The notes under the pieces: model-generated
What the model saw: the letters and a program-made list of their open reading frames with translations, nothing else
Databases searched by the model: none
What the model was told of the DNA's origin: nothing
Program-made: the position numbers and the translations under genes
Assembly: GCF_000008625.1 (NCBI RefSeq)
Contig: NC_000918.1
Coordinates: forward strand, 90,001 to 122,000
Length of the DNA: 32,000 nt
Source of the DNA: Aquifex aeolicus VF5
GTDB lineage: Bacteria; Aquificota; Aquificia; Aquificales; Aquificaceae
Reading direction: 5' to 3'
Shown: positions 1-32,000 of the stretch, piece by piece
How positions within the stretch are numbered: the stretch's first letter is position 1
Layout of the letters: the number at the start of each line of letters is the position of its first letter

Positions 1-1
1 G

Positions 2-421
2 GAAGAGCTGGAGAAAGTAAAGGAAGAAGTGAAAAAGATAAAGGAAAAGTACAAAGTGGTGAACATGTTCTCCCCGGAAGAGAAGGAAAGCTTTTACAAA
101 ATTTACGAAGCTACTTATGGAAAAGTTCCAGCGGAAGTATTCAAAGGTGTCGGAAAACCCGTAGAGCTAAAGGAACACCTTCACTTTCACTCCCATGACA
201 GCAGAAAGGAAGAAGTTGTAACCTTTGACAGAGAACTTACGGAAGAAGAACTCGTGAACTTCCTGAAAAACCTGCCAAAGGAAGTTATACGTGCAAAGGG
301 AATTGTTAAGTTAAAGGACTACCCCTTTCCCGTATTCGTCCACTACGTCTTCGGAGATTACGACTACGGAATGCCCGCGGAAAATTACGAAGGAGAGTCT
401 TTCTTGGTTCTAATAAGATGA
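2..421 (+). CDS. COG0523/CobW-family metallochaperone GTPase, C-terminal part (5' end outside the window)
   Basis: The frame is open from the window edge to TGA 419-421. A His-rich HLHFHSHD stretch is followed by a CobW_C-like segment (EVIRAKGIVKL...ESFLVLI). The stop overlaps the deoC ATG (ATGA). Confidence 0.55.
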   Translation, partial: EELEKVKEEVKKIKEKYKVVNMFSPEEKESFYKIYEATYGKVPAEVFKGVGKPVELKEHLHFHSHDSRKEEVVTFDRELTEEELVNFLKNLPKEVIRAKGIVKLKDYPFPVFVHYVFGDYDYGMPAENYEGESFLVLIR

Positions 422-1077
422 TTGATGTAAGGAAGTACATAGACAACGCAGCCCTGAAACCTCACCTCTCTGAAAAAGAAATCGAAGAATTCGTCCTAAA
501 GTCTGAAGAACTCGGGATTTACGCTGTGTGTGTAAACCCGTACCATGTGAAGCTCGCAAGTTCAATAGCAAAGAAAGTAAAAGTCTGCTGTGTGATAGGC
601 TTTCCTTTAGGACTTAACAAAACTTCCGTTAAAGTAAAAGAAGCGGTAGAAGCCGTAAGAGACGGTGCACAGGAACTCGATATCGTGTGGAACCTTTCGG
701 CTTTCAAAAGCGAGAAGTACGATTTCGTGGTGGAAGAATTAAAGGAAATTTTTAGGGAAACTCCTTCAGCAGTTCACAAGGTAATCGTTGAGACACCTTA
801 CTTAAACGAGGAAGAAATAAAGAAAGCGGTGGAAATCTGTATTGAAGCAGGAGCGGACTTTATAAAGACCTCAACGGGCTTTGCACCGAGGGGAACAACA
901 CTCGAAGAGGTAAGACTGATTAAAAGTAGCGCGAAAGGCAGGATTAAGGTAAAAGCTTCGGGAGGGATAAGGGATTTGGAAACGGCAATATCTATGATAG
1001 AGGCGGGGGCGGACAGGATAGGCACGAGCAGCGGTATAAGCATAGCCGAAGAATTTTTAAAACGACATTTGATATAA
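418..1077 (+). CDS. deoC: deoxyribose-phosphate aldolase
   Basis: 219 aa with class I aldolase DERA motifs: VIGFPLG, ELDIV, FIKTSTGF, VKASGGIR, RIGTSSG. Confidence 0.9.
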   Translation: MIDVRKYIDNAALKPHLSEKEIEEFVLKSEELGIYAVCVNPYHVKLASSIAKKVKVCCVIGFPLGLNKTSVKVKEAVEAVRDGAQELDIVWNLSAFKSEKYDFVVEELKEIFRETPSAVHKVIVETPYLNEEEIKKAVEICIEAGADFIKTSTGFAPRGTTLEEVRLIKSSAKGRIKVKASGGIRDLETAISMIEAGADRIGTSSGISIAEEFLKRHLI

Positions 1078-1084
1078 TGTCCCT

Positions 1085-1864
1085 ATGGCGGACAAGAAGT
1101 GGAAAACGGCAATATCTACCCACGTAAATCACGAGCCCTATGTAAGGGGATACAGACTCCTTGACCTTGTAGGAAACCTCACCTTCTCGGAAGCAATATA
1201 TCTCCTCCTCAAGGGAGAACTCCCCTCGGAAGCAGAAGCTAAAATGATGGACGCCATTTTTGTCTCCGTAATTGAACACAGCATAGCACCCCCTTCCGTA
1301 ATAGCCACGCGTGCGGTTATAAGCGGTGGAAACTCTCTGAACGTGGGAGTCGGTGCTGGAGTTCTGGCTTTCGGTAGTGCCCACGGTGGAGCCCTTGAAG
1401 ACGCAATGAAGTTCATGCAGGAAGGAGTAAAGAGCAACAGACCTGTTGAAGAAATAGTAAAGGAGTACTTATCCCAGAAAAAGCCAATACCCGGTTACGG
1501 ACACAGGTACTACAAGGAGTTTGACCCAAGAACGAAGAGATTATTTGAACTTGCGGAAAAGTACGGTTTTTGCAAGGAACACTGCGAATTTGCAAAGAAA
1601 GTAGAAGAAGAGATATACAAACAGAAAGGAAAGAGAATAGTCCTGAACGTTGACGGTGCCATAGCAGCTATAACTTCCGATATGGGCTTCGACTGGAGGC
1701 TCGGTAAAGGATTTTTCATAATCGGAAGAGTGCCCGGACTCGTGGCCCACGCTTACGAAGAATTAACGCAGGAGAAACCCTTCTCCAAGAGACTTTCCGA
1801 AGAGGAGTATGAATACACCGGAGTTGAACCGAGGGAACTCCCGCCCGAAAGGAAGAAGGTATGA
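1085..1864 (+). CDS. ccl: short citrate-synthase-family protein, likely citryl-CoA lyase of the reductive TCA cycle
   Basis: 259 aa, covering only the C-terminal catalytic part of citrate synthase. Motifs seen: EHSIAPPS, SAHGGA, GYGHRYY..DPR. The size and motifs match the small CCL-type proteins of Aquificaceae. Confidence 0.75.
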   Translation: MADKKWKTAISTHVNHEPYVRGYRLLDLVGNLTFSEAIYLLLKGELPSEAEAKMMDAIFVSVIEHSIAPPSVIATRAVISGGNSLNVGVGAGVLAFGSAHGGALEDAMKFMQEGVKSNRPVEEIVKEYLSQKKPIPGYGHRYYKEFDPRTKRLFELAEKYGFCKEHCEFAKKVEEEIYKQKGKRIVLNVDGAIAAITSDMGFDWRLGKGFFIIGRVPGLVAHAYEELTQEKPFSKRLSEEEYEYTGVEPRELPPERKKV

Positions 1865-2366
1865 AAAGGCTTCTCCCCGTCTTCCTCGCCCTTATACTCT
1901 TCGGTTTGTTAGTTTACATAGGACTAAATCAGGATAAACACGATCACTACACAATCACAACCCAGAAAGGTCAGAAAATCCCAAACGTTACCTTAACAAC
2001 ACCTGACGGAAAGAAGGTAAGTATAGAGGAATTTAAAGGGAAGGTTTTGCTCATAAACTTTTGGGCCACTTGGTGTCCTCCCTGTAAAGAAGAAATCCCG
2101 ATGTTTAAAGAGATATACGAAAAGTACAGGGACAGAGGTTTTGAAATACTCGCCATAAACATGGATCCCGAAAACCTCACAGGCTTCCTGAAAAATAACC
2201 CCCTTCCATTCCCGGTATTCGTGATAAACGAGAAGTGGAAAGAGCCTTTAACATTCCAGGGCTTCCAACGTCGTACTTGGTTGACAGAGGAGGAACTATA
2301 GTAAAGGTTCGCTTGGGAATTTACAGGGAGCTGGAAAAGGATTTGAACGATCTTCTGGAAAAGTAA
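1861..2366 (+). pseudogene. TlpA/ResA-like periplasmic thiol:disulfide oxidoreductase, reading frame broken by a 1-nt deletion near 2222-2224
   Basis: N-terminal TM helix plus WATWCPPCKEE thioredoxin motif. After ...NPLPFPVFV the homologous sequence continues in the -1 frame as DKREVERAFNIPGLPTSYLVDRGGTIVKVRLGIYRELEKDLNDLLEK, ending at TAA 2364-2366. Confidence 0.8.
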
Positions 2367-2392
2367 TTAGGTCTTTATAATTTAAAAAGGTT

Positions 2393-2616
2393 ATGAGCAG
2401 TACTGCGAAGAAAATTGTAGTAGCCTTATAGTTTTGAGTATAGCCTTCCTTTCCGCATTCTTTACCGTTTACAACTACTTAAAACATCCAGAAAACAGGG
2501 AGTACTTTTTAAAGAGGCTTGAACGTGCAAGGGAAACAAATCCCATAAAAGAGTCCGTTGAAATGTTAAAAGAAAGATTAAAAGGAGGAGAGCATGAACA
2601 CCAACCTCAAAAGTAG
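2393..2616 (+). pseudogene. frameshifted duplicate of the 74-aa small membrane protein gene (copy 1)
   Basis: ATG 2393 reads MSSTAKKIVVAL then TAG, because of the missing C at 2424-2425. The remainder (ORF 2434-2616) is identical to copy 2. Confidence 0.6.
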
Positions 2617-2671
2617 TCCCCTGAAGACGTTAGTTCTCGCCTCGGTTGTCTTGACTTACGTTATAATTTAA
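2594..2671 (+). pseudogene. duplicated 5' fragment of ctaA (25 codons, then a stop at the duplication junction)
   Basis: MNTNLKSSPLKTLVLASVVLTYV is identical to the ctaA N-terminus at 2881. It runs into the copy-2 junction and stops at TAA 2669-2671. Confidence 0.6.
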
Positions 2672-2678
2672 AAAGGTT

Positions 2679-2903
2679 ATGAGCAGTACTGCGAAGAAAA
2701 TTGTAGTAGCCCTTATAGTTTTGAGTATAGCCTTCCTTTCCGCATTCTTTACCGTTTACAACTACTTAAAACATCCAGAAAACAGGGAGTACTTTTTAAA
2801 GAGGCTTGAACGTGCAAGGGAAACAAATCCCATAAAAGAGTCCGTTGAAATGTTAAAAGAAAGATTAAAAGGAGGAGAGCATGAACACCAACCTCAAAAG
2901 TAG
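2679..2903 (+). CDS. small membrane protein (74 aa, one N-terminal TM helix), function unknown
   Basis: Intact ORF preceded by aaaaagg. It has a hydrophobic N-terminus and a charged C-terminus, and its 3' end overlaps the ctaA start by 23 nt. Confidence 0.5.
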   Translation: MSSTAKKIVVALIVLSIAFLSAFFTVYNYLKHPENREYFLKRLERARETNPIKESVEMLKERLKGGEHEHQPQK

Positions 2904-3771
2904 TCCCCTGAAGACGTTAGTTCTCGCCTCGGTTGTCTTGACTTACGTTTTGATGGTATTCGGAGGTATAGTTACCTCTACGGGTTCAGGGCTCGGATGT
3001 CCCGACTGGCCCCTGTGTCACGGACAACTCCTTCCTTTTCAGTTAAAGGAACAAATTCCCACACCTCCCGCACCCGTGGTAGCTCCAACTCCCCTCCAGC
3101 CCTGGATTGAACAAACACACAGGATACTCGGAGGAATAACTGGCATAGTTCTGCTCGCAACACTCTTTTACGCCTTCAAAAGGGGAACTTCTTTCGTTAA
3201 AAAAGCCCTCGTTTTTATATTCATAGCTCTGATACTGGAAGCCCTTCTCGGCATGAGGGTTGTAATAACGGAGGCACCGCTTCTCAGAGAACTACTCCAC
3301 TATGTCTACACGAGCGCTCACCTCATACTTTCGGTGTTTATACTTTCAACGATAACCATAACTTACTACTACGTTAAGTTTTTTGGGGAAAGGCCTAAGG
3401 AGTACATCCCTTATGCAGATGCCCTCTACGTTGCAACTATGTTCCAGATACTGCTCGGTATATTCGTGAGGTACGTAAAAGCCCTTGAGTACAATCAGTT
3501 TGTTTACTACCTTCACATAACTTACGCGGGTTTCCTCGTTATACTCTCCCTCTTCATAATGTTTAAGGAGTTCAACAAGTACTCTTTAATAACGTTTCTC
3601 TTAATGACCGCTCAGATACTCGCAGGTGTCGCCACCGTGATTTCAGGGTTCTTTTTACCGTACCTCTTTCTTCACATAGCAATAGGATTCTTTATAGTCC
3701 TTTGGGTATCCTACCTTGTAGCACCTTCCGTTTTAAAGACTTATACTGAGTTTAGAGGAGAGCTGGCATGA
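2881..3771 (+). CDS. ctaA: haem A synthase
   Basis: 296 aa polytopic membrane protein with the COX15/CtaA signature GSGLGCPDWPLCHG. GGAGGAG lies upstream of the ATG, and the stop overlaps the ctaB start. Confidence 0.88.
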   Translation: MNTNLKSSPLKTLVLASVVLTYVLMVFGGIVTSTGSGLGCPDWPLCHGQLLPFQLKEQIPTPPAPVVAPTPLQPWIEQTHRILGGITGIVLLATLFYAFKRGTSFVKKALVFIFIALILEALLGMRVVITEAPLLRELLHYVYTSAHLILSVFILSTITITYYYVKFFGERPKEYIPYADALYVATMFQILLGIFVRYVKALEYNQFVYYLHITYAGFLVILSLFIMFKEFNKYSLITFLLMTAQILAGVATVISGFFLPYLFLHIAIGFFIVLWVSYLVAPSVLKTYTEFRGELA

Positions 3772-4646
3772 GTGAAAGGGTAGAGGCGGGACAGAACGTG
3801 ATAAAGGAGTATTTGGTTCTCACAAAACCGGGAATAGTTTCCTTAGTTCTTATTACCACTCTCGGCGGAATGTATTTAGGTTCAAGGGGTGAGCTTCAGC
3901 CCGAACTCGTTTTCTGGACCTTGCTCGGTACGGGACTTGCCGCGGCAGGTTCCGCGGTTCTCAATATGGTAATTGATAAAGACATAGATAAATTGATGGT
4001 AAGAACTTCCGAGAGACCGCTTCCAAAGGGAACGGTTGACCCTACAAAAGCTTTCATCTTCGGTATAACTCTTCAGGTTTTCTCACTCGTTATAATGCTC
4101 ACTTTTGTGGGAGTCCTTCCAGCGCTGCTCGTAGCGCTCGCTTCCTTTTCTTACGTGATACTTTACTCTTTGCTTCTCAAGAGAAAGAGTCCCGTTGCAA
4201 CTGAAATAGGCGGGATATCGGGGGCACTTCCGCCCGTTATAGGTTATGTTGCGGCTTCAGGAAGCGTAGATATAAACGCCATAGCCCTCTTCCTTTTAAT
4301 GTTCATGTGGCAACCTCCTCACTTCTGGGTTTTAGCCCTCAAGTACGCGGACGACTATAAGAGGGCGGGAATTCCGACACTTCCCGTAGCCAGAGGTGTA
4401 TTCATCACCAAACTAAAGACACTCCTTTACACAGCTTCACTCTTTCCCGTATCCTTAATCCCTTACCTGACGGGACTTGTAGAAAACCTTTACTTTGTCG
4501 TTGCGGTTGTTATGAATCTGATTTATCTGGGGCTCACTTTAAAGTTCTTCTTCTCAAAGAAAGAGGAAAGTATGAAACTCTTTTTCTTCTCAATCATTTA
4601 CCTTGCGGTTCTTTTCGGAACAATGATAGTGGACATGGTGAAGTGA
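3768..4646 (+). CDS. ctaB: protohaem IX farnesyltransferase (haem O synthase)
   Basis: 292 aa UbiA-family prenyltransferase with motifs NMVIDKDID, ERPLP and WQPPHFW. Confidence 0.92.
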   Translation: MSERVEAGQNVIKEYLVLTKPGIVSLVLITTLGGMYLGSRGELQPELVFWTLLGTGLAAAGSAVLNMVIDKDIDKLMVRTSERPLPKGTVDPTKAFIFGITLQVFSLVIMLTFVGVLPALLVALASFSYVILYSLLLKRKSPVATEIGGISGALPPVIGYVAASGSVDINAIALFLLMFMWQPPHFWVLALKYADDYKRAGIPTLPVARGVFITKLKTLLYTASLFPVSLIPYLTGLVENLYFVVAVVMNLIYLGLTLKFFFSKKEESMKLFFFSIIYLAVLFGTMIVDMVK

Positions 4647-4647
4647 T

Positions 4648-5909
4648 ATGCTCTGGTTTTCCCTCTTTATTTTATCCATAGCAATCGGTGGTTCTTTTGC
4701 CCTCCTCGTTGCAATAGCAAGGACTCCGGGACTTGCGGATCTCTTTCCTCCAAAGTACTTCTACCACGCTCTTGTGGGACACGTGGACAGCGCTCTGATA
4801 GTCGGACTTTACGCATTTTTGATATTTTTATGGCACAGGATTTTTGAAAAGAAGGAAAACTTCGCAAGCTTCCTTCCCGCACTGCTCGGGTTTTTTATGA
4901 TAGCGGGAAGTTCACTCTTTGGTCTCGGACAGGCACTATGGAACAACTACGTTCCTACCATAATACACCCTGTATTCTTCGGCGGAGTATCTTTATTTTT
5001 CCTTGGTGTTTTCTTAAACTCTTTGAGGTTTTTGCCTCAAGCTGTTAAGAACTTCTACATCGGTGATACCCTGAAATCCATTCTTTCTACTACCGTGATT
5101 AATTCTTTCTTAATGCCCTTAACTTACCTCATCGCCTACTTCAACACTCCAAAAGGAGAAAATGTTTACGAGTACTTTGAGGCACTTTTCTGGTTCGGCG
5201 GGCATACCCACCAGTTTGTAAACGCGGGACTCCTGATTTCATTGTGGCTACTCCTCCTGAGAAGGGAAGTTCTAAACCTCTGGTTTTTAAACTTACTTCT
5301 CGTTGTATTTCCTATAACTTACTTCTTTGCCCAGATTTTCCTGAACCCTCTATCTTCTACAGGAAAGAGCCTCACCACGTGGGGTTACATGGTCGGTATA
5401 GGTATTCCTACAATCGTTTACGGACTCATAACTCTTGTAAGGGCTGTTAAAGGATTGGACTTTTATAGAAGCATTCTTGTGCTGTCCGTTTCCCTTTATC
5501 TCCTTGGGGCTTTAATGGGATACATGATAGTAGGTATGGATACGAGGGTTCCAGCACATTACCACACGGTAATAGCGAGTATACTCGTGGGCGTTATAGC
5601 TCTTACCTTTATGTACCTTCAGGAACTGGGATACATGGAAAAACTCGGGAAGTTTGAGAAGTTTATCCCTTTTTCTACGGTTTTGGTATGCTTCTTTTTG
5701 TCCTCGGACTCTTCTGGGCGGGAGTCTTTGGAGCTCCAAGGAAAACTCCGGGAACGGATTACATACAAAACGCAAAGGTTTACTTATTCATGGCTCTCAT
5801 GGGACTAGGTTCTGTACTATCCGTAGTAGGAGGGGCTTCTTTCGTCTTTGTAGTGCTGAAAACAGTTTTGAGAGGTAGGAAGTATGGAAAGGAGACAGAA
5901 GCAAATTAG
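4648..5909 (+). pseudogene. 12-TM membrane protein with haem-copper-oxidase subunit I-like His motifs, frame broken at the C3T5 run 5667-5674
   Basis: ORF 4648-5808 (frame 1) and ORF 5688-5909 (frame 3) join naturally as ...KFIPF/FYGFGMLLFVLGLFWAGVFGAPRK. About 12 hydrophobic segments. His motifs seen: HALVGH, FWFGGHTHQF, PAHYHTV. Confidence 0.6.
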
Positions 5910-6000
5910 GAGGTTTAATATAACTATTGCGATTATACTCGCAGTTCTCGCTCTTATAACTTACCTCATAGTCTTCCTGGCTGCGTATCTGTTAAAATAA
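5884..6000 (+). CDS. possible 38-aa single-TM protein (MERRQKQIRRFNITIAIILAVLALITYLIVFLAAYLLK)
   Basis: It is below the ORF-track size cutoff. ATG 5884 to TAA 5998-6000, with a basic N-terminus plus one TM helix, as in small oxidase-associated subunits. The ATG is preceded by gagaggtaggaag. There is no homology support. Confidence 0.3.
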   Translation: MERRQKQIRRFNITIAIILAVLALITYLIVFLAAYLLK

Positions 6001-6007
6001 ACAAACT

Positions 6008-6406
6008 ATGTACGAACTGATAACCATTCTTAGTTTAGTAACGATAGGACTGAGTGGTTTGTTAATACTTACTGGAATAGTCCTCATAAAACTCGGAAAG
6101 AGGGAATGGCACAAAAGGGCTATGCTGACCGCTTCTTTCTTAGCCCTTATATTCGTTGTGCTTTACCTCATAAAGTCCAGTCTCTATCCACCGAAACAAT
6201 ACACGGGAGAGTATAAAACCCTTTACTACTTTGTCCTCTGGAGTCATACAATCCTTGCGATAATAAACTTCCCCCTAGCTGTATACACGGTTTACTTGGG
6301 ACTTAAAGGTCTCTACGATAAACACAGAAAGATAGCACCTATAACCGCCGCGGTATGGATATACGTCGCCGTAACGGGATGGATGATATACTTTTTCTTA
6401 AACTGA
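6008..6406 (+). CDS. DUF420/CtaM-like four-TM membrane protein
   Basis: 132 aa with 4 TM helices and conserved His positions (WHKRAM, WSHTIL). Its location next to ctaA/ctaB mirrors Bacillus ctaM. Confidence 0.65.
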   Translation: MYELITILSLVTIGLSGLLILTGIVLIKLGKREWHKRAMLTASFLALIFVVLYLIKSSLYPPKQYTGEYKTLYYFVLWSHTILAIINFPLAVYTVYLGLKGLYDKHRKIAPITAAVWIYVAVTGWMIYFFLN

Positions 6407-6419
6407 TGTGGAGGGGATT

Positions 6420-6896
6420 ATGAAAAAGTTCTTTGCTCTCATGACCTTAATTGCGGGAATTTCCTTTTCCCTTGACTTTGCCTGCGTTGACACGAACAAA
6501 GTGATAAGGGAGTCTAAGTTCATAGCGAAGGCTCAGACTGAACTGAGAAAAGAGCTCGAAAAGTATCAGAAGCTGATACAGGAAAAGCAAAAAAAGCTGG
6601 AAGCGTTAAAAAAATCCTTGGAAAGCAAAGCACTTTCAGAAAAGGCTAAAGAAAAAAAGGCAAAGGAAATAGAACAACTGGAAGACGAACTCAGAAAACT
6701 TCAGGTGGAAGCCCAGTCTAAACTTTCAAGGAAGAAAGCTGAGCTTGAAAAAATGGTTTTTGACAAAGTAATTAAGATAGTAGAAAGCACGGCTAAGAAG
6801 AAAAAGATAAAGGCCGTTTTTGACTGCAACTCCATGCTCTACTGGGATAAGAAAATAGACATCACAAATGAAGTTCTGAAAGAACTCGATAAATGA
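6420..6896 (+). CDS. skp: Skp/OmpH-like periplasmic chaperone
   Basis: A signal peptide (MKKFFALMTLIAGISFS) is followed by a long K/E/Q-rich coiled coil typical of OmpH. GGAGG lies 5 nt upstream of ATG 6420; the GTG at 6408 is the alternative start. Confidence 0.65.
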   Translation: MKKFFALMTLIAGISFSLDFACVDTNKVIRESKFIAKAQTELRKELEKYQKLIQEKQKKLEALKKSLESKALSEKAKEKKAKEIEQLEDELRKLQVEAQSKLSRKKAELEKMVFDKVIKIVESTAKKKKIKAVFDCNSMLYWDKKIDITNEVLKELDK

Positions 6897-7297
6897 AGAA
6901 GGAGTTCTCCGCAGGGGGAGTGCTTTTCAAAGATGGAGAAGTGCTCCTCATAAAGACTCCCTCAAACGTATGGAGTTTTCCAAAGGGAAACATAGAGCCG
7001 GGAGAAAAACCTGAGGAAACGGCGGTAAGGGAAGTGTGGGAGGAAACAGGAGTAAAGGGAGAGATTCTGGATTACATAGGCGAAATCCACTACTGGTATA
7101 CGCTAAAGGGGGAGCGGATTTTCAAAACCGTAAAGTACTACTTGATGAAGTATAAAGAGGGAGAGCCGAGACCCTCATGGGAAGTGAAAGACGCCAAGTT
7201 TTTTCCAATTAAAGAGGCTAAAAAGTTATTAAAGTACAAAGGAGACAAGGAAATCTTTGAAAAGGCTCTAAAACTCAAGGAAAAGTTCAAACTTTAA
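6893..7297 (+). CDS. NUDIX hydrolase
   Basis: NUDIX box GNIEPGEKPEETAVREVWEETGV; 134 aa. Confidence 0.9.
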   Translation: MKKEFSAGGVLFKDGEVLLIKTPSNVWSFPKGNIEPGEKPEETAVREVWEETGVKGEILDYIGEIHYWYTLKGERIFKTVKYYLMKYKEGEPRPSWEVKDAKFFPIKEAKKLLKYKGDKEIFEKALKLKEKFKL

Positions 7298-8434
7298 CCG
7301 TCCCTTTTTGTTCCTCTTCTATCCTCTCAAGTGTAGGATCATTTTTCTTTCCAGTAAGGATGTCCAGTAGTTCCTTTACGTGTATTATTCCCTGATACTT
7401 GAGCCAGTGTCCGTTAGCACCGCTTATGAATATGCCCTCCTCGTAGTCTCCGAGCCACGCAAGGCCTAACCTGTCCGCTATGCAAAATCCCACTTTCTTA
7501 GCTTCTTCCCCTTTGTTGCACGGAACCACGCAGTGAGAAACGCATCCCTTCCAGCCGTTGTACCCGCTCAAAAGTCTTTCTATAAAGGGTGTTTTTATAA
7601 CCCTCAAGGGATATCCTACGGGAGATTTGAAGAGCATAATATCCTCTTTGTTCAGATTGGTAACGAGCTCTTTGTAAATTTGGGGAGCGTCACACTCGTG
7701 AGTTGCTATAAAACGGGTAGCCATTTGAACGCCAGAAGCTCCCATGTCTATGAATTTCTTAATGTCGTAGTAACTCCAGACTCCGCCTGCAACAATTACG
7801 GGTATATCTCCCCACTTCTTTGCCTCCTCCAGCACAGAGGGGAAAATGTTTTCCAGCTGGTATTCGGGTTTAAAGCAGTCCTCGTACTTAAAGCCCTGGT
7901 GTCCTCCAGACTTTGGACCTTCAAGTATTACGGCGTCTGGAAGTCTATTGTACCTCTTCTTCCAAGTCCTGCAAATTAAGTTCAGCGCCCTTGCGGAAGA
8001 AACTATGGGTACAAGTGCAACGTCATACCCTTTAACGTATTCGGGGAGTTTTAAAGGCAGTCCTGCACCTGATATTATAAGATCCGCACCTGCTTCCGCC
8101 GCGTCCCTTGCTACCCTTCCGTAATCTGTTATAGCGGCGAGTATGTTTACTCCTATAGCTCCCCTTCCGCCCGATATTTCCTTCGCGTCGCGAATGATCT
8201 TCTTGAGAGCTTCGGGGTGGTGCGTGTTTACAGAACCTATCGGTCTTCCGAACTTGTCCCTCTTTACTAGATGGGGATATCTGTAGCCTGTTCCACAGCG
8301 GAAACGACACCAATAGCACCTTCTCTTGCAACGCTTCCGGCGAGCTTTTCCCAGGATATACCAACACCCATTCCGCCTTGAATTATGGGTATATCTACTT
8401 CAATCCTTCCAATTTTTAGCTTTGGTAAGTTCAT
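7287..8434 (-). pseudogene. FMN-dependent nitronate monooxygenase / FabK-like enoyl reductase family (COG2070), frame broken by a 1-nt deletion at 8293-8294
   Basis: ATG 8434, with AAGGAGAGG upstream, gives MNLPKLKIGRIEVDIPIIQGGMGVGIS...GVVSAV. The homologous sequence continues in the next frame as GTGYRYPHLV...GVNILAA...GPKSGGHQGF..., running into ORF 7287-7835. That frame has no start codon before the GTG at 7835. Confidence 0.85.
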
Positions 8435-8452
8435 ACTAACCTCTCCTTAGAA

Positions 8453-8476
8453 TATCTTAAAACAAATTTTAAGATA
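8453..8476. promoter_or_regulatory. perfect 10-bp inverted repeat TATCTTAAAA-caaa-TTTTAAGATA in a divergent promoter region
   Basis: It lies in the 101-bp intergenic region between the FabK-like gene (start 8434, minus strand) and folK (start 8536, plus strand). It looks like an operator, but no regulator can be assigned. Confidence 0.3.
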
Positions 8477-8535
8477 GAATTATTGAACGTAAAGTCCAGT
8501 AAGCTTTATCAGGTGCAATAAAGGAAAGTTCAAGT

Positions 8536-9018
8536 ATGGCTACAGTCTATTTAGGACTCGGGAGCAACGTAGGAGATAGGATATCTTACATACTTAAAGC
8601 GATAGAAAAACTTGAGGAATTTTTGGAAATAGAAAAAATATCCACAGTCTACGAAAGCAAAGCCTGGGGTTTTGAAAACCAAGGAAACTTTCTAAATTTC
8701 GTTTTAAAGGCAAAGACTTCTCTTCTCCCGCAGGAACTTCTTTTGAAGATAAAAAAAGTGGAAAAGGAAGTTGGACGAAAGGAAAGGTTTAAGTGGGGCC
8801 CGAGGGAAATAGACATAGATATACTCCTGTACAAAGATGAAGTCATCAGGACCAAACTCCTGAAAGTCCCCCATCCCTTTCTGGAAAAAAGGGATTTTTT
8901 CGTCTATCCACTACTTGAAATAGAACCGAATGTAATACATCCTATCTACAGAAAGCCTCTGAAGGAGTTTAAGCCCGAAAATACACTGAAACCTTTCTGC
9001 TGTATCTTAAAAGTATGA
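8536..9018 (+). CDS. folK: 2-amino-4-hydroxy-6-hydroxymethyldihydropteridine pyrophosphokinase (HPPK)
   Basis: 160 aa with VYLGLGSNVGDR, WGPREIDIDIL and PHP..EKRDFFVYPL motifs. Confidence 0.9.
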   Translation: MATVYLGLGSNVGDRISYILKAIEKLEEFLEIEKISTVYESKAWGFENQGNFLNFVLKAKTSLLPQELLLKIKKVEKEVGRKERFKWGPREIDIDILLYKDEVIRTKLLKVPHPFLEKRDFFVYPLLEIEPNVIHPIYRKPLKEFKPENTLKPFCCILKV

Positions 9019-10343
9019 AGCGTGTTCTCGTTGTGGACGACGAAGAAAGTATTACTTCTTCTCTCTCCGCAATCCTTGAAGAAGAAGGATACCATCCAGA
9101 TACGGCAAAGACGTTAAGGGAAGCGGAAAAGAAGATAAAGGAACTGTTCTTTCCCGTTATAGTCCTTGACGTTTGGATGCCCGACGGGGACGGTGTAAAC
9201 TTTATAGATTTCATAAAAGAAAACTCTCCCGACAGCGTTGTCATAGTAATCACGGGACACGGGAGCGTGGACACAGCGGTAAAAGCGATAAAAAAGGGAG
9301 CTTACGAGTTCTTGGAAAAACCTTTTTCCGTTGAGAGATTTCTTCTTACGATAAAACACGCCTTTGAGGAGTACTCAAAGAAAGCCCCGCCTCAGGAGGA
9401 AATAGAGTTTGTAGGGGAACACCCGAAAATTCTGGAGATAAAGAGGCTTATACCCAAAATAGCGAAGAGCAAAGCTCCTGTCCTTATAACAGGAGAAAGC
9501 GGAACGGGAAAGGAAATAGTAGCGAGGTTAATACACAGGTACTCGGGAAGAAAGGGAGCTTTTGTAGACCTGAACTGTGCTTCAATTCCTCAGGAACTGG
9601 CGGAAAGTGAACTCTTTGGACACGAAAAGGGAGCCTTCACTGGAGCACTTACGAGAAAGAAGGGAAAATTAGAACTCGCCGATCAGGGAACCCTCTTTCT
9701 GGACGAGGTGGGAGAGCTTGACCAAAGGGTTCAGGCAAAACTCTTGAGGGTTCTGGAGACGGGAAGTTTTACAAGACTCGGAGGAAATCAAAAAATAGAA
9801 GTGGACATAAGGGTAATATCCGCAACGAATAAAAATCTGGAAGAAGAAATCAAGAAAGGAAACTTCAGGGAAGATCTTTACTACAGACTTTCTGTATTTC
9901 AAATATACCTCCCGCCACTCAGGGAAAGGGGAAAGGATGTTATCCTCCTCGCGGAGTACTTTCTAAAGAAGTTCGCAAAAGAGTATAAAAAGAACTGCTT
10001 TGAACTTTCCGAAGAGACGAAGGAATACTTAATGAAACAGGAGTGGAAAGGAAACGTAAGGGAATTAAAGAACTTAATAGAGAGGGCTGTTATTTTATGC
10101 GAAGGTGAAGTCATAAAACCTGAAGATCTGGGACTGAAGGAGAAAAGCTGGAGGGACTTATCTTACCTTCTTAAGATAAAAGAGCTAAAAGAAGCAAAAA
10201 AGGAATTTGAGAAGATATTTATCGAGGAAAAGTTAAGGGAGTACGATTACGACCTGAAAAGAACCGCGGAAGAAATAGGTATAGATCTTTCAAACTTGTA
10301 CAGAAAAATAAAAAGTTTAAACATAAGAGTCAAAAGTTCATAA
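9015..10343 (+). CDS. ntrC: sigma-54-dependent response regulator (NtrC family: receiver + AAA+ + Fis-type HTH)
   Basis: Receiver domain (VVDDE, LDVWMPDGDG), Walker A GESGTGKE, GAFTGA loop (EKGAFTGA), and a C-terminal HTH (RTAEEIGIDLSNLYRKIK). The start overlaps the folK stop. Confidence 0.92.
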   Translation: MKRVLVVDDEESITSSLSAILEEEGYHPDTAKTLREAEKKIKELFFPVIVLDVWMPDGDGVNFIDFIKENSPDSVVIVITGHGSVDTAVKAIKKGAYEFLEKPFSVERFLLTIKHAFEEYSKKAPPQEEIEFVGEHPKILEIKRLIPKIAKSKAPVLITGESGTGKEIVARLIHRYSGRKGAFVDLNCASIPQELAESELFGHEKGAFTGALTRKKGKLELADQGTLFLDEVGELDQRVQAKLLRVLETGSFTRLGGNQKIEVDIRVISATNKNLEEEIKKGNFREDLYYRLSVFQIYLPPLRERGKDVILLAEYFLKKFAKEYKKNCFELSEETKEYLMKQEWKGNVRELKNLIERAVILCEGEVIKPEDLGLKEKSWRDLSYLLKIKELKEAKKEFEKIFIEEKLREYDYDLKRTAEEIGIDLSNLYRKIKSLNIRVKSS

Positions 10344-11019
10344 GAATAGACACTATACTCACGACCGCTGTTTCCGTCCTCAGGGTGTATGGCTCTAAAA
10401 GAACGGATTTAAATCCTTTTTCCCTCAGTATTTGACTTTCCCTCTTAGAAAATCCACCCTCTGGACCCACTACCACCGAGTAAGTTTTTGCCTCTAAATT
10501 CACGTCTTTGGGTTTTACACCTTCGTAGAAGTTGTCAAGGATTATATTCTCCTCAGATTCTGGGATTAAATCAGAGAGCCTTACGGGTTTCTTTATTTCC
10601 ATAGGGATAGGCCTTCTTGACTGCTTCATAGCTTCTATAACTATCCTCTTCCACTTTTCGGTTTTCTTCAGTATGGCTTCTTCCTTTTGAAAACTCCTTT
10701 CAGAGATAATGGGGACAAAGGTTAGAACTCCCAGCTCCGTTGCCTGCCTGACTATTGTATCCATAGTTTTCAAATCAACGGTAACACTCTGATACAGAGT
10801 AATATCTTTTGGAGGCAGTTTTGTTTCCAGCTCTTCCACGATTTCACAGGAAATCTCCCTTTTGTCTTCTCTCCGAACCTTGCATACGTATATTTTTCCC
10901 TCGTGTATTACTCCGAACTCTTCGTCTTTTTCAATCCTCCTTACTCTAAAATGCTTTACTTCTCCTTCCCTCAAAATAAGGAGGTTTCCGCGCCTTTCTT
11001 CTGAGTAAAAGACGTGCAT
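10330..11019 (-). CDS. rsmE: 16S rRNA (uracil1498-N3)-methyltransferase
   Basis: 229 aa with a PUA-like N-terminus and a SPOUT C-terminus containing VVGPEGGFS and LRTETA. Confidence 0.85.
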   Translation of the reverse strand: MHVFYSEERRGNLLILREGEVKHFRVRRIEKDEEFGVIHEGKIYVCKVRREDKREISCEIVEELETKLPPKDITLYQSVTVDLKTMDTIVRQATELGVLTFVPIISERSFQKEEAILKKTEKWKRIVIEAMKQSRRPIPMEIKKPVRLSDLIPESEENIILDNFYEGVKPKDVNLEAKTYSVVVGPEGGFSKRESQILREKGFKSVLLEPYTLRTETAVVSIVSILMNF

Positions 11020-11034
11020 GCTATTATCTTAACT

Positions 11035-11811
11035 ATGCGCGTAGGGATAGTGGGTTTTGGGAATATGGGACAGGCTTTTGCCTTGTGCTTTTCAAAAAAA
11101 CTCGGTAAAGAAAACATAATAGTCACGGACAAGGTTCAGGAAAAGAGAAACCTCGCAACGGAGATGGGAATAGCTTTTGCAAGTGATGTAAAATTCTTGG
11201 CGGACAACTCAGACGTTGTTCTCGTAGCGGTAAAGCCCAAGGACTCGCAGGAGGTTTTACAAAAACTAAAGGATTACAAAGGGATAATTCTCAGCATAAT
11301 GGCGGGAGTGAGTATTGAGAAAATGGAAAAAATCTTAGGAAAGGATAAAAAGATAGTAAGGGTAATGCCAAACGTAAACGTGGCCGTGGGAAGCGGTGTT
11401 ATGGCGATAACCGACAACGGGAACCTGAGCGAAGAAGAAAGAAGTAAAGTAGAGGAACTTCTGCTTTCCTGCGGAACTCTTTACCGTATAGAGGAAAGAT
11501 TATTTGACGCCTTTACCGCACTTGCAGGAAGCGGACCCGCTTTCGTTTTCTCCTTTATAGACGCTCTGGCACTTGCGGGAGTCCATCAAGGTTTTTCTTA
11601 CGAACAAGCCCTCAGGATAGCCCTTGACACGGTTATGGGTAGTGCAAAACTCTTGAAAGAGTTTCAGGTAAATCCTAACGAGCTCATAGCTAAGGTCACC
11701 TCTCCCGGCGGAACGACTATTGAAGGGATAAAGTACCTTGAGGAAAAGGGATTTAAAGGCACGGTTATGGAATGTATAAACAGGACTTCCCAGAAGGCAA
11801 AGAAGCTTTGA
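11035..11811 (+). CDS. proC: pyrroline-5-carboxylate reductase
   Basis: MRVGIVGFGNMG Rossmann N-terminus and SPGGTT motif. ATG 11035 is preferred over the upstream 11014 start, which would overlap the rsmE start. Confidence 0.9.
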   Translation: MRVGIVGFGNMGQAFALCFSKKLGKENIIVTDKVQEKRNLATEMGIAFASDVKFLADNSDVVLVAVKPKDSQEVLQKLKDYKGIILSIMAGVSIEKMEKILGKDKKIVRVMPNVNVAVGSGVMAITDNGNLSEEERSKVEELLLSCGTLYRIEERLFDAFTALAGSGPAFVFSFIDALALAGVHQGFSYEQALRIALDTVMGSAKLLKEFQVNPNELIAKVTSPGGTTIEGIKYLEEKGFKGTVMECINRTSQKAKKL

Positions 11812-12392
11812 ATTTAGAGATAAGGCTGGGAAATAAACTCGTAAGATTCAGGAAATTCACAGGAAAGGAAAAGATTTACCTTCCCATTCAAAGACACACC
11901 GATAAAGTTATAAAACTAATTGATAAAGACTCACCACCCCTTGAGGGAGATGCGGTAATAACGAACTTAAAGAACGTAGAAATTGGGGTAAGAACAGCGG
12001 ATTGCGTGCCGATAATACTTCTTGGAAAGGAATGGGTAGGCGCGGTTCACGCAGGCTGGAGAGGGCTAAAAAAGGGGATAATAGCGAAAACCCTAAAAGC
12101 ATTAAAAGAAGAAGGAGAAGACGACATTACGGCTTTAGTCTTTCCCTCCGCAAAGGGTTGTTGTTACGAAGTGGGAAAAGAGTTTAAAGAATTTTTCAGA
12201 AGGAATTTAAAGGAAAGAAACGGAAAGCTTTTCTTTGATCCTCAGAGGGAAGCTGTAGAACAACTAAGGGAGAACGGAATAAAGAGTATTCTTGTATGGG
12301 AAAAGTGCACTATATGTTCTCCGGAGCTACCCTCCTACAGGAGGGATAAAACGAAAGAAAGAATGCTTACAAGCGTCGTTATACTGTTTTAA
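11772..12392 (+). CDS. pgeF: YfiH/PgeF (DUF152) purine nucleoside phosphorylase / peptidoglycan editing factor family
   Basis: Motifs QRHTDKV, GDAVIT, TADCVPI, HAGWRG, CYEV and SYRRD. The exact start is uncertain; the ORF overlaps the proC 3' end by 40 nt. Confidence 0.75.
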   Translation: MYKQDFPEGKEALNLEIRLGNKLVRFRKFTGKEKIYLPIQRHTDKVIKLIDKDSPPLEGDAVITNLKNVEIGVRTADCVPIILLGKEWVGAVHAGWRGLKKGIIAKTLKALKEEGEDDITALVFPSAKGCCYEVGKEFKEFFRRNLKERNGKLFFDPQREAVEQLRENGIKSILVWEKCTICSPELPSYRRDKTKERMLTSVVILF

Positions 12393-13296
12393 TCTTCCCT
12401 GCAAAGTTCTTTTATTTCTTCCAGATAAACCTTTATTATCTTCAAATAGCTTTTATACCTCTCACACGAAATTTCTCCGTTCTTTACTGCTTCTTTTACA
12501 GCACAGCCCGGTTCGTTCGTATGCGTGCAGTCAGGGTACTTACACTGATACCTTAAAAACTCCCTGAAGTAATTTCTCACTTCTCTTGGTTTTACGAACA
12601 TCGTAGCCTCAACCTTTGAAAATCCGGGAGTGTCCCCTACAAAGGATCCCTTTCCGAAGGGAATTAACCTGACTCCCGTGGTGGTATGTCTTCCTCTTTC
12701 CGTTTTTTCGCTTACTTCCTGCGTTCTCAACTCTTCTCCCGTGAGCCTTGAAAGGATTGAGCTCTTACCTACACCCGAGGGTCCCGCCAAAATGCATATA
12801 AAACCTTCAAGGTAATCAACTAGTTCATCTATTCCCTCTCCCGTTTTAGCGCTTACCTTGAGAACGTCGTAGCCCGCATCCCTGTAAATGCTATCCATCT
12901 TTCAAGTTCCTTCTTTTCCTCTTCGTTCAAAAGATCTATTTTGTTAAACACTATTACGGGTTCTACTTTGAAGTATTCGTAAACGACTAGCATGTTGTCA
13001 AGCAGGTAGTTGTTGAATTCTGGCATTTTTAAAGTTTCAACTATTATTACTCTGTCAACGTTTGCGACTTTGGGTCTTATGAGGAGGTTTTTCCTTTCCT
13101 CTACCTCTTCTATCGCAAAGGTATTCGGATCTACAACCTCTCCCCAGACGTAATCACCGGCGTTAATTTTTGTCTTCTTCAGAACTTTTCCCCTCGGAAT
13201 TCCCCTGTAAGTTTTGCCGTCCTCAAACAGGTAAACGCCTATCATCTGGGCTTCCCTGTCTACGACGAGTCCCCTTTTCAATTCTTTCTTTCCCAT
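12389..13296 (-). pseudogene. rsgA: ribosome small-subunit biogenesis GTPase RsgA/YjeQ, frame broken by a 1-nt deletion near 12896-12900
   Basis: ORF 12853-13296 carries the OB fold and the G4 motif (VFNKIDL). ORF 12389-12898 carries G1 (GPSGVGKSS), G3 (DTPGF) and the C-terminal zinc knuckle (CKYPDCTHTNEPGC). The junction reads ...KKELER / DSIYRDAGYDV. Confidence 0.9.
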
Positions 13297-13298
13297 AA

Positions 13299-14660
13299 CT
13301 ACACCTCTTTTTCAAGCTCTTTAATTGCCCATTTAAGTGTATCAATAACGTAGTTCATTTCGTCTTCCTCTATTACAAGAGGCATCATCAATACCATAAC
13401 GTCTCCGAGCGGTCTCAAAAACACCCCTTTTTCCCTGCACTTGTAAGCCACCTTAAATCCCGTCCTTTCACCGTAAGGGAAAGGTTCTCCCTTTTCTTTG
13501 TCCTTCACCAGCTCTATTCCAGCCATAAAACCTAGCTGTCTAACATCTCCAACGTGCTTGAGTTCCCAGAACTCCTGAAGCCTTTCCTTTAAAAGCTTTA
13601 TCTTTGGTTGGAGCTTCTCTAAAGTTCTTTCTTCCTCAAAAACTTCTAAGTTTGCGAGTGCAACGGAACAGGCGAGGTTATTTCCAGTGTAGGTGTGCCC
13701 GTGGTAAAAGTGCTTTGCCTCCCCGAACTCACCTAAAAAGGCATTGAACACCTCGTCCGTTGTGAGTGTCGCAGCAAGCGGGAGGTACCCTCCGGTTATA
13801 CCCTTACCTAGACACATAAAGTCCGGACTGACTCCTTCCTGCTCACAGTAAAACATCGTTCCCGTCCTGCCAAATCCCGTGGCAACCTCGTCAACTATCA
13901 TTAAAGTGTCGTATTTCTTCGTAAGCTCCCTTACGCCTTTCAAAAATCCCGGAGGGAAGGGGAGCATTCCCGCGGCTGCCTGAATTCCCGCTTCCATAAT
14001 GACCGCAACGATATCTTCCCGCGACTTCAGGATATCTTCCAGTTGTTTTAATAAATCTGCCGTGCACTCAGGGCAGAGTTCCCCGTACTTTTCCTTGCAG
14101 TACAGGTAAGGAGATGGGAGTTTTATAGTCTTGAAAAGGAGATCTTTATAAGTTCCGTGGAAGAGTTCTATACCCCCTACGCTAACCGCTCCTACAGTAT
14201 CCCCGTGGTAGGCTTCGGAAAGCGTTATGAAAACGTTTTTCCCTTTAACTCCCTTGTTCTTCCAGTAGTGATAAGCCATCTTTATCGCTATCTCTACTGC
14301 TTCCGCACCGTCTTCGGAGTAAAAGACCTTGTTTAATCCTTCAGGAGAAATTTCTACAAGCTTCTTTGCAAGGAGTATGGCGGGAACGTTGGAACTTCCC
14401 AGAGTAGTTGTGTGAGCTACCTTACAGAGCTGTTTCATAACTGCGTTGTTCAGTTTAGGGTGGTTATGTCCGTGGACGTTGCACCAGAGGGAAGATATGG
14501 CATCTATATACTTCCTGCCGTATATGTCCCACAGGTAAACGCCTTCTCCGCGTTCAAATATCAGGTTTTCTTCTTCTCTGTAGACTTTCATCTGGGTAAA
14601 TGGATGCCAGAAGTACTCCTTGTCCCACTTTTCGAGCGTTTTAGGGTCTAATTCCCACAT
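13299..14660 (-). CDS. bioA: adenosylmethionine-8-amino-7-oxononanoate aminotransferase
   Basis: Class III PLP aminotransferase with WHPFTQM, DEVATGFGRTG and the Lys in CLGKGITGGY. ATG 14660 (MWELDPK) is preferred over the TTG at 14690. Confidence 0.92.
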   Translation of the reverse strand: MWELDPKTLEKWDKEYFWHPFTQMKVYREEENLIFERGEGVYLWDIYGRKYIDAISSLWCNVHGHNHPKLNNAVMKQLCKVAHTTTLGSSNVPAILLAKKLVEISPEGLNKVFYSEDGAEAVEIAIKMAYHYWKNKGVKGKNVFITLSEAYHGDTVGAVSVGGIELFHGTYKDLLFKTIKLPSPYLYCKEKYGELCPECTADLLKQLEDILKSREDIVAVIMEAGIQAAAGMLPFPPGFLKGVRELTKKYDTLMIVDEVATGFGRTGTMFYCEQEGVSPDFMCLGKGITGGYLPLAATLTTDEVFNAFLGEFGEAKHFYHGHTYTGNNLACSVALANLEVFEEERTLEKLQPKIKLLKERLQEFWELKHVGDVRQLGFMAGIELVKDKEKGEPFPYGERTGFKVAYKCREKGVFLRPLGDVMVLMMPLVIEEDEMNYVIDTLKWAIKELEKEV

Positions 14661-14718
14661 AGTAATATAGTATCTAAAGAAACACCACAAATACTTGAGT
14701 GTTTTTGTAAAAATAGTA

Positions 14719-15598
14719 ATGATGCACGAGAAGCTGGAAAGGATTTGTTCCGTAATAGAACACTACCTCTCGGATATTTTGGGAAGGATAAGGGTGTACA
14801 GGGATGAGGCAAACTTCCTTATACCTTGGGGTTCTACTGTAATAAACGTGAACGTGTTTGGAGGAAGAAGAGGTATACATTGATGTAAACTCCCCTGTGG
14901 CTTTAAAGGTTCATCCGAGTAAAGACTTGATGAAGTTCCTATTATCGGAAAACGCAAACCTGAAGATGGCGTCTTTTTTTACGGAATTCGAAAAGGGTTT
15001 TATGGATATAATCGTAGGCATAAAAATAAGGTATAAGGATTTATCAAGGGAATTATTAAAGTTTGTAGTACTCAACATAGGTAATTTGGCAAACGAATAC
15101 GGAAAGGAAATAAGGGCTGTATTCGGTGGACTCTCCTTTAAGGAATATCTGGAGAGAGAAAAGTACTCTTACCCTTATTCGGGAGAAAAGCTCTTTCAGG
15201 AGAAGATTTCAATTAACGGAACGCTGCTTTTACTTGAAGTGTATGTGAAAGAAGAAAATTACACACTCATATGCCGAGAGGAAGGTAGTTCCAATTACCT
15301 TATAAAGGCTATAAGAAAAGTTGAAGGCCCCTATGAGGCTTTAAAAATACTTGAAAAAGCAAAAGAAAGTATTAAGAACAGAGATTTTGTATCTTTGAGA
15401 AAACTCTTCAGTCCGTACGAGGTAGACTTTTTTGAACTTTATTCCGTATTCCTTAAAGGAAAGGACACGACAAAACTGAAAAAACTTGAAAAAGAAATTC
15501 ACGAACTCCCGTATATGCTTATAAACGGAAAAATAACTTACGAGGAGTATAAGAAGAGGATAAGGGAAATAGAAAAGGAAATAGGGCTTTCGGAGTAG
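14719..15598 (+). pseudogene. YbjN-like (putative sensory-transduction/chaperone-like) domain protein with a long C-terminal extension, frame break near 14860-14861
   Basis: ORF 14695-14883 (…FLIPWGSTVINVNVF) and ORF 14858-15598 (EEEEVYIDVNSPVALKV...LLSENANLKMASF) together form one YbjN-type domain. This needs removal of one G from TTTGGAGG. The domain assignment is by eye. Confidence 0.5.
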
Positions 15599-15603
15599 CA
15601 AGA

Positions 15604-15816
15604 ATGAAATTAAAAAAACCTGCTAAAAAAACCTTAGAGGAAATAGGAAAACACTACCTGAATATCGGAGTAGCTATTATAGTTTTCGCAATAATACAAC
15701 CTATTGTACAGGGGAAATTTAATATTAAAGTTGCTCTATATTTTGGATTAGCATATTTTATTGTTTTCTCAATTGCAATAATATTATTAGTAATAGGAGG
15801 TTCCTGTGATGAATGA
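15604..15816 (+). CDS. small two-TM membrane protein, unknown function
   Basis: 70 aa with a basic N-terminus (MKLKKPAKK) and two hydrophobic helices. It lies in a markedly AT-rich segment. Confidence 0.45.
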   Translation: MKLKKPAKKTLEEIGKHYLNIGVAIIVFAIIQPIVQGKFNIKVALYFGLAYFIVFSIAIILLVIGGSCDE

Positions 15817-15928
15817 TATGTTTTTATATTACTTAATTCTTTTTTCTTTTGTATTACTCGCAGGAATATTTGGAATAGGAATAGTAATTCTGAGTTCTAA
15901 ATATAGTGATACTAAAAACAAGACTTAA
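15809..15928 (+). CDS. possible 39-aa single-TM protein (MNDMFLYYLILFSFVLLAGIFGIGIVILSSKYSDTKNKT)
   Basis: It is below the ORF-track cutoff. GGAGG lies upstream at 15796-15800. The ORF overlaps the preceding ORF by 8 nt, and its 3' end overlaps the convergent glycosylase gene. Confidence 0.3.
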   Translation: MNDMFLYYLILFSFVLLAGIFGIGIVILSSKYSDTKNKT

Positions 15929-16574
15929 TACATTTCTCTCTCAGCGGACACTCTTCACATAGTGGCTTTTTCTTGCAAAACTCCTTTGCATGAATGTCTA
16001 TAAGTGCGTGAAATTCTCTGTAAATTTCTAAATCTTTTGGCAAATTTTTCTCAAAAAGTCTTTTTATTTCTTCGTAAGAACCTTTTATATTCCACAATCT
16101 TTCGAGGAGTCTTTTGGTGTAGGCGTCTACAACGAACTCCAGTCTGTCGAGAGCGTAAAGTAGAATAGCATCAGCGGTTTCTTTTCCTATTCCTTTAACT
16201 TTTAAGAGGTCTTCCCTCTTCACATTTTTTAGATGGGAAATACTCGGAAACTTGTTCGCAAACTCCTTAAGGTATAGGCTCTTCTGTCTGTAAAATCCCG
16301 CAGGTTTTATTAATTCCATTAATTTTTCAGTAGGAATTTCCTTTATCGCCTTCAAGTTCAGGGCTTTTTCCCGTTTTAAGTTTTCCAGAGCTTTTTCAAC
16401 GTTTTTCCACGAAGTGTTTTGAGTCAGAATTGCACCGATGATTACCTCTTCTCTGGGATCGGAACCGTGAGTTTTGTGGTATTCAAGATCTACAGGCCAC
16501 CAGTTTTGCTTTCCGTAAAACTGAAGGAGTTTATCGTAAAGTTCAATTAACTCTCTTTTACCAATTCCAGACAT
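15912..16574 (-). CDS. endonuclease III-related HhH-GPD DNA glycosylase (COG2231/MpgII-like) with a C-terminal Fe-S Cys cluster
   Basis: Helix-hairpin-helix LLKVKGIGKETADAILLYAL, catalytic-region VVDAYTKRLL, and C-terminal CKKKPLCEECPLREKC. Confidence 0.85.
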   Translation of the reverse strand: MSGIGKRELIELYDKLLQFYGKQNWWPVDLEYHKTHGSDPREEVIIGAILTQNTSWKNVEKALENLKREKALNLKAIKEIPTEKLMELIKPAGFYRQKSLYLKEFANKFPSISHLKNVKREDLLKVKGIGKETADAILLYALDRLEFVVDAYTKRLLERLWNIKGSYEEIKRLFEKNLPKDLEIYREFHALIDIHAKEFCKKKPLCEECPLREKCIKSCF

Positions 16575-17290
16575 CCAAATCCCTGATAACGGCGGAAACC
16601 GAGTCCGTACTTGTACACTTCGTTTAAAACGTATGGGTCACCTTCTAAAGTAAAAACTCCTTGATAGGCTACTATCTTTATGACTTTTTCGTTTTCTCTG
16701 TTTCCTACGACGTGTTTTACAACGGACTTCTTCCCTTCTTGGTGTTCAAACTTTAGTTCCGGAAGACCGTTGAAAATACACTTCAAAGAATACCTGAGTT
16801 CCTGCGTAAAGGCTCCGTCGTCGTATAAAATGAAATCGTCATTTCTATTTCCGAGCTTTGAAGGAAGAACAGGCTTTTTATCCCTGTTTATAACGACTAT
16901 GGGGGAAAGCGTTCTAAAGGTTTGTCTTGGCTTTGTAATTTGTTCTTCCTCGCACATAAGAACCTTCTTTACCTTAATGTTTCCGTTTGTGTATCTGCCG
17001 TTGTATTCCCTTAACTTTTTTAGTCCGTTGTAGAACCTGTGGAAAAAGTCAGGACTTCCCGAAGACACGGTCATTATAGCCTTCCCGTTGTTTTCAAGGA
17101 TTTCACCGTTTATCCTTATATTTTCGAAGAACACGCAAAAGGTAAAAGGTTTAAAGTTCTTCTTCTGGAAGAGATCCTTTGCGTAATTCTCGTCTTCCTT
17201 CTCTAAAGCCTTTTTTATTAAGGAAAGGAAGGATCGTCTGTAGAAGATCGATATCTCCTTGGGGACTTCCAGATAAGCTTTTACCCTCAT
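16547..17290 (-). CDS. cas6: Cas6-like RAMP-family endoribonuclease homologue (stand-alone)
   Basis: 247 aa. The N-terminus reads MRVKAYLEV...KPFTFCVF. TLSPIVV occurs mid-protein. The C-terminal glycine-rich loop GLGFRRYQGFG fits the Cas6 G-x-G-x5-G-x-G signature exactly. The ATG overlaps the yidC stop (ATGA). Confidence 0.6.
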   Translation of the reverse strand: MRVKAYLEVPKEISIFYRRSFLSLIKKALEKEDENYAKDLFQKKNFKPFTFCVFFENIRINGEILENNGKAIMTVSSGSPDFFHRFYNGLKKLREYNGRYTNGNIKVKKVLMCEEEQITKPRQTFRTLSPIVVINRDKKPVLPSKLGNRNDDFILYDDGAFTQELRYSLKCIFNGLPELKFEHQEGKKSVVKHVVGNRENEKVIKIVAYQGVFTLEGDPYVLNEVYKYGLGFRRYQGFGCLELVKES

Positions 17291-18795
17291 TTTTTCTTAC
17301 TCCCCCCTTTTGATTTGTCTTTAAGGAGAACCTCTTTTATCAAATAGTTCTGAATAATATTGAATACGTTGTTCAGCGTCCAGTAAAGAACCAGTCCCGC
17401 CGGGAAGTTTATAAAGAGTAATGTGAATGCCACCGAGGTTATGTATCCCACAAGGGCCTGCTTTGGATCGGGGGAAGGAGTCATCTTTTGCTGAAGTATC
17501 ATGGTAAGTCCCATAATAACGGGAAGTATGTAATAGGGATCCTTGTCCGCAAGGCTGGGAATCCAGAGGAAACTGCTGACTTTCAGATCTACGGTTATTA
17601 TGAGAACCTTGTATAGCGCAAAGAATATAGGTATCTGGAGGAGTATGGGAAGGCATCCTGCCATAGGGTTGAATCCCGTTTCCGCGTAGAGTTTCATCAT
17701 CTCTTCCTGCATCTTTACGGGATCGTCCTTATACTTCTGTTTAATCTTTTCCATTTTAGGGGCGAGTTCTTGAAGCTTTTGCATAGAAACTACGCTTTTG
17801 TACCCCAGCGGGAAGAGGAAAATCCTGACTATAAACGTGAGAACGAGGATAGAGAGAACCCAGCTTCCCGTGTGTTCGTATATCCAGTACAGGAAGAGAA
17901 AGAGCGGTTTTACTATTATCTTTAAAGTTCCCCAGTCTAAGGTATCTACCAAACCAAGTTCTCTGAGCCTTGCATAGTCCTTCGCACCAAGGTATATGGT
18001 CTTCTCTCCATCGTAAAGGAAAGTGGAAAGTGATACAAATTTATCTCCTAGTTTTACTTTGTAAACTATGTGTTTCTGGTAATCCTTTGCCCCTTTAAAG
18101 AAGTACCTGCTTTCCTCTCCTCCAAACTCAATATTCCCTTCAAACTCATTTATACCCTTTAGATCATCCACATCAAGCCTTACAACTTCCCCGTTTATTT
18201 TCAGAACAGGTCCTACGTGTGTATAAAATGCCTCATCATCGGGAGGAGAACCTACAAACACCCAGAAGGGTGGTTTTAATCCTTCAACGCTTAAATGAAT
18301 TGCTCCGTTTTTATAGGAAAGTATTTTCTTTACTTTCAGCTCCTTGTGGATTAATTCGACTGAGTTTTTACCTTCTTTAATTTCGTATTCTCCAAAGTTT
18401 AATTTCTGATCAAGGTCTGGATTTCCCGTGAATATCTCCAGAGGGAATATTTTTAACTCTCTTTCAGCTTTCGATATTAAATCAAAGCCGTACTTCTGAT
18501 CTATAAATCTTAAAATTTTCCCGCCTTTTTCAGACAATTCCAAGGAATAAATTCCTAGTTTTACAGTTTTAGTGTTTTTATACTCCTGTTTTTCTCTGAA
18601 AGTTCCGAGCATTAACTGGGGAAGGTTTACGTTTTTAAACTCTTCTTTTTTTACTACTTCTTTTTTTTCTGTTTTTTGAGGTTGAGAGGGTTTAACGTAA
18701 TAAATGTAAAATAGCTCGTAAGCGGTTATGAATAAAAACATTAAGATTGTGAATATTAAAAACCTTTTCCAGAACTGGTTGTCGTTGTCCATCAT
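17287..18795 (-). CDS. yidC: membrane protein insertase YidC
   Basis: 502 aa with an N-terminal TM helix, a large periplasmic domain and the conserved 5-TM C-terminal core (PLFLFLYWIY..., GCLPILLQIPIFFALY, LYWTLNNVFNIIQ). Confidence 0.92.
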   Translation of the reverse strand: MMDNDNQFWKRFLIFTILMFLFITAYELFYIYYVKPSQPQKTEKKEVVKKEEFKNVNLPQLMLGTFREKQEYKNTKTVKLGIYSLELSEKGGKILRFIDQKYGFDLISKAERELKIFPLEIFTGNPDLDQKLNFGEYEIKEGKNSVELIHKELKVKKILSYKNGAIHLSVEGLKPPFWVFVGSPPDDEAFYTHVGPVLKINGEVVRLDVDDLKGINEFEGNIEFGGEESRYFFKGAKDYQKHIVYKVKLGDKFVSLSTFLYDGEKTIYLGAKDYARLRELGLVDTLDWGTLKIIVKPLFLFLYWIYEHTGSWVLSILVLTFIVRIFLFPLGYKSVVSMQKLQELAPKMEKIKQKYKDDPVKMQEEMMKLYAETGFNPMAGCLPILLQIPIFFALYKVLIITVDLKVSSFLWIPSLADKDPYYILPVIMGLTMILQQKMTPSPDPKQALVGYITSVAFTLLFINFPAGLVLYWTLNNVFNIIQNYLIKEVLLKDKSKGGSKKK

Positions 18796-18998
18796 GGGTA
18801 ATCAACTCCTCCCTTAAAGAAAGGGTTGCACCTCAAGACTCTGAAGAAAGCCTTAATAAGTCCCTTCAGCACTCCGTACTTTTCCACAGCCATTATAGCG
18901 TATGTAGAACAAGTAGGGTAATACCTACAGGAAGAAGGGTAAAGAGGAGATATAAACTTCTGCCAGAATTTTAAGAAAATTAAAACTATACTTTTCAT
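18792..18998 (-). CDS. yidD: membrane protein insertion efficiency factor YidD
   Basis: 68 aa with FISPL...CRYYPTCSTYA...RCNPF..GG.D signature. The stop overlaps the yidC start. Confidence 0.9.
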   Translation of the reverse strand: MKSIVLIFLKFWQKFISPLYPSSCRYYPTCSTYAIMAVEKYGVLKGLIKAFFRVLRCNPFFKGGVDYP

Positions 18999-19001
18999 AA
19001 C

Positions 19002-19145
19002 TTAAGGAGCGAGTCTCTTCCTGCCTTTTCTCCTCCTTCTGGCTATGATCTTCCTTCCAGACTTCGTTCTCATTCTTGCGAGAAATCCGCTCTTTCTCTT
19101 CTTCTTTTTTATAGATATATGCGGTTTTAATCCTTCGGTTACCAT
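19002..19145 (-). CDS. rpmH: 50S ribosomal protein L34
   Basis: It is not in the ORF track (47 aa). Translation: [53 protein letters not shown] lies upstream. The stop is 3 nt before the yidD ATG. Confidence 0.9.
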
Positions 19146-19188
19146 TCCAATATCCTCCTAAATAAAAATTTAAAGGAGAGAGAAGGGC

Positions 19189-19491
19189 TTAAACCACGAA
19201 GAGCAGTATGAAAGCTATGAGCAATCCGTAAAGAGCGATAGTTTCTATAAACGCAAGTCCTATGAACATAAGGGTTTGAAGTCTTCCGCCTGCGTTGGGA
19301 TTCCTCGCAACACCTTCCTGAGTTCCCCTAACGGCATGACCCATACCAACTCCGGCACCGAGTCCTGCAAGCCCTATAGCAAGTCCTGCTCCAAGGTACA
19401 GAAGTCCCTTAGCTACGGAAGCCTCTCCTTCCGCTGCCATTGCTATAGCAGGCATTATAGCGGTTAAGATAGCCATTAACCTCTTCATCAC
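19189..19491 (-). CDS. atpE: F0F1 ATP synthase subunit c
   Basis: 100 aa with a Gly-rich helix 1 ([12 protein letters not shown]), the ARNP loop and the carboxylate in FIETIALYG. It also has an about 20-aa N-terminal hydrophobic extension. Confidence 0.95.
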
Positions 19492-19506
19492 CTACCTCCT
19501 TAAAGC

Positions 19507-19914
19507 TTATTTAACTATAAGAGAAGCCAAGTTTAGTCCGTCTATTACCTTACAAAGGTACGCGGAAGGGTAACAAGCCCATACCACGAGCTCGTACCCT
19601 TTCCCTTCCACAAACTTCTTCACTTCTTCACTCAGCGGTCCTATCCTGTACTCAACACCGGGAATTTCCGTACTTCCAGTTAATTTTTCCCAAACTTCTC
19701 TCAATCTTCTCTCTATACGCTTCTTACTCTCTTCCTTTATCTCAGGTGGAAAGGGAAGACCGAAAGTTACATTAGCCCTCTCTAAGTTGTAAACGTCTTC
19801 CAGTACAGCCAGAATGTCTAGCTCCGCACCAAGTTTTTCGGAGAAGTTCACGGCGTAAGTAATCGCCTTTTCGCAATCGCTGTAAGCGTCTGTTAAAACT
19901 AGCAGTACCTTCAT
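19507..19914 (-). CDS. universal-stress-protein-like alpha/beta domain protein (degenerate)
   Basis: 135 aa. MKVLLVLTDAYSDCEKAITYAV...LDILAVLEDV...YELVVWA has a USP-like layout. The assignment is by eye only. Confidence 0.45.
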   Translation of the reverse strand: MKVLLVLTDAYSDCEKAITYAVNFSEKLGAELDILAVLEDVYNLERANVTFGLPFPPEIKEESKKRIERRLREVWEKLTGSTEIPGVEYRIGPLSEEVKKFVEGKGYELVVWACYPSAYLCKVIDGLNLASLIVK

Positions 19915-19915
19915 A

Positions 19916-20566
19916 TCAGTGCTCCTCGTGTGCTACAGCTCCGGCTATGTAAACCACCGAGAGTATCATAAAGATGTAAGTCTGTATGAATATGGCGAGG
20001 AACTTTATAGCTATAACGAATATAAGCACAACCGGTGATACTACCAGCGTGAATGGATTCTTGATAACCAGGCTTACTAAAGTAAGAAGTAGGAGTGCTC
20101 CCGCTTTCATGTTTGCGAATAACCTGAGGGAGAGGGTGATTGGTCTTGCTATGTGAGATATAACTTCAACCACGAAGAAAAAGGGAGCCATTAGAGGTAT
20201 GGGTCCCATAAAGTGTTTCAAATAAGCAAGACCGTTTTCCCTGAAGCCTTCAAAGTGGTAATAAAAGAACACTAAAAGTGCTAAAGCTAGGTTGGTGTTT
20301 ATGTTTGCGGTAGGAGCTTCAAAGCCGGGAACCATTCCTAGTATGTTCCCGAAGAAAACGAAGAGTCCTATGGCTGCTATCAAGGGTACGTATTTAAGTC
20401 CTCTTTCGCCTACGTTTTCCAGGAGCATATTCCTGACGAATCTCAGGTATCCTTCCAGTAGAGCTTGATACTTTGTAGGTTTAAGGGAAGGTTTTCCTCC
20501 TTTGAGGACGAAAATTATCGCAAGTGCCACCGCTAAGAGTGCGTAAACTACGTGCGAGTACTCCAT
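19916..20566 (-). CDS. atpB: F0F1 ATP synthase subunit a
   Basis: 216 aa polytopic protein with the conserved Arg region [11 protein letters not shown]. Confidence 0.92.
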
Positions 20567-20615
20567 TTCCCTTACCTCTTTTGCAATTGGCTCAGAAAAT
20601 TATAACATAAATTTG

Positions 20616-21377
20616 ATGCTGGCAAAGAGAATAATTCCCTGCCTTGACGTGGATAAAGGGAGAGTTGTGAAAGGTGTGAAGTTCCTAAACCTCAGGGACG
20701 CGGGAGACCCAGTGGAAGTGGCAAAAAGGTACGAAGAAGAAGGAGCGGATGAACTGGTATTCCTGGACATAACAGCCTCGGCGGAAGACAGGGAAATAAT
20801 GATAGACGTAGTAAAGAAGGTTGCCGAAACCGTCTTCATGCCCTTCACAGTGGGAGGAGGGATAAGGAGCTTGGAGGATATGAGGAGACTCTTAGAAGCG
20901 GGAGCGGACAAGATATCTATAAACACGGCAGCGGTGAAGAATCCGAATCTTATTTACGAGGGGGCAAAGAGGTTCGGATCTCAGTGTATAGTGGTTGCTA
21001 TAGACGCAAAAAGGAAGGGAAATTCGTGGGAGGTTTACATACACGGTGGAAGAACACCTACGGGACTTGACGCTGTTGAGTGGGCTAAAAAAGTTGAAAG
21101 TTTGGGAGCTGGAGAGATTCTCTTGACTTCCATGGACAGAGACGGGACAAAGGACGGGTACGATATAGAACTAAACAGAGCCATCTCGGAAGCGGTGAAC
21201 ATACCCGTTATAGCTTCTGGGGGTGCGGGCAAGAAGGAACACTTTTACGAAGTTTTTTCAAAGACAAAGGTAGAGGCTGCCCTTGCCGCTTCAGTATTCC
21301 ACTTCAGGGAAATAAGTATTCCGGAGCTGAAGGAGTATCTTCTGGAAAGAGGTATTAACGTGAGACCTCTTGACTGA
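20616..21377 (+). CDS. hisF: imidazole glycerol phosphate synthase cyclase subunit
   Basis: [38 protein letters not shown] and ASGGAG motifs. Confidence 0.95.
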
Positions 21378-22101
21378 CGCATTTTAAAGCTTCCTTTCCC
21401 AATACTTCTTCCAAAACAAACAGAGCTCTTTTTTTTGCAATTTCTGCATTTCTTTCTGGATTTTTAGAGTTTGCATCAGCAAAACCTATAAATTCAACTT
21501 TCTGTAACAAGCCGGATTTTTCTAATTTTGATATCAAGTCCTTTAAGTACTCCAGATTCTTGTCCTCTGTCTTTACTTTTGCGTATCCGAAGTAGATGCT
21601 ATAAGTGATTTTTAAGGATTCTTTTATCTCAGAATTTTTCATTTTCTCGAAGTAAGGGTTTCCTATATCTTGAGTTTCCAGTATAACCTTAATTTGTTTT
21701 TCTTTCTTAAAGGAAGTGATAGGAAACTTCACATAATCTTTTCCGATATCTACCGGATAAGCTATATAATTTTTTTTAACATTACCTTCAAGTTCTTCTA
21801 TATTTGCAACTTCGGGTAGGTCGCTTTTCACGGGAATTACAAGCAAGATGTCTTCGTTTAAATCCACTTTTGGAGTTATTTCTATAACCGCAGACTTTCC
21901 TTTAGTTACACGAATATCCGCCTCTACGTTTTTCATTTTTTCTCCTTTTACCTTTATATTCGTGTAAAGAATAACGTCAGTTCTCCTGAAGTACTTTCCC
22001 GATTTGTCCGATACTTTGTACTTTAAAAAAACTTGAGTGGGACACACTGAGAAGGATAAAGAGGTTAATAGAACCAGAAGAAAGATCAATGTTTTATACA
22101 T
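21355..22101 (-). CDS. secreted protein or lipoprotein with a C-terminal OmpA-like (peptidoglycan-binding-like) module
   Basis: Signal peptide [20 protein letters not shown]. The C-terminus [28 protein letters not shown] resembles the OmpA_C core. Confidence 0.45.
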
Positions 22102-22110
22102 ACTCCCTCC

Positions 22111-23304
22111 TTACTTTTTCATTATAAATTCCTCCGATAGTACCTTGAGTTTTCCATCTTCCTTTACTACGTACATACGCTTTATACCTTCGTCAGAATA
22201 AGTGTCAGATCTATACTTCTGGTAGAACTCAATTACATAGTACCTAGGTTCATCATCCCCCAACTTTGAAAAGGCTAAAATGGATAAGTTTGAAATATCT
22301 ACTTTTATGAATTTTTTACTCAAAATAGTCCTCTTCTTGTAATCCTTCCATTCTTTTAATCCGCCACCTTTCCACCTAAAGTGCTTTGAGTAAAAGGAGA
22401 TAAACCTATTTAAATCTTTTTTCTCCCATGCATTCTTCCAGGAGAGTATGAATTCTTTAACGTTTTCCACCTCAAGACTTTGAGGAATTACTTTGTATAT
22501 ACCTATAAGTGTATTTGAGAGGTTTATCTTCGGCACGATTTCCGTCTTTAACACATCGGTCTGAGCTACCACGCACCCTCTCGTACTGAAAGGAAGTTTA
22601 TCTCTGTCTTTTTCGTTGCTACCGTGGAGCCATATGCCGCTTCCCGTCTTTCCAAGGAGTTTGTCATAGGGATTTGGGTAGTTAAGGGCTACCGCTATAC
22701 CACCGTATATTTCTGATAACTGCTCCGGTGGTATAAAGCGAGTAAAGTAATAAACCCCTTCGGGCGTTTTCCCGTCTCCTTCCCTTTCTTTGTCTCCAAT
22801 GTTCATACCCGTAGTTACGGGATACATCCCTTCGAGCTTTTTACCCTTGAATACAAACAAATACTGACTCATCTTCTCAACGAGGAAGACGTAGTGATTT
22901 TCCGGATTTTCTACTAAAACGGGCGGTGCTTCTTTAAACCTTTTTTCAAGGATTTTCCTAATTTTTTCCCTGTAGATTTCCTTATTTTCTACTTTCCTTA
23001 TAAGGAAGTTGAACCTGTAGTAAGATGGATTGTAGTAGGGATTTAGCTCTATTGACTTGAGGTAAGCTTGTATAGCTTCCTTTAATTTCCCTTCTTTTTC
23101 AAGCAAGAGACCTTCGGTATAGAGTTTTACGTAATCCTCTACCGTAATATTTAAATTTTCGAAGTAGGATTTCAGAACTTTTAACTCTAAATCGTTCGTT
23201 TTTCCCTCGTAAAACTTTTTGAATAATTCTCTTATCTTTCCCTTTTCGAGTTCCTCGTAAGAGAAGAGAAAAGAAATACTTAATAAAAGTAGAAAAAGTA
23301 TCAT
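22111..23304 (-). CDS. L,D-transpeptidase (YkuD/ErfK family) with N-terminal TPR-like and C-terminal NTF2-like regions
   Basis: Signal peptide plus the catalytic motif IWLHGSNE....STRGCVV. Confidence 0.8.
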   Translation of the reverse strand: MILFLLLLSISFLFSYEELEKGKIRELFKKFYEGKTNDLELKVLKSYFENLNITVEDYVKLYTEGLLLEKEGKLKEAIQAYLKSIELNPYYNPSYYRFNFLIRKVENKEIYREKIRKILEKRFKEAPPVLVENPENHYVFLVEKMSQYLFVFKGKKLEGMYPVTTGMNIGDKEREGDGKTPEGVYYFTRFIPPEQLSEIYGGIAVALNYPNPYDKLLGKTGSGIWLHGSNEKDRDKLPFSTRGCVVAQTDVLKTEIVPKINLSNTLIGIYKVIPQSLEVENVKEFILSWKNAWEKKDLNRFISFYSKHFRWKGGGLKEWKDYKKRTILSKKFIKVDISNLSILAFSKLGDDEPRYYVIEFYQKYRSDTYSDEGIKRMYVVKEDGKLKVLSEEFIMKK

Positions 23305-23531
23305 TCTTCTTTACTTCCACTTTCTTCCTTTTTCTTTATTATCTTTACCTTCCCTTCCGCAATATCTTCTATTGCTGCGAAGGTTTTTTTGTGAACCTCT
23401 CCCCCTTCCTGGACAAAAAAGTCCTCTCCTTCCCTGAGGAGCTGAAGCGTTCTCCTTACGGCTGCGTGCACGAGTTCATAGCGGGACTCAACCCTTTTCA
23501 TAGCTTCCTCTATCTTAGGTCTCCTTGACAT
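23301..23531 (-). CDS. rpoZ: DNA-directed RNA polymerase subunit omega
   Basis: SRYELVHAAVRRTLQL is the omega core. AGGAGG lies 8 nt upstream of ATG 23531; the GTG at 23540 is the alternative start. It sits in the conserved gmk-rpoZ arrangement. Confidence 0.85.
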   Translation of the reverse strand: MSRRPKIEEAMKRVESRYELVHAAVRRTLQLLREGEDFFVQEGGEVHKKTFAAIEDIAEGKVKIIKKKEESGSKEE

Positions 23532-24164
23532 AACACTCACCTCCTTTGAGTAAATCTACGATATCCTTATCGAGCCTGAACTTCTCTATCTCATCCAGGA
23601 CTCTCTCCTTCTTCACTCTGTAAGAGAGAATTATAGATTTTACCTTTTCTACCGCTTCGTTCAAGTAGTCGTTTATAACTATGTAATCGAAAAACCTTGC
23701 ACAGGGAACCTCTCCTTTAGCTGTTTCAAGCCTCTTGCTTACGTTGGAATCTACGTAACCTCTTCCTTCAATCCTCCTCTTAAGTTCTTCAAAGGAGGGA
23801 GGGAGGAGGAAAATGGTAACGGCTTCGGGGAAGAACTTCTTCACTTTAAAGGCACCCTGGACGTCTATGATAAGGAGCGCGTCCTTTTTCTCTACGTTTA
23901 TGGTTTCCTCTATGTCCTTCTTCGGCGTCCCATAGTAATTTCCGTAAACGTTCGCGTACTCGAGGAAGAAGCCTTCCTTTATCTTCTTCTCAAATTCTTC
24001 TACGGAAACGAATACGTAGTCTACTCGTTTTGTTCGTAGGGGCGGGGACTTCTCGTGGTGTAGGTAACTATCCTCTTGAGGTCGGAGACTTCGGAGAGCA
24101 ATTTCTGTGCTACCGTCGTTTTTCCAGTTCCCGAGGGTGCGGAAAGCACGAATAAATTTCCCAT
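23515..24164 (-). pseudogene. gmk: guanylate kinase, frame broken by a 1-nt deletion at about 24025-24026
   Basis: ATG 24164 gives MGNLFVLSAPSGTGKTTV...TTRSPRPYEQN, then a stop. Adding one G restores ...EQNGVDYVFVSVEEF...YGNYYGTPK..., which runs into ORF 23515-23844. Confidence 0.9.
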
Positions 24165-24178
24165 TTTAAAAAATGATA

Positions 24179-24652
24179 CTACTTGCCACAGTAAAGCTCC
24201 AAAACCTTTTGCACTATCTTACTCGTTGATATGTCGTACTCAAAGGGAATCGTAAGAACTTTACCGCCGTAGCTCTCCACAAACTCCCTTCCCACAATCT
24301 TGTCAAGGGGCCAATCTCCACCCTTTACTAGTACGTCCGGTTTTATAGCCTTTATGAGTTTTTCCGGAGTGTCCTCTTCAAAGATGACCACGTAGTCCAC
24401 AGGTTTCAGGGAAGAAAGCACCTTAGCACGCATCTCCTGAGGGATTATCGGTCTTCTTTCTCCCTTTATTCGCCTCACGGAAGAGTCTGAGTTCATACCG
24501 ACCACGAGAATGTCCCCCAGTTTTTTAGCCTTCTCTAAGTAATCCACGTGCCCGGCGTGGATTATGTCAAAACACCCGTTGGTGAAAACAACCTTTTTGC
24601 CTTTTCTCTCCCTTTCCAGAACTTTTAAGAGTTCTTCCAGAGGGAGTATCAT
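24179..24652 (-). CDS. rfaE2: D-glycero-beta-D-manno-heptose 1-phosphate adenylyltransferase (RfaE domain II type cytidylyltransferase)
   Basis: 157 aa with FTNGCFDIIHAGH and the MNSDSS region. Confidence 0.85.
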   Translation of the reverse strand: MILPLEELLKVLERERKGKKVVFTNGCFDIIHAGHVDYLEKAKKLGDILVVGMNSDSSVRRIKGERRPIIPQEMRAKVLSSLKPVDYVVIFEEDTPEKLIKAIKPDVLVKGGDWPLDKIVGREFVESYGGKVLTIPFEYDISTSKIVQKVLELYCGK

Positions 24653-26088
24653 GTGAGGTCAAATATCACGGTCTTTATCTCTGTGTAGTCTTCTATTGCG
24701 AACTTTGGTCCTTCCCTACCTATTCCAGAGTACTTTACTCCGCCGTAGGGCATGTGATCCGCCCTGAAAGTGGGTCCCTCATTTATGAGTACTCCTCCCG
24801 CCTCTATCTCCTTTATGCACTTCCAGGCGAGCTTCACGTCGTTCGTGAATACTCCCACCTGAAGACCGTAATCGGAGGAGTTTACCCACCTTATGGCTTC
24901 TTCTATGTCCTTGTAGGGATTTACCGCAACCACGGGGGCGAAGGCTTCTTCTTTGAAGAGTTTAGAGTCTTCAGGAACCAAGGAAACTATCGTGGGAGAG
25001 AATATTGTCTCATCCTCTGCACACCTGAGCCCGCCCGCTTCAATTTTCGCTCCTTTTTGAACAGCTTCCGATATCCACTCCTGTATCCTTTCCAGCTCCG
25101 AGGGTGCTATCATGGGGCCTAAATCCGTGTCCTCGTTCATAGGATCACCGACTTTTAGTTTACTTACTCTTTCTTTTAGTCTTTTAATGAATTCATCGTA
25201 GAGGTCCTCGTGGACGAAAACCCTCTGAACGGATATGCAAACCTGTCCCGCTATCGCGTAACCACCTTGAACCGTCTTCTCAACAGCCTTTTCGAGGTTT
25301 CCGTCCTTGTGGAGGATTATCGCAGAGTTAGAGCCGAGTTCAAGAACGAGCTTCTTTATACCCACCTGCCTCGCTATAATATCTCCAACTTTCCTGCTTC
25401 CCGTAAAGGAGACCACCCTGACGTCCGGGTGCGTAGTCATAGCTTTTCCCACGTCCCCGTACCCGGGTATTACGGAAAGTGCCTTTGGTGGAACTCCCGC
25501 TTCCAGGAGTATCTCTCCAAGCATTAAGGGAGTTAAAGGTGTCCTTTCGGAAGGCTTAAGGATTACAGCGTTTCCCGCAGCCAAGGCGGGTGCTACCTTG
25601 TGCATGGAAAGGTTCAGGGGAAAGTTAAAGGGCGTTATTGCAGAAACTATACCCACCGGCACTCTTATGTAAAAACCTAATTTTCCCTTTCCGTTAGGAT
25701 GGGCGTCTATTGGAAAGGTCTCCCCGTTTACTCTCTTTGCCTCTTCAGCGGAAAATATAAGAGTCTGTATAGCCCTTTGAACCTCTGTTCTCGCTTCCCT
25801 GATGGTTTTCCCGACTTCCAGAACCAAGGTTTTTGCAAACTCTTCGGCCCTCTCCTTCAGGAGCTGGGCAGCCCTCATTAATATCTCGTAGCGCTCGTAA
25901 GCGGTGAGGGAAAAAATCTCTTTGAAACCTTCCTTTGCTCTCTCTATCGCCTTTTCTACGTCCTTTTCGTCTCCCTTCGGAACCCTACCTATCGGTTTTC
26001 TCGTGTAGGGATAAATTACTTCTATCTTTTCCTCTTTGTCTACCCACTCTCCGCCTATTAACATCTTTTTCTCTATCATCTTTCCCAC
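24649..26088 (-). CDS. NAD(P)+-dependent aldehyde dehydrogenase
   Basis: 479 aa with ELGSNSA, the catalytic Cys in GQVCISVQR, and the PYGGVKYSGIGREG C-terminal motif. Confidence 0.9.
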   Translation of the reverse strand: MGKMIEKKMLIGGEWVDKEEKIEVIYPYTRKPIGRVPKGDEKDVEKAIERAKEGFKEIFSLTAYERYEILMRAAQLLKERAEEFAKTLVLEVGKTIREARTEVQRAIQTLIFSAEEAKRVNGETFPIDAHPNGKGKLGFYIRVPVGIVSAITPFNFPLNLSMHKVAPALAAGNAVILKPSERTPLTPLMLGEILLEAGVPPKALSVIPGYGDVGKAMTTHPDVRVVSFTGSRKVGDIIARQVGIKKLVLELGSNSAIILHKDGNLEKAVEKTVQGGYAIAGQVCISVQRVFVHEDLYDEFIKRLKERVSKLKVGDPMNEDTDLGPMIAPSELERIQEWISEAVQKGAKIEAGGLRCAEDETIFSPTIVSLVPEDSKLFKEEAFAPVVAVNPYKDIEEAIRWVNSSDYGLQVGVFTNDVKLAWKCIKEIEAGGVLINEGPTFRADHMPYGGVKYSGIGREGPKFAIEDYTEIKTVIFDLT

Positions 26089-26089
26089 C

Positions 26090-27442
26090 TCACAGTATGT
26101 ACCTGCTCAGTTCTTCATCTTTTACGAGGTTTTCAAGTTTAGCCTTTACAAATTTTGCGTCTATTATTATAGTCTGCCCGGCCATTTCCGGAGCGTTGAA
26201 GGATATGTCTTCCAGGAGTTTCTCCATTACGGTGTGGAGTCTACGAGCCCCTATGTTTTCAGTCTTCGTGTTAATTTCCTCCGCAATCCTCGCTATCTCT
26301 TCTATTGCATCATCTGTAAACTCAAGGTAAACGTTTTCGGTTTTGAGGAGTTCTATATACTGCTTCGTGAGTGCGTTTTCTGGTTCTACGAGTATCCTCT
26401 TGAAGTCTTCCTTTGTGAGGGGTTTTAGTTCAACTCTTATGGGAAACCTTCCCTGGAGCTCCGGAATTAGGTCCGAAGGCTTTGCCATGTGAAAAGCTCC
26501 AGCCCCTATGAAGAGTATGTGATCCGTCTTTACAGGTCCGTACTTTGTGTTTACAGTGGTTCCTTCAAGTATTGGTAGGAGATCCCTCTGCACCCCTTCC
26601 CTTGAGACTCCGGGACCTGCTCCGGGTGTCTTTACCGCTATCTTGTCTATCTCATCTATAAAGATTATCCCGAAGTTCTCCGCCCTGTATATGGCTTCCC
26701 TTGCGACTTCCTCCATATCTATGAGCTTTTCCGCCTCTTCCTGCTCAAGTATCTGAAGGGCTTCCTTCACCTTTACCTTTCTCCTCCTCTTTGAGGGAAT
26801 AAGCCCTGAGAGCATCTCCTTTATCTGGTTCTCAAGTTCTTCGAGTCCGGGAGGTCCGGCTATTCCCACCATGGGCACGGTCTTTTCCTTTACCTCAATC
26901 TCAACTATCCTGTCGTCCAGTTCCCCCTTTCTGAGCTTTTGCCTGAGCTCCTCTCTCTTTCCGGCGTCCCTGCTTTCCCTTATTCCGAAGCTCGTGAACT
27001 GGTGGGGTACGAGGTAATCGAGGAGTCTCTCTTCGGCGAGTCTTCTGGCCCTTTCCCTTACCTCTTTCATCTTTTCCTGTTTGACCATCTGGAAGGAGAC
27101 TTCCACGAGTTCTCTTACCATGCTTTCAACATCTCTTCCCACATACCCTATTTCCGTGTACTTCGTTGCCTCTACTTTCACAAAGGGTGCCTTTATGAGG
27201 TTTGCAAGCCTCCTCGCTATTTCCGTTTTTCCCACACCCGTTGGACCTATCATCAGTATGTTTTTCGGGATAACCTCATTCCTCAGGTTTTCTGGGAGTT
27301 TTTGCCTCCTCCAGCGGTTTCTGAGGGCTATGGCAACGGCCTTTTTCGCCTCCTCCTGACCTACTACGTACTTGTTTAGCTCCTCTACTACCCTCTTAGG
27401 TGTTAATTCTTCAAGGAGCTCAGAAAGGGATTTCGTCGTCAT
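26090..27442 (-). CDS. hslU: ATP-dependent protease ATPase subunit HslU
   Basis: 450 aa with [12 protein letters not shown], Walker [18 protein letters not shown] and the I-domain insertion. Confidence 0.95.
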
Positions 27443-27884
27443 CTTTTGACCTCTCGGTGGTTTCTAAAGAAACTTCTTTAACTATCCTGTCAAGGAACGC
27501 GTCAAGGTCCTCGGGGAACTTTTCGAACTTGAGTTCTTCGGGGTAAACCCTTTCCACCACTTCGGGCGGCGGATTTCCGAAACCTATTGCTGGAACGATG
27601 TTCTTCGCTCCCCTTCTGACCGCTTCTCCGATTGCTATCCTGTAAGCTTCCCTCAGGGCCGTTTCAATATCCTTGAACCTGTCCACTTCGTCTCCTAGTT
27701 CGTACAGGGTTATGTCGTAGGCTTCTTCCTTGAACTTTTCCCAGTCTCTGATACCTCTGATGTAGTACTTTCCCTGACTTCCTGTGAGTTCAACGCTAGA
27801 GAGGTCGTCGAGCTTAAATGTAACGATGTAGTAATCTACAAGTTCCCTGTCCGCGTAAACGTCTATAAAGAAGAAAAACTCCAT
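27420..27884 (-). CDS. acidic hypothetical protein ending in an SSB-tip-like DDDEIPF motif
   Basis: 154 aa. The 3' end overlaps the hslU start by 23 nt. The C-terminus reads ...[14 protein letters not shown] recognise no domain. Confidence 0.6.
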
Positions 27885-27937
27885 CTTATTAATAATATTT
27901 CTACAAGCTTACTTTTTAAAGGCTATTATAAAAGTGT

Positions 27938-28960
27938 ATGGAACTGGTAAGGGAACTGCTAAGGAAAATAGCTGAATTTGAAAACCTAACTGCGGAAGAA
28001 ATGTACAACTTGATGAAAGAAGTGGCGGAGGGAAGGGCAACGGACGCCCAGATCGGAGCACTCGTAATGGGAACAAAGATGAAGGGGGAAACTCCTGAGG
28101 AAATAGAGGGTGCAGTAAAGCTCTTCAGGGAAAAAGTCGTAAGGGTTCCCGTAAAAGATCCTGAAGAGCTCGTGGACGTAGTAGGAACGGGAGGAGATAA
28201 AAGTTCTACTTTTAACGTTTCCACTGTTACTGGGTTTGTTCTCGCTGGTGCAGGAGTAAAAGTGGCAAAACATGGGAACCGCTCCGTCTCTTCAAAAAGC
28301 GGTAGTGCGGATTTTCTGGAAGCCCTCGGAGCAAAAGTAGAACTTCTCCCTGAAAAGGTGGCGAGACTTATTGAAGAAGTGGGATTCGGATTTATGTTCG
28401 CTCCGCTCTTCCACCCCGCCATGAAAAGGGTCGTTTCTCCGAGAAGGGAGGTGGGAGTCCGATCCATTTTTAATTTGATAGGACCACTTACAAACCCCGC
28501 GGGTGTAAAGAGGTATCTCCTCGGTGTTTTTTCAAAGGAATACGTTGATAAATTCGCAAAAGCCCTTAAAAACCTCGGCGTTAAAAAGGCATTCGTCGTG
28601 CACGGGGAAGGTGGTATTGACGAGGTGAGCGTAGAAGGGGAAACCTACGTTACGGAAGTTTCAGAAGAAGGGATAAGGAGTTTTACCTTTTCTCCTGAAG
28701 AACTCGGTGTAAAGAGAAAGTCTCTGAGTGAAGTTAGGGTAAACTCCCCGGAAGAGAGCGTAAAAGTTGCACTTTCAGTTTTGAGAGGAGAAGAGGGAAC
28801 GCCGAGGGATATGGTTCTCCTGAACGCAAGCTTCGGAATTCTCGTATCTGAAAGGGCAGGGGATATAAAGGAAGCCTTTGAAATGGCTAAGGAGTCCATA
28901 GACAGCGGAAAGGCTCTGGAGGTATTGGAGAAGTATGTGGAACTCTCAAATAAAATCTGA
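27938..28960 (+). CDS. trpD: anthranilate phosphoribosyltransferase
   Basis: 340 aa with VGTGGDKSSTFNVST and KHGNRSVSS motifs. Confidence 0.95.
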   Translation: MELVRELLRKIAEFENLTAEEMYNLMKEVAEGRATDAQIGALVMGTKMKGETPEEIEGAVKLFREKVVRVPVKDPEELVDVVGTGGDKSSTFNVSTVTGFVLAGAGVKVAKHGNRSVSSKSGSADFLEALGAKVELLPEKVARLIEEVGFGFMFAPLFHPAMKRVVSPRREVGVRSIFNLIGPLTNPAGVKRYLLGVFSKEYVDKFAKALKNLGVKKAFVVHGEGGIDEVSVEGETYVTEVSEEGIRSFTFSPEELGVKRKSLSEVRVNSPEESVKVALSVLRGEEGTPRDMVLLNASFGILVSERAGDIKEAFEMAKESIDSGKALEVLEKYVELSNKI

Positions 28961-30162
28961 TGAAGGAAGCCCTTATCCTTTTCTTTCTTATAGTTTCCTA
29001 TAACTACCTCCTTTACTACATAACCGCCAAAGATTTAGCACTAATTCCCCTCTTTCCCGAAAACCCGGAAGAGATCATACTCGTCATAGCCTTCAACTCG
29101 GCCCTTTATATAGGCTGGTTCTTCGGGGAGAGGAGAAAACTCGTAACAATTCTGGGTTATTTATTTTTCTTTCAGACAGTTCTACTCTCTTTAGTGAAGA
29201 AAGATCCCTACACCTTCGTTTCTACCGCTTTTCCCGTGATCTTTACGCTTATGCTAGTTGCTCTATTCAAGAGCCCCTTTGAAAGGGAACTCGAAAGGAT
29301 ACAGAAAGAGAAAGAAGCACTGCTGGAAGAGCTGGAGAAAAACGAAGAGGTAAGACAAAAAGTAGAGGAAGAAAGAGAACGTCTAAAGAAGGAAATATCC
29401 CTCATAAAACTCCAGATAGAACAAAAAGAAAGAGAACTTGAAAGAGCTAAAGAGGCACAGGAGAAACTGGAAGAGGTTGAGAAAAAAGAAAAAGAAGTTA
29501 ATAAACTCAAAGAAAAACTAAGGGAACTCGAGAAAAACTTAAAAAAACAAAAGGAAAAGGAAGAGAAACTCCTAGAATCCAACAGGAAACTATTTCAGTT
29601 GCTTGAACTGCTCGGAAGGAAGGAAGATAAGAGGAGGGGAAGCAAAGAGGTAAGGGAGCTGAGAAAAGAGAGGAAGAAACTGGTCAAGGAAGTTTTAGAG
29701 CTACAGGATCTTCTGGAGATATACTCAAGGGAAAATGAGGAGTTAAAAAAGGAGCTTGAAAAGTTAAAGAGTGAACTAGAAGGGGCCAAAAAGGAAATCG
29801 CTAAACTCTTAACCGAAAAAGAGAATTTATCAAAAGCGGTAAAGAAGAAGGAAGAGATTTACGAGGAAGTCTTAAGAGTTTTCCTTCCGAACGTGAAGTT
29901 TACACCGGAAGCCCTTCAAGAATTCATGAGTTTATCCACTCAGGAGAAGAGGAGGTTTTTGAGGGAATTGGAAAAACTGGAGGAAGGAACGAAGCTCGAG
30001 AGTTTAACAAACGTTCACGGAGTTTACAAGCTCAAGTTCGGAGGTGGAAGGATTTACGTAAGGAAGGAAGGGGACAGGTGGGTAGTTATCGGTATACTGG
30101 ATACGGAGCAGGACAAGGAAAAAGAGCGCTACATAGAGTCTTTGAGGGATAGATTGTATTAA
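28960..30162 (+). CDS. membrane-anchored coiled-coil protein with a C-terminal RelE/ParE-superfamily-like domain
   Basis: 400 aa with about 4 N-terminal TM helices and an about 190-aa K/E-rich coiled coil. The C-terminus VKFTPEALQEFMSLSTQEKRRFLRELEKLEEG...VHGVYKLKFGGGRIYVRKEGDRWVVIGILDTEQ follows the RelE/ParE beta-alpha-alpha-beta3 pattern. The ATG shares one base with the trpD TGA. Confidence 0.65.
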   Translation: MKEALILFFLIVSYNYLLYYITAKDLALIPLFPENPEEIILVIAFNSALYIGWFFGERRKLVTILGYLFFFQTVLLSLVKKDPYTFVSTAFPVIFTLMLVALFKSPFERELERIQKEKEALLEELEKNEEVRQKVEEERERLKKEISLIKLQIEQKERELERAKEAQEKLEEVEKKEKEVNKLKEKLRELEKNLKKQKEKEEKLLESNRKLFQLLELLGRKEDKRRGSKEVRELRKERKKLVKEVLELQDLLEIYSRENEELKKELEKLKSELEGAKKEIAKLLTEKENLSKAVKKKEEIYEEVLRVFLPNVKFTPEALQEFMSLSTQEKRRFLRELEKLEEGTKLESLTNVHGVYKLKFGGGRIYVRKEGDRWVVIGILDTEQDKEKERYIESLRDRLY

Positions 30163-30227
30163 TAGGAGTCTGGTAAAATTGATAAAGGACTTAGCAAAAA
30201 CTTTGATAAAAACAAAGGAGGAAAGAC

Positions 30228-31451
30228 ATGGCAGAATTAAGGGAAACTCTCGAAAGACTCGCATCCTTCAGACCTCAAAATTACTACGTTTCCACCCTTT
30301 ATTTGAGATTAATGCCCGAAGACAGGCAGGACAACAAGTACCTGAGGGTTTACAAGGACCTAGTGAAAAAGAAGGAAAAGGATTTAGAAAACCTGAACCT
30401 GGATAAAGAGGTTCTTGATTCTATAAGGGGGGACATTAAGAACATTCAGGACTTTTTATCCGATCCTAAAAACCTTTACAACTGCAGGGGGATAGCGATA
30501 TTTTCCTGCTCAAAGCTCGGACTGTTTGAGTACGTGAAACTTCCCTACGTTTACAGAAACAGGCTTATGTTCTCACCTGACCCTCTCGTGAGGGAAATAG
30601 CGGCGATAGACGAGGAGTTCGGAAGGGTTGCAGTTCTGCTTCTTGACAGAAAACACATAAGGTACTTCCTCATGGACATAACGGGAATAGAAGAAAAGCT
30701 GGACTTCTTAGAGCCCATGACCACGAGAGCCCACAGGTTCCACAGCGGAGGAGCGCTTCTCAAAGGTGCGGAGGGAACGTTCCAGTACAGAATGCCCGCG
30801 AGGGGTGCAGCGCCAAACGTAGTTCAGCACGGAATGGGTGAGTGGCGTTTCCACATGAGATTAAGGGAAGAGTGGCACAGGATACTCAAACTCGCATCGG
30901 ACGCCCTCTTTGAAGAGTGGAAGAGAATACACTTTGACAAGTTAATAATCGGGGGATTTATAGAAGAAGGTCTGAGGGAAATAGAAAACTTCCTGCACCC
31001 ATACGTTAAAGAAAAACTGGTGGGTTACATAGAGATAACGCCCGAAGAGGCAACTCCCCATCAAGTTTGGGAAAAAGCCCTTGACCTCCTTTGGCAAAAG
31101 GACAGGGAGCAGGAAAAGGAAATAATTAAGGAGCTTGAAGAATTAAAGGGCTGGGGACTCGCGGTTAACGGAACTTCGGAAGTTCTTGAAATGCTAGCCA
31201 TAGGAAACGTAAGAACGCTAATTCTTCCAGAGGACTTTGAAAAACCCGGATACCTCTGTCCGCAGAGTCACCTCGCATTCTTAAAGCCCGAGTGCCCCCT
31301 TCCCGAAGAAAAGCCCATTCCCGTAAGCGACGTGGTTGACGAGGCATTAGAAGAGGCCCTGGATCAAAGGGCAACGATAGAGGTTATAATAGATAAGGAA
31401 CTCCAGAAGAAGGTGGACGGACTTGCGGCGTTCTTAAGGTTTAAGCTATGA
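30228..31451 (+). CDS. bacterial archaeo-eukaryotic release factor 1-like (baeRF1, eRF1/Pelota fold) protein
   Basis: 407 aa with AAGGAGG 8 nt upstream. The C-terminus GLAVNGTSEVLEMLAIGNVRTLILPEDF...ATIEVIIDKELQKKVDGLAAFLRFKL resembles eRF1 domain 3. The central region has FHSGGA where GGQ is expected. Confidence 0.65.
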   Translation: MAELRETLERLASFRPQNYYVSTLYLRLMPEDRQDNKYLRVYKDLVKKKEKDLENLNLDKEVLDSIRGDIKNIQDFLSDPKNLYNCRGIAIFSCSKLGLFEYVKLPYVYRNRLMFSPDPLVREIAAIDEEFGRVAVLLLDRKHIRYFLMDITGIEEKLDFLEPMTTRAHRFHSGGALLKGAEGTFQYRMPARGAAPNVVQHGMGEWRFHMRLREEWHRILKLASDALFEEWKRIHFDKLIIGGFIEEGLREIENFLHPYVKEKLVGYIEITPEEATPHQVWEKALDLLWQKDREQEKEIIKELEELKGWGLAVNGTSEVLEMLAIGNVRTLILPEDFEKPGYLCPQSHLAFLKPECPLPEEKPIPVSDVVDEALEEALDQRATIEVIIDKELQKKVDGLAAFLRFKL

Positions 31452-32000
31452 ACGAGAGGTTAATGATATTCATCGACGGTTCTAATCTGTTTCACGGAAT
31501 ACGGTACTTGAACATAAAGGTGGATTATTCAAAACTCGTGGAGTTCTTGAGGGAGGGGCGCTACCTCGTTCGCGCTTACTTTTACACCGCCGTTCCTCAG
31601 GAAAAGGACATCAAGAAGGGAACGCCCGAGTGGGACAGTCTTCAGAGACAAAAGAGGTTCCTTGACGAACTTTCCTTTATGGGCATAAAAGTGAAGACAG
31701 CTCACTTGAGGAAACTCCCGAGCGGTGAGTACCTGGAAAAGGAAGTTGACATAATGCTTGCCACGGATATGCTCTCCCTTGCTTACAGAAACGCTTACGA
31801 TACGGCTGTTCTCGTTAGCGGGGATAGCGACTTTATACACACCGTGGAAGCGGTGCAGAGTCTGGGAAAGAGGGTGGAAAACGCAACATTCAAGAAAACG
31901 AGTTCCTACAACCTGAGAAAGGTGTGCGACAGGTTCATACTTCTGGACGACCATCTTGACAAGATACTCATGGAGGAGAAGGGTAAAGAAATAGTTCCCG
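31448..32000 (+). CDS. NYN/LabA-like domain protein, predicted RNase (3' end outside the window)
   Basis: It is not in the ORF track because no stop falls within the window. The ATG overlaps the upstream TGA (ATGA). Motifs seen: MIFIDGSNLFHG, KEVDIMLATDM, VLVSGDSDF. Confidence 0.8.
   Translation, partial: MNERLMIFIDGSNLFHGIRYLNIKVDYSKLVEFLREGRYLVRAYFYTAVPQEKDIKKGTPEWDSLQRQKRFLDELSFMGIKVKTAHLRKLPSGEYLEKEVDIMLATDMLSLAYRNAYDTAVLVSGDSDFIHTVEAVQSLGKRVENATFKKTSSYNLRKVCDRFILLDDHLDKILMEEKGKEIVP

Follow-up and report, generated by a model that had tools for sequence, protein, structure and literature searches.

A yidC-linked Cas6 of Aquifex aeolicus that probably processes the crRNA of dispersed arrays in trans

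The gene aq_173 of Aquifex aeolicus VF5, which lies directly behind the membrane protein insertase gene yidC, encodes a Cas6 that we believe works remote from the genes it serves, processing the crRNA of dispersed arrays, a reading to which we assign a probability of roughly 0.85. Within the window analysed here, a 32-kb stretch of the VF5 genome, this cas6 stands alone, and its place behind yidC would be due to a lineage that scatters its CRISPR parts, with arrays and effector genes lacking a cas6 located elsewhere. A trans-acting Cas6 serving distant arrays was one of two possibilities raised by an earlier annotation made from the letters of the window (hereafter the sequence-only reading), and it is favoured by a combined III-B and I-B locus that shows no cas6 over the 11.4 kb read, by the five small arrays already published for this organism, and by nearest operon-embedded homologues that are type I-B cas6 genes.

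By sequence profile and by fold, aq_173 is a genuine Cas6. The window protein matches A. aeolicus VF5 aq_173 (O66560, WP_010880058.1, AAC06528.1) at 100% over 247 residues, and RefSeq names it “CRISPR-associated endoribonuclease Cas6”; the identification is already known and annotated, and the gene is an ordinary one. The length and landmarks from which the sequence-only reading had recognized a Cas6 were all found, namely an N-terminal MRVKAYLEV, KPFTF at residues 47-51, TLSPIVV at 127-133, and GLGFRRYQGFG at 229-239. The profile HMM search and structure prediction that it had proposed as checks both point the same way. On the profile side, aq_173 scored 132.2 bits with TIGR01877 cas_cas6 (cutoff 58.65), 72.2 bits with PF01881 (cutoff 23), and 200.9 and 177.5 bits with the PADLOC models for Cas6 and Cas6b, respectively. 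An exhaustive HMMER search recovered 473 relatives at E ≤ 0.001, 86 of which supplied the family profile and alignment used for structure matching and residue counts. The family profile was required for matching to the PDB, where the single aq_173 sequence gave no match, and it aligned to Cas6 of Methanocaldococcus jannaschii (5yi6, E = 3.6e-29) and Pyrococcus furiosus (3pkm, 1.1e-21), with P. furiosus 3pkm/3i4h and Pyrococcus horikoshii Cas6nc together spanning about 1e-21 to 1e-19. The AlphaFold2 model built on the 86-homologue alignment is very confident (mean pLDDT 96, pTM 0.91) and consists of two tandem ferredoxin-like/RRM domains, i.e. two beta-alpha-beta-beta-alpha-beta units. When this model was ranked against the PDB with Foldseek, the top 24 entries were stand-alone Cas6 proteins and the subsequent ones Cas6-family or RAMP proteins, with TM scores of 0.70-0.76 for 5yi6, 3qjj, and 3pkm (about 0.75 for PfuCas6 and PhCas6nc). 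A literature search returned no paper on the biochemistry of aq_173; the single paper that matched the gene name deals, by its title, with carbon fixation.

The C-terminal glycine-rich loop, which the sequence-only reading had taken for that of Cas6, fits the motif GhGxxxxxGhG defined by Haft 2005 (PMC1282333). Across the 86 homologues, G229 and G239 are invariant, while G231, R233, R234, and G237 are each present in 69-81 sequences. The wider set of signature residues (Y17, R18, S23, K26, K47, N88, T127-x-S129-P130, R233, R234, and the loop glycines) is kept in 69 to 86 of the 86, including 69-83 for K26, K47, R233, and R234. The canonical catalytic histidine of the PfuCas6, Cas6e, and Cas6f type, in or before helix alpha-1, is absent from aq_173. 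In the profile alignment, Tyr31/His46/Lys52 of PfuCas6, its catalytic triad (Reeks et al. 2013, PMC3652601), correspond to Lys26/Phe41/Lys47, and K47, aligned to PfuCas6 K52 (an active-site position represented in SsoCas6 by Lys51), is a lysine in 81 of 86 homologues. Since the column of His46 holds a tyrosine or phenylalanine in 82 of the 86 sequences (Tyr 56, Phe 26, His 1), the missing histidine is a trait of the subfamily and not a sign of decay. Cas6 enzymes without a catalytic histidine are still active, and in SsoCas6 catalysis depends on K25, K28, K51, and R231/232 (PMC3652601); catalytic residues differ among Cas6 proteins, as reviews have pointed out, and Cas6 at large is not defined by this histidine. 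With Phe41 at the catalytic histidine position, the sequence is therefore no guarantee that aq_173 is active. Because members of the same subfamily are the sole cas6 of complete operons (see below), it is the histidine-less form that operates in ordinary type I-B systems; for this subfamily, a literature search found no biochemical characterization.

The surroundings of the gene are listed in Table 1. The placement of cas6 at the end of a housekeeping chain atpB - usp-like - atpE - rpmH - yidD - yidC, part of which had been read from the letters, was borne out by Pfam and NCBIfam annotation, and the overlap between its start codon and the yidC stop, likewise noticed beforehand, takes the form of an ATGA. 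YidC additionally scored above the cutoffs of TIGR03592 and TIGR03593. On the downstream side, the 3' end of cas6 overlaps the start of a DNA glycosylase gene by 28 nt, and this glycosylase reached 124 bits on NF010494, which is below the cutoff of that model. Judging solely from gene spacing, cas6 is very probably co-transcribed with yidC; a scan for promoters and terminators returned sites that were fewer than, or no more than, those in shuffled sequence. Within the chain, no rnpA separates rpmH from yidD. More generally, this is a lineage without rnpA between rpmH and yidD and without jag after yidC, an observation that touches on the idea of a housekeeping RNA substrate considered below.

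Table 1. Position of cas6 and of the neighbouring features in the window
Feature	Position	Strand	Details
cas6 (aq_173)	16547..17290	-	247 aa, ATG start; from the ORF list
Glycine-rich loop GLGFRRYQGFG codons	16574..16606	-	residues 229-239; RAMP/Cas6 signature
ATGA overlap of cas6 and yidC	17287..17290	-	cas6 start codon 17290-17288, yidC stop TGA 17289-17287
Shine-Dalgarno GGGGGGAG of cas6	17300..17307	-	within the last yidC codons, 9 nt before the ATG
yidC, membrane protein insertase	17287..18795	-	directly upstream of cas6; 502 aa; PF02096 200.8 bits
yidD	18792..18998	-	PF01809 98.4 bits
rpmH (ribosomal protein L34)	19002..19145	-	PF00468
atpE	19189-19491	-	Pfam; atpB/atpE domains PF00119 and PF00137
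Usp-like gene	19507-19914	-	Usp 24.9 bits
atpB	19916-20566	-	head of the chain; Pfam; atpB/atpE domains PF00119 and PF00137
HhH-GPD DNA glycosylase (Nth/MagIII-like)	15912..16574	-	downstream of cas6; PF00730 80.3 bits

The stand-alone status of the gene, with neither an array nor another cas gene in 32 kb, held up under repeat scans and ORF annotation. Tandem Repeats Finder, a direct-repeat search, Rfam, and a scan for spaced repeats detected no CRISPR array in the 32-kb window, in which we also found no copy of the Aquificaceae repeat with up to 3 mismatches. Among the annotated ORFs of the window, none other than cas6 is a cas gene, and a lead from Makarova 2006 concerning COG1851 yielded nothing recognizable among the unassigned ones.

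The link between yidC and cas6 was then found throughout the Aquifex clade, as the sequence-only reading had suggested checking, and is lost in the next related lineages. In every Aquifex-clade context seen (L050-L055, L063, and L066), the order atpB-usp-atpE-rpmH-yidD-yidC-cas6-glycosylase is retained, at 65-70% identity to VF5 for Cas6 and 68-82% for YidC, and the cas6 frame is intact in at least 8 divergent orthologues (65-90% identity). Even where the outer flanks differ, the yidC/cas6 junction varies between a 4-nt overlap and a 3-nt gap (in the orthologues, between a 1-nt overlap and a 3-nt gap), the overlap of cas6 with the glycosylase gene measures 22-31 nt in the orthologues, and purine-rich equivalents (GGGGAGGAG, GGGAAGGGG) occupy the place of the Shine-Dalgarno sequence in five orthologous loci. 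With synonymous sites saturated, divergence was expressed as pN and pN/pS and not as dN/dS. For cas6 we obtained a pN of 0.18-0.22, close to the 0.15-0.21 of yidC and lower than the 0.21-0.29 of the nth-like glycosylase, and its pN/pS ranges from 0.21 to 0.27; cas6 is under purifying selection and clearly maintained. The next lineages (YidC 51-52%) keep the atpB-atpE-yidD-yidC block, but after yidC they have neither cas6 nor jag; what comes next is an AIR-synthase-like gene, encoded on the opposite strand, or an epimerase gene plus rtcA. Outside the Aquifex clade, the nearest Cas6 (P0025, 41%), likewise from the Aquificota, is also stand-alone, next to encapsulin, ligA, and uvrC. The restriction of the linkage to one clade and this second isolated gene therefore speak for the scattering of genes that is typical of the Aquificota, and not for a tie to membrane-protein insertion. 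As far as we found, the conserved placement of cas6 in the yidC operon is undescribed, although it is a lineage-specific detail of gene order; the conserved yidC-cas6 junction could serve to mark the Aquifex clade.

Further genes of the VF5 system were located using as query the Cas1 of PDB 2yzs, rebuilt from an alignment. This query matched “type I-B Cas1b [Aquifex aeolicus]” at 100% identity, in a locus (L059) from the same Logan sample as a contig (L001) that corresponds to window positions 6547-27290 with 100% identity over 20,744 bp. Given this identity to the window, L059 must be the VF5 cas locus. It encodes, in order, a Cmr-type RAMP, Cmr6, Csx1 (CARF-HEPN), Csx3, a CARF-TM protein, Cas7b, Cas5, Cas8b, Cas3, Cas4, Cas1, and Cas2, i.e. 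a combined III-B and I-B locus on a contig separate from that of aq_173. The reading comprised 11.4 kb of the contig, beyond its first 7 kb, and within these 11.4 kb there is no cas6. A second cas6 may reside in the cmr part of this locus or elsewhere in the genome, and Makarova 2006 (PMC1462988) hints at another gene context of a Cas6-like (COG5551-type) protein in A. aeolicus. Two independent assemblies end at the same base, 195 bp past cas2, and this shared break is consistent with a repeat element starting there. When the Cas7b of another Aquificaceae locus was used as query, no A. aeolicus member was among the 120 matches listed.

This picture of dispersed components is in line with what has been published. 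In A. aeolicus, five CRISPR loci have been described, each with four to five repeats and only some of them adjoining cas genes (Lechner et al. 2014, PMC4227106), and CRISPR/cas loci spanning arrays have been reported for VF5 (Haft et al. 2005, PMC1282333). The RAMP family of aq_173 was noted to lie often outside cas operons, with A. aeolicus named (Makarova 2006, PMC1462988), and cas6 has been described as staying put while effector modules are exchanged (Koonin and Makarova 2019).

For the repeats themselves, we scanned genome contigs with CCGTGTGGAGTTGAAAC, which we take to be the core of the A. aeolicus repeat. Among these contigs, which seem not to include the VF5 chromosome, the scan recovered arrays from Hydrogenobacter and from MAGs of Aquificaceae and none from VF5, the related Aquificaceae carrying 29-nt repeats of the form GTTGCTAAT..ACCGTGTGGAGTTGAAAC that end in GTTGAAAC, and many of these arrays are situated among housekeeping genes. 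The full 29-mer was not found in a literature search. When folded, the repeat RNA forms at most a marginal 5-bp hairpin, which is not significant, and such a nearly unstructured repeat agrees with the closest structural relatives of aq_173, which handle unstructured repeats.

The relatives of aq_173 place it in a type I-B context. Among its homologues that lie in operons, the nearest ones (P0027 and P0028, 36-41% identity) are each the first gene and only cas6 of a cas6-cas8b-cas7-cas5-cas3-cas4-cas1-cas2 I-B operon, and aq_173 belongs, by sequence, to this type I-B Cas6 lineage, whose members normally open I-B operons. The gene itself lies neither within nor beside an I-B operon or array, as judged from the 32-kb window and from the I-B operon being on a different contig. 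In a second I-B operon of the Aquifex clade (L109), a SAVED-Lon gene is followed directly by cas7, and there is no cas6. In Aquifex pyrophilus, a locus-encoded cas6 (236 aa, 32% identical to aq_173) precedes cas7, a solitary degenerate copy of the 29-nt Aquificaceae repeat follows cas2, and a yidC-linked cas6 is present as well. As this species has both genes, the yidC-linked copy is not simply its only supply of Cas6.

Taken together, these results suggest the following scheme for VF5. The gene cas6 would be transcribed at the tail of the atpB-atpE-rpmH-yidD-yidC chain, and ribosomes would re-initiate at the ATGA overlap to translate it, which would provide a steady, constitutive supply of the protein. 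Cas6 may then bind in trans the repeats, about 29 nt long and essentially without structure, of the five small dispersed arrays and cut each of them at a distance of 8 nt from its 3' end, leaving a 5' handle of the GUUGAAAC type. The resulting crRNAs would be passed to the I-B Cascade, and probably also to the III-B Cmr complex, of the distant locus. Going by the alignment, the putative catalytic residues would be Lys26, Lys47, and Arg233/Arg234, perhaps with Tyr17, in place of a histidine.

One rival to this scheme is a Cas6 that does not itself cut RNA. Phe41 stands in place of the catalytic histidine, Lys26 in place of Tyr31 of PfuCas6, and the best structural matches include the non-catalytic PhCas6nc (3qjj), all of which would suit a protein that, like Cas6nc of P. 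horikoshii, binds repeats as a chaperone or regulator and leaves cleavage to another nuclease. We consider this unlikely, as the same substitution runs through the whole subfamily, as complete I-B operons whose only cas6 belongs to this subfamily would otherwise be devoid of a processing enzyme, and as the conserved K26, K47, R233, and R234 resemble in kind the catalytic residues of the histidine-less SsoCas6. Another view is that the gene is decaying, left over from a CRISPR-Cas system that was lost, and preserved only through its overlap with its neighbours. The isolation of cas6 from other cas genes and the very small size of the VF5 arrays (four to five repeats; PMC4227106) could be taken in this sense, but the intact frame in at least 8 divergent orthologues, a pN/pS of 0.21-0.27, the retention of all signature residues, the very confident structural model, and a genome that keeps full I-B and III-B gene sets make decay extremely improbable.

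The other possibility raised by the sequence-only reading, a RAMP-fold RNA-binding protein recruited in the place of Jag/KhpB to a non-CRISPR housekeeping role with YidC in membrane-protein biogenesis, gained no positive support, the linkage being confined to the Aquifex clade. Such a role would account for a yidC-cas6 junction kept in all Aquifex-clade loci seen despite rearranged outer flanks, for a divergence of the Cas6 protein as low as that of YidC, and for the retention of the yidC-linked copy in A. pyrophilus besides a locus-encoded cas6. It is nonetheless very unlikely in our view: the linkage ends at the border of the clade, where at 51-52% YidC identity neither jag nor cas6 is found; neither KH nor R3H nor any other domain foreign to Cas proteins occurs in aq_173; its closest relatives are genes of I-B operons; lacking a cas6 among its own genes, the VF5 I-B operon depends on an outside supply; no repeat-like local target occurs in the operon or window; and the stand-alone P0025, with its unrelated neighbours, points to scattering and not to a function specific to yidC. 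A related idea is that the Aquifex-clade paralogue is bound to the essential rpmH-yidD-yidC operon through a second, non-CRISPR substrate, in the processing or chaperoning of a housekeeping RNA. If true, this would explain why A. pyrophilus keeps a yidC-linked copy in addition to a locus-encoded one, yet we regard it as highly improbable.

If aq_173 acts in trans, as we favour, it would represent a clear example of an essential housekeeping operon supplying a CRISPR processing enzyme to seemingly cas6-less operons and mini-arrays. In genomes as scrambled as that of Aquifex, cas-locus finders centred on arrays will overlook genes of this kind; beyond its correct annotation, aq_173 is otherwise of little consequence.

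Jag/KhpB is the protein usually encoded after yidC in many bacteria, and it shares with aq_173 only this place, whereas the fold of aq_173 is that of Cas6. Jag_N, KH, and R3H domains gave no Pfam or NCBIfam match in aq_173, even at E ≤ 10. Among characterized enzymes, Cas6 of Sulfolobus solfataricus (Sso1437, 3zfv; related enzyme 4ill) is one of the structural matches and resembles aq_173 in having no catalytic histidine; it relies on lysine and arginine for catalysis, but it is dimeric, crenarchaeal, and much more distant (TM 0.43-0.60). The likeness is drawn at the level of residue kind. Cas6 of P. furiosus (PF1131; 3pkm, 3i4h) has the same two-RRM fold (TM about 0.75) at an identity of only about 20%, with its active site Tyr31/His46/Lys52 facing Lys26/Phe41/Lys47 of aq_173 at the aligned positions. 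This enzyme acts on non-hairpin repeats, generates an 8-nt 5' tag, and is loosely associated with effectors, such that it can supply several complexes. The type I-B Cas6 of the Tneap type (TIGR01877, PADLOC Cas6b-like; P0027 and P0028) is of the same subfamily and length as aq_173 and shares with it the replacement of the histidine by tyrosine or phenylalanine, Y17, R18, S23, K26, K47, N88, T-x-S-P, and the glycine-rich loop. Unlike these genes, which head an I-B operon, aq_173 is detached and placed behind yidC.

Outside the Aquifex clade, the nearest Cas6 is P0025, which is 41% identical to the aq_173 product and likewise encoded on its own. Its gene (positions 10001-10765 of loci L056 and L057) has an encapsulin (Linocin_M18)/ligA pair on one side and uvrC-mazG-clpX-clpP on the other, with neither cas genes nor a CRISPR array within 10 kb of it. 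Many Aquificaceae arrays built from the 29-nt repeat family that begins with GTTGCTAAT and ends with ACCGTGTGGAGTTGAAAC are placed among housekeeping genes such as metG and dnaK (L006, L018, L022, L026, L045, L046 and other loci), with no cas genes beside them in the stretches of 4.5-8 kb that were fetched. Repeats of this family also occur as single isolated copies, for instance in L019, L027, L033 and L047. For A. aeolicus itself, two independent assemblies of the cas locus (L059 and L060) stop at the identical base, 195 bp after cas2; an array could account for this shared break, as could some other repeat, and their final 30 nt bear no likeness to the Aquificaceae repeat family.

Within the window, yidD and yidC come straight after rpmH, and no rnpA separates rpmH from yidD (junction at 19002-18998), a gene order that fits the lack of classical RNase P in Aquificaceae reported in several papers (PMC4227106 among them). 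A tandem duplication at 2375-2949 (unit 287 bp, 2.0 copies, 99% identical, the two copies differing by a 1-nt indel) doubles a small ORF of about 70 aa and the 5' end of ctaA/cox15. An orthologous Aquifex-clade locus, L054, carries one 70-aa ORF at this place. The stretch 28960-31451 encodes a 400-aa ORF without any family match and, after it, a baeRF-type protein of 407 aa (bacterial archaeo-eukaryotic release factor, family 12/10, eRF1 domain 3).

Three genes of the window are each split by a frame change relative to an intact orthologue in the Aquifex-clade locus L050: an NMO-like gene, gmk and rsgA, the last two of which are normally important. Because an independent Logan assembly of the strain is 100% identical to the window across this region, these frame changes appear to be real.

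Coordinates of selected features in the window and in the A. pyrophilus cas locus (L061)
Feature	Position	Remark
ctaA/cox15	window 2881-3771	5' end inside 287-bp tandem duplication
NMO-like gene, split	window 7287-8434	intact L050 orthologue 384 aa
rsgA, split	window 12389-13296	intact L050 orthologue 302 aa
gmk, split	window 23515-24164	intact L050 orthologue 215 aa
CalpS/CalpT/CalpL-like module and long pAgo	L061 412-3685 and 15309-17423	

In the A. pyrophilus locus, the leader is followed by only one repeat, which is degenerate (11679-11700), and a long pAgo with PAZ and PIWI domains is encoded about 4 kb downstream of cas2. Ahead of the I-B operon lies a three-gene module, composed of an HTH protein, a CRISPR-T-like protein and a SAVED-Lon protease, which resembles CalpS/CalpT/CalpL.

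Follow-up and report, generated by a model that had tools for sequence, protein, structure and literature searches.

Among bacterial homologs of aeRF1, Balon, Msmeg1130 and Rv2629 have been solved on ribosomes and are hibernation factors (PMC10901736), so the statement in an earlier sequence-only reading of the DNA examined here, that such homologs had been described only computationally, is outdated. Balon homologs bind the A site together with EF-Tu, and their genes occur in stress operons (PMC10901736). One NYN nuclease, Rae1, cuts the mRNA of stalled ribosomes (PMC12407103), and YqjD, ElaB and YgaM anchor ribosomes to the membrane and inactivate them there (10.1101/2024.08.16.608256). No nuclease substrate is established for LabA-type proteins (PMC5499597), and a conserved pairing of NYN and baeRF genes was not found in the searchable literature.

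Here we analyzed three genes (g1, g2 and g3) at the end of a 32,000-nt window of the Aquifex aeolicus VF5 genome. Their location at 28960-32000 on one strand, as first read from the letters, is confirmed, and the genes are real because more than 100 homologous loci keep intact ORFs and invariant residues. The ATG of g1 shares 1 nt with the stop codon of trpD (TGATG), the 65-nt spacer between g1 and g2 contains the Shine-Dalgarno sequence, and g2 and g3 overlap by ATGA (31448-31451), as had been noted before. The full g3 product (208 aa) was obtained from contig L107, which is 100% identical over 601 nt. No terminator-like sites were found between the genes on the + strand, and no anomalous GC was observed across the three genes in the window. 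Overlaps of 4 nt are common in the A. aeolicus genome (at least seven other gene pairs in the window), and g3 and rdgB also overlap. Since they are frequent genome-wide, the ATGA overlap alone is weak evidence for functional coupling of g2 and g3.

Table 1. Positions of the three genes and their features in the window
Feature	Position	Strand	Remarks
g1	28960-30162	+	400 aa, ORF
g1 residues 1-105, TM region	28960..29274	+	four predicted helices: ~3-23, 37-57, 60-80, 83-105
g1 residues 106-300, coiled-coil stalk	29275..29859	+	~195 aa
g1 residues 301-400, RelE-fold domain	29860..30159	+	AF2 model, Foldseek, hhalign
AGGAGG Shine-Dalgarno	30216-30221	+	read from sequence; 6 nt 5' of g2 ATG
g2	30228-31451	+	407 aa, ORF
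g2 residues 167-205, loop at GGQ position	30726..30842	+	family-specific; invariant columns in alignment
g2 residues 341-366, beta-strand insert, C-terminal domain	31248..31325	+	model strands 341-344, 349-351, 364-366
g3	31448-32000	+	184 of 208 codons inside window; ~74 nt beyond window end

The product of g2 was assigned to Pfam baeRF_family12 (68.5 bits, cutoff 27.7, E=1.1e-18), with baeRF_family10 as the second match (8e-11) and an eRF1_3 match (2.5e-5) slightly under the Pfam cutoff. Its AF2 model (pLDDT 84.8) has the three-domain aeRF1 fold. The best Foldseek match was Msmeg1130 (8v9j_z, E=2.9e-19, TM 0.63/0.69), followed by P. urativorans Balon (8rd8_B, 1.7e-16) and Rv2629 (8v9k_z), and then by aRF1, eRF1 and Pelota; both lines of evidence agree with the eRF1-like (baeRF) identity previously proposed for g2. 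The protein has neither NIKS (stop codon) nor GGQ (peptide release); in place of the catalytic Gln it has an invariant Glu. At the GGQ position, which in eRF1 and Balon points towards the peptidyl-transferase centre, there is a His/Arg/Gly-rich loop with the invariant motifs RAH[RK]FHSGG..LKGA.G and GE[WY]RF. Residues 167-201 have pLDDT <50, and when g2 was aligned with a family-10 protein by hhalign, the Gln of GGWSQ fell on E205, with ~174-201 partly gapped. The C-terminal insert, with its invariant C344 and C356, probably represents a degenerate zinc ribbon; in baeRF1 families, two strands are inserted where the zinc ribbon would lie (Burroughs and Aravind, PMC6514570), and we infer that the insert of g2 is equivalent to the beta-hairpin of Balon. 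The HP motif used by Balon at the decoding centre is absent from g2, which has no His in residues 1-133. With three NCBIfam Balon-type equivalog models g2 scored 56, 30 and 17 (cutoffs 330, 480 and 320, respectively), and because these scores are far below the cutoffs, its binding mode may differ from that of Balon.

Downstream, g3 was identified as a Pfam NYN protein (E=6e-35) of the LabA type, a PIN-like nuclease family, which bears out its earlier assignment, and its best PDB sequence match was 2qip. The acidic site is complete, D10, N13, E99, D101, D107, D126 and D128 being invariant in 54 sequences. The C-terminus of full-length g3 reads GFLERFKKFFGL, and an amphipathic cationic C-terminal helix (e.g., SFWERIKKLWKR) is present in all 58 of 58 g3 homologs. 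The hydrophobic moment of this tail (0.35-0.79) is comparable to those of the membrane-targeting sequences of FtsA and MinD; by this likeness alone, the tail may have a membrane role.

For g1, no Pfam family scored above threshold. From the N- to the C-terminus, the protein comprises four TM helices, ~200 aa of coiled coil and a RelE-fold domain, and its family is tiny: 27 representatives among 1.84 billion proteins, confined to Aquificaceae, about 20 of which are full length (360-420 aa) with the same architecture. Genome loci yielded 38 homologs and metagenome loci 45. Four peaks of the Kyte-Doolittle profile reach at least 1.6, and the TM region is independently conserved across homologs (E 1e-16 to 1e-40); a basic GERRK loop and a basic stretch past TM4 make an N-in/C-in topology likely. 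The stalk is composed of E, K, R, L and Q to 78% and contains a single Pro; it gave sub-threshold matches to SMC/Rad50 coiled coils in NCBIfam (E~1e-6) and keeps a basic segment, LRKERKKLVKEV, in the family alignment. A membrane theme is seen in two of the partners, g1 having four TM helices and g3 an amphipathic cationic tail.

By sequence, the C-terminus of g1 gave marginal Pfam matches below threshold (ParE_toxin, E=0.012; Gp49, E=0.026), E. coli RelE took the top four places when the family profile was compared with PDB (E~0.02), and hhalign of the head against E. coli RelE yielded E=1.7e-4 with a probability of 49.5%. The AF2 model of this domain has a pLDDT of 89, and all 50 of its 50 best Foldseek matches in PDB belong to the RelE/ParE superfamily (RelE/HigB/YoeB/ParE/Cami1), for example RelE 2kc8 (E=2.5e-4) and HigB1 7awk (TMq 0.67). 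The proposal that this membrane protein ends in a RelE/ParE-like domain thus holds. In 70-72 unique sequences, K357, G362, G363, R364, Y366, G378 and K388 show no variation, K/R359 is basic throughout, and K386 and R390 are near-invariant, while position 391 is Y in 50 of 70 and F in 19 of 70. Residues corresponding to E. coli RelE K52, K54 and R61 are conserved, as is an aromatic residue in the place of Y87, and a conserved basic cluster lies at the site of RelE R81/R83.

The distribution of the genes was then compared across loci. Among baeRF12-seeded loci, an NYN gene lies directly 3' of g2 in 46 of 56, with the 4-nt overlap in 40 of 49, and g1 lies directly 5' of g2 in 37 of 54 (gaps of 1-57 nt); almost all Aquificaceae thus have g3 right after g2. 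The outer flanks vary by clade (trpD, a ZnuA-like gene or mazG on the 5' side; rdgB or ribF on the 3' side), and therefore the adjacency of the three genes predates that of their neighbors. The proposed cassette and its co-occurrence thus stand within the Aquificaceae, a family of hot-spring bacteria, to which the three-gene block is restricted with lineage-congruent divergence. They do not hold as an obligate or wider arrangement: g1 occurs by itself at 21 of the 38 g1-seeded metagenome loci that could be decided, mostly in one syntenic context, g2-g3 occur without an adjoining g1 in about a dozen loci of several lineages, g2 is alone in one Aquificota clade (L037-41, L047-48), and neither partner is present with three g2 relatives outside Aquificota. 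The triad is therefore not obligate, and g1 would be accessory to a g2-g3 core.

We tentatively favor, at somewhat less than even probability, the reading that the block, chromosomal and inherited vertically, is an Aquificaceae module for translation control around a Balon-type A-site factor, serving nuclease-coupled hibernation or rescue, possibly at the membrane. Upon stress or stalling, g2 would fill the A site and silence the ribosome without peptide release, probably joined there by EF-Tu, by analogy with Balon. The co-produced NYN nuclease would act on RNA of g2-bound ribosomes, clearing or trimming mRNA, and its membrane-targeting-like tail would put it at the membrane. As a membrane-tethered ribosome-dependent mRNA endonuclease or a ribosome dock, g1 would feed the g2-g3 pathway, either cutting A-site mRNA on membrane-proximal ribosomes or capturing ribosomes at the membrane. 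The best reading is that the module belongs to housekeeping stress physiology, not to toxin-antitoxin or anti-phage systems, and the data suggest a so far undescribed nuclease-linked form of ribosome shutdown or rescue. The absence of anomalous GC, of plasmid or phage matches to g2 and of a system-level PADLOC match indicates that the block is not mobile. It counts against such a module that the RelE head and the Balon-like factor would compete for one A site, so that they could not act on one ribosome simultaneously. The separable g1, the g2-g3 pairs without it, the g2-only clades, the routine 4-nt overlaps between unrelated genes, and the missing HP motif and low Balon-model scores of g2 also speak against it.

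Rather unlikely, in our estimate, is ribosome rescue resembling no-go decay, in which g1 or g3 would cut the mRNA of a stalled ribosome (e.g., one jammed on a translocon at the membrane) and a Pelota-like g2 would enter the emptied A site and dissociate or recycle the ribosome. A part in rescue was proposed for baeRF1 families by Burroughs and Aravind (PMC6514570), Rae1 cuts on the upstream side of a stalled ribosome and works together with rescue (PMC12407103, PMC13622287), and Pelota and Dom34 structures are among the matches of g2; moreover, g1 retains the active-site residues of RelE, and both nucleases have membrane-association features. However, g2 is clearly nearer to Balon homologs than to Pelota (TMq 0.55-0.63 vs 0.20-0.36) and lacks the catalytic Gln, and the block has no ABCE1-like or Hbs1-like splitting partner. 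The present data cannot separate rescue from hibernation. Independent neighbors hitch-hiking in a compact genome would account for the pervasive operons of unrelated genes with 4-nt overlaps (e.g., trpD-g1 and g3-rdgB-atpG-like), the separability of g1 from g2 and the solitary g2 of some clades. Here g2 would be a stand-alone Balon-type hibernation factor, g1 a membrane coiled-coil scaffold with its RelE fold in another role, and g3 a general tRNA/rRNA-processing NYN nuclease, LabA-type NYN genes being tied elsewhere to tRNA/rRNA processing operons (PMC5499597). But the adjacency of g1, g2 and g3 persists across genera with both outer flanks replaced, g2 and g3 adjoin in most loci (46/56), and all three folds act on ribosome-bound RNA or RNA generally, for which chance is an improbable source; we regard this explanation as unlikely.

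The sequence-only reading had considered an RNA cleavage, surveillance or conflict (abortive-infection-like) system in which the eRF1-like protein would rescue or gate ribosomes; in a conflict system of this kind, RelE-like g1 and NYN g3 would be toxins and g2 the antidote or gate. RelE-fold and NYN domains are frequent in toxin and defence systems, Cami1 (PDB 8phj, among the Foldseek matches of g1) has a RelE domain as defence effector, and loss of g1 alone with g2-g3 retained is the pattern expected for a g1 toxin. PADLOC also matched g3 to candidate HEC-09 (8.5e-19) and an NYN model, but this is a generic domain match; it gave no system-level match for the block, and nothing beyond coiled-coil noise for g1 and g2. 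The block is confined to one family, diverges with its lineage and lies among housekeeping genes (trpD, rdgB, ribF, mazG), no plasmid or phage matches of g2 were found, and no antitoxin-like small gene is present at the block, whose layout is indeed unlike a classical toxin-antitoxin pair, as had been remarked. In addition, 21 loci with an intact g1 but no adjoining g2 or g3 are hard to square with g2 as a linked antidote. It seems that such a conflict system is very improbable.

Returning to the favored module, its parts can be set beside described systems. The Pelota/Dom34 pathway with no-go decay endonucleases of eukaryotes and archaea likewise combines a factor of aeRF1 fold, which enters the A site but has no release activity, with endonucleolytic mRNA cleavage at stalled ribosomes, but only by analogy: Hbs1/ABCE1-type partners are absent here, g2 is nearer to Balon, and the nucleases belong to unrelated families. 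With RelE/HigB, ribosome-dependent mRNA interferases of type II toxin systems, g1 shares the RelE fold and conserved counterparts of K52, K54, R61 and Y87, and in Cami1 (CARF-RelE) a RelE head is likewise attached to a further module and has no antitoxin partner. Unlike in RelE/HigB, the head of g1, a putative nuclease, is joined to four TM helices and a ~200-aa coiled coil without an adjacent antitoxin gene, and the loop preceding its last helix is longer. RNase Y, built from a TM segment, a coiled coil and a nuclease, resembles g1 in its membrane anchor, its extended coiled coil and a head of RNase type, although its head is a KH-HD unit. The notion that ribosomes are inactivated at the membrane links g1 to YqjD/ElaB/YgaM (10.1101/2024.08.16.608256), whereas YqjD is anchored by its C-tail and blocks the 50S tunnel; neither these proteins nor RNase Y are related to g1 in sequence or fold.

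As for g3, the LabA/COG1432 group (PDB 2qip) shares Pfam NYN and all acidic active-site residues, Rae1/YacP belongs to the separate NYN_YacP family and offers a functional precedent only, and the conserved C-terminal amphipathic tail distinguishes g3 from both kinds of NYN nuclease. Balon, Msmeg1130 and Rv2629 share with g2 the three-domain aeRF1 fold (best matches E=3e-19 to 2e-14, TM ~0.55-0.69), the lack of NIKS and GGQ, and beta strands inserted into the C-terminal domain; g2 likewise has a long family-specific middle-domain loop in the place of Balon's lasso loop and bL27 trap. However, structural-alignment identity is only 11-16%, g2 falls into another Pfam family (baeRF family 12) and below the NCBIfam Balon-type cutoffs, the HP motif is absent from its N domain, and RAH[RK]FHSGG and GE[WY]RF are its own. 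Finally, the reported neighbors of Balon are RaiA, Hsp20 or RtcB, whereas that of g2 is an NYN nuclease.

The gene for a baeRF family 12 protein (g2) and the gene for an NYN nuclease (g3) form a strongly conserved pair, and g1, which encodes a membrane-anchored protein with a predicted RelE-fold C-terminal domain, is a frequent but separable companion of this pair. Scanning one genome per species with the g2 alignment yielded 61 loci, 58 of which were assigned to Aquificota by sequence identity (50-88%), including one titled 'Acidobacteria bacterium'; the remaining loci (two Gemmatimonadota and one Solibacteraceae) show 23-31% identity. The NYN gene lies directly downstream of g2 in 46 of the 56 loci with enough sequence, and the two genes overlap by 4 nt in 40 of 49 loci. 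Directly upstream of g2, g1 is present in 37 of 54 loci, with gaps of 1-57 nt. The outer neighbours served as a control: the gene before g1 is trpD in Aquifex, ZnuA-like in a second clade and mazG in the Hydrogenobacter/Thermocrinis clade, and the gene after g3 is either rdgB or ribF, depending on the clade. Since these neighbours differ between clades, the three genes have remained adjacent amid reshuffled surroundings. The arrangement has exceptions, as about a dozen loci, one of them from an Aquifex MAG (L002), have g2-g3 without a neighbouring g1, and g2 stands alone in one Aquificota clade (loci L037-41 and L047-48) and in the three relatives from other phyla. Co-occurrence of the three families, which the sequence-only reading had proposed to check across Aquificae and other phyla, is found in these loci within Aquificota and not in the three relatives from other phyla. 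A metagenome scan seeded with the C-terminal domain, or head, of g1 gave 17 loci with g2 adjacent, 21 with g1 alone and 7 that were undecidable. Most of the g1-alone loci have one common context, with epimerase and metE genes after g1, and the g1 of unlinked loci retains all invariant residues.

Arrangement of the three genes in the window
Feature	Position	Strand	Remarks
g1	28960-30162	+	400 aa; ATG shares 1 base with the trpD stop (TGATG)
AGGAGG	30216-30221	+	Precedes g2
g2	30228-31451	+	407 aa
g3	start 31448	+	Begins within the g2 stop (ATGA, 31448-31451); gene interrupted by the window end

The full g3 product, read from a public contig that continues past the window end (L107; 100% identical across 601 nt), has 208 aa. 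On this contig, g3 is followed by rdgB/Ham1, a gene for a 393-aa protein with a Pfam match to ATP synthase gamma, and a KaiC-like ATPase gene on the opposite strand. A terminator scan detected no terminator-like sites between the three genes on the + strand; promoter-like matches are weak, and the promoter/terminator scan was uninformative. The GC content of the block resembles that of the remainder of the window, and neither Rfam matches nor tRNA genes were detected over the whole window. The ATGA overlap from which translational coupling of g2 and g3 had been proposed is indeed present; as evidence of functional coupling it is weak and was down-weighted, because such overlaps between unrelated genes are routine in the A. 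aeolicus genome. At least seven other same-strand pairs in the window (29-26088) have 4-nt start/stop overlaps, and the NYN and rdgB genes also overlap (L107:7844-7847), so the overlap alone tells little about functional coupling.

Several other features of the surroundings were also observed. The 393-aa protein with the Pfam ATP-synt (F1 gamma) match (L107:8436-9617, about 1.2 kb past the window end) is kept after rdgB in Aquifex/Hydrogenivirga-type loci, and its size seems odd for a gamma subunit. Within the window, low-GC stretches occur at 15001-16000 (0.327) and 18001-19000 (0.354), compared with a mean of about 0.43, and a 154-aa ORF with no Pfam match on record lies between hslU and trpD (27420-27884, - strand), its start overlapping the hslU coding region. 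In g1-less Thermocrinis-type loci (L022:2968-3867, L025:2801-3700, L026 and L055), a gene for a 299-aa protein is located directly upstream of g2; its product reads from sequence as an EpmA/PoxA-like lysyl-tRNA-synthetase paralogue and would be another translation-related neighbour.

The g2 protein matches the Pfam model baeRF_family12 (PF18856) at 68.5 bits (cutoff 27.7; E=1.1e-18) and that of baeRF family 10 at 42.8 bits, above this family's cutoff too, and falls marginally under the cutoff of eRF1_3 (25.1 vs 25.8 bits). It also matches the three NCBIfam Balon-type models (AOC03_06830, MSMEG_1130 and Rv2629), all far under the cutoffs (NF052287, NF052288 and NF052289; 56.4 vs 330, 30.3 vs 480 and 17 vs 320 bits). 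An AlphaFold (AF2) model built on 20 homologues (pLDDT 84.8, pTM 0.80) has the three-domain fold of the aeRF1 superfamily, comprising an N domain, an RNase-H-like middle domain and an eRF1_3/Pelota C domain, and in full-length Foldseek comparisons it matches Balon homologues, aRF1, eRF1 and Pelota with E values between 1e-19 and 1e-5. Its best PDB matches are Balon homologues bound to ribosomes, namely Msmeg1130 (8v9j_z; E=2.9e-19, TM 0.63/0.69), P. urativorans Balon (8rd8_B; 1.7e-16) and Rv2629 (8v9k_z); third in the ranking is archaeal aRF1 (4af1; 2.4e-17), with other aRF1, eRF1 and Pelota structures at lower TM scores. Both the Pfam score and the aeRF1-fold matches bear out the suggestion that g2 is eRF1-like (baeRF1). 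The accompanying premise, that no bacterial aeRF1 homologue has been characterised experimentally, is outdated, because Balon-type factors, reportedly recognised only in 2024, have been characterised since then.

Further examination of the g2 sequence revealed that both the NIKS stop-codon motif and the GGQ catalytic motif of class-I release factors are absent. In a profile alignment, the Gln of GGWSQ in a family-10 relative falls on the invariant E205 of g2, within the motif GE[WY]RF, and because of this placement a displaced GGQ (near-invariant Q200 or the invariant SGG) was rejected as the main reading, although g2 may still have hydrolase activity. Directly before GE[WY]RF, a loop of about 35 residues (167-201) is disordered in the model and carries the invariant pattern RAH[RK]FHSGG..LKGA.G. 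The C domain contains a short strand insert (residues 341-366) with two invariant cysteines, consistent with the degenerate zinc ribbon described for baeRF1 families by Burroughs and Aravind (PMC6514570). The HP motif with which the N domain of Balon contacts the decoding centre (PMC10901736) is absent from g2, which is without any histidine in residues 1-133. The 341-366 insert and the conserved 167-201 loop of g2 are candidate counterparts of two elements of Balon, the C-domain beta-hairpin and the middle-domain lasso loop/bL27 trap. Taken together, the scores, the model, the motifs and the missing HP motif lead to the conclusion that g2 is a baeRF1-clade member and a structural relative of Balon, not an equivalog. 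We infer that it binds the A site without releasing peptides.

In three MAG loci, the g2 homologue is split into two or three ORFs (L045:5989-7502, L049:5998-7219 and L050:2535-3748), and frameshifting, pseudogene formation or faulty assembly could account for this. The Solibacteraceae protein (L061:5986-7125) and a Gemmatimonadota protein (L059:947-2035) belong to family-10 baeRF and were found via the common GE[YW]RF-type pattern. The former retains GGWSQ, a possible active release-factor loop, the latter has SGEYRF as in family 12, and both genes are without NYN or g1 neighbours.

In g1, residues 1-105 comprise four hydrophobic helices, and residues 106-300 (the stalk) consist of 78% E/K/R/L/Q with one proline and match only SMC/Rad50-type coiled coils. 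Classification of g1 by sequence with Pfam and NCBIfam returned coiled-coil noise only, and a phmmer search of the full-length protein against PDB gave no meaningful match. The head (residues ~301-400) matches Pfam ParE_toxin (PF05016; E=0.012, 16.6 vs 23 bits) and Gp49 (PF05973; E=0.026, 15 vs 23.9 bits) under the thresholds. With a profile of 39 head sequences, the four highest-ranking PDB matches are all E. coli RelE (E~0.02), and hhalign aligns the head with RelE at E=1.7e-4 (probability 49.5%). The best 50 Foldseek PDB matches of the AF2 head model (pLDDT 89) are all RelE, HigB, YoeB, YafQ, ParE or the Cami1 RelE domain (TMt 0.43-0.74 for single-domain targets), and RelE-type ribosome-dependent nucleases outrank ParE. 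The RelE/ParE fold, defined as beta-alpha-alpha, then a three-stranded sheet, then a C-terminal helix, is thus marginal by sequence and clear by predicted structure, and the earlier assignment of the g1 C-terminus to RelE/ParE holds in these 50 matches although the Pfam matches are under threshold.

Across 70-72 unique family members, seven residues (K357, G362, G363, R364, Y366, G378 and K388) do not vary, position 359 is K or R throughout, and K386 and R390 hardly vary; of 70 sequences, 50 have Y and 19 have F at position 391. By both HMMER and hhalign, K357, K359 and R364 align to RelE K52, K54 and R61. The placement of Y/F391 on RelE Y87 comes from manual alignment only (last helix ERYIESLRDRL against EVYSEAVKRIL), as does that of the K386/K388/R390 cluster, which falls where RelE R81 and R83 sit. 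K52, K54, R61, R81 and Y87 are active-site residues of E. coli RelE. Based on the conservation and the alignment to these residues, the g1 head resembles what would be a competent RelE-type site for RNA binding or cleavage. The g1 family is tiny: among 1.84 billion representatives searched exhaustively with HMMER, 27 proteins were recovered. About 20 of these are complete and organised like g1; three come from elsewhere and are distant, combining a coiled coil with a RelE-like part. Tethered RelE-like proteins may form a wider but sparse class. Full-length relatives were drawn from the loci and the exhaustive search instead of word-indexed searches, in which the C-terminal domain returned one short fragment as a single sequence and nine as the 39-sequence alignment. 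The distant relatives of the head from the representative library (P0150, P0151 and P0152) are shorter proteins of 131-322 aa, with a coiled-coil or disordered region ahead of the RelE-like C-terminus and, in P0151, one N-terminal TM helix.

The identification of the third gene as a LabA/NYN nuclease stands, as g3 matches Pfam NYN (PF01936) at 121.3 bits (cutoff 24.2; E=6e-35) and its acidic metal-binding residues (D10, E99, D101, D107, D126 and D128) are invariant in 54 sequences. The nearest solved structure by sequence is 2qip, a representative of the COG1432/LabA group (PMC5499597). In every g3 homologue, the C-terminus consists of an acidic linker followed by an amphipathic, cationic helix of 12 residues, encoded in A. 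aeolicus beyond the window end (GFLERFKKFFGL; examples from the family are SFWERIKKLWKR and GFWAKIKSLWKR). In hydrophobic moment and charge, this tail is like the membrane-targeting sequences of E. coli FtsA and MinD. The likeness suggests that g3 is peripherally membrane-associated via its tail; alternatively, the tail may be a protein-docking peptide.

Beyond the folds, motifs, linkage and membrane features described here, the mechanism proposed for the block draws on analogy. Together with EF-Tu, Balon homologues occupy the A site in an mRNA-independent manner, and they are located in stress operons (PMC10901736), the NYN protein Rae1 cuts mRNA at stalled ribosomes (PMC12407103, PMC13622287), and ribosomes are inactivated at the membrane by YqjD, ElaB and YgaM (10.1101/2024.08.16.608256). 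Our preferred model, to which we give somewhat less than an even chance, is that g1-g2-g3 may be a stress-linked ribosome shutdown module, in which g2 would park the ribosome, co-produced g3 would handle RNA, and g1 would act as a membrane-tethered RelE-type cutter or as a dock for membrane-proximal ribosomes. As the RelE head of g1 would compete with g2 for the A site, the two could act together only in sequence. We give a lower probability to a version of the module that works in rescue or in the manner of no-go decay, which the present data do not separate from shutdown. A further reading, which seems improbable, is that the block serves at the membrane as the bacterial equivalent of no-go decay and ribosome quality control. 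In this reading, the RelE-fold endonuclease on its coiled-coil stalk (about 30 nm by our estimate, if fully extended) would cut the A-site mRNA of membrane-stalled ribosomes; the Balon/Pelota-like factor, probably with EF-Tu, would fill the vacated A site, with its unique His/Arg/Gly loop in the peptidyl-transferase centre; and the membrane-associated NYN nuclease, produced in a fixed ratio with this factor, would degrade the message. If true, the block would provide the first example of a Balon system coupled to nucleases, and also the first of a tethered RelE domain with a physiological role other than that of a toxin.

We also consider it unlikely that g1, g2 and g3 are merely independent neighbours: the loci with g1 or g2 alone could be read in this way, and the persistence of the genes side by side amid changing outer neighbours speaks for a link. 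Should the link prove spurious, the block would reduce to three separate genes, each correctly annotated. Least probable is a toxin or defence system, along the lines of the conflict system first proposed. The RelE-like head and the PADLOC models, in which g3 matches generic NYN and HEC-09, could hint at such a role; with the same models, g1 gives coiled-coil noise and g2 no match. No g2 homologue was found among 72,556 plasmids or 50,697 phage records, the block is distributed in one bacterial family with divergence that tracks lineage, and no antitoxin-like gene was found at the block. As the sequence-only reading had recognised, the layout is not that of a classical type II toxin-antitoxin system, with an adjacent small antitoxin gene in a bicistronic, often mobile unit: g1 is preceded by trpD, a ZnuA-like gene or mazG and followed by g2 or the epimerase gene. 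The persistence of g1 where g2 is not adjacent speaks against g2 as a linked antidote. A mobile conflict system is therefore very unlikely for g1-g2-g3.

The individual families are known, with baeRF family 12 and NYN being Pfam families. We found no description of the conserved baeRF12-NYN pair, the TM/coiled-coil/RelE architecture of g1, the membrane-targeting-like tail of the nuclease or the family-12 loop with Glu for the catalytic Gln in the paper on Balon, the survey of baeRF1 families, the classification of the PIN superfamily or text searches. These searches yielded no relevant literature on Balon in combination with NYN or on a membrane-anchored RelE, and Aquificota is not mentioned in the searchable supplementary text of the Balon and baeRF1 papers. 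To our knowledge, the partners of Balon-type factors are known only as EF-Tu and RaiA. In this deep-branching thermophile lineage, the partner of a Balon relative is consistently a nuclease, frequently joined by a membrane-tethered protein of predicted RelE fold; the block would show a toxin fold recruited to a housekeeping role at the membrane. Thermostable proteins and the invariant motifs RAH[RK]FHSGG and GE[WY]RF make it attractive for structural studies. Restricted to one lineage, the block offers a concrete, testable link between a Balon-type factor and RNA cleavage, with the mechanism put forward as a proposal. In eukaryotes, Pelota works with no-go decay, and the block would give a direct handle on whether bacterial A-site hibernation or rescue factors likewise cooperate with RNA cleavage.

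What the first reader, a model, noticed from the sequence alone, without database searches (positions are those of the whole stretch)
28960..30162. RelE/ParE-like domain in an atypical architecture: 4 TM helices + about 190-aa K/E coiled coil, no small antitoxin ORF, start fused to the trpD stop
RelE/ParE toxins are normally stand-alone proteins of about 90-100 aa, paired with a small antitoxin gene. Here the toxin-like fold is the C-terminal about 90 aa of a 400-aa protein. That protein has a polytopic membrane anchor and a long coiled-coil spacer. The upstream neighbour is trpD, with a CTGATG one-base overlap. No antitoxin-sized ORF flanks the gene. Tethering a putative mRNA interferase to the membrane on a coiled-coil stalk would be an unusual way of restricting or sensing its activity. 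Whether catalytic residues are retained cannot be judged by eye.
Basis: partly seen in the sequence, partly recalled or inferred. Interest (0 to 1): 0.65.

Follow-up and report, generated by a model that had tools for sequence, protein, structure and literature searches.

The report
Membrane-anchored RelE-like protein of Aquificota
Aquifex gene aq_197 encodes a membrane protein that carries a RelE-type (ribosome-dependent RNA-cutting toxin) domain on a long coiled-coil stalk, has no antitoxin, and usually sits in front of a release-factor-like gene and an RNase gene, which points to an undescribed membrane-linked translation-surveillance module rather than a toxin-antitoxin pair.

Summary
ORF 28960-30162 (+) is Aquifex aeolicus aq_197. 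It encodes 400 aa: four TM helices, about 200 aa of coiled coil in three segments, and a C-terminal domain of about 90 aa. Its ATG overlaps the trpD stop by one base.

- **Fold.** Pfam hits on the C-terminal domain are sub-threshold. [quoted passage not shown] All 50 best PDB matches are RelE/ParE-superfamily proteins, RelE-type closest. Profile-profile comparison with E. coli RelE gives 88-91% probability.
- **Catalytic positions.** RelE K52, K54 and R61 map to K/R357, K/R359 and invariant R364. The R81/Y87 equivalents could not be placed reliably.
- **Family.** About 70 proteins, all with this architecture, from Aquificota and hot-spring or vent metagenomes. None has a flanking antitoxin gene.
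- **Context.** The trpD junction is incidental and genus-specific. The conserved context lies downstream: an aeRF1-like baeRF gene and a NYN RNase gene. The linkage is frequent but not obligatory.

Best reading (inferred): a domesticated, membrane-tethered, ribosome-dependent mRNA endonuclease working with baeRF and NYN. I class it as a new variant of a known kind. It is uncharacterised in the searchable literature.

The parts
28960..30162 (+). Gene X = Aquifex aeolicus aq_197 (AAC06533.1 / WP_010880075.1 / UniProt O66577), 400 aa, stop codon included
   Evidence: ORF list. 100% identical database protein. 51 + ~21 full-length homologs.
28960..29274 (+). N-terminal four-helix membrane domain (residues 1-105; TM about 4-22, 38-56, 61-79, 85-103). 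Predicted N-in/C-in. Carries conserved polar and aromatic residues (N15, P33, W53, G56, R58, Y67, Q72) and the S105-P106-x-E108 exit motif.
   Evidence: Hydropathy and loop charges. AF2 helices. Conservation. No structural match for this part in the PDB.
29275..29634 (+). Coiled-coil segments H1 (residues 106-165) and H2 (170-225), a probable antiparallel hairpin of variable length with its tip at about 154-171
   Evidence: AF2 helix break at 166-169. Family indels concentrate at 154-171, and the S105-to-N208 length ranges from 74 to 115 aa. Heptad periodicity holds within each segment but not across them. Foldseek hits to antiparallel coiled-coil hairpins.
29581..29694 (+). Conserved hinge motif NRKLFQLLE...G..E...LRKERKKLxKE (residues 208-245) around the second helix break (226-228)
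   Evidence: Invariant N208, L211, L215 and R235, and near-invariant E237, R238 and K239. Spacing N208-to-R235 is fixed at 24-28 aa. The motif is also present in the divergent clade.
29644..29883 (+). Stalk helix H3 (residues 229-308) of constrained length
   Evidence: AF2. R235-to-F314 is 73-83 aa in all 34 sequences, although its sequence is poorly conserved. Strongest heptad signal of the three segments.
29890..30159 (+). C-terminal RelE/ParE-superfamily (BECR-fold) domain, residues 311-400, topology b-a-a-b-b-b-a
   Evidence: AF2 pLDDT 86, pTM 0.78. Foldseek top 50 all RelE/ParE/HigB/YoeB/YafQ/Cami1, reproduced with the full-length model. Profile against PDB: E. coli RelE is the top hit at E about 0.01. 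hhalign 88-91%. Pfam ParE_toxin and Gp49 sub-threshold.
30028..30057 (+). Motif Y-K357-L-K359-F-G-G-G-R364-I-Y366. The K/R357, K/R359 and R364 positions align with RelE K52, K54 and R61.
   Evidence: HMMER and hhalign alignments. Position 357 is K30/R4, position 359 is R18/K16, and G362, G363, R364 and Y366 are invariant in 34 sequences. Roles of the RelE residues from PMC2807027.
30106..30132 (+). Motif E383-Q-D-K386-E-K388-E-R390-Y391 at the beta4/alpha3 junction, the candidate counterpart of RelE R81/Y87
   Evidence: E383 and K388 invariant, K386 31/34, R390 31/34, position 391 Y21/F11/V2. A forced hhalign puts K386 on R81 and Y391 one residue out of register with Y87, at low confidence.
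27938..28960 (+). trpD (anthranilate phosphoribosyltransferase), the upstream neighbour; an incidental junction
   Evidence: Pfam Glycos_transf_3 E=2e-91. trpD lies upstream of X only in the window and the two closest Aquifex relatives, L007 and L027. Upstream neighbours differ in every other lineage.
30228..31451 (+). baeRF, a bacterial archaeo-eukaryotic release factor (aeRF1/Dom34-like) of family 12/10 with an eRF1_3 domain; a frequently conserved downstream partner
   Evidence: Pfam baeRF_family12 E=1.1e-18, family10 E=8e-11, eRF1_3 E=2.5e-5. Synteny.
31448..32000 (+). NYN-domain (PIN-like) RNase gene. Its ATG overlaps the baeRF stop (ATGA), and it runs off the end of the window.
   Evidence: Translation. 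Pfam NYN E=6e-35. Acidic motifs IDGSN, EVDIMLATD and SGDSDF are invariant in 15 orthologs.

Best explanation
aq_197 is a domesticated, chromosomally inherited member of the RelE/ParE (BECR) fold superfamily, not a toxin-antitoxin toxin.

Shown:
- A four-helix membrane domain with conserved polar residues.
- A variable coiled-coil hairpin.
- A conserved hinge.
- A stalk helix of constrained length, about 79 aa (roughly 12 nm if fully helical).
- A cytoplasmic RelE-type domain at the tip. It keeps basic residues at the positions of RelE K52 and K54 and the critical R61, and it carries an invariant E383/K388 motif with near-invariant R390 and an aromatic residue at 391 in the C-terminal helix.

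Inferred: the domain enters the A site of ribosomes translating close to the membrane and cleaves their mRNA there, so the tether limits its reach. The two genes that usually follow finish the job. [quoted passage not shown] This would be a membrane-proximal analogue of no-go/non-stop decay. The conserved membrane domain may gate the activity in response to a membrane or translocation signal.
For: - Fold: AF2 pLDDT 86. All top 50 Foldseek PDB hits are in the superfamily. RelE-type targets fit best (TM-score normalised to target 0.65-0.78, rmsd 1.8-3.5 A), against ParE-type 0.50-0.65. Reproduced with the full-length model.
- Sequence: the domain profile ranks E. coli RelE first in the PDB. hhalign gives 88-91%, E about 1e-6.
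- Active-site face: K/R357, K/R359 and R364 align to K52, K54 and R61 and are fully conserved as basic residues in 34 sequences down to 29% identity. E383 and K388 are invariant. Roles of the RelE residues are from PMC2807027.
- Cytoplasmic location: even number of TM helices and the positive-inside rule.
- Stalk length is constrained while the hairpin length varies.
- Context: X-baeRF-NYN occurs in 10 sampled lineages with different upstream genes. X-NYN is directly coupled where baeRF is absent. X lies upstream of baeRF in 16 of 28 informative metagenome loci. No + strand terminator-like site separates the genes.
- NYN catalytic acidic residues are invariant.
- Not a mobile or defence element: no PADLOC hit for the RelE-like domain or baeRF, native GC content and no tRNA, housekeeping neighbours, and X identity falls in the same order as baeRF identity across genera.
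- Precedent for a C-terminal RelE domain with an N-terminal fusion acting in the A site: Cami1 (PDB 8phj; PMC11229360).
- baeRFs were proposed to relieve stalled ribosomes (PMC6514570).
Against: - There is no biochemical evidence of any kind.
- The equivalents of the critical RelE residues R81 and Y87 cannot be placed with confidence.
- Pfam and NCBIfam hits are below threshold.
- The linkage is not obligatory. 12 of 28 baeRF loci lack X. A few baeRF genes stand alone. The divergent clade of X is monocistronic between PglB and an M23 peptidase, with no baeRF or NYN nearby.
- The baeRF loop reads SGGA rather than GGQ, so peptide release is uncertain.
- The hairpin geometry and stalk reach come from an unrelaxed monomer AF2 model with pTM 0.41.
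- Nothing shows that the target ribosomes are membrane-bound.
Confidence: 0.4

Rival explanations
1. Non-catalytic adaptor. The RelE fold is kept only as a ribosome-binding (A-site or 30S) or protein-binding module, so the protein tethers or parks ribosomes at the membrane, for example in hibernation or localisation, without cutting mRNA.
For: The R81/Y87 equivalents are not established. K52 and K54 contribute little to RelE catalysis (PMC2807027), so conserved basic residues could serve RNA binding alone. baeRF families are linked to hibernation factors in other bacteria (PMC6514570). The constrained stalk length suits a spacer or tether equally well.
Against: R364, the counterpart of the catalytically critical R61, is invariant. 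So is a charged E383/K388 pair, together with near-invariant R390 and an aromatic residue at 391. That looks more like an active site than a binding patch. Direct coupling to an apparently active NYN nuclease suggests RNA is being degraded.
Confidence: 0.2
2. Single-gene defence or abortive-infection toxin. The membrane domain senses phage entry or envelope damage and releases the RelE domain from cis-inhibition by the coiled coil, shutting down translation. baeRF and NYN are accessory or reset factors.
For: Multidomain and membrane-associated BECR toxins are proposed defence factors (ToxM, PtuZ: PMC11980606). Cami1 is a defence RelE. NYN matches the PADLOC models HEC-09 and NYN. The lack of an antitoxin would be explained by autoinhibition.
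Against: There is no PADLOC hit for X's RelE-like domain or for baeRF. The flanks are housekeeping genes, GC content is native, and no tRNA lies nearby. The gene is found throughout one phylum, in a single locus wherever sampled, with identities tracking taxonomy. The periplasmic loops are very short, 5-16 aa.
Confidence: 0.1
3. Envelope or division-related coiled-coil membrane protein in which the RelE fold is a protein-protein interaction module unrelated to ribosomes.
For: In the divergent clade, X is conserved between PglB/STT3 and an M23 peptidase gene in three contigs. The TM domain and hinge are as conserved as the RelE-like domain.
Against: Both of those neighbours are on the opposite strand, so the synteny may be only local collinearity. 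In Aquificaceae the conserved partners are translation and RNA factors on the same strand, with overlapping or near-abutting reading frames. The conserved residues fall on RelE's RNA-facing positions.
Confidence: 0.08
4. ParE-like function. The domain inhibits DNA gyrase or another non-ribosomal target.
For: The best Pfam hit is nominally ParE_toxin, and ParE structures are among the Foldseek hits.
Against: PF05016 also contains E. coli RelE and other mRNases (PMC11980606; Pfam column). RelE-type structures fit better than ParE-type ones. ParE toxins lack the RNase basic residues (PMC11980606), whereas this family keeps them. The partner genes concern translation and RNA.
Confidence: 0.04
5. 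Classical type II toxin whose antitoxin was missed: a small unannotated ORF, or baeRF acting as the antitoxin.
For: The fold is that of a TA toxin, and some small ORFs overlap the 3' end (30179-30406 +, 30004-30264 -).
Against: Those ORFs are out-of-frame or antisense readings of coding sequence. Gaps to the next gene are 13-24 nt in relatives. The divergent clade is monocistronic with no room for a partner. X occurs without baeRF and baeRF without X.
Confidence: 0.03

Closest known systems
RelE-type ribosome-dependent mRNA endonucleases (E. coli RelE; M. jannaschii, P. horikoshii and T. thermophilus RelE; M. tuberculosis RelE1/RelE3; HigB1)
   Same: Same b-a-a-b-b-b-a BECR fold, with TM-score up to 0.78 and rmsd 1.8 A. 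Basic residues sit at the K52/K54/R61 positions. The C-terminal helix carries basic and aromatic residues.
   Different: It is not a ~90-aa stand-alone protein and has no antitoxin. It sits at the C-terminus of a 400-aa membrane and coiled-coil protein. It is too divergent to reach any Pfam or NCBIfam threshold. Its own profile finds only its own family among 1.84 billion representatives. It appears to be inherited vertically in one phylum.
ToxM/ToxR membrane-associated BECR toxins (Gerdes 2025, PMC11980606)
   Same: A BECR/RelE-fold domain attached to a transmembrane segment and predicted to face the cytoplasm.
   Different: ToxM has an N-terminal BECR domain, a central TM and an extracellular C-terminal domain, and is co-transcribed with a small RHH/HTH antitoxin, ToxR. 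aq_197 has the reverse order: four TM helices first, then a ~200-aa coiled coil, with the BECR domain last. It has no extracellular domain and no antitoxin.
Cami1 (CARF-RelE effector of type III CRISPR systems)
   Same: A C-terminal RelE domain fused to an N-terminal regulatory module. Cami1 is among the Foldseek hits and has the highest sequence identity of them, 21-26%. It cleaves A-site mRNA on the ribosome.
   Different: aq_197 has no CARF domain, no CRISPR context and no cyclic-oligoadenylate sensing. It is membrane-anchored rather than soluble.
Eukaryotic/archaeal no-go and non-stop decay (endonuclease plus Dom34/Pelota plus mRNA decay), and baeRF-based rescue proposed by Burroughs and Aravind 2019
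   Same: The gene trio combines a putative A-site endonuclease, an aeRF1/Dom34-like factor and an RNase. baeRFs were proposed to relieve stalled ribosomes.
   Different: The resemblance is purely one of logic. The endonuclease fold differs (RelE rather than SMR/Cue2, from my own knowledge). The main text of the 2019 paper mentions no NYN at all, and RelE only as a cited reference, not as a baeRF partner. No experiment exists.

Membership tests
RelE/ParE (BECR-fold) superfamily | Compact b-a-a-b-b-b-a fold with a four-stranded antiparallel sheet | tested here: met
   AF2 secondary structure E20-22, H24-31, H35-49, E63-68, E71-78, E81-88, H93-107. Foldseek top 50 are all in the superfamily, probability 1.00. 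Reproduced with the full-length model. Topology as given in PMC11980606.
RelE/ParE (BECR-fold) superfamily | Significant match to a curated family model (Pfam ParE_toxin, RelE, HigB, YoeB, Gp49 and others) | tested here: not met
   ParE_toxin scores 16.5 bits against a cutoff of 23 (E=0.013) and Gp49 15.1 against 23.9. Only 4 of 27 and 2 of 27 members reach E<1, best 0.0019. NCBIfam gives nothing. Homology is supported only by profile-profile comparison (88-91%) and by structure.
RelE-type ribosome-dependent RNases | Basic residues equivalent to K52, K54 and R61 | tested here: met
   Aligned to K357, K359 and R364. Always K/R, always K/R, and invariant R respectively in 34 sequences.
RelE-type ribosome-dependent RNases | Equivalents of R81 (general acid) and Y87 (base stacking) in the C-terminal helix | tested here: inconclusive
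   The confident alignment ends before beta4. A forced alignment gives K386 on R81 and K388 on R83, with Y391 one residue out of register with Y87, at low confidence. Candidates K386, K388, R390 and Y/F391 are conserved.
RelE-type ribosome-dependent RNases | Ribosome-dependent cleavage of A-site mRNA | not testable with these tools
   Needs biochemistry.
Type II toxin-antitoxin module | Adjacent co-transcribed antitoxin gene or fused antitoxin domain | tested here: not met
   No such ORF in the window. Gaps of 13-24 nt in relatives and a monocistronic divergent clade. No RHH, HTH or Phd domain hit in the protein.
Type II toxin-antitoxin module | Small monodomain toxin; patchy, mobile distribution | tested here: not met
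   Every sequence read from a complete ORF, and every full-length hit in the searches, is 356-432 aa with the same architecture. The family is restricted to Aquificota-type genomes and metagenomes, with housekeeping flanks. GC content is native.
ToxM (membrane BECR toxin, Gerdes 2025) | N-terminal BECR domain, central TM, extracellular C-terminal domain, upstream toxR antitoxin | tested here: not met
   The domain order is reversed, there is no extracellular domain and no toxR-like gene, compared with the description.
Cami1 (CARF-RelE) | CARF sensor domain and type III CRISPR locus | tested here: not met
   No CARF hit and no CRISPR-associated neighbours.
Known anti-phage defence systems (PADLOC-DB v2) | Match of the components to defence-system models | tested here: not met
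   X matches only SMC-like coiled-coil models at E>=7e-5. The RelE-like domain and baeRF match nothing. NYN matches the generic NYN and HEC-09 nuclease models.

The most novel reading that the evidence does not exclude
The trio of aq_197, baeRF and NYN is a bacterial, membrane-anchored counterpart of no-go/non-stop decay. A RelE-fold endonuclease held on a stalk of fixed length cuts the A-site mRNA of ribosomes stalled at the membrane or translocon. An archaeal-type release/rescue factor then clears the ribosome, and a NYN RNase removes the message. The conserved four-helix membrane domain acts as the stress sensor, which makes the logic functionally reminiscent of IRE1-dependent decay in eukaryotes.
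Probability: 0.22. Interest if true: 0.85.

Novelty: new variant of a known kind. Interest (0 to 1): 0.62.

Why it matters
RelE-fold proteins are known almost only as toxins held in check by antitoxins, or by a CRISPR signal in Cami1. This family has no antitoxin, looks vertically inherited in a deep-branching thermophilic phylum, and is fixed to the membrane on a length-constrained stalk. It is usually co-encoded with an aeRF1/Dom34-like factor and a NYN RNase. If the inferred mechanism holds, three things follow:

- It would be a clear case of a toxin fold domesticated for housekeeping translation control.
- It would give the first concrete, testable role for one of the bacterial aeRF1 (baeRF) families, whose function is unknown.
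- It would show spatial confinement, rather than an antitoxin, as a way to tame a ribosome-dependent nuclease.

The proteins are thermostable, and Thermus/Aquifex ribosomes suit cryo-EM, so the hypothesis can be tested directly.

Tried and rejected
- **Direct family scans.** Pfam and NCBIfam scans of the whole protein return only coiled-coil noise such as SMC, Rad50 and crescentin.
- **HPF similarity.** A single-sequence phmmer search of the PDB gave HPF/sigma-54 modulation protein at E=0.6. This is not significant, the profile search did not reproduce it, and I rejected it as chance.
- **'CARD domain-containing protein' (UniRef).** Rejected, because no Pfam or NCBIfam scan returned a CARD match. 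JGI's 'predicted nuclease with TOPRIM domain' label for P0068 is also unsupported by any hit on the window protein.
- **Distant stand-alone relatives.** A deep HMM search with the domain profile found none, only the same family.
- **TM bundle.** A PDB fold search of the full-length model found no relative of the membrane domain.
- **R81/Y87 mapping.** Sequence mapping failed at usable confidence. Model coordinates are not exposed, so I could not superpose on ribosome-bound RelE.
- **Genome-contig scan.** The single baeRF sequence reached only close relatives, 9 loci, so I could not test whether other phyla pair baeRF family 10/12 with RelE-like genes.
- **Taxonomy of the divergent clade.** Not determined; the sources carry no organism names.
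- **Other negatives.** Rfam, tRNA and terminator scans around the gene found nothing relevant. A literature search for aq_197, O66577 and WP_010880075 found nothing.
Full report

Yes. The window holds a 400-aa ORF at 28960-30162 (+). The DNA reads ...atcTGATGaag, so the trpD stop (28958-28960) and the ATG share one base. The protein is 100% identical to Aquifex aeolicus aq_197 (AAC06533.1, UniProt O66577). Homologs start with the same M(K/R)EAL.LLFLI, so the start codon is right.

Hydropathy gives four peaks at residues 4-22, 38-56, 61-79 and 85-103. Loop 2-3 (GERRK) is positive and loop 1-2 is acidic, as expected for N-in/C-in. AF2 places helices at the same positions.

Residues 106-308 are 28% E, 21% K and 17% L. 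They are modelled as three long helices (106-165, 170-225, 229-308). Each has 3.5-residue hydrophobic periodicity that none of 2000 shuffles reaches. The region taken as a whole does not, so the register breaks where AF2 breaks the helices.

**2. Is the C-terminal domain RelE/ParE-like?**

At the level of curated models the signal is weak. ParE_toxin scores E=0.013 (16.5 bits against a cutoff of 23) and Gp49 E=0.025, although both hits span the whole profile. Only a few family members score at all. NCBIfam finds nothing.

Three stronger tests agree:

- A profile of 27 family members ranks E. coli RelE first in the PDB. The top four hits have E about 0.01 and align from the RelE N-terminus.
- Profile-profile comparison with a RelE family alignment gives 88% probability, E=2.9e-6. 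With a laxer extension it gives 91% over 89 columns.
[quoted passage not shown] All 50 best Foldseek matches in the PDB are RelE, ParE, HigB, YoeB, YafQ, PrpT or the CARF-RelE protein Cami1. The full-length model reproduces this independently.

RelE-type structures fit better than ParE-type ones. For RelE the TM-score normalised to target is 0.65-0.78 with rmsd 1.8-3.5 A. For ParE it is 0.50-0.65.

**3. Catalytic positions**

Neubauer et al. 2009 (PMC2807027) define K52, K54, R61, R81 and Y87, with R61, R81 and Y87 critical. HMMER and hhalign both align Y51-K52-I-K54 with Y356-K357-L-K359, and R61 with R364.

| Position in aq_197 | Composition in 34 sequences (down to 29% identity) | RelE counterpart |
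|---|---|---|
| 357 | K30 / R4 | K52 |
| 359 | R18 / K16 | K54 |
| G362, G363, R364, Y366 | invariant | R364 = R61 |
| E383, K388 | invariant | unresolved |
| K386, R390 | 31/34 each | unresolved |
| 391 | Y21 / F11 / V2 | unresolved |

The confident alignment stops before beta4. A forced alignment puts K386 on R81 and Y391 one residue away from Y87, but at low confidence. So three of the five positions are met and two are unresolved. The conserved charged and aromatic motif lies where RelE's C-terminal catalytic helix lies.

**4. The rest of the protein is more than an anchor plus spacer**

The membrane domain carries invariant or near-invariant polar and aromatic residues (N15 within Aquificaceae, P33, W53, G56, R58, Y67, Q72) and an S105-P-x-E108 exit motif.

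The first coiled-coil part (S105 to N208) varies from 74 to 115 aa. Its indels are centred on residues 154-171, where AF2 breaks the helix (166-169). That is the behaviour expected of the tip of an antiparallel hairpin. The secondary Foldseek hits of the full-length model are antiparallel hairpins: p85 iSH2, YscO and HlyD.

The hinge motif NRKLFQLLE...LRKERKKLxKE is conserved in sequence and spacing, 24-28 aa. The last helix is poorly conserved in sequence, but its length is held at 73-83 aa. It therefore behaves as a stalk of constrained length, about 12 nm if fully helical. That distance is my inference.

**5. Family and distribution**

The first search found 51 full-length homologs (35-82% identity) from Aquifex, Hydrogenivirga, Hydrogenobacter, Thermocrinis and Aquificae MAGs. 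A domain-only HMM run against 1.84 billion representatives found 24 proteins, all of this family and none a canonical stand-alone toxin. It exposed a divergent clade of about 21 proteins, roughly 410 aa long and about 30% identical, with the same architecture and motifs.

No paper mentions aq_197. JGI's pipeline labels two members 'mRNA-degrading endonuclease RelE...'. So the similarity has been noticed by software but not described in print.

**6. Genomic context**

The trpD junction occurs only in the window and its two closest Aquifex relatives. Elsewhere the upstream gene is DUF815, DJ-1, proS or an ABC transporter gene, or the upstream neighbour lies on the opposite strand.

The conserved genes are downstream:

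- **baeRF.** 30228-31451 is a baeRF family 12/10 protein with an eRF1_3 domain, that is, a bacterial aeRF1/Dom34-like factor.
- **NYN.** 31448 onwards is a NYN RNase whose ATG overlaps the baeRF stop.

| Layout | Where seen |
|---|---|
| X-baeRF-NYN | 10 sampled lineages |
| X-NYN with a 4-nt overlap, no baeRF | one lineage (L025/L026) |
| X immediately upstream of baeRF | 16 of 28 informative baeRF-centred metagenome loci |
| baeRF without X upstream | 12 of 28 |
| baeRF alone, no X and no NYN | L033, L048, L051, L054 |
| X monocistronic between PglB (-) and M23 peptidase (-) | divergent clade, three contigs |

NYN follows baeRF in nearly all loci with enough sequence. The three genes therefore form a frequent but dissociable module, and X can also function without adjacent partners.

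No antitoxin candidate exists in any configuration. The block has native GC content and no tRNA nearby, and no + strand terminator-like site separates its genes. PADLOC has no model for the RelE-like domain or for baeRF. The NYN acidic motifs are invariant. The baeRF loop reads HSGGA instead of GGQ, with an invariant Gln further along.

**7. Mechanism**

Shown: the fold, the cytoplasmic orientation, conservation on the RelE RNA-facing positions, the constrained stalk, the absence of an antitoxin, and the frequent operonic coupling to an A-site factor and an RNase.

Inferred: the domain acts as a ribosome-dependent A-site mRNA endonuclease whose reach is limited by the membrane tether. baeRF then rescues the ribosome left on the cut mRNA, as proposed for baeRFs in general by Burroughs and Aravind 2019 (PMC6514570), and NYN degrades the fragments. 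Cami1 shows that a RelE domain with a large N-terminal fusion can work in the A site.

I put this at about 0.4. The rivals are:

| Rival | Confidence |
|---|---|
| Non-catalytic ribosome tether | 0.2 |
| Defence or abortive-infection toxin with cis-inhibition | 0.1 |
| Envelope-related scaffold | 0.08 |
| ParE-like target | 0.04 |
| Missed antitoxin | 0.03 |

**8. Comparison with what is known**

It works like a RelE, but it is not a member of any curated RelE/ParE family, because the thresholds are not met. It is not a type II TA module, because there is no antitoxin, no monodomain protein and no patchy distribution.

The closest published architecture is ToxM (Gerdes 2025, PMC11980606). ToxM has the opposite domain order, an extracellular domain and a ToxR antitoxin. 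That paper states that multidomain BECR proteins without an identifiable antitoxin were excluded from its analysis, which may explain why this family is not in it.

The main text of the 2019 baeRF paper never mentions NYN. RelE appears there only in the reference list, as the Neubauer et al. citation, not as a baeRF partner.

**9. Verdict**

The functional context (baeRF and NYN, not trpD) is new information. I class the finding as a new variant of a known kind. It is of moderate to high interest because it suggests a domesticated, spatially confined RelE and gives a testable role to a baeRF family. All mechanistic steps beyond fold and context remain inference.

Noticed in passing
window 30228-31451 (+): The baeRF family 12/10 protein has an invariant HSGGA where eRF1 has GGQ, followed by a ~28-aa longer loop with an invariant Gln (VQH) and then an RF..R..EE motif like that of eRF1. 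Whether it can hydrolyse peptidyl-tRNA is unclear.
   Followed up: partly
window 31448-32000 (+), running off the end: The NYN-domain RNase gene overlaps the baeRF stop (ATGA), and all its acidic motifs are invariant among 15 orthologs. The 141-aa ORF listed at 31529-31954 (-) is antisense to it and is probably spurious.
   Followed up: partly
L006 4558-5307 and L010 2968-3867: Where gene X is missing, the gene directly upstream of baeRF is a YebC-family protein (L006) or an EpmA/PoxA-like lysyl-tRNA-synthetase paralog (L010). As far as I know, both families are connected with relief of translational stalling. Their identification rests only on reading the sequences, not on a family search.
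   Followed up: no
L025 5001-6727, L026 3184-4910: Here gene X is followed directly by NYN with a 4-nt overlap and no baeRF. Stand-alone baeRF loci (L048, L051) come from the same metagenome series, so baeRF may have moved elsewhere in that lineage.
   Followed up: partly
P0052 (184 aa, 808-nt contig): The RelE-like domain is joined to an unrelated N-terminal ~85 aa with no TM helices or coiled coil. It is either a second architecture or a chimeric or mis-assembled contig.
   Followed up: no
L018 1725-2853, L022 7386-8008, L050 3688-4213, L053 4859-6057: baeRF or NYN reading frames are split into two or three pieces in some metagenome contigs. These could be frameshift errors or decaying genes.
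   Followed up: no
window 27420-27884 (-): A 154-aa ORF overlaps the hslU start by 23 nt and has no Pfam hit. It occupies the position where hslV usually lies but does not look like HslV.
   Followed up: no
L011 (Sulfurihydrogenibium yellowstonense SS-5 contig, 3.8 kb): It carries a baeRF whose first ~30 residues differ at only three positions from the Thermocrinis-type protein of L010 (both 58% identical to the Aquifex protein), with no NYN after it. This could be contamination of the draft assembly or a transfer between families.
   Followed up: no
database names for P0001, P0024, P0048, P0051, P0068, P0207, P0217: Automatic names disagree widely: 'CARD domain-containing protein' (UniRef), 'predicted nuclease with TOPRIM domain' and 'mRNA-degrading endonuclease RelE.../prefoldin subunit 5' (JGI). 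Only the RelE label fits the evidence here.
   Followed up: partly

Follow-up and report, generated by a model that had tools for sequence, protein, structure and literature searches.

A bacterial clade of the aeRF1 superfamily, baeRF-1, was described in 2019 by Burroughs and Aravind, who proposed a noncatalytic insertion into the A site for those of its families that lack the Gln (PMC6514570). Balon proteins (AOC03_06830 of Psychrobacter urativorans and mycobacterial Msmeg1130 and Rv2629) have the three-domain aeRF1 architecture, and their homologues are reported for ~20% of representative bacteria; the lasso loop of Balon is poorly ordered in the absence of P-site tRNA (PMC10901736). Here we analyzed a window of 32,000 nucleotides of the Aquifex aeolicus VF5 genome that contains aq_199, the product of which is identical in sequence to O66578/WP_010880076.1 and had earlier been annotated as eRF1-like (COG1503). 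With both groups published and aq_199 itself annotated in this way, the view taken in a preliminary description of this DNA, that an aeRF1-fold protein deserves notice simply for occurring in a bacterium, is outdated.

The aq_199 gene encodes a bacterial member of the aeRF1 superfamily that falls into Pfam family 12 of the baeRF-1 clade, and the protein contains all three domains, in agreement with the description of the clade (PMC6514570). The open reading frame is real, and the motif quoted from it previously, TRAHRFHSGGALLKGAEG, corresponds to residues 166-183 (Table 1). The threshold of Pfam baeRF_family12 (PF18856) is passed with 68.5 bits (cutoff 27.7) over aa 134-283, which match profile positions 2-137 of 138. 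Pfam baeRF_family10 also matches (42.8 bits), and public records of relatives are already named 'baeRF12 domain-containing protein'. We collected 127 cluster representatives of aq_199 homologues with 50-94% identity, and 59 species-level genome loci; the family is from Aquificota throughout, apart from a few records with apparently wrong labels. A profile search of the protein database again gave this Aquificota set (~126 clusters) without any distant relative; the distant relatives considered below were found by an exhaustive HMMER search. A literature search for aq_199/O66578 found nothing, and neither did tRNA and Rfam scans of the whole window.

Table 1. Features of the aq_199 locus, in window coordinates
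Feature	Position	Strand	Basis
aq_197, 400 aa: four TM helices, coiled coil, C-terminal RelE/ParE-fold domain	28960..30162	+	Hydropathy, AF2, Foldseek
Shine-Dalgarno AAGGAGG, strong, 6 nt 5' of the aq_199 ATG	30215..30221	+	Read from sequence
aq_199, baeRF family 12, Balon-like aeRF1-fold protein, 407 aa	30228..31451	+	ATG-to-TGA open reading frame
N domain, aa 1-118, similar to eRF1-N, lacks the motifs for reading stop codons	30228..30581	+	DSSP, hhalign, column counts
Expanded 'GGQ-loop' region, aa 163-208	30714..30851	+	Entropy, invariant-position counts
S173-G174-G175-A176, motif flagged in the preliminary description	30744..30755	+	Alignments, column counts
Clade-specific insertion G174-V199, GGxxLKGA[E/Q]G...MPxR...PN	30747..30824	+	hhalign
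G202-x-G204-E205 just N-terminal of the long helix	30831..30842	+	hhalign
C domain, aa 291-407, eRF1_3/Pelota-type, mini-insert with invariant C344 and C356	31098..31448	+	Pfam, hhalign, column counts
NYN-domain RNase gene, cut by the window end (184 of ~198 aa)	31448..32000	+	Translation, Pfam NYN

The AlphaFold (AF2) model of aq_199 (pLDDT 84.8, pTM 0.79) has a three-domain aeRF1 fold. Together with Foldseek, it bears out the three-domain fold presumed in the preliminary description, with an N domain, an RNase-H-like M domain and a Pelota-type C domain. All 46 Foldseek matches in the PDB at E ≤ 1e-3 are Balon, aRF1, eRF1, Pelota or Dom34 structures. In its predicted three-domain shape, aq_199 most resembles Balon bound to the ribosome: the best match is Msmeg1130 (8v9j_z; E 8.9e-20, TM 0.63/0.70), and further Balon matches are 8rd8_B (E 2.2e-17) and Rv2629 (E 2.1e-15). 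Matches to aRF1 and eRF1 range from E 1e-17 to 1e-10, with aRF1 4af1 at E 1.4e-17, and Pelota, at ~1e-8 (Pelota/Dom34, 1e-8 to 1e-5), ranks below both Balon and aRF1/eRF1. When compared with human eRF1 using hhalign, a mixed baeRF profile aligned over 315 columns with a probability of 97.9%. This alignment and Foldseek also support the proposed similarity of the C terminus to eRF1 domain 3, for which the Pfam eRF1_3 score is 25.1 bits (cutoff 25.8).

Fold and domain order of aq_199 are homologous to those of aRF1/eRF1, and both the helix that follows the loop (RFHMRLREEWHR vs RFARLRMEKRHN) and the C domain are recognizable. Unlike aRF1/eRF1, aq_199 lacks GGQ, NIKS and YxCxxxF, and it misses the cutoff of NCBIfam TIGR03676 (aRF1/eRF1; 40.5 vs 234.7 bits). 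According to DSSP of the model, the N domain is composed of a strand, two long helices (aa 30-54 and 60-78) and a sheet, and in hhalign its alignment with the N domain of eRF1 starts at residue 63. This predicted combination of a helical hairpin and a sheet is eRF1-like, whereas the N domain of Pelota is an Sm-like barrel. At the tip that corresponds to NIKS (aa 52-63), the family varies and shows an indel, the site corresponding to YxCxxxF reads R112-x-M114-x-x-x-D118, and equivalents of NIKS and YxCxxxF were not found in the aq_199 family. The segment KLPYVYRNR (aa 104-112) is nearly invariant. For termination, the host bacterium has RF1/RF2. As in Balon, the C domain has an insert at the site of the archaeal zinc ribbon. 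We considered and rejected a zinc ribbon formed by C344 and C356: there are only two Cys residues and His is not invariant, which leaves at best a degenerate ribbon.

At the GGQ site, aq_199 has a loop of ~40 residues compared with ~8 in eRF1. Within the family alignment, this expanded loop comes out as the most conserved segment of the protein, and it seems to be undescribed. Seventeen of the 46 positions of aa 163-208 are invariant (37%), compared to 56 of 407 (14%) protein-wide, and the 20-aa windows of lowest entropy start at aa 162-166. By contrast, the Gln-less families are reported to be poorly conserved in this region and free in loop length (PMC6514570). The pLDDT of aa 167-194 is below 50, and this low confidence in isolation parallels the disorder of the Balon lasso loop without P-site tRNA. 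Selection acts on the Gly-Gly of SGGA: all 113 full-length members with a parsable motif (113 of 113) have it, and the residue that follows it is S, A, G, T, D, K, R or V, and never Q. H169, H172, H201 and E205 are likewise invariant in the loop. The strings GGQ and NIKS are both absent from 116 family members. None of the candidate GGQ equivalents R170, A176 and M203 is a Gln; some members have R or E in place of Q200, and at position 182 both E and Q occur.

The preliminary description had positioned SGGA where a GGQ loop would be expected. This is correct in that SGGA lies in the same strand-to-helix loop as the GGQ of eRF1, but no profile alignment places it opposite GGQ. The accompanying claim that Gly-Gly is retained and Gln replaced by Ala is not supported by comparison at the residue level, where hhalign pairs GGQ with other positions, either R167-AHR or Q200-HGM, and SGGA falls within an insertion. 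With the mixed baeRF profile, eRF1 R182-G183-G184-Q185 is opposite R167-A168-H169-R170, and eRF1 S186-A187-L188-R189-F190 is opposite G204-E205-W206-R207-F208. The Aquificota profile compared with family-10-like relatives places their GG opposite H201-G202 and leaves G174-V199 as a 26-residue insertion, and in a third placement the GG of a 'GGWxGxEE' group is opposite V198-V199. Because three profile comparisons give three placements, we regard the residue-level equivalence of GGQ as ambiguous, yet in these profile alignments it never falls on SGGA. In most of the distant relatives, the HMM match is interrupted exactly at 174-201 and consists of two stretches, about 5-173 and 202-406. MAFFT alone put the Q-G of family 10 roughly below G175-A176, where the closest outgroups read KG, SD or EG. 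The HMMER profile compared with PDB sequences reached no further than the C domain plus a portion of the M domain and gave no GGQ placement, and hhalign of an Aquificota-only profile with a single eRF1 sequence covered the C domain only, with a probability of 8.9%. A 'TRGGK' motif in group C was rejected as a certain remnant of GGQ, given that family 10 (VPGKHDQGGWSQ) suggests K-x-H, and not GG, as the shared anchor.

The family-10-like relatives align with eRF1 without gaps (GGWSQ vs GGQSA). Their loop is of eRF1 length and they may be hydrolases, whereas the aq_199 clade has an insertion of 26-33 residues and a Glu, the invariant E205, opposite the conserved Gln of GGWSQ. Gln mutants of bacterial RFs retain substantial activity, and an exchange of Gln for Ala alone is thus no proof of lost hydrolysis. 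In aq_199 there is no catalytic Gln, which makes a nonhydrolytic A-site binder plausible. By analogy with Balon, for which it has been shown, and with the proposal made for the clade, the nonhydrolytic Pelota-like role suggested in the preliminary description is therefore reasonable.

Balon is the described system to which aq_199 is most readily compared (TM 0.55-0.70). Both lack GGQ and NIKS, and both have a long loop in the place of the GGQ loop that is disordered, in aq_199 by prediction, off the ribosome. They differ in that the loop of aq_199 shows strong conservation and many His, Arg and Gly residues, and sequence identity between them is only 11-15%. The NCBIfam Balon-type equivalogs are not reached (56.4 vs 330 bits for the AOC03_06830 family, 30.3 vs 480 for MSMEG_1130 and 17 vs 320 for Rv2629). 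For the HP motif, the lasso loop and the bL27 trap of Balon, no residue-level alignment to aq_199 was obtained, with HMMER covering the C domain only and Foldseek giving no residue mapping; no invariant His-Pro was seen in the N domain in the family alignment. Finally, Balon genes are frequently accompanied by RaiA/HPF or stress genes, whereas the partners of aq_199 encode an NYN RNase and a membrane protein with a RelE fold.

Based on sequence comparisons, aq_199 forms a conserved cassette with genes for two likely RNA-cutting proteins, and this cassette seems to be undescribed. Downstream, the ATG of the NYN gene overlaps the TGA of aq_199 (ATGA). Its product shares a clear NYN domain with the NYN/LabA-like nucleases (PF01936; 121.3 bits, cutoff 24.2) and has an intact acidic active site, with the Asp residues of IDGSN, EvDIM and GDSDF invariant in 51 orthologs. 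A search for a YacP-type family in this protein found none up to E 10, only PF01936 (LabA-like), and its nearest solved relative is 2qip, a protein of unknown function. With Rae1/YacP of Bacillus subtilis, a ribosome-dependent endoribonuclease, there is already an example of an RNase of NYN type at work on translating ribosomes. An NYN gene is directly downstream of aq_199 in 46 of 53 loci, with an overlap of 1-4 nt in 42 of these, and an NYN gene overlaps in the outgroup P0124 as well. Mean identity is 78% for the NYN protein and 63% for aq_199.

The upstream gene, aq_197, encodes TM helices (aa 3-107), a coiled coil of ~190 aa and a domain of RelE/ParE fold (aa ~312-400; window positions 29893-30159). 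The AF2 model of aa 281-400 (pLDDT 87.7) has as its best 50 Foldseek matches exclusively RelE, ParE, HigB, YoeB, YafQ and Cami1 structures (probability ~1.0, TM up to 0.77, rmsd 1.9-2.8 Å). The Pfam scores are below the cutoffs, at 16.6 vs 23 for ParE_toxin (E 0.012, whole profile) and 15.2 vs 23.9 for Gp49. Catalytic residues of RelE are K52, K54, R61, R81 and Y87. In a weak hhalign match (28.7% probability), K/R357, K/R359 and the invariant R364 of aq_197 align with K52, K54 and R61, and no alignment was obtained for the C-terminal R81 and Y87. While aq_197 shares its C-terminal fold with RelE and Cami1, it differs in the fusion of this domain to four N-terminal TM helices and the coiled coil, and there is no adjacent antitoxin gene: no small RelB/ParD-like gene was found between or beside the genes of the cassette. 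By analogy with tethered hibernation factors of the YqjD/ElaB/YgaM type (bioRxiv 10.1101/2024.08.16.608256), aq_197 would likewise tether a ribosome-binding module to the membrane. A point against joint action is that the A site would be contested between a RelE-like domain and an aeRF1-like factor.

The search for neighbors in the 59 genome loci was directed at the NYN and RelE-fold proteins. An aq_197-type protein is directly upstream of aq_199 in 34 of 51 loci. The outer flanks of the cassette vary between genomes; upstream of the aq_197-type gene we observed trpD here, which overlaps the start of aq_197 in the window, and elsewhere DJ-1 or MazG on the opposite strand. In the compact genomes of Aquificota, genes can be neighbors by chance. 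A deep Aquificota subclade and most outgroups keep an aq_199-type protein without an adjoining NYN or RelE-like gene, and its core function is therefore independent of these genes; the deep subclade without adjacent partners still carries the loop motif. No HPF/RaiA or stress genes were found beside aq_199 in the annotated loci examined. In the literature searched, we found no paper that mentions both NYN and Balon and no link between baeRF/Balon and a nuclease. The text of the Balon paper supplement contains no Aquificota or NYN terms, and the main text of the baeRF-1 study (PMC6514570) does not mention an NYN association. The sole NYN match in the translation-factor literature concerned Tet-YacP fusions.

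We give about even weight, for and against, to a reading of the cassette in which a factor like Balon or Pelota is linked to the cleavage of RNA on ribosomes that are stalled or idle. The part that concerns aq_199 itself is the stronger one: we infer that it is probably an A-site tRNA mimic, likely acting via EF-Tu, that neither reads stop codons nor carries out canonical hydrolysis. It would be delivered by EF-Tu and sit in the ribosomal A site in a manner similar to Balon and Pelota, and its His/Arg/Gly-rich loop may become ordered against 23S rRNA or the CCA end of the P-site tRNA near the peptidyl-transferase center, by analogy with the lasso loop of Balon. More weakly, we infer that aq_199 of Aquificaceae works with its NYN and RelE-fold partners on stalled or idle ribosomes, a tentative proposal that we would not yet call probable. 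RelE is a ribosomal A-site mRNA cutter. The aq_199 gene would be translationally coupled to an active-looking NYN endoribonuclease, with a putatively membrane-anchored coiled-coil protein, tipped by a RelE-fold domain, as the usual upstream partner. The trio might handle ribosomes that have stalled or stand idle, perhaps at the membrane, such that the A-site factor recognizes or holds the ribosome and the partner nucleases cut RNA. The outcome would be a bacterial analogue of Pelota-linked no-go/non-stop decay, or a clearing of mRNA on entry into hibernation. Pelota/Dom34, which similarly belongs to the aeRF1 superfamily and lacks a catalytic Gln, shares this proposed logic of an A-site factor combined with endonucleolytic cleavage. 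The eukaryotic no-go/non-stop nuclease Cue2/NONU-1 is an SMR-domain protein unrelated to NYN. The scores of the Balon equivalog models, far below their cutoffs, count against the proposed role, and ribosome binding by the family is a prediction.

Among the alternatives, the one that survives best, albeit unlikely in our view, is that aq_199 is a plain Balon-type hibernation factor, parked in the A site of idle ribosomes under starvation or stress so as to protect them, with neighbors that are functionally unrelated or loosely related. The best structural matches are indeed three experimentally characterized Balon proteins, the absence of GGQ and NIKS and the loop predicted to be disordered in isolation are Balon-like, and in the deep subclade and the outgroups the gene occurs without these neighbors. 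However, the start/stop overlap of 1-4 nt with the NYN gene is maintained in 42 genomes despite differing outer flanks, the NYN protein is even more conserved than aq_199, RaiA/HPF or stress genes are not adjacent, and the Balon equivalog scores remain far from their cutoffs.

We consider it very improbable that the locus is a toxin/antitoxin-like or anti-phage module in which the RelE-like protein, the NYN protein or both are toxins directed at ribosomes or RNA, and aq_199 rescues A-site-cut ribosomes or helps to deliver a toxin. This would fit the RelE/ParE-superfamily fold upstream, with the CRISPR effector Cami1 among its matches, the match of the NYN protein to PADLOC HEC-09 (E 8e-18) and to a LabA-like NYN nuclease model, and the argument that baeRF-1 pathways arose against ribosome-targeting effectors (PMC6514570). 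However, the cassette is found at varied positions among housekeeping genes and the family almost only in Aquificota, so that aq_199, as judged from this distribution, looks like a lineage-retained core gene and not like part of a mobile defense island. A small antitoxin open reading frame is not adjacent, the PADLOC matches concern the NYN domain only, and coiled-coil matches are nonspecific. With only such generic NYN/coiled-coil matches in PADLOC, there is no known defense system at the aq_199 locus.

The glycines and the backbone of GGQ count more for catalysis than the Gln side chain, which speaks in favor of an active hydrolase. Nevertheless, a catalytically active alternative peptide-release or rescue factor is barely credible, even considering the very strong purifying selection on the loop (GG, H169, H172, H201 and E205 invariant), the location of E205 at the position of the conserved Gln of family 10 and the reported absence of ArfB from Aquificae (PMC6514570), because a conserved Gln is missing throughout the loop, which is five times longer than in any known active hydrolase of the aeRF1 type, because families with activity are reported to combine a conserved Gln with a loop of constrained length (PMC6514570), and because Balon proteins, the nearest relatives of solved structure, are kept out of the catalytic center (PMC10901736).

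In its most far-reaching form, which we regard as improbable, the coupling of aq_199 to RNA cleavage would make the three genes an undescribed membrane-tethered surveillance machine of Aquificota. The RelE head on its coiled-coil stalk, held by the four TM helices, would cut or sense A-site mRNA of ribosomes close to the membrane, aq_199 would enter the emptied A site, its loop would engage the peptidyl-transferase center, and the NYN protein would destroy RNA; the 40-residue His/Arg/Gly loop might possibly even release the peptide without a Gln. If true, this machine would do in bacteria what no-go/non-stop decay does elsewhere, on the basis of a release-factor fold of archaeal type.

In conclusion, the aq_199 protein itself is not new, since its family has been catalogued and the nearest relatives of solved structure have been shown to act in ribosome hibernation. 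Its genomic context may matter, as an A-site factor combined with a translationally coupled NYN RNase and often a RelE-fold protein constitutes a testable system. The cassette bears on how bacteria that lack ArfB handle ribosomes stalled on damaged mRNA at very high temperature. It could tell whether aeRF1-like proteins of bacteria have tasks beyond ribosome hibernation, and it could reveal the contacts of the expanded loop at the GGQ site. The family comes from thermophiles, and its proteins should therefore suit structural work.

aq_199 is clearly a real gene. Its product is identical to A. aeolicus VF5 AAC06549.1/WP_010880076.1/UniProt O66578, which already carries the database name "eukaryotic peptide chain release factor subunit 1" and the assignment COG1503, and the ATG is preceded, at a distance of 6 nt, by the strong Shine-Dalgarno sequence AAGGAGG. 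The reading frame and the segment TRAHRFHSGGALLKGAEG (residues 166-183) were borne out as given in the preliminary description. Homologues comprise 127 cluster representatives with 50-94% identity, and there are 59 loci in GTDB species genomes, all from Aquificota except for a few records with doubtful labels. Aquificota-type copies also sit in records that bear the names Acidobacteria bacterium, Pyrobaculum arsenaticum and Acinetobacter baumannii (L048 [RFFP01000016.1], P0092, P0120); misbinning or contamination is the most likely cause, rather than horizontal transfer.

Coordinates of aq_199, its neighbors and related features (window positions, or positions within a genome locus where an L-number is given)
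Feature	Coordinates	Strand	Length	Remarks
154-aa ORF	27420-27884	-	154 aa	directly upstream of hslU, overlapping its start by 23 nt
trpD/aq_197 junction	28958-28962			trpD TGA overlaps aq_197 ATG (TGATG)
aq_197	28960-30162	+	400 aa
aq_199	30228-31451	+	407 aa	ATG at 30228, TGA at 31449-31451
aq_199 mini-insert	31245-31325			aa 340-366
NYN gene	31448-32000	+		cut at window end; ATG overlaps aq_199 TGA (ATGA)
Full-length NYN ortholog	L001:7221-7817		~198 aa
Ham1p/RdgB-like gene	L001:7814-8416
Ham1p/RdgB-like gene	L020:6805-7425
Ham1p/RdgB-like gene	L060:6820-7425

The protein is a member of Pfam baeRF_family12 (68.5 bits; cutoff 27.7) and of the aeRF1 superfamily, with further scores of 42.8 bits for baeRF_family10 (cutoff 27.1) and 25.1 bits for eRF1_3 (cutoff 25.8). 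The only NCBIfam models with E <0.01 were three families of Balon-type ribosome hibernation factors, AOC03_06830 (56.4 bits; cutoff 330), MSMEG_1130 (30.3 bits; cutoff 480) and Rv2629 (17 bits; cutoff 320), and aRF1_eRF1 (TIGR03676; 40.5 bits; cutoff 234.7), and all four equivalog cutoffs were missed by far. An AlphaFold2 model built from 28 family members reached a mean pLDDT of 84.8 and a pTM of 0.79, with pLDDT below 50 only at residues 167-194. In a Foldseek search of the PDB, this model matched ribosome-bound Balon proteins first, namely Msmeg1130 (8v9j_z; E 8.9e-20; TM 0.63/0.70), P. urativorans Balon (8rd8_B; E 2.2e-17; TM 0.60/0.66) and Rv2629 (8v9k_z; E 2.1e-15), followed by aRF1/eRF1 (E 1e-17 to 1e-10) and lastly Pelota/Dom34 (E 1e-8 to 1e-5). 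These matches confirm the three-domain aeRF1 fold, which the preliminary description had named as a test of its proposal. The N domain of the model is an eRF1-type helical hairpin on a sheet and lacks the Sm barrel of Pelota; aq_199 is thus not a Pelota. Nor is it a class-I release factor, because it lacks GGQ and NIKS and falls short of the TIGR cutoff, or an equivalog of the characterized Balon families, whose cutoffs it misses, although in predicted shape it is closest to Balon. As a protein, aq_199 is already catalogued, and the earlier point that an aeRF1 fold deserves attention simply for occurring in a bacterium has become outdated.

Provided that the central domain aligns with the eRF1 M domain, the preliminary description had proposed, S173-G174-G175-A176 would be a GGQ motif in which Gln is replaced by Ala. 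The loop is the right one, since the segment that joins strand 154-156 to helix 196-234 and bears SGGA is by its topology the GGQ loop, but the equation of SGGA with GGQ is not supported, and the profile alignments pair GGQ with other residues. A mixed baeRF profile of 45 sequences, compared with human eRF1 (query identical to 1dt9_A; 97.9% probability, the posterior confidence being high for the GGQ block), pairs eRF1 H-G-R182-G183-G184-Q185 with T-T-R167-A168-H169-R170 of aq_199 and S186-A-L-R-F with G204-E205-W206-R207-F208, the residues between being insert states. An Aquificota profile compared with family-10-type relatives places H172 on eRF1 H180, Q200-H201-G202-M203 on R-G-G-Q and the invariant E205 opposite the Gln conserved in family 10, with G174-V199 as an unaligned 26-residue insertion; in a third sub-family comparison the GGQ register differs again. 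Only a plain MAFFT alignment placed the family-10 Q-G roughly under G175-A176, two positions occupied by KG, SD or EG in the closest outgroups. Most of the 3133 relatives found by an exhaustive HMMER search (E<=1e-3) align in two pieces, aq_199 ~5-173 and 202-406, and therefore break exactly at the SGGA-bearing segment. SGGA is part of a clade-specific insertion, the descent of which from GGQ cannot be shown. What stands of the earlier proposal is the loop, the missing Gln and the plausibility of a non-hydrolytic role. In the profile and MAFFT alignments, Gln is absent from every candidate position for the GGQ Gln (R170, A176 or M203). In none of 116 full-length members is GG followed by Q; these members have E or Q at position 182 and Q, R or E at position 200. 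The stop-codon-reading elements are lost from aq_199: the NIKS-equivalent tip is variable, with an indel, and the equivalent of YxCxxxF is R-x-M-x-x-x-D.

The expanded loop is not a degenerate remnant, and its conservation pattern indicates strong selection. Within residues 163-208, 17 of 46 positions are invariant (37%, versus 14% for the whole protein), namely R167, H169, F171, H172, G174, G175, L178, G180, A181, G183, P190, R192, H201, G204, E205, R207 and F208, and the lowest-entropy 20-residue windows begin at residues 162-166. This differs from the published generalization that in Gln-less baeRF-1 families the loops are poorly conserved and unconstrained in length (PMC6514570). Conservation and low model confidence together are consistent with a segment becoming ordered only on its target. 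In this respect the loop may resemble the lasso loop of Balon, which wraps A2602 and is ordered only with P-site tRNA present (PMC10901736).

A mini-insert in the C domain, GYLCP..SHL..LKPECP, contains the invariant C344 and C356 where archaeal aRF1 has its zinc ribbon, and is probably the "degenerate zinc ribbon" described for baeRF-1 families. The relatives with a family-10-type loop form a sub-family of bacterial aeRF1-like proteins (21 of 148 analyzed relatives, e.g. P0210, P0215, P0216 and P0218). Their loop is of eRF1 length, VPGKHDQGGWSQARFQRH, aligns confidently and without gaps to eRF1 LPKKHGRGGQSALRFARL, and has its conserved Gln two positions beyond that of eRF1. These proteins are candidate active peptidyl-tRNA hydrolases.

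The part that looks new is the gene context. Among the 59 genome loci, an NYN gene lies directly 3' of the aq_199 homologue on the same strand in 46 of the 53 with enough sequence, with a 1-4 nt start/stop overlap in 42 of these, and a gene for a RelE-fold protein lies directly 5' in 34 of 51. Outer flanks vary among genomes, and what is conserved is therefore the cassette as such. An overlapping NYN gene is present as well in P0124, the nearest outgroup keeping the LKGAEG insertion (44% identity). Burroughs and Aravind 2019 (PMC6514570) do not mention NYN in their main text, and neither do the searched papers that name Balon. In A. aeolicus, trpD, aq_197, aq_199 and the NYN gene make up a single compact run on the same strand; trpD is probably incidental, since other genera differ in the gene upstream of the cassette. 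Farther upstream, the 154-aa ORF beside hslU occupies the place where HslV is often expected, and has no match in Pfam or NCBIfam.

The NYN product has a clear domain (PF01936; 121 bits) with acidic active-site motifs invariant in 51 orthologs. Compared with the window proteins, identity averages 78% for NYN, 63% for aq_199 and 41% for aq_197. At their C-terminus, full-length NYN orthologs carry a conserved tail rich in Trp and Lys, GFWAKIKSLWKR, which resembles an amphipathic helix and could be membrane- or partner-binding. In several genomes, a gene for a Ham1p/RdgB-like non-canonical NTP pyrophosphatase overlaps the NYN 3' end and lengthens the same-strand run, and in others (L003) an FAD synthetase gene follows instead. 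Annotated as hypothetical or "CARD domain-containing" (UniRef), aq_197 has four N-terminal hydrophobic (TM) helices, a ~190-residue Glu/Lys/Arg/Leu-rich coiled coil and a C-terminal domain (AlphaFold model, pLDDT 87.7) whose top 50 PDB matches are exclusively RelE/ParE/HigB/YoeB/YafQ toxins and the RelE-like CRISPR effector Cami1. Basic residues are conserved in this domain, as is a stretch YKLKF...GGRIY, and a weak hhalign alignment to verified E. coli RelE places K357, K359 and R364 on K52, K54 and R61. The named homologs found for aq_197, 51 clusters, come without exception from Aquificota.

Beyond the demonstrated fold, family, loss of release and decoding motifs, selection on the loop and conserved cassette, aq_199 is, to judge from its solved relatives, probably an A-site tRNA mimic, likely acting with EF-Tu, that neither reads stop codons nor performs canonical hydrolysis. 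More tentatively, gene order suggests that in Aquificaceae it may partner the NYN endoribonuclease and often a membrane-tethered RelE-fold module. Their likely task would be RNA processing on ribosomes that are stalled or idle, whether in a rescue resembling no-go/non-stop decay or in mRNA clearance on entering hibernation. A stand-alone Balon-type hibernation factor is a less probable reading. In its favor, the best structural matches are characterized Balon proteins, and the gene stands alone, without cassette partners, in a deep Aquificota subclade with an intact loop and in outgroups (Thermodesulfobacteriota/Dadabacteria, Zixibacteria, metagenome contigs); against it, HPF/RaiA, the commonest Balon neighbor, was seen in none of the loci examined. 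We consider it improbable that the cassette, for all the toxin-like fold of aq_197, is a toxin or defence module. Gln-independent hydrolysis by the conserved GG/His/Glu of the loop is very improbable. As a system, the hyper-conserved expanded loop, the translationally coupled NYN RNase and the membrane-anchored RelE-fold partner make a reasonable experimental lead.
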